From the NCBI GenBank assembly GCA_034717975.1, contig JAYEMF010000044.1:1-17549 (forward strand): a DNA stretch of 17,549 nt, written 5' to 3'. The notes beneath the pieces are model-generated. The model saw only the letters and a program-made list of their open reading frames with translations. It ran no database searches and was not told the DNA's origin. This document shows positions 1-17,549 of this stretch, piece after piece (within the stretch, counting starts at the first letter, position 1; each line of letters begins with the position of its first letter). The translations under genes and the position numbers were made by a program. Source of the stretch: Campylobacterota bacterium (lineage in GTDB: Bacteria > Campylobacterota > Campylobacteria > Campylobacterales > Sulfurimonadaceae).

Positions 1-122
1 ATACATGTCCGTGAGTCTGCGTTAGAACCTTGCCACCGTAGCCCTGCTACGCTGACAAGAACCTGCCTTGATCACGAAAATGTATGTAACGCTGATGATA
101 TCCAGGGTTTTTAGAGGTGCCC
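1..122. mobile_element. Palindromic MITE/REP-like element, truncated by the window start
   Basis: Nested inverted repeats centred at about 44: CGTAGC(37-42)/GCTACG(46-51), CTTGCCA(29-35)/TGACAAG(53-59, one mismatch), CGTGA(10-14)/TCACG(72-76), ATACAT(1-6)/ATGTAT(80-85). The right end TTTAGAGGTGCCC (110-122) is the exact reverse complement of 14432-14444. Mobility is inferred; no transposase is in the window. Confidence 0.5.
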
Positions 123-135
123 ATAAGGTTTCATC

Positions 136-1944
136 ATTATTCGTTTCCTTGTATTTTTTCTGTTTTCTGCTCCGCTTTTTGCAAACACTGCTGATTATAT
201 TGACCTGGCCAAAGAGAAAAATCTTTCTTCTTCACGATACTGGCATATTTTACTGCATATGCCGGATGGGACAAGCGAGATCGATGATAAAGCTTTTTTT
301 CTTTCGCCAGAGGGGAAGAGTAGTGCTGAGGCGGAACTGGAAGCAACTATTACCGCATTGCTTGATGAAAAAGTCTTGGATGATAATGCAACAGCCTGCC
401 GTTTTCCTGCACGTAAAGCATGGTTGAGTAAAGAGTTGGGTATGAACGATCTGCCTGAAGTCGAGTGTAGAGAGTTGGATGCATGGGTAAAACGTGTTGA
501 CCCCCAATCTGTGAGTCTGGTATTCCCTTCTGCCTATATCAATTCACCTGCATCCATGTTTGGCCATACATTTCTCCGTATTGATTCCTCTTATGAATCA
601 AAAATGCTCTCCTATGCGATCAATTATGCTGCCAATGCGAATTCCGAAACTGAAAATGGAATGGTGTTCGCGATTAAAGGGCTTTTTGGCGGCTATTACG
701 GTCATTACTCGTTTTTGCCCTATTATGAAAAAATCAAAGAGTATCGAGATACTGAAGAGCGTGATATCTGGGAATATGATCTGGATTTAACGCCTGAAGA
801 GGTCCATCAGATGATGCGGCATATCTGGGAGCTTCAAAATACTTATTCATGGTATTATTTTTTTACTGAGAACTGCTCATACAATATGCTTTGGCTGATT
901 GAAGCGGCACGGCCAAGTGTACATTTGCGAGACCCTTTTAACTATCAGGTGATACCGCCGGAAACCGTGCATGTCGTCGTTGCTGAAAGCGTTGTAACCA
1001 AGCGGCATTATCGACCGGCAAGACGCAGCAGGCTATTGGCCTATGAGAAGTATCTTTTTGATGATGAGATTGATGATGTATTTGCGTTGGCAAGAGCAGA
1101 TAAAATGCCGCAGGAGTTTATAGATGAAAGCGATCGGACAGAGCAGACAAAACGGTATATTCTAGAGGCTGCTTCAGAGTTTATAGAATATGATTATTTA
1201 GCCGGGGATATCAATCGAAGTGTATACAGAAACAGACTGCATACTATTCTTACTGCACGCGCGAGTCTTGGAAAAGGTGAAAAGATTGATATTCCAACAC
1301 CAACCGATCCAATGGAAGGTCACCGCGCTCTTCGCGTCAAAGCTGAAGCAGGTTGGCGGGATAGTGATGCCATCCAGTTTTTAGGCATTCGTCCGGCCAA
1401 TCATGATATTAAAGATAGTGATGTTGGTTTTCTGCGGGGGACACAGATAGAGTTTTTTGATCTATTGTTAAGTTATTCCGATGATGAACTGAATGTTGAG
1501 AAAGCAACATTGCTCTCGATTGTTTCATTGTCACCAAGAGGTAAGTTTTTTAAACCTTTTTCATGGCGTTTAAGTACAGGGTGGGACAGAAATTATCTAA
1601 GTGAGAGTACAAAATTTCGAGGAAATGCATCGGGCGGTTTCACCTGGGGGAATGATTTAGGATATCTCTATCTTTTAGCGGATGCACTTTTTTATACAGA
1701 CAGGAGTCTCACCATCGGTATAGGCGGAGTTGCGGGAGCCGTTATTTATGAAGGTAAAGATTTTAAGACCAATGTTGAGGCAACCCAACGGCTGTATGAT
1801 ACGGGATATGATCAGCGAATCATCAATGCTTCGCAGCATTATCGCAGTTCCAAAAATACAGCATTTTCTCTCTCCTACGATTATGTTGAAAAATATGAAG
1901 ATAATTGGAATACGGTCAAGCTGTCGTTCGACTATTTTTTCTAA
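136..1944 (+). CDS. DUF4105 (Lnb N-terminal-like) domain protein with a probable C-terminal outer-membrane beta-barrel; start probably ATT at 136 or 139 (first ATG is 259)
   Basis: 561-aa ORF from 259 with CRFPAR, SPASMFGHTFLRID and YYFFTENCSY motifs. The C-terminus has amphipathic beta-strand-like segments and ends in ...LSFDYFF. The frame is open upstream to 127 and encodes a signal-peptide-like IRFLVFFLFSAPLFA followed by YWHILLH. Confidence 0.85.
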   Translation: MIRFLVFFLFSAPLFANTADYIDLAKEKNLSSSRYWHILLHMPDGTSEIDDKAFFLSPEGKSSAEAELEATITALLDEKVLDDNATACRFPARKAWLSKELGMNDLPEVECRELDAWVKRVDPQSVSLVFPSAYINSPASMFGHTFLRIDSSYESKMLSYAINYAANANSETENGMVFAIKGLFGGYYGHYSFLPYYEKIKEYRDTEERDIWEYDLDLTPEEVHQMMRHIWELQNTYSWYYFFTENCSYNMLWLIEAARPSVHLRDPFNYQVIPPETVHVVVAESVVTKRHYRPARRSRLLAYEKYLFDDEIDDVFALARADKMPQEFIDESDRTEQTKRYILEAASEFIEYDYLAGDINRSVYRNRLHTILTARASLGKGEKIDIPTPTDPMEGHRALRVKAEAGWRDSDAIQFLGIRPANHDIKDSDVGFLRGTQIEFFDLLLSYSDDELNVEKATLLSIVSLSPRGKFFKPFSWRLSTGWDRNYLSESTKFRGNASGGFTWGNDLGYLYLLADALFYTDRSLTIGIGGVAGAVIYEGKDFKTNVEATQRLYDTGYDQRIINASQHYRSSKNTAFSLSYDYVEKYEDNWNTVKLSFDYFF

Positions 1945-1982
1945 ATTTAGAGACCTCTTTAATAGATTTGTAACCTCTTTGA

Positions 1983-1990
1983 GTTATAAT
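1983..1990 (+). promoter_or_regulatory. Putative sigma70 -10 box (gtTATAAT) for tal-pilT
   Basis: TATAAT at 1985-1990 fits the Campylobacterota gnTAnaAT consensus, 28 nt before the tal ATG. Confidence 0.55.
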
Positions 1991-2018
1991 AATCAGATAC
2001 TAGCAGATAGGGTGATTT

Positions 2019-3002
2019 ATGGTGATTCCCGAAATTAAGTTTTCATTATGGGCTGATTTCATTGAGCGTGATTTTCTCGAGAGTGATTTTGTAACACTGA
2101 TTGAGAAAGGTATCGTTAATGGTGCTACTTCCAATCCGGCAATTTTTAAAAGTGCCATCTTGACGTCACCGGCGTATAAAGAGCAGTTAAAAGGCTTAAG
2201 TGCTCTGGCACCGAAAGCCAAGTATGAAGCGGTTGCCATTTTTGACATTCAAAAGGCGGCTGACCTGCTTCGACCTCTGCATGATGCAGGAAATGACGGT
2301 TATGTCAGTATTGAAGTTGATCCTCATCTCTGCGATGACGCCGGGGCGACGATTGAAGAGGGAAGACGACTGCATCAGACGATCGACCGTCCCAATGTGA
2401 TGATCAAAGTACCTGCGACCAAGGCAGGGTATGTTGCAATGGAGGCACTGACGGCTGAAGGGATCAATGTCAATGCGACCTTGATCTTTTCAAAAGAGCA
2501 GGCGCTGGCTTGTGCCAAAGCGTTTGAAGCCGGAGTGAACACTTATGGAAATAGCGTCAACACGGTTATCAGTGTTTTCGTAAGTCGTATTGATCGGGCA
2601 CTCGATGCTGATTTGGCTGAAAAAGGGATACCGACAGGATTGGCAGGTGTTTACAATGCAGCAGGTATCTATAATGCTATTGAAGCGATGCAGATTCCAG
2701 GGTGTCGAACCCTGTTCGCGAGCACGGGAGTGAAAGGTGATGATCTTCGACCTTCGTATTATGTCGAAGAGTTGTTGGCACCTAACTCGGTAAACACGGC
2801 ACCGGTTGCAACGATTGGTGCTTTTGTTTCAGCCAATGTACGTGAGGTTAAGCTGCCAATTGCTCAGGAAAAAATAGATGCGTTGTTTGTATCGATTGAA
2901 AAAGAAGGTATTGGATTTGATGCGGTAATCGAGCAGCAGATCAGTGATGGGCTGGAAGCTTTTAAAGAGGCTTTTCAGGAAATTTTAGATGAATTGGAGT
3001 AG
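2019..3002 (+). CDS. tal: Transaldolase
   Basis: 327 aa with FSLWADFIER, GATSNPAIF, VSIEVDP, NVMIKVPAT (Schiff-base Lys), INVNATLIFS, SVFVSRID and RTLFASTGVK motifs. Confidence 0.97.
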   Translation: MVIPEIKFSLWADFIERDFLESDFVTLIEKGIVNGATSNPAIFKSAILTSPAYKEQLKGLSALAPKAKYEAVAIFDIQKAADLLRPLHDAGNDGYVSIEVDPHLCDDAGATIEEGRRLHQTIDRPNVMIKVPATKAGYVAMEALTAEGINVNATLIFSKEQALACAKAFEAGVNTYGNSVNTVISVFVSRIDRALDADLAEKGIPTGLAGVYNAAGIYNAIEAMQIPGCRTLFASTGVKGDDLRPSYYVEELLAPNSVNTAPVATIGAFVSANVREVKLPIAQEKIDALFVSIEKEGIGFDAVIEQQISDGLEAFKEAFQEILDELE

Positions 3003-3008
3003 TGAATT

Positions 3009-4205
3009 ATGCATTCGAGTGAAATAGATTTTAATCTTAATGACCTAACGTTTGAGACCCTTAAAAAGATTCGTGCTTATCTGAGACGTATGCTCGATGC
3101 CGGCGGCAGTGACCTTCACATTAAAGCCAATTCCGTTGTCCGTGCACGTATTAACGGGGATATTATCCCCCTTTCCGGTGAAATTCTCTCCAAGGATGAG
3201 GCTATTACCTTTGCCAAAGAGCTGCTGCGAACACGTTTTGTCGAGTTCGTGGAAGATAAAGAGCTTGACCTCGTCTACCCGTTTGATGAGAAGACCCGTT
3301 TCCGTGTCAATATCTTTTTCCAGATGGACGGGGTCTCGGCTGTTTTTCGTACCATTCCTGTAGAGATTCTGACCATTGATGAGCTTGGTTTACCGAGTGT
3401 CGTTCATAAATTCACAACTATTGAACGGGGACTGGTGCTTGTAACAGGGGTCACCGGTAGTGGTAAATCAACAACGCTTGCCGCTATTATCAATGAACTG
3501 AACTGGAACAAACGTAAGCATATTATTACGATCGAAGACCCGATTGAATTTGTCCACAAAGACAGGAAGTGTATTATCAATCAGCGTAGTGTCGGGCAGG
3601 ATACAAACAGTTTTTCCCGTGCTCTGAGAGCATCACTCCGGGAAGACCCCGATATTATCCTGGTGGGAGAGATGCGGGATGTCGAGACGATCGAGATCGC
3701 TCTGCATGCGGCAGATACCGGACACCTGGTCTTCTCAACACTGCACACACTCGATGCCAAAGAGACGATCAACCGTATTATCTCTATGTTCCCGACCGAA
3801 GAGCAAAATCGTGTTCGAATGACGGTTGGCAGTGTTATCCAAGGGGTTATCTCGCAGCGTTTGATTCCGACTATTGAAGGAAAGCGTACGGCTGCTTTGG
3901 AAATTTTGGTCAGAACGGCACGTATCGAGCAGCTGATCATGGAAAACCGCGATGTCGAGATCCGGGATACGATGGAAGAGGGGAAAGAGATATACGGCTC
4001 CCAAAGCTTTGACCAGGGGATTTTGGACCTTTGGAAAGATGGCAAAATCTCCCGGGAAGAGGCCTTTAACTATGCAACGTCACCATCGGATCTTAAACTT
4101 AAAATGGAAGGGTTGGAAGCGATGACAGGCGTCAAGCCTGAAGATGGCGAGGAGAAGGAGACTCGAGAGTTTAGTGCTGATGAGGTCTTTGAGATAAAAG
4201 GCTAG
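3009..4205 (+). CDS. pilT: PilT/PilU-family type IV pilus retraction ATPase
   Basis: 398 aa with GSDLHI, RFRVNIF, Walker A GVTGSGKST, Asp box TIEDPIE, Walker B DPDIILVGEMRD and His box GHLVFSTLH. PilT versus PilU cannot be resolved by eye. Confidence 0.92.
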   Translation: MHSSEIDFNLNDLTFETLKKIRAYLRRMLDAGGSDLHIKANSVVRARINGDIIPLSGEILSKDEAITFAKELLRTRFVEFVEDKELDLVYPFDEKTRFRVNIFFQMDGVSAVFRTIPVEILTIDELGLPSVVHKFTTIERGLVLVTGVTGSGKSTTLAAIINELNWNKRKHIITIEDPIEFVHKDRKCIINQRSVGQDTNSFSRALRASLREDPDIILVGEMRDVETIEIALHAADTGHLVFSTLHTLDAKETINRIISMFPTEEQNRVRMTVGSVIQGVISQRLIPTIEGKRTAALEILVRTARIEQLIMENRDVEIRDTMEEGKEIYGSQSFDQGILDLWKDGKISREEAFNYATSPSDLKLKMEGLEAMTGVKPEDGEEKETREFSADEVFEIKG

Positions 4206-4220
4206 TTTAATCACTTTTCA

Positions 4221-4228
4221 GCTAAAAT
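4221..4228 (+). promoter_or_regulatory. Putative sigma70 -10 box (gcTAAAAT) for rplY-pth
   Basis: Fits gnTAnaAT, lies 30 nt before the rplY ATG, and is followed by SD AAGGA at 4248-4252. Confidence 0.5.
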
Positions 4229-4258
4229 TCCGGTCATTTTTAGTTAAAAGGATTCTAC

Positions 4259-4795
4259 ATGCTAGAAGGCATTATTAGAGAGAGTATTGGCAAGCGCGGT
4301 ACAAAGGCGCTTCGTCGTGATGGTTATCTAATTGCAAACCTCTACGGAAAAGGGCTTGAAAATATCAATGCCGCATTCAAAATGAATGATTTTATCCGTA
4401 CTGTTCGCAACAAAGATACATTGGCATTCCCTGTTTCATTGGATGGCAAAGAGATGAATGTTGTAGTTCAGGCATATGAGTCACAGCCGGTTTCCGGCAA
4501 TCTGCTTCACGTTGATCTGATGGTTGCACAGCCTGGTGTCGAAACACGTTACAACGTACCTATTGTAGCAGAGGGTTCTCCAGTCGGTCTTAAGAACAAA
4601 GGTATGCTTTACATTGCAAAAAAACGTATTCCTGTAAAAGGTGCGATCGAGAACGTTCCAAACAGCATCACGATTGATGTTGCTCCAATGGACCTTGGTG
4701 AGTCGAAACTTATTCGTGATCTGCCGGTCATTGAGAATGTAAAATACACTGACGCTGACCGCGTTTCTGTTCTTTCTATTATCAAAGCGAAGTAA
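4259..4795 (+). CDS. rplY: 50S ribosomal protein L25 / general stress protein Ctc
   Basis: 178 aa with KALRRDGYLIANLYGKG and LLHVDLM; two-domain L25/Ctc size; good SD; precedes pth. Confidence 0.96.
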   Translation: MLEGIIRESIGKRGTKALRRDGYLIANLYGKGLENINAAFKMNDFIRTVRNKDTLAFPVSLDGKEMNVVVQAYESQPVSGNLLHVDLMVAQPGVETRYNVPIVAEGSPVGLKNKGMLYIAKKRIPVKGAIENVPNSITIDVAPMDLGESKLIRDLPVIENVKYTDADRVSVLSIIKAK

Positions 4796-4797
4796 TT

Positions 4798-5355
4798 TTG
4801 CTGATCGTCGGTCTGGGTAACCCTGGCTCGACATATGAACGAACCCGACACAATATCGGGTTCATGGTGATCGATGAGCTTCTTCGTCGATCTGCCTCCT
4901 CTATTATAAAAAAAGCCTCATTCGAGGGTGACCTCTTTAAAGTCGACTCCCACTATTTTTTGAAACCAACCACATTTATGAACCTCTCCGGTCGTTCGAT
5001 CGCTGCGGTAAAGAATTTTTATAAAATCGATGAAGTGGTCGTGATTCATGATGACCTTGATCTTCCGTTTGGTGCGTTGCGTTTTAAACATGGGGGTGGT
5101 CATGGCGGTCATAACGGCTTGAAGTCTACAGATATTTCAATCTCAAAAGAGTATTTGCGTGTGCGGATGGGAATCGGCAAACCTGCCATTAAATCCATGG
5201 TAGCCGATTATGTTCTCAGCAGTTTTTCTGAAGACGAAAATGAACACCTGCCGATTTGGATCAAACAGGCTACCGATGCTGTGGAGATGCTTCTGGGTAA
5301 GCCATGGGAAGATGTGGCTTCTAAGTGCTCAATAAAACAGTTTCCGCTAAAATAG
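4798..5355 (+). CDS. pth: Peptidyl-tRNA hydrolase
   Basis: TTG start; LIVGLGNPG, TRHNIGF, KPTTFMNLSG, HDDLDLPFG and GGHNGLKS motifs. Confidence 0.98.
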   Translation: MLIVGLGNPGSTYERTRHNIGFMVIDELLRRSASSIIKKASFEGDLFKVDSHYFLKPTTFMNLSGRSIAAVKNFYKIDEVVVIHDDLDLPFGALRFKHGGGHGGHNGLKSTDISISKEYLRVRMGIGKPAIKSMVADYVLSSFSEDENEHLPIWIKQATDAVEMLLGKPWEDVASKCSIKQFPLK

Positions 5356-5391
5356 CCAAAATTTCGCAGTTACTGCGGCAGTGAGCCAATT

Positions 5392-6462
5392 ATGTTGTCA
5401 TATCGTTATATAGCTTTTCACTATCTAAAGTTTTTTATTGTCATTATGTCGGCTTTGATCCTTTTTGTCGTTGGCATTGATTATATGGAAAATAGCGACA
5501 GCCTGCCGGACTCTGCCAACCTGAAAATTCTCTATATGATCTATGTTGGCTTTATGGCATCTGATATGCTGCTGCCGCTATCACTTGTCTTTGCCATGAT
5601 CTCTACCAAGATCTTTCTTATCCGCTCCAATGCCCTGGTGGCGTTCTATTCGCTCGGGTATTCCAAAACCGATATCTTGAAGCCTTTCGTACTTGTTTCT
5701 AGTGTGATCATTTTACTCTTTATCATGCTGCATGGGACAGACAAATATGCCAAAGCCCGGGAGTATTCCAAAAACATCCGTGACAAGGCACAGTATATGC
5801 GTCCGAGCAGTGACCTCTTTTTTACCTTTTCCGATCAATATGTCTATTTCGGACGTCTCTTTCCGCTTCAAAAACGGGCGCAGGATGTTCGGATATTCAA
5901 GGTGAAGGATAATGCCCTTCAAGAGGTGATCGTCGCCGAATCAGCTACCTATAGAGATGGCTATTGGCACATTGACAAAGCTCGTTCGATTAAAAAACCT
6001 GAGCGGCTCGGTTTCAATGGTGAAGGTATCACGATCATGGAACATAATGATCTGAAAATGCTTAAAGATTTCAAGCCGAAAATACTTGATCAGGTCTATG
6101 AAGGGAAGGTGAATTTTACCATCGGTGATGCCTTTGATGCGATCGATCTGTTAAGTGAACAGAAGGTCAATATTGACAATATCAAGAGCGCTCTGTACAA
6201 GATCTTCATCTATCCTCTTTTTGTTCCTTTTTTGGTGGTGATCATCTTTTTCTTCGTACCTATCAGTCCCCGTTTTTTAAATTTATCGCTGTTCAGTTTC
6301 GGTGCGATCCTCTCAACCCTGTTGGTCTGGGGAGTTATGTTTATGTTGATTAAACTGGCCAATAATAGGACAATTCCGAGTGAAGTCGGTATCATTTTAC
6401 CGGTCTTCATTCTCTTCCTGGGTGCTCTTTATCAATGGCGTCATTACCGTGTGAAGGCCTAA
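5392..6462 (+). CDS. LptF/LptG (YjgP/YjgQ) family LPS export ABC transporter permease
   Basis: 356 aa with three N-terminal TM segments (LIRSNALVAFYSLGYS coupling helix), a periplasmic domain (AESATYRDGYW) and three C-terminal TM segments. Its position after pth is typical of Campylobacterota. Confidence 0.9.
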   Translation: MLSYRYIAFHYLKFFIVIMSALILFVVGIDYMENSDSLPDSANLKILYMIYVGFMASDMLLPLSLVFAMISTKIFLIRSNALVAFYSLGYSKTDILKPFVLVSSVIILLFIMLHGTDKYAKAREYSKNIRDKAQYMRPSSDLFFTFSDQYVYFGRLFPLQKRAQDVRIFKVKDNALQEVIVAESATYRDGYWHIDKARSIKKPERLGFNGEGITIMEHNDLKMLKDFKPKILDQVYEGKVNFTIGDAFDAIDLLSEQKVNIDNIKSALYKIFIYPLFVPFLVVIIFFFVPISPRFLNLSLFSFGAILSTLLVWGVMFMLIKLANNRTIPSEVGIILPVFILFLGALYQWRHYRVKA

Positions 6463-6486
6463 TCACTCATTTCTAAGCACATTTTC

Positions 6487-6494
6487 GATAAAAT
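6487..6494 (+). promoter_or_regulatory. Putative sigma70 -10 box (gaTAAAAT) for the lysA-HAD-pheA-hisC unit
   Basis: Fits gnTAnaAT, lies 23 nt before the lysA GTG, with SD AAGGA at 6508-6512. Confidence 0.5.
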
Positions 6495-6517
6495 CATCTT
6501 TTTTCAGAAGGATCGAA

Positions 6518-7726
6518 GTGAGTGATTTTAAATCTTTAGCTGAACGTTTTGGCACCCCACTGTATGTCTATGACCTTGATAAGATGAGTGAACAGTTTGA
6601 AGCATTGAAGCGCGCTTTTAAAGGGCGTAAATCAATTGTGGCCTATGCCGTAAAAGCAAACTCAAACCTGAGCGTCGTGCAGCATTTTGCACAGTTGGGT
6701 GCGGGAGCAGACTGTGTCTCTATTGGGGAACTACGCCGTGCCTTGATGGCAGGTGTACCGAAATACAGAATCATTTTCAGTGGTGTGGGCAAGCGTGATG
6801 ACGAGATCAGAGAAGCACTAGAGAACGACATCCTTTATATCAATGTCGAGAGTGACGGCGAGCTGGAGCGTGTCGAGATGATCGCCGCTGAACTTGGCAT
6901 CGCAGCGCGTATCAGTGTCCGTGTCAATCCGAATATAGATCCGAAGACGCATCCCTATATTTCTACCGGTCTGCATGACAACAAGTTTGGTGTAGATCTT
7001 GATACGGCCAAGCGTATGTATATCCGTGCCAAAAATTCTGACAACCTGGATCCGGTTGGTATCCACTTTCACATCGGCTCTCAGTTGACCGAACTGGATC
7101 CCATCCGTGAAGCGGCAGTGATCGTAGCTGACCTGGTGCGTTCGCTCGCAGCCATTAAAATTGAACTAAAATTCTTCGATATCGGCGGTGGCCTCGGCGT
7201 GAAGTATGATGATGAGACGACGATTGAGCCTTATGAGTATGCACAGGCAGTCCTTTCGACGCTGACGGCGTTAGACATGACGGTACTTTGTGAACCAGGC
7301 CGTTTTCTGACCGCTAATGCCGGCTATTTTCTTACGAAAGTGCTTTACGAAAAACAAAATGGCGAAAAGCGTTTTGTTGTGGTAGACGGGGCAATGAATG
7401 ACCTGTTGCGACCGAGCCTCTATAATGCCTATCACCGTATCGATACCTTTGACAAAGCGGGTGAGAAGAGTGAAGCAGATATCGTCGGGCCGGTTTGTGA
7501 AAGCGGCGACTTCCTGGCAAAAAACTACCTCCTTCCGAAAATGGAGCACAACGATCTTTTGGTAGTGAACAGTGCAGGGGCATACGGTTTTGGCATGGGA
7601 AGCAACTACAACACACGTGGACGCTCAGCCGAAGTGGCGCTTAAAAATGGGGAGGCCCGTCTTATCCGTGAGCGTGAGAGCTATGAAGATCTCATTGCGC
7701 TTGAGAAAGATTTTTTGGAAAAGTAG
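6518..7726 (+). CDS. lysA: Diaminopimelate decarboxylase
   Basis: GTG start; GTPLYVYD, YAVKANSN (PLP Lys), THPYISTG..NKFG, HFHIGSQ, EPGRFL, GPVCESGD and AGAYGFGMGSNYN motifs. Confidence 0.98.
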   Translation: MSDFKSLAERFGTPLYVYDLDKMSEQFEALKRAFKGRKSIVAYAVKANSNLSVVQHFAQLGAGADCVSIGELRRALMAGVPKYRIIFSGVGKRDDEIREALENDILYINVESDGELERVEMIAAELGIAARISVRVNPNIDPKTHPYISTGLHDNKFGVDLDTAKRMYIRAKNSDNLDPVGIHFHIGSQLTELDPIREAAVIVADLVRSLAAIKIELKFFDIGGGLGVKYDDETTIEPYEYAQAVLSTLTALDMTVLCEPGRFLTANAGYFLTKVLYEKQNGEKRFVVVDGAMNDLLRPSLYNAYHRIDTFDKAGEKSEADIVGPVCESGDFLAKNYLLPKMEHNDLLVVNSAGAYGFGMGSNYNTRGRSAEVALKNGEARLIRERESYEDLIALEKDFLEK

Positions 7727-7777
7727 GGATTAACGAGGTATGAAACTGCATAAAGATAAGTTACCGGAAGAGTTTAC

Positions 7778-8554
7778 TTGTATTTTATAGATGTGCAGGG
7801 AACCCTGATTGACGATGTTGACAAGCAGCCGGTAAGGGGTGCGGTTTCGTTTATTGAGCGGCTCAATGAAGAGAGAATCCCTTACATGGTGATCACCAAC
7901 AATACGAAACGTTCAAGTGAAGCGTTTCTTGAGTACCTGCAAAGTATCGGGTTGGCTATCGCTGCGGGTCATTATCTGGATCCGTTGATGACATTGGCGT
8001 CACGGGTTGAAAAAGAGGGTGTGGCGGCGTATGGATCGGAGCCATTCCTGCGTGTACTGGAATCGATGGGTTATCAGTTTGATTATGAGCAGCCAAAAAC
8101 TGTTTTGATCGCCATCAAAGAGGATTTCACTGCTGAAGAGTATGCTCAGATGATCACTTTTTTGATGAGTGGTGCCAAACTGGTCGGTATGCATGAAACA
8201 ACGCTCTATGCCAAGCACGGCAAGCGCTATCCGGGTGTCGGGGCAGTTTTGCAGATGTTGAAATTTGCCACATCGGCGGAGTATGATGTTGTCGGGAAAC
8301 CGAGCCGTGCATTTTATGATGAAGCATTACAGCTGTTACGGCAACAAGATCCGGAAGCCTCGTTTGAGAGCGTGACGATCATCAGCGATGATGTCAAAGG
8401 TGACCTGGTTGGGGCAAAGGCCGTTGGAATGAAGGGTGTTTTTGTTTTAAGCGGAAAATACCGCAGTGCCGATGAGATCATTCCGCTGTTAAAACCGGAA
8501 GAACAGCCGGATCTTATCTGTGATGATATGCAAGCTTATCAGGAGAGTTTATGA
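7778..8554 (+). CDS. HAD-superfamily subfamily IIA hydrolase (NagD-like)
   Basis: TTG start; motif I FIDVQGTL, motif II ITNN, VVGKPS and ISDDVKGDL..A motifs. Confidence 0.9.
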   Translation: MYFIDVQGTLIDDVDKQPVRGAVSFIERLNEERIPYMVITNNTKRSSEAFLEYLQSIGLAIAAGHYLDPLMTLASRVEKEGVAAYGSEPFLRVLESMGYQFDYEQPKTVLIAIKEDFTAEEYAQMITFLMSGAKLVGMHETTLYAKHGKRYPGVGAVLQMLKFATSAEYDVVGKPSRAFYDEALQLLRQQDPEASFESVTIISDDVKGDLVGAKAVGMKGVFVLSGKYRSADEIIPLLKPEEQPDLICDDMQAYQESL

Positions 8555-9633
8555 AGACGTTAGAAGAGTGCCGAGAAACGATTGATTTTATTGATGATGA
8601 GGTGTTAAGACTGCTTAACAGGCGTATGCAGGTTGTTACCCGTGTGGGTGAGATCAAGCATGAAAGTGGTGGAGCGATTTACCGTCCGGAGCGTGAAAAA
8701 GCGATTATTGAGCGACTGATTGCATTGAGCAGAGATGAAAACGGTCTGCTCAATCAAGCCGCTATTGAAGCGATTTTTCTGGAAGTTTTCGCGACGGCAC
8801 GCAATATTGAACTTCCCGAGCGTGTAGCCTACCTTGGACCGGAAGGTACCTTTACGCATCAAGCTGCGGAGAGCCGTTTTGGTGCCATGAGCGAATATTT
8901 GGCAATGGGCTCGATCAATGCTGTGTTTCAGACCCTGGAATCTGGCAGAGCCAAATTTGGAGTTGTACCGATCGAGAGCCGGCGTGATGGTGTTGTGGGT
9001 GAGACACTGGACCTTTTGGCAAAAAGCAGTATCAGGATCGTTGCTGAACTCTATATGCCGATCCATATGGCCTTTGTAACAAAAGCCAACCATCTTAAAG
9101 AGCTGAAACGGATCTACTCCAAAGACAAAGGTTTCGGGCAGTGCCGTGAGTTTTTGCAGGAGCATGGTCTCGATACGATTGATCTTATCCCTGTCGAGTC
9201 GACAGCCAAAGCTGCTATCCTGGCTGCGGATGATCCCGAATCAGCGGCCATCTGTTCACACATTGCCGCCAAACTCTATGGTGTGCCGACCATGTTTGAA
9301 AATATCGAAGATGTTCATGACAATGCGACACGATTTTTTATCTTGAGTGATTTTAAAAACGGTATCAGCGGGGAGGATAAAACATCCATCCTGGTACGTC
9401 TGAAAGATGCTAAAGAGCCGGGTGCACTGGTTCACTTTCTACAGGATTTTGATGAAGAGAAGATCAACCTGAGCAAGATAGAGAGCCGTCCGTCGGGAGA
9501 GAACGATGGATTCAGTTACTGGTTCTTTATCGACTTTTTTGGGCATATCGATGATGCCAATGTTCAAAAAGTCCTGGCAAAACACACCGATGAGATGACA
9601 TGGCTTGGGAGCTACGTAAAGGGAGAACAATGA
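8551..9633 (+). CDS. pheA: Bifunctional chorismate mutase / prephenate dehydratase (P-protein)
   Basis: AroQ-type CM N-terminus ([14 protein letters not shown]), PDT domain [10 protein letters not shown] and NATRF, ACT domain PGAL...[13 protein letters not shown] overlap with the upstream gene. Confidence 0.96.
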
Positions 9634-10724
9634 AATTCAATCCGGAACTGGATGCGATTAAAACCTATGAAGCGGGCAAGCCGATAGAGCTGGTCGTCCG
9701 TGAGTTTGGTATAAAGCCAGATGAGATCGTCAAACTGGCAAGCAATGAGAATCCGTATGGATGTTCGCCGAAGGTCAAAGAAGCGGTCGGCAATATTGTT
9801 GCTAATATGGCCCTCTATCCGGATGATTCGATGCACAAGCTTAAAGAGGGGCTTTCCAAGCGTTTTGATGTGCATGAAGATGAAGTGATTATCGGTGCGG
9901 GCAGCGATCAGGTGATTGAGTTCGCCATGCATGCCAAGGCAAACAGCCAAAGTAAAATACTGATCAACAGCATTACTTTTGCAATGTATGAGATCTATGC
10001 ACGACATGTCGGTGCGGAAGTGATCCGTACCGCCTCGCGTACGCATGACCTTGATGAATTTTATGCCCTCTATCTGGAACATAAGCCTTCCATTATCTTT
10101 TTATGCACACCGAACAATCCGACCGGCGAGTCGGTTGATGCGGAGGCAGTGAAGGCCTTTATTGAAAAGATCGACAGCGAAACACTGGTCATTGTTGACG
10201 GTGCCTATATGGAATATACGCACTTTAAAGATCCAAGTAAAGCCGTAATGCCCCATGAACTGATAGAGCAGTTTGACAACGTGCTTTACCTGGGTACTTT
10301 TTCCAAAGCCTATGGACTGGGCGGTATGCGCATAGGTTACGGGATAGCTTCACGCGAGATCATCACAGCGCTCTATAAGCTTCGACCGCCGTTCAATATT
10401 ACGACACTTTCTCTTGAAGCGGCTTGCGTTGCACTGGAAGATGAAAGCTTTGTTCAAAGCTGTATTGCCAAAAATTTTGAAGAGATGGAACGCTATGAAC
10501 ATTTTGCCGCTGAGAACGGCATACGAATAATTGAAAGCTATACGAATTTCGTTACAATGTGTCTGAATAAAGGGCAAAACTCATCACTCTTAGCTGACGC
10601 ACTGTTAAAAAAAGGTATGATAATACGAGATTTAAAGGGCTATGGATTGAATGCGATTCGTGTGACAGTAGGGACGCCTGCACAGAATGATCGCTTCTTT
10701 GAACTGACTAAGCATTTATTATAA
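9630..10724 (+). CDS. hisC: Histidinol-phosphate aminotransferase
   Basis: [23 protein letters not shown] and [15 protein letters not shown] motifs. Start placed at ATG 9630 (SD GGAG 9622-9625, ATGA overlap with the pheA stop) rather than 9600. Confidence 0.96.
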
Positions 10725-10728
10725 ACAC

Positions 10729-10753
10729 GCTACTTGAACTAAGTCCAAGTAGC
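10729..10753. other. Hairpin immediately after the hisC stop
   Basis: Perfect 8-bp stem GCTACTTG(10729-10736)/CAAGTAGC(10746-10753). No U-tract follows, so it is not a classic terminator. Confidence 0.55.
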
Positions 10754-10831
10754 TACGCTATCCAGCGCTAACCAAGGGCACTGAACACACGTAGCCGCTG
10801 TGGCACCAAAGCTAGCCTCTAACGAGGCAGA
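10752..10831 (+). repeat. Structured intergenic element, copy A (upstream of fliF)
   Basis: 10794-10831 is 32/38 identical to 17313-17350. It contains TACGCT-atcc-AGCG and the hairpin GCCTC-TAAC-GAGGC (10815-10828). Confidence 0.75.
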
Positions 10832-10866
10832 AGACTTTTTTCAATGAAAAGAGTTTTGATTTTTTT
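10831..10866 (+). terminator. Weak intrinsic-terminator-like hairpin plus T-tract ahead of fliF
   Basis: 12-bp AU-rich stem 10831-10842/10846-10857 (2 G-U pairs) followed by T7 at 10860-10866. Confidence 0.35.
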
Positions 10867-10879
10867 ATAACGGGACAGA

Positions 10880-12604
10880 ATGGATTTTAAGGCACTTATT
10901 TCGCAGCTTGTCGTGCTTTACAGCAATTTAAGCAAAAATCAAAAGATCATCATCGGTGCTGCGATCGGTGGGATTGTCGCTTTTTTGGTTTTTCTTGTCC
11001 TGTATACCTCAAAAGCAAGCAGCAAAGACGGTTACCGTGTCCTGTTTGAATCCCTCTCCCCTTCTGATGCCGCTTTGGTCATCGAGCAACTAGAGAAAGA
11101 TAACATCACCTATCGTATTCCACGTGATAACGTCATTGAAGTTCCCAAAGATGTCGTTTATAAAGAGCGTATCGCTATGGCGTCACTGGGAATTCCAAAA
11201 GCCAAAGGTGCCGGATTTGAACTCTTTGACAAGCAGGAGTTCGGAGCGACACAGTTCGATCAAAATGTAAAATTTCTTCGTGCGCTTGAAGGGGAACTGG
11301 TGCATTCGATCGATGCACTTGCTCCGGTAGAGCGCTCAACGGTTAACCTCGCCATGCCGAAAGAGACGCTTTTTGTCTCTAAGGAAGTTGCTCCTACGGC
11401 TGCTGTTATGGTTAAACTGGTTCCCGGACGCGTGCTCACCAACCGTCAGATTCGGGGAATTAAAAATCTTGTAGCTTCGGCTGTTACAAAATTGACACCT
11501 GAAAATGTCGCACTGGTGAATGATGAGGGTGAGACCCTTGGCGGTGATGATGAATTTGCACAGATGGGTGAACTTTCCGTCATACAACAGAAGTTCAAAA
11601 CCCGTGAAGAGAGCAAACTCGAAAAGAAGATTGTCAATGTCCTTGCTCCCTTTATTGGCGGTAACGAGCGTGTTGTTGCCAAGGTGACCATTGATTACGA
11701 TTTCTCGCAGCGCAGTTCGACATCGGAGAAGTTTGATCCGGAAAATGTGGTCCGCAGTGAACAGTCACTCGAAGAGAAGCGTGAGGGGAGTAAGCCCAAA
11801 GAGGTAGGCGGTGTTCCTGGGACGGTGAGCAATATCGGTCCGGTAGAGGGGCTCGAATCCCAGCAGAGCAGCGAAACGTACAGCAAAAATACGGCAACAA
11901 CCAACTACGAAGTCTCCAAGACGGTCTCAACTACCAAGGGTGAGTTTGCAACTATCAAGCGTATGACAGCTGCTGTTGTTGTCGATGGCAAATACAAGAC
12001 GAAACTTGATGAAGATGGTAGTCCGACAGATGAGATGGAGTATGTAGCACTTGATGAGACACAGATGCAGGCCATTACTGCTCTGGTCCAGCAGAGTATT
12101 GGGATAGATGACGGGCGGGGTGATCTGGTCTCCGTTCGCAATTTTCAGTTTGATGTCTCCAGCAGTGCCATGGCACCGAGAGATTCGATCTCCAAAATCA
12201 CACAGATCAGTGAACGCTATCTGGCACCGTTTGCACCGGTGTTAAAATATCTGATGGTTGCGTTGATCCTTTTTATCGCATACAAAAAAGTGATCGCTCC
12301 GTTTGGCGAGCGTATGCTTGAGTTCAGCAAAGAAGAGGATGAGTCAAAACGGCCTCAACTTGAGATTGAGGATGATGAAGAGGAAGATCTTGTCGAGAAG
12401 GTTCAGCAGATGCGTAAAAAAGTGGAAGGTCAGCTCGGTATGGATGGCACCCTCAATGAGGATGAACTCAAGTATGATGTCCTGATCGAAAAAGTAAGAC
12501 ATGAAGTCGAAGAGCGTCCGGAAGAGATCGCAAGACTCTTTGAAGCACTTATACTTGAAGAGTCTGAAGGAAGTGAATCTGCAGCAGGCGGAGATCGATC
12601 ATGA
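10880..12604 (+). CDS. fliF: Flagellar MS-ring protein FliF
   Basis: 574 aa, two TM segments, GFELFDKQEFGATQFDQ, RALEGEL, VRSEQ, GGVPGTVSN and NYEVSKT motifs. Confidence 0.98.
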   Translation: MDFKALISQLVVLYSNLSKNQKIIIGAAIGGIVAFLVFLVLYTSKASSKDGYRVLFESLSPSDAALVIEQLEKDNITYRIPRDNVIEVPKDVVYKERIAMASLGIPKAKGAGFELFDKQEFGATQFDQNVKFLRALEGELVHSIDALAPVERSTVNLAMPKETLFVSKEVAPTAAVMVKLVPGRVLTNRQIRGIKNLVASAVTKLTPENVALVNDEGETLGGDDEFAQMGELSVIQQKFKTREESKLEKKIVNVLAPFIGGNERVVAKVTIDYDFSQRSSTSEKFDPENVVRSEQSLEEKREGSKPKEVGGVPGTVSNIGPVEGLESQQSSETYSKNTATTNYEVSKTVSTTKGEFATIKRMTAAVVVDGKYKTKLDEDGSPTDEMEYVALDETQMQAITALVQQSIGIDDGRGDLVSVRNFQFDVSSSAMAPRDSISKITQISERYLAPFAPVLKYLMVALILFIAYKKVIAPFGERMLEFSKEEDESKRPQLEIEDDEEEDLVEKVQQMRKKVEGQLGMDGTLNEDELKYDVLIEKVRHEVEERPEEIARLFEALILEESEGSESAAGGDRS

Positions 12605-13629
12605 ACAAGTTATCAGCAGCACAAGTACAGATCATTGAAGGTATGAGCATGGCGGAGAAGATCGCTATCTTACTGCTTCAACTGGGAGAAGAGGTTACTG
12701 CCCATGTCTTTGCCAACATGAATGTTGAATCGATTACGGAAGTATCGAAGTTTATTGCAGACAACAGATCGGTTGACAAGGTTGTCGCAACGGCTGTCCT
12801 GGAAGAGTTCTATGCGATCATCCAATCCAATCAGTACATCAACAGCGGCGGTATGGACTACGCCAAAGAGATTCTTTATAAAGCACTTGGTCAGGATGAG
12901 GCAAAGAAAGTGCTAGACCGTCTGGCCAAAACAATGACAACGTCACAAAATTTTGCCTATCTCTCGAAGATCAAACCACAGCAGCTGGGCGACTTTATTA
13001 TTAATGAACACCCGCAGACCGTTGCCCTGATTCTGGCACATATGGAGGCGACTGCAGCGGCAGAGACATTGAGCTTCTTCTCGGATGACCTGCGTGCCGA
13101 GGTCGCAATGCGTATGGCCAAACTTGGTGACATCTCGCCTTCGATCATCAAGCGGGTCAGTGCGGTGCTTGAGTCTAAACTCGAATCGCTTGCGACCTAC
13201 AAAGTCGAAGTGGGTGGACCGCGCGCGGTGGCGGATGTCTTTAACCGTTTGGGTGCCAAGGCATCCAAATCGACACTCTCGCATATTGAACAGATCGACG
13301 AACAGCTGGCATCGTCGATCAAAGAGATGATGTTTACCTTTGAAGATATTACTGCACTTGACAATAACGGTGTCAGAGAGATCCTTAAAACGGTAGATAA
13401 AAAAGATCTTATGCTGGCACTTAAAAGTGCAGCTGAAGAACTTAAAGAGAAATTCTTTGCCAATATGTCCCAGCGTGCCAAGGATGCCTTTATTGAAGAG
13501 ATGCAGTTTCTTGGGGCTGTCAAGGTCAAGGATGTCGAAGGTGCTCAGCGTCGTATCGTTGAAGTAGTCCAGCAGCTGGCTGAACAGGGTGTCTTACAGG
13601 TTGGTGAGACCGATGAGATGATTGAGTAA
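12601..13629 (+). CDS. fliG: Flagellar motor switch protein FliG
   Basis: EKIAILL, GGMDYAKEIL, EHPQTVALIL, MFTFEDI and NMSQRA motifs. ATGA overlap with fliF. Confidence 0.98.
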   Translation: MNKLSAAQVQIIEGMSMAEKIAILLLQLGEEVTAHVFANMNVESITEVSKFIADNRSVDKVVATAVLEEFYAIIQSNQYINSGGMDYAKEILYKALGQDEAKKVLDRLAKTMTTSQNFAYLSKIKPQQLGDFIINEHPQTVALILAHMEATAAAETLSFFSDDLRAEVAMRMAKLGDISPSIIKRVSAVLESKLESLATYKVEVGGPRAVADVFNRLGAKASKSTLSHIEQIDEQLASSIKEMMFTFEDITALDNNGVREILKTVDKKDLMLALKSAAEELKEKFFANMSQRAKDAFIEEMQFLGAVKVKDVEGAQRRIVEVVQQLAEQGVLQVGETDEMIE

Positions 13630-13634
13630 CTGTT

Positions 13635-14426
13635 ATGAAAATCGTCATTAATGAAACGAAAGCCGGGCAACACAGCATCGATAAGTACAAATTCAAAGTT
13701 TTTTCGATGGGTGCAGAGAGTGTGAGCGATCATACGGTGAGTCTGGCTGAACAACAGCTCGAAGAGCCCAGTGTTGCCGAGTTGGCAGAAGATGTGCCGG
13801 GTGCAGTGCACAAACGCAATTCGGCACATGATGAGATGGTGGAGTCTTTGCTGAAAAAGACAGATGATGTCACTTCCAATTTTATCAAGATGCAGATGAA
13901 GCTTGAAGCGATGGAAGAGTCGCATAAAACGCTATTGGAAGAGGCGAAAAAAGAGGCATACAATGAGGGTGTCACGGCTGGCCGGAGTGCATTGGAGAGT
14001 GAACTTTCCCAGGCTAAAGAGGAGGGTATTTCTCAATTTTCAGAGTCTGTCAAGACATTGGAAATCAGTGCGCAAACCTTTGAACGTTCGTTGGGTGGCA
14101 TTCAAGAAGAGCTGATCCATGCAGCTATTGATATTGCCAAAGAGGTGATTGCTGTCGATGTTTCTGAACAAGGTTCGGAGATAGCCAAAAAACTCTCGAG
14201 CAGTCTGATCGAAGAGCTTCAGAGTGCTTCAAAGGTCACTTTGAAAGTCAATCCTGCCGACCATGGAGCGATATCTGAACATGTCGGTACTCTTGAGCAT
14301 ATTGATGTCATCTCCGACAGTGCGATCAGTCGTGGCGGAGTTGTGGCTATCAGTGATGCCGGCAATATCGACTCTGAGATTATGAAGCGGTTTGAACGTG
14401 TCAAACGTGCGGCCTTGTCTGACTGA
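13635..14426 (+). CDS. fliH: Flagellar assembly protein FliH
   Basis: AYNEGVTAG (AxxxGxxxG), LKVNPAD and AISRGGVVAISDAGNID motifs; follows fliG. Confidence 0.94.
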   Translation: MKIVINETKAGQHSIDKYKFKVFSMGAESVSDHTVSLAEQQLEEPSVAELAEDVPGAVHKRNSAHDEMVESLLKKTDDVTSNFIKMQMKLEAMEESHKTLLEEAKKEAYNEGVTAGRSALESELSQAKEEGISQFSESVKTLEISAQTFERSLGGIQEELIHAAIDIAKEVIAVDVSEQGSEIAKKLSSSLIEELQSASKVTLKVNPADHGAISEHVGTLEHIDVISDSAISRGGVVAISDAGNIDSEIMKRFERVKRAALSD

Positions 14427-14431
14427 ATAAA

Positions 14432-14595
14432 GGGCACCTCTAAATTAGCATATGCTTAAGTGCGGCTTTGCAGCACGTGAGCTCTCTGCTGAAGATGTAT
14501 GTTCTGTGCCGTTTTATAGCATAGAATAGAACAGAGTGTTAGCGTAGTCAAAGGGGCATTGCTCCTTTGGCGTTAAAAGGGCAGATATGCCTATA
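14432..14595 (+). repeat. Hairpin-rich intergenic element between fliH and dxs (TIR-like left end plus divergent copy C of the structured motif)
   Basis: Starts with GGGCACCTCTAAA (reverse complement of 110-122). Contains the palindrome AGCATATGCT (14447-14456) and stems 14502-14509/14519-14526, 14547-14557/14561-14571 and GGGCA-GATA-TGCCT (14579-14592). Confidence 0.5.
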
Positions 14596-14621
14596 AACAA
14601 TAGTTAGGAATTATTACGTAT

Positions 14622-16442
14622 ATGGATATTTCATCATACTCTACTGAACAGTTGGAGACGTTATGCGGAGAGATCCGTGAACGTATTCTTGAAGTGGTCA
14701 GTACAAACGGAGGGCACTTAAGCTCGACACTCGGTGCAACAGAGCTTATTGTTGCCATGCATAAAGTGTTTAATCCGAAGCGAGACCCTTTTATCTTTGA
14801 TGTTTCGCATCAGGCTTATGCCCACAAATTGCTGACGGATCGCTGGGATACTTTTGCCAGTTTGCGTCAATTTGACGGGCTTTGCGGCTACACAAAACCA
14901 AGTGAATCGGATGCGGACTATTTCGTCGCAGGTCACAGCTCCACATCGATTTCTCTGGGTGTCGGTGCAGCCAAAGCGATTGCGCTTAAAGGGGAGCAGG
15001 AGAGTCGTATCCCTGTTGCCATGATCGGTGACGGCTCGATCAGTGCGGGTATGGCGTATGAAGCGATGAATGAGCTGGGTGATCGTAAATATCCGATGGT
15101 CATCATCCTCAATGACAATGAGATGAGCATCGCCAAGCCTATCGGTGCGATCAGCCGGATGCTCAGTTCTGCGATGGCAAGCCCATTCTATCAGAAATTC
15201 AAAAAGAGGACAGAATCATTTGTCGATAATTTTGGTGAAGGTGCGCACTATCTTGCCAAACGCTTTGAAGAGTCTTTCAAACTGATCACTCCGGGGATCA
15301 TGTTTGAAGAGATGGGGATCGAATACATAGGACCGGTTGACGGGCATGACCTGACAAGTCTGATTGAGACCTTTGAGATGGCCAGGCAGATGGGGAAACC
15401 GGTGATCATTCATGCCCAGACCATCAAAGGAAAAGGGTATAAAGTAGCTGAAGGGCAGCATGAACACTGGCATGGTGTCGGACCGTTTGATCGTGAAAGT
15501 GGAAGTACCAATAAGAAAAGCAGTGCGAAAAGTGCCACGCAGATATATGCCGATGCACTCTTGCACCTGGCCAACCATGACGAAAAAATAGTCGGTGCAA
15601 CAGCGGCTATGCCTAGTGGTACCGGACTCTCGAAACTGATGGATACTTATCCCGATCGTTTTTGGGACGTGGCGATCGCCGAGCAGCATGCAGTCACGTC
15701 GATGGCGGCGCTGGCTAAAGAGGGCTTCAAGCCGTTCGTTACAATTTACTCGACCTTTTTGCAGCGCGGTTATGATCAGATAATCCACGATACCTGTCTG
15801 ATGGATCTTCCTGTCGTCTTCGCCATGGACCGTGCCGGTATTGTGGGTGAAGATGGCGAAACGCATCAGGGAGTTTTCGACATCAGCTTTTTGCGAGCTA
15901 TTCCGAACATGACACTTTTTGCTCCGCGTGATGAGAAGTCAATGCATCAGGCAATCGGTTTTGCGGCTGAGTATCAGCATCCGTGTGCGGTACGTTATCC
16001 AAGAGGCAGCTTTACTGAGACAGAGCTGCCGGAGTCACAGCCTTTTGAGCTGGCCAAGTCACAGCTGCTTGTCTCAAATCCTGGTCAGATCCTCTTTATA
16101 GGTTATGGTAACGGTGTCGGACGGGCTGCCCAGACGATGGCCTTGATGGACCAGAAAGTCTCTCTGCTTGATCTGCGCTTTGTCAAACCGCTTGATAGTG
16201 ATATGCTGCGCCAGATGGCCGGGCAGCACTCTAAATGGTTTGTCTTCAGTGACAGTGCCAAGATGGGCGGGGTCGGAAGTGCCATTCTTGAGTTTCTTGC
16301 TGAAGAGGGCATTCGGGGGATTGATGTTGTCTCGTTTGAGTATGAAGATGAATTTATCACGCATGGCAACACTGCTGCGGTTGAAGCGTCACTCGGCTTA
16401 CTCCCTGAACAGTTGGCTCAGCGGGTTAACGCTTTAACATAA
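14622..16442 (+). CDS. dxs: 1-deoxy-D-xylulose-5-phosphate synthase
   Basis: GGHLSSTLG, DVSHQAYAHK, GHSSTSIS, TPP motif GDGS...LNDNEMSI, IAEQHA, YSTFLQR and DRAGIVGEDGETHQG motifs. Confidence 0.98.
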   Translation: MDISSYSTEQLETLCGEIRERILEVVSTNGGHLSSTLGATELIVAMHKVFNPKRDPFIFDVSHQAYAHKLLTDRWDTFASLRQFDGLCGYTKPSESDADYFVAGHSSTSISLGVGAAKAIALKGEQESRIPVAMIGDGSISAGMAYEAMNELGDRKYPMVIILNDNEMSIAKPIGAISRMLSSAMASPFYQKFKKRTESFVDNFGEGAHYLAKRFEESFKLITPGIMFEEMGIEYIGPVDGHDLTSLIETFEMARQMGKPVIIHAQTIKGKGYKVAEGQHEHWHGVGPFDRESGSTNKKSSAKSATQIYADALLHLANHDEKIVGATAAMPSGTGLSKLMDTYPDRFWDVAIAEQHAVTSMAALAKEGFKPFVTIYSTFLQRGYDQIIHDTCLMDLPVVFAMDRAGIVGEDGETHQGVFDISFLRAIPNMTLFAPRDEKSMHQAIGFAAEYQHPCAVRYPRGSFTETELPESQPFELAKSQLLVSNPGQILFIGYGNGVGRAAQTMALMDQKVSLLDLRFVKPLDSDMLRQMAGQHSKWFVFSDSAKMGGVGSAILEFLAEEGIRGIDVVSFEYEDEFITHGNTAAVEASLGLLPEQLAQRVNALT

Positions 16443-17184
16443 TAAGACCGGCCATACGTCCGGTTATCCCTCTGTCCGCCCGGTAAGAGAAAAAATGTGC
16501 ATGTTCACAGGCACTGCAGCGATCGATATCTTCTATATTTTCATTCCGTACTCCCGCTTGAACCAGTTGCTTATGTAAAATGGCTTTTACAGCTAAAAAA
16601 TATTTCTCCTCTCTCTTTTGCAGGGCATAATCCAGTTTTACTCTTTTGGCTTCTTCATAAATAGACTTATTCACTTCATAACAAGATTGACAGATCGATG
16701 CTCCCAATACGGCAATGATGTCAGCCGGATTACTTTGAAAACTATCATGCATAGCTGTAACCGTTTTGGAGAGGATATTTTTAAAGGCACCGGCGCGTCC
16801 GGCGTGAACGGCAGCGATCACCTGCTGTTTAGGGTCATAGAGTAAGATGGGGGTACAGTCTGCGACCATGACCATTAGCGGCAGCTCTGGCGTGTTGGTT
16901 ACGAGCGCATCGCACTCGGGCGGTGAAGTAAAATCAAAGGTATCATCGACAATCATGACATGGTCAGAGTGAATCTGACGCATATGGATCAGCCTATTGA
17001 GATCATAATCAAGATCAGCTGCAAGATGTTGATGATTTATCAGCACATCTTTCTCATCATCCCCGACATGAAAAGCGATGTTGTTGCTGTTATAGGGCGT
17101 TTGACTCTGACCGCCATGTCGTGTAGAGAAGGTGTGTAGAATCTGTGGGAACTGACCCAGTAAATGGCTGTTTAGATGATGCAT
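16426..17184 (-). CDS. pgeF: Peptidoglycan editing factor PgeF / YfiH-family purine nucleoside phosphorylase
   Basis: 252 aa with FSTRHGG, QIHSD, DALVT, VADCTPILL, AVHAGRAG, CQSCYEV and FFSYR motifs. Its 3' end overlaps dxs by 17 nt. Confidence 0.93.
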   Translation of the reverse strand: MHHLNSHLLGQFPQILHTFSTRHGGQSQTPYNSNNIAFHVGDDEKDVLINHQHLAADLDYDLNRLIHMRQIHSDHVMIVDDTFDFTSPPECDALVTNTPELPLMVMVADCTPILLYDPKQQVIAAVHAGRAGAFKNILSKTVTAMHDSFQSNPADIIAVLGASICQSCYEVNKSIYEEAKRVKLDYALQKREEKYFLAVKAILHKQLVQAGVRNENIEDIDRCSACEHAHFFSYRADRGITGRMAGLIMLKR

Positions 17185-17193
17185 AATAGAGCA

Positions 17194-17201
17194 ATTATAG
17201 C
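17194..17201 (-). promoter_or_regulatory. Putative -10 box (gcTATAAT) for pgeF
   Basis: The minus strand reads gcTATAATtgctctattATG. Confidence 0.5.
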
Positions 17202-17207
17202 GATTTT

Positions 17208-17215
17208 GTTAAAAT
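17208..17215 (+). promoter_or_regulatory. Putative -10 box (gtTAAAAT) for ovoA, back-to-back with the pgeF promoter
   Basis: Fits gnTAnaAT and would give an ovoA leader of about 175 nt that contains repeat copy B. Confidence 0.4.
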
Positions 17216-17254
17216 GGCTTATTATGTGACACGCAAAATGAGCAACACCACATT

Positions 17255-17350
17255 TACGCTTTAGCGTCGGTGGTATCGAAATTTAGTTTCAGAAGCCCAT
17301 TTTACTGCGCTTGCCGCTATGCCACTAAAGCTAGCCCCTGACGGGGCAGA
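17255..17350 (+). repeat. Structured intergenic element, copy B (upstream of ovoA)
   Basis: 17313-17350 is 32/38 identical to 10794-10831. It contains TACGCT-tt-AGCG and the hairpin GCCCC-TGAC-GGGGC (17334-17347), and is followed by a perfect 18-bp AT palindrome at 17356-17373. Confidence 0.75.
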
Positions 17351-17395
17351 TATATTTTTTAAAATTTTAAAAATATCTTACTGCAAGGAGTAGAT

Positions 17396-17549
17396 TTGAA
17401 TACCCTGCATACCATGCCGGTCACCCTGACCGGCGATCACCCTGAAGCAAAGCGTGAAGCGATCAGGGAGTACTTTCATAAAACTTACGATCTCTATGAA
17501 CGTCTTTTTGATCTCTTGGCAACGGATGAGGTTTTTTACGAAAAGTCAG
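17396..17549 (+). CDS. ovoA: 5-histidylcysteine sulfoxide synthase OvoA (ovothiol biosynthesis), N-terminal fragment running off the window
   Basis: Not in the ORF track. SD AAGGAG (17385-17390) then TTG at 17396. Translates MNTLHTMPVTLTGDHPEAKREAIREYFHKTYDLYERLFDLLATDEVFYEKS, resembling the OvoA N-terminus (KRxEIxxYFxxTxxxYExLF) that precedes the PLRHPLIFY motif. Confidence 0.8.
   Translation, partial: MNTLHTMPVTLTGDHPEAKREAIREYFHKTYDLYERLFDLLATDEVFYEKS

What the first reader, a model, noticed from the sequence alone, without database searches (positions are those of the whole stretch)
10752..10866. Repeated structured element with compensatory base pairs upstream of fliF (and ovoA): candidate undescribed cis-regulatory RNA or REP/MITE family
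Seen: GCCGCTGTGGCACCAAAGCTAGCCTCTAACGAGGCAGA (10794-10831) and GCCGCTATGCCACTAAAGCTAGCCCCTGACGGGGCAGA (17313-17350) differ at 6 of 38 positions. Two differences form one compensatory pair in the terminal stem (T-A in GCCTC/GAGGC, C-G in GCCCC/GGGGC) and one is in its loop. A fourth is matched by a change upstream: CAGCG(10763-67) pairs with CGCTG(10796-800), while TAGCG(17262-66) pairs with CGCTA(17315-19). That AGCG can instead pair with the CGCT just before it, so two mutually exclusive folds are possible. Both copies have the same orientation, end 48 and 45 nt before a start codon, and are followed by an AU-rich hairpin (with a T7 tract before fliF). Inference: the structure is under selection. 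It is either a switch-like 5'-leader RNA or a dispersed repeat. I do not recognise it as a named riboswitch or ribozyme.
Basis: partly seen in the sequence, partly recalled or inferred. Interest (0 to 1): 0.75.

Follow-up and report, generated by a model that had tools for sequence, protein, structure and literature searches.

The report
Dispersed three-hairpin intergenic repeat family
The structured sequence in front of fliF and ovoA is one copy of a roughly 80-base hairpin repeat scattered about a hundred times through this sulfur bacterium's genome in either direction, so it is selfish or structural repeat DNA and not a switch dedicated to those genes.

Summary
The two 38-mers are real (32/38 identical) and are the 3' halves of two copies of a dispersed repeat.

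**Census.** nhmmer finds 97 hits (about 96 elements) in the 2.52-Mb genome, 49 on the + strand and 48 on the - strand. Almost all are intergenic. Between co-directional genes, 29 lie in gene sense and 27 antisense.

**Anatomy.** TTGAACG, then hairpin 1, CTACGCT, a 3-bp mini-hairpin, ACTAAAGCT, hairpin 3, AGAG. Optional nested modules and often an AT-rich 3' hairpin are added.

**Structure.** The three stems covary strongly: 85.9% of cells paired against 67.8% in shuffles.

**Not a conserved leader.**
- A congener has hisC and fliF 19 nt apart.
- Source metagenomes hold an allele lacking the ovoA-side copy at about half the depth.
- Of 34 fliF loci in relatives, one carries a partial copy, on the opposite strand.

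**Distribution.** The 26-nt core occurs in 185 of 301 genomes of the family and in three neighbouring families. There is no Rfam match and no link to Y1/RAYT transposases.

**Unexpected.** The same module sits in helix P12 of RNase P RNA in many relatives, and its 33-nt sub-module lies in frame in hypB.

**Verdict.** An undescribed REP/BOX-like mosaic repeat; how it is mobilised is unknown.

The parts
10725..10759 (+). Copy 1, 5' part. The 5' motif is the TAAACACG variant of TTGAACG and overlaps the hisC stop codon at 10722-10724. Hairpin 1 spans 10729-10753: an 8-bp stem, an A.C mismatch, 2 bp and a 3-nt loop. The conserved linker CTACGCT follows at 10753-10759.
   Evidence: (nhmmer hit 10725-10785)
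10760..10792 (+). Nested 33-nt module B with its own hairpin.
   Evidence: (23 regex hits in the genome, 13 of them inside elements)
10793..10831 (+). Mini-hairpin GCC-GCTGT-GGC at 10794-10804, linker ACCAAAGCT, hairpin 3 at 10815-10828, then AGA.
   Evidence: (hit 10792-10836)
10831..10866 (+). Accessory AU-rich 12-bp hairpin (10831-10856) plus the T7 tract (10860-10866). It is part of the block that congener G001 lacks.
14532..14578 (-). Third, partial copy in the fliH-dxs spacer, on the opposite strand: hairpin 1 plus CTACGCT only.
17217..17382 (+). 166-nt block holding copy 2 and its AU-rich hairpin. In an alternative allele seen in all four source runs it is replaced by 10 other letters.
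   Evidence: joint 17216->17383
17226..17350 (+). Copy 2. The 5' motif is TGTGACACG. Hairpin 1 (17234-17304) is interrupted in its loop. Then CTGCGCT, the mini-hairpin GCC-GCTAT-GCC with one C.C mismatch, ACTAAAGCT, hairpin 3 at 17334-17347, and AGA.
   Evidence: (hit 17293-17355)
17246..17293 (+). Nested insert of about 47 nt in the loop of hairpin 1. Boundaries are accurate to about 2 nt.
17348..17378 (+). Accessory AU-rich hairpin after copy 2.

Best explanation
The feature is one member of a previously undescribed family of short, non-coding, mosaic hairpin repeats. It resembles REP/BIME, BOX or ERIC elements. It populates intergenic spacers of this Sulfurimonadaceae genome and many relatives.

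The basic unit of about 80 nt has three hairpins whose stem sequences vary with compensation. They are joined by almost invariant single-stranded linkers. Optional modules are nested into it, and an AT-rich hairpin often follows.

The copies before fliF and ovoA, and the partial copy before dxs, are lineage-specific insertions with no dedicated relation to those genes.

Shown here:
- copy number, both orientations and random context;
- covariation of the three stems;
- empty sites in a congener and within the source population;
- tandem amplification;
- nesting into hairpin loops, including helix P12 of RNase P RNA in relatives.

Inferred:
- The family propagates or persists as selfish DNA through a single-stranded, hairpin-folded intermediate that an unidentified trans-acting factor recognises at the conserved linkers.
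- Tandem arrays grow by slippage or unequal recombination.
- At hisC-fliF the element is probably just co-transcribed. At most it adds stable stem-loops and a weak hairpin-plus-U7 that could damp read-through.
For: - **Census:** 97 nhmmer hits, 49 on + and 48 on -.
- **Context:** tandem-same 29, tandem-anti 27, divergent 15, convergent 9, contig edge 9, in ORF 8. The background of spacers at least 40 nt long is 592, 263 and 153 (tandem, divergent, convergent).
- **Neighbouring gene ends:** the 5' side faces a gene start 42 times and a stop 38 times; the 3' side 44 and 36.
- **Covariation:** 19 pairs over 34 copies. 85.9% of cells are paired against 67.8% in shuffles (0 of 500 shuffles reach it). 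124 cells are changed on both sides against 39. Slid controls give 27-46%.
- **Empty sites between species:** in G001 the hisC TGA is 19 nt from the fliF ATG, and no element is found in any syntenic locus of G001 or G002.
- **Empty site within the population:** an allele skipping 17217-17382 occurs in all 4 runs. In X1 it has depth 38.1 against 28.8 for the filled form, and the two sum to the flank depth.
- **fliF loci of relatives:** 1 of 34 has a partial copy, on the opposite strand.
- **Distribution:** the core pattern (up to 2 mismatches) occurs in 185 of 301 family genomes and 15 of 23 genera, with 0 hits for the reversed control. It also occurs in three further families of the order.
- **Tandem arrays:** in G007 and at flhB.
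- **Nested inserts and RNase P:** for nesting; for the P12 insert in rnpB.
- **Strand asymmetry:** A.C at the conserved position in 28 of 34 copies. In the other hairpin-1 pairs A.C outnumbers G.T 24 to 5 (binomial p = 2.7e-4, though copies are not independent).
- **No known RNA family:**
Against: - **No mobilising enzyme was found.**
  - No Y1/RAYT gene is flanked by the element.
  - In genus g17 the element occurs in 64 of 66 genomes but Y1_Tnp in only 25 of 66.
- **No terminal inverted repeats and no target-site duplication were seen.**
- **Copies in this genome are old.** Median pairwise identity is 63%, and the nearest unlinked copy is at most 87% identical. Recent transposition is therefore not shown, and the population polymorphism could be a loss.
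- **The 26-nt linker is conserved more than expected for junk.** It is near-invariant across genera whose FliF proteins are only 50-72% identical, and it persists inside rnpB. It may have a host function.
- **Two flagellar operon starts carry same-sense copies** (fliF, and flhB with 4 copies). I did not annotate all neighbouring genes, so a mild functional enrichment is not excluded.
- **There are no RNA data.**
Confidence: 0.8

Rival explanations
1. Cis-regulatory 5'-leader RNA, of riboswitch or attenuator type, controlling fliF and ovoA through two mutually exclusive folds.
For: - Both copies are in gene sense.
- They end 45-48 nt before a start codon.
- A hairpin follows each, with T7 before fliF.
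- flhB, another flagellar gene, has same-sense copies upstream.
Against: - Orientation is random genome-wide.
- Distances to start codons are typical of the family.
- The element is absent at the orthologous hisC-fliF junction in G001 and in 33 of 34 fliF loci of relatives.
- The ovoA copy is missing in about half of the source population.
- The alternative pairing uses non-homologous nested inserts.
- The mRNA-sense strand carries a conserved A.C mismatch in hairpin 1.
- There is no Rfam match.
Confidence: 0.03
2. A host-exapted structural role on top of selfish origin. As with E. coli REP/BIME elements, the hairpins in transcripts protect upstream mRNA 3' ends or attenuate read-through between genes. 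Such a role works in either orientation because hairpins fold on both strands.
For: - Copies sit 8-12 nt (median) after stop codons and sometimes overlap them.
- The hairpins are stable (z = -2.79).
- The 3' flank folds better than random intergenic 48-mers: median -6.8 against -5.3 kcal/mol, Mann-Whitney p = 0.004, n = 38 against 1000.
- The fliF copy carries a hairpin plus T7.
Against: - Copies face gene starts as often as stops, and 15 lie between divergent genes.
- The consensus terminator scan finds no plus-strand terminator at copy 1.
- There are no expression data.
- The invariant single-stranded linkers are not explained by a generic hairpin role.
Confidence: 0.25
3. A REPIN/RAYT-type or IS200/IS605-derived (PATE-like) element mobilised as single-stranded DNA by a Y1 (HUH) transposase.
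For: - The genome has 6 Y1_Tnp matches, 5 of them RAYT-like.
- The hairpins are strand-asymmetric.
- The 5' motif is conserved.
- Inverted doublets exist in the rnpB P12 of G002 and G080.
Against: - No Y1 gene locus contains the element at nhmmer E<=1. This covers 6 loci in the own genome and 5 in G007 and G009. The Y1 flanks share no dispersed repeat.
- 3 of 5 element-bearing relatives have no Y1_Tnp.
- In genus g17 the element occurs in 64 of 66 genomes against Y1_Tnp in 25 of 66.
- Only 1 inverted pair is found among about 96 elements in this genome.
- Orientation shows no link to local GC skew (Fisher p = 0.53).
Confidence: 0.1
4. The module is primarily a functional RNA or protein-binding domain, an expansion of helix P12 of RNase P RNA. 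The dispersed genomic copies are secondary derivatives of it.
For: - 19 of 95 rnpB genes in the family exceed 400 nt.
- The element is detected in P12 in 16 of 22 sequences examined: antisense only in 12, sense only in 2, both in 2.
- It always abuts the 3' strand of P12.
- In G001 and G015 the only strict-pattern hits lie inside rnpB.
- The antisense strand turns the conserved A.C into a G.U wobble.
Against: - The own genome has about 96 copies but a short P12 without the module.
- Presence in P12 is patchy within genera.
- P12 is a variable, dispensable helix (established knowledge of bacterial RNase P, recalled).
- Nested insertion into other hairpin loops suggests loop-targeted insertion rather than an origin in rnpB.
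Confidence: 0.1

Closest known systems
REP/BIME elements of Enterobacteria and REPIN-RAYT systems of Pseudomonas and others (recalled knowledge)
   Same: - Short intergenic hairpin-forming repeats present in tens to hundreds of copies.
- Both orientations.
- Mosaic combination of modules.
- Stems maintained by compensatory changes.
- Close packing against stop codons.
   Different: - The unit is longer (about 80 nt) with three hairpins.
- The invariant part is the single-stranded linkers, while stem sequences are hypervariable.
- Copies are mostly singletons or direct tandem arrays, not inverted doublets.
- No RAYT gene is flanked by them, and there is no co-occurrence with Y1 transposases.
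BOX elements of Streptococcus pneumoniae, modular boxA-boxB(n)-boxC (recalled knowledge)
   Same: - Modular A-B-C architecture with an optional, tandemly repeatable 33-nt middle module.
- About 100 copies.
- Intergenic.
- Stable predicted structure.
- No encoded transposase.
   Different: - A different phylum.
- No sequence relationship was tested or expected.
- Here B nests at two different sites. B also occurs in frame in coding DNA.
Rickettsia palindromic elements (RPE) (recalled knowledge)
   Same: Small palindromic repeats are tolerated inside functional genes. Here the 33-nt B module lies in frame in hypB, and the whole element lies in the RNase P RNA gene of relatives.
   Different: - Most copies here are intergenic.
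- Sizes and sequences are unrelated.
- The mechanism is unknown in both cases.
Short tandem repeats in helix P12 of cyanobacterial RNase P RNA (recalled knowledge; not found in my literature searches)
   Same: A genome-wide repeat family also occupies the variable P12 helix of RNase P RNA.
   Different: Here the insert is a structured module of 80-230 nt, sometimes an inverted doublet, and not heptanucleotide repeats.
Riboswitches and transcription-attenuating 5' leaders
   Same: Covarying stems, conserved unpaired nucleotides and, in these two copies, a position upstream of a start codon.
   Different: They fail on orientation, on conservation at orthologous positions and on gene association (see Membership tests).

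Membership tests
cis-regulatory 5'-leader RNA / riboswitch | Consistent sense orientation upstream of the regulated genes | tested here: not met
   49 copies on + and 48 on -. Between co-directional genes 29 are in gene sense and 27 antisense. The 3' end faces a start 44 times and a stop 36 times.
cis-regulatory 5'-leader RNA / riboswitch | Conserved at orthologous positions in relatives | tested here: not met
   G001 has hisC and fliF 19 nt apart. No element is found in the syntenic loci of G001 or G002. Of 34 fliF loci, 1 has a partial copy on the opposite strand. Copy 2 is polymorphic within the population.
cis-regulatory 5'-leader RNA / riboswitch | Association with one functional class of genes | tested here: inconclusive
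   The neighbours seen are diverse: hisC/fliF, fliH/dxs, pgeF/ovoA, nadC/flhB, and rnpB in relatives. I did not annotate the neighbours of all 96 copies.
cis-regulatory 5'-leader RNA / riboswitch | Match to a curated RNA family | tested here: not met
   Rfam 15 gives 0 hits at gathering score in the window. At E<=10 there are only chance hits of 9-17 bits. In 5 relatives' loci only RNase P matched.
REP / REPIN-RAYT | Many short intergenic palindromic repeats | tested here: met
   97 hits. 8 were scored as inside an ORF, mostly short dubious ORFs.
REP / REPIN-RAYT | Replicative unit is an inverted doublet (REPIN) | tested here: not met
   Only 1 overlapping inverted pair (contig C39) occurs among about 96 elements. 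Doublets are seen only in the rnpB P12 of G002 and G080.
REP / REPIN-RAYT | A RAYT (Y1 transposase) gene flanked by the repeats and co-occurring with them | tested here: not met
   0 of 11 Y1 loci contain the element. In genus g17 the element occurs in 64 of 66 genomes against Y1_Tnp in 25 of 66.
MITE | Terminal inverted repeats and target-site duplication | tested here: not met
   In the alignments the 5' end (TTGAACG) and the 3' end (GCAGAG) are not inverted repeats of each other. At the one filled/empty pair, 166 nt are replaced by 10 other letters with no duplication.
MITE | A related autonomous IS with the same ends | tested here: inconclusive
   None was found among the Y1 loci. No match was found in the plasmid or phage collections. 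Other transposase families and ISfinder were not searched.
Intrinsic terminator | GC-rich stem directly followed by a U tract | tested here: not met
   The scan finds no plus-strand terminator at copy 1. Hairpin 3 is followed by AGAG, not by a U run, in the family alignment. The AU hairpin plus T7 is specific to this copy.
Mosaic structured repeats (BOX/BIME-like), functional analogy only | Separable modules that occur alone, combined and in tandem | tested here: met
   Hairpin-1-only copies are common. B occurs inside elements 13 times, and in tandem at C85 and C106. Forms with inserts measure 115-162 nt.

The most novel reading that the evidence does not exclude
The element is more than junk. 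That factor would insert or maintain the module in the loops of existing hairpins. This would be a transposase-independent, or at least Y1-independent, hairpin-loop-targeting system. It would explain three things together: the nesting of inserts in the element's own loops, the colonisation of helix P12 of RNase P RNA across many Sulfurimonadaceae genera, and the in-frame 33-nt insertions in hypB. In the RNase P context the module may have become a working expansion domain.
Probability: 0.15. Interest if true: 0.7.

Novelty: new member of a known kind. Interest (0 to 1): 0.42.

Why it matters
- **Annotation.** It removes a false riboswitch or leader candidate. It also explains many 'structured, covarying' intergenic hits that RNA-motif scans of Sulfurimonadaceae and neighbouring families will keep producing.
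- **A useful repeat family for study.** Stems covary while linkers are frozen, and the family spans at least four families of the order.
- **It sits inside an essential ribozyme gene and a nickel-chaperone gene.** That makes it a tractable case for asking how small hairpin repeats spread without an obvious transposase, and how they are tolerated or co-opted in functional RNAs and proteins.
- **A strain marker.** The within-population presence/absence allele can be used to distinguish strains.

Tried and rejected
- **Rfam.** Nothing at gathering score. Only chance hits at E<=10.
- **RNA expression.** No RNA holder is listed for this DNA, so expression could not be examined.
- **RAYT or Y1 transposase link.**
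  - No element lies near any Y1 gene.
  - The Y1 flanks contain no dispersed repeat.
  - There is no co-occurrence with Y1 genes.
- **The AT-rich 3' hairpin as a sequence family of its own (AGAGTTCTT..AAGAACTCT).**
  - The regex census gave 60 hits against 53 for a reversed-arm control, which is noise.
  - Only the weaker statement survives, that the 3' flank folds better than random spacers.
- **Orientation against local GC skew.** No relation (Fisher p = 0.53). Against the local majority gene strand: 44 anti and 28 same, which I do not treat as significant.
- **Plasmid and phage collections.** No match.
- **Earlier findings of this scan.** Nothing relevant.
- **Literature.**
  - Sulfurimonas with 'repetitive extragenic palindromic' gave 1 paper. 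I saw one passage, a table listing S. gotlandica with generic palindrome counts.
  - Sulfurimonas with 'intergenic repeat' gave 0 papers.
  - Sulfurimonas with 'miniature inverted-repeat' gave 1 irrelevant paper, seen in the listing only.
  - RNase P, P12 and repeat terms gave 18 papers. I read none beyond the listing, and none was evidently relevant.
- **Integron attC, CRISPR repeat, small ribozyme and tRNA-like readings.** I considered these by inspection only and dropped them. There are no cassette arrays, no spacer structure and no matching core motifs. They were not formally tested beyond Rfam.
- **Target-site rules from the filled and empty alleles.** The 10 replacing letters give no clear duplication or microhomology.
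Full report
**Observation**

The window is the first 17,549 nt of contig C44 of a 2.52-Mb, 149-contig genome. Its FliF is 50-72% identical to the FliF proteins of Sulfurimonadaceae and Campylobacterales MAGs.

The gene order is: tal, pilT, rplY, pth, lptG, lysA, a HAD hydrolase, pheA, hisC (9600-10724), fliF (10880-12604), fliG, fliH, dxs (14622-16442), pgeF on the minus strand, and the start of ovoA (TTG at 17396).

The quoted 38-mers are at the stated coordinates and differ at 6 of 38 positions. The short complementary pentamers, the 48- and 45-nt gaps to the start codons, the AU-rich hairpins and the T7 tract are all present.

**What the 38-mer belongs to**

A short-word BLAST of both regions against the genome showed that each part recurs on many contigs, in both orientations and in different combinations. 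Four rounds of nhmmer, seeded with 16 regex-selected copies, converged on 97 hits at E<=0.01. That is about 96 elements, because window copy 1 is split in two by a nested insert.

Forty hits are full length. Thirty-one of these are the basic form of 70-91 nt. Nine carry inserts and measure 107-162 nt. Many other hits are hairpin-1-only fragments. One of them is a third, minus-strand copy in the window at 14532-14578.

The unit reads, in order:
- TTGAACG;
- hairpin 1, with an 8-bp stem, a conserved A.C mismatch, 2 bp and an AAA loop;
- CTACGCT(N);
- a mini-hairpin, GCC-GCTRT-GGC;
- ACTAAAGCT;
- hairpin 3, with a 5-6-bp stem and a 4-nt loop;
- AGAG.

**Structure**

I aligned 34 copies, 28 from this genome and 6 from five other genomes, chosen as full-length copies without inserts. 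The three hairpins give these figures:

| Measure | Observed | Shuffled control |
|---|---|---|
| Cells forming a standard pair | 85.9% | 67.8% (0 of 500 shuffles reach it) |
| Cells changed on both sides | 124 | 39 |
| Covariation score | 0.494 | 0.180 |
| Paired after sliding the partner by 1-3 columns | - | 27-46% |

The copies are related, so these figures are not probabilities. The slid controls keep relatedness and are still far lower.

At that pair the 34 copies show C-G 12, U-A 12, A-U 2, wobble 3 and unpaired 5.

- CAGCG (10763-67) lies in a 33-nt nested module B (10760-10792) that folds on itself.
- TAGCG (17262-66) lies in an unrelated nested insert of about 47 nt in the loop of hairpin 1 of copy 2. 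That insert is shared only with the copy on C108.
- Most copies have neither insert.
- The matched G/A is the variable R of the GCTRT loop.

So the two-fold 'switch' has no comparative support.

**Context**

Orientation is 49 on + and 48 on -. The contexts are below.

| Context | Copies |
|---|---|
| Between co-directional genes, gene sense | 29 |
| Between co-directional genes, antisense | 27 |
| Between divergent genes | 15 |
| Between convergent genes | 9 |
| At contig edges | 9 |
| Overlapping (mostly dubious, short) ORFs | 8 |

The gene map was my own greedy ORF map, which covers 90.6% of the genome as coding.

The 5' end faces a gene start 42 times and a stop 38 times. The 3' end faces a start 44 times and a stop 36 times. 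Elements sit 8-12 nt (median) from stops and 38-54 nt from starts.

The 3' flank folds somewhat better than random spacers: median -6.8 against -5.3 kcal/mol, p = 0.004. An attempt to define that hairpin as its own sequence family was at noise level.

**Orthologous and population comparisons**

The two congeners G001 and G002 share synteny with the window at about 70-74% nucleotide identity.
- In G001 the hisC stop codon is 19 nt from the fliF ATG. The whole block 10725-10866, including the AU hairpin and T7, is therefore an insertion in this lineage.
- nhmmer finds no element in any of the ten syntenic loci.
- Of 34 fliF loci from relatives, 32 have at least 298 nt of upstream sequence. Only one has a hit, which is partial, on the opposite strand and at E = 2.6e-5.

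I laid the contigs of four metagenome runs that hold this DNA on the window.
- Copy 1 is bridged without variation.
- A joined form skips 17217-17382 and has 10 other letters in their place. It occurs in all four runs.
- In X1 the empty form has depth 38.1 and the filled form 28.8. In X2 the figures are 21 and 19.6. In each case the two sum to the flank depth.
- In X3 and X4 only the empty form was assembled.

Copy 2 is therefore a presence/absence polymorphism among near-identical strains. Its direction, gain or loss, is unknown. No near-identical donor copy exists in this genome: the nearest unlinked copies are at most 87% identical and the family median is 63%.

**Distribution**

I searched for the 26-nt linker pattern with up to 2 mismatches. 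A reversed-pattern control gave 0 hits everywhere.

| Sample | Genomes with a match |
|---|---|
| First set of relatives | 22 of 61 |
| The family | 185 of 301, in 15 of 23 genera (g17 64/66, g2 80/142) |
| High-quality genomes of the order | 17 of 251 |

In the order-wide sample, matches outside the own family were f23 6/10, f8 1/1 and f4 1/3. The two largest families had none: f12 0/105 and f26 0/81. Counts per genome range from 0 to 74.

G007 holds tandem arrays with periods of about 71 and 103 nt. There is no match in the plasmid or phage collections and none in Rfam. I found no description in four literature searches.

**Mobilisation**

The obvious candidate is a RAYT or IS200-type Y1 transposase. 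It is not supported.
- The genome has six Y1_Tnp matches. None of these loci, and none of five in G007 and G009, contains the element. Their flanks share no dispersed repeat.
- Three of five element-bearing relatives have no Y1_Tnp.
- In genus g17 the element occurs in 64 of 66 genomes but Y1_Tnp in only 25 of 66.
- There are no terminal inverted repeats and no visible target duplication.
- Orientation is unrelated to local GC skew.

What can be said is structural.
- Inserts nest in hairpin loops or linkers.
- Arrays expand in tandem.
- Hairpin 1 is strand-asymmetric. The conserved mismatch is A.C in 28 of 34 copies. Among the other hairpin-1 pairs, A.C or C.A outnumber G.T 24 to 5.
- On the complementary strand these positions are wobble pairs. 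The better-folding strand, whether as ssDNA or RNA, is therefore the one opposite to the fliF and ovoA mRNA sense.
- Hairpin 3 shows no such bias: 11 G.T against 6 A.C.

**RNase P RNA**

An E-value Rfam scan of relatives' loci showed that an element pair in G002 lies inside the RNase P RNA gene. That gene is 545 nt long, and about 218 nt replace the loop of helix P12. The insert consists of two copies in inverted orientation. This genome's own rnpB is 322 nt, with a 4-bp P12 capped by a GCAA loop.

I then scanned 121 genomes of the family.
- 95 have rnpB above the cut-off.
- 19 of these are longer than 400 nt.

Of 22 rnpB sequences examined (20 fetched, plus the own gene and G002), nhmmer finds the element in P12 in 16. 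It is antisense only in 12, sense only in 2, and present as both in 2. By eye two more are diverged copies. The antisense copy always abuts the 3' strand of P12. In G001 and G015 the only strict-pattern hits in the genome lie in rnpB.

Either P12 was colonised early and the module retained, or its loop is a preferred target. I cannot tell which.

**Other occurrences**

- Module B occurs twice in frame in the His-rich N-terminus of HypB (TIGR00073, 274.8 bits; the family match starts at residue 56).
- Module B occurs four times in the N-terminal part of another ORF.
- Upstream of flhB there is a tandem array of four units. Each unit is an element plus the flhB ribosome-binding site and first nine codons.

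**Conclusion**

The finding is a real, structured and selected sequence. It is a copy of a dispersed mosaic hairpin repeat and not a leader dedicated to fliF or ovoA.

Its likely effect at hisC-fliF is passive. It separates two genes that are adjacent in a congener. It adds stable stem-loops and a weak hairpin-U7 to the transcript. This effect is inferred and untested.

The kind is known (REP/BIME, BOX, ERIC, RPE). This family appears undescribed, and how it is mobilised is open.

Noticed in passing
L045:1270-1814 (-) = G002 rnpB; also L110-L125 (rnpB of 16 relatives); own rnpB at L058:1501-1822: The same repeat module sits in the loop of helix P12 of the RNase P RNA gene in many Sulfurimonadaceae. 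19 of 95 rnpB genes exceed 400 nt, and the element is detected in 16 of 22 examined. It is mostly antisense to rnpB, and G002 and G080 carry an inverted doublet. This genome's own rnpB has a short P12 without it.
   Followed up: partly
G000 contig C106:55431-56237 (L133; N-terminus in L090): hypB (TIGR00073, 274.8 bits) carries two in-frame 33-nt B modules in its N-terminal His-rich region. They encode TEHTHPVQT(S/R)G repeats and match the intergenic B consensus at about 31 of 33 positions.
   Followed up: partly
G000 contig C85:6971-8080 (L134, L091): An ORF with four tandem B-module units (VEHTHPTLTNG-like) lies ahead of a lipoprotein-type signal sequence. Only weak PDZ-like matches were found, and the true start codon is uncertain.
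   Followed up: no
G000 contig C130, L130:1145-1895: A tandem array of four units lies upstream of flhB. Each unit is an element plus the flhB ribosome-binding site and first nine codons (MADDQEKTE), and the array ends in the real flhB (L130:1895-2950). Runs of N interrupt the array.
   Followed up: partly
window 1-130: A different dispersed repeat. This stretch matches dozens of places in congeners G001 and G002 at 80-90% identity. I did not characterise it.
   Followed up: no
window 17231-17287 and G000 contig C108:9013-9102 (L092): The insert of about 47 nt nested in the hairpin-1 loop of copy 2 is itself a small repeat. It is shared with one other copy here and has hits in G001 and G002.
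   Followed up: no
L001-L006 (G000 contigs C57, C146, C113, C46, C120): There are six Y1_Tnp matches. One is IS200-like with an in-frame TAG. Five are longer RAYT-like genes of 219-348 aa, and some are duplicated next to each other on C46 and C146. None is associated with the repeat studied here.
   Followed up: partly
L050:1469-1763 (G007 contig C3): G007 holds at least 74 core-pattern copies. Many form head-to-tail arrays with periods of about 71 and 103 nt, in which hairpin 3 is truncated. Four of its five sampled congeners have no copies.
   Followed up: no
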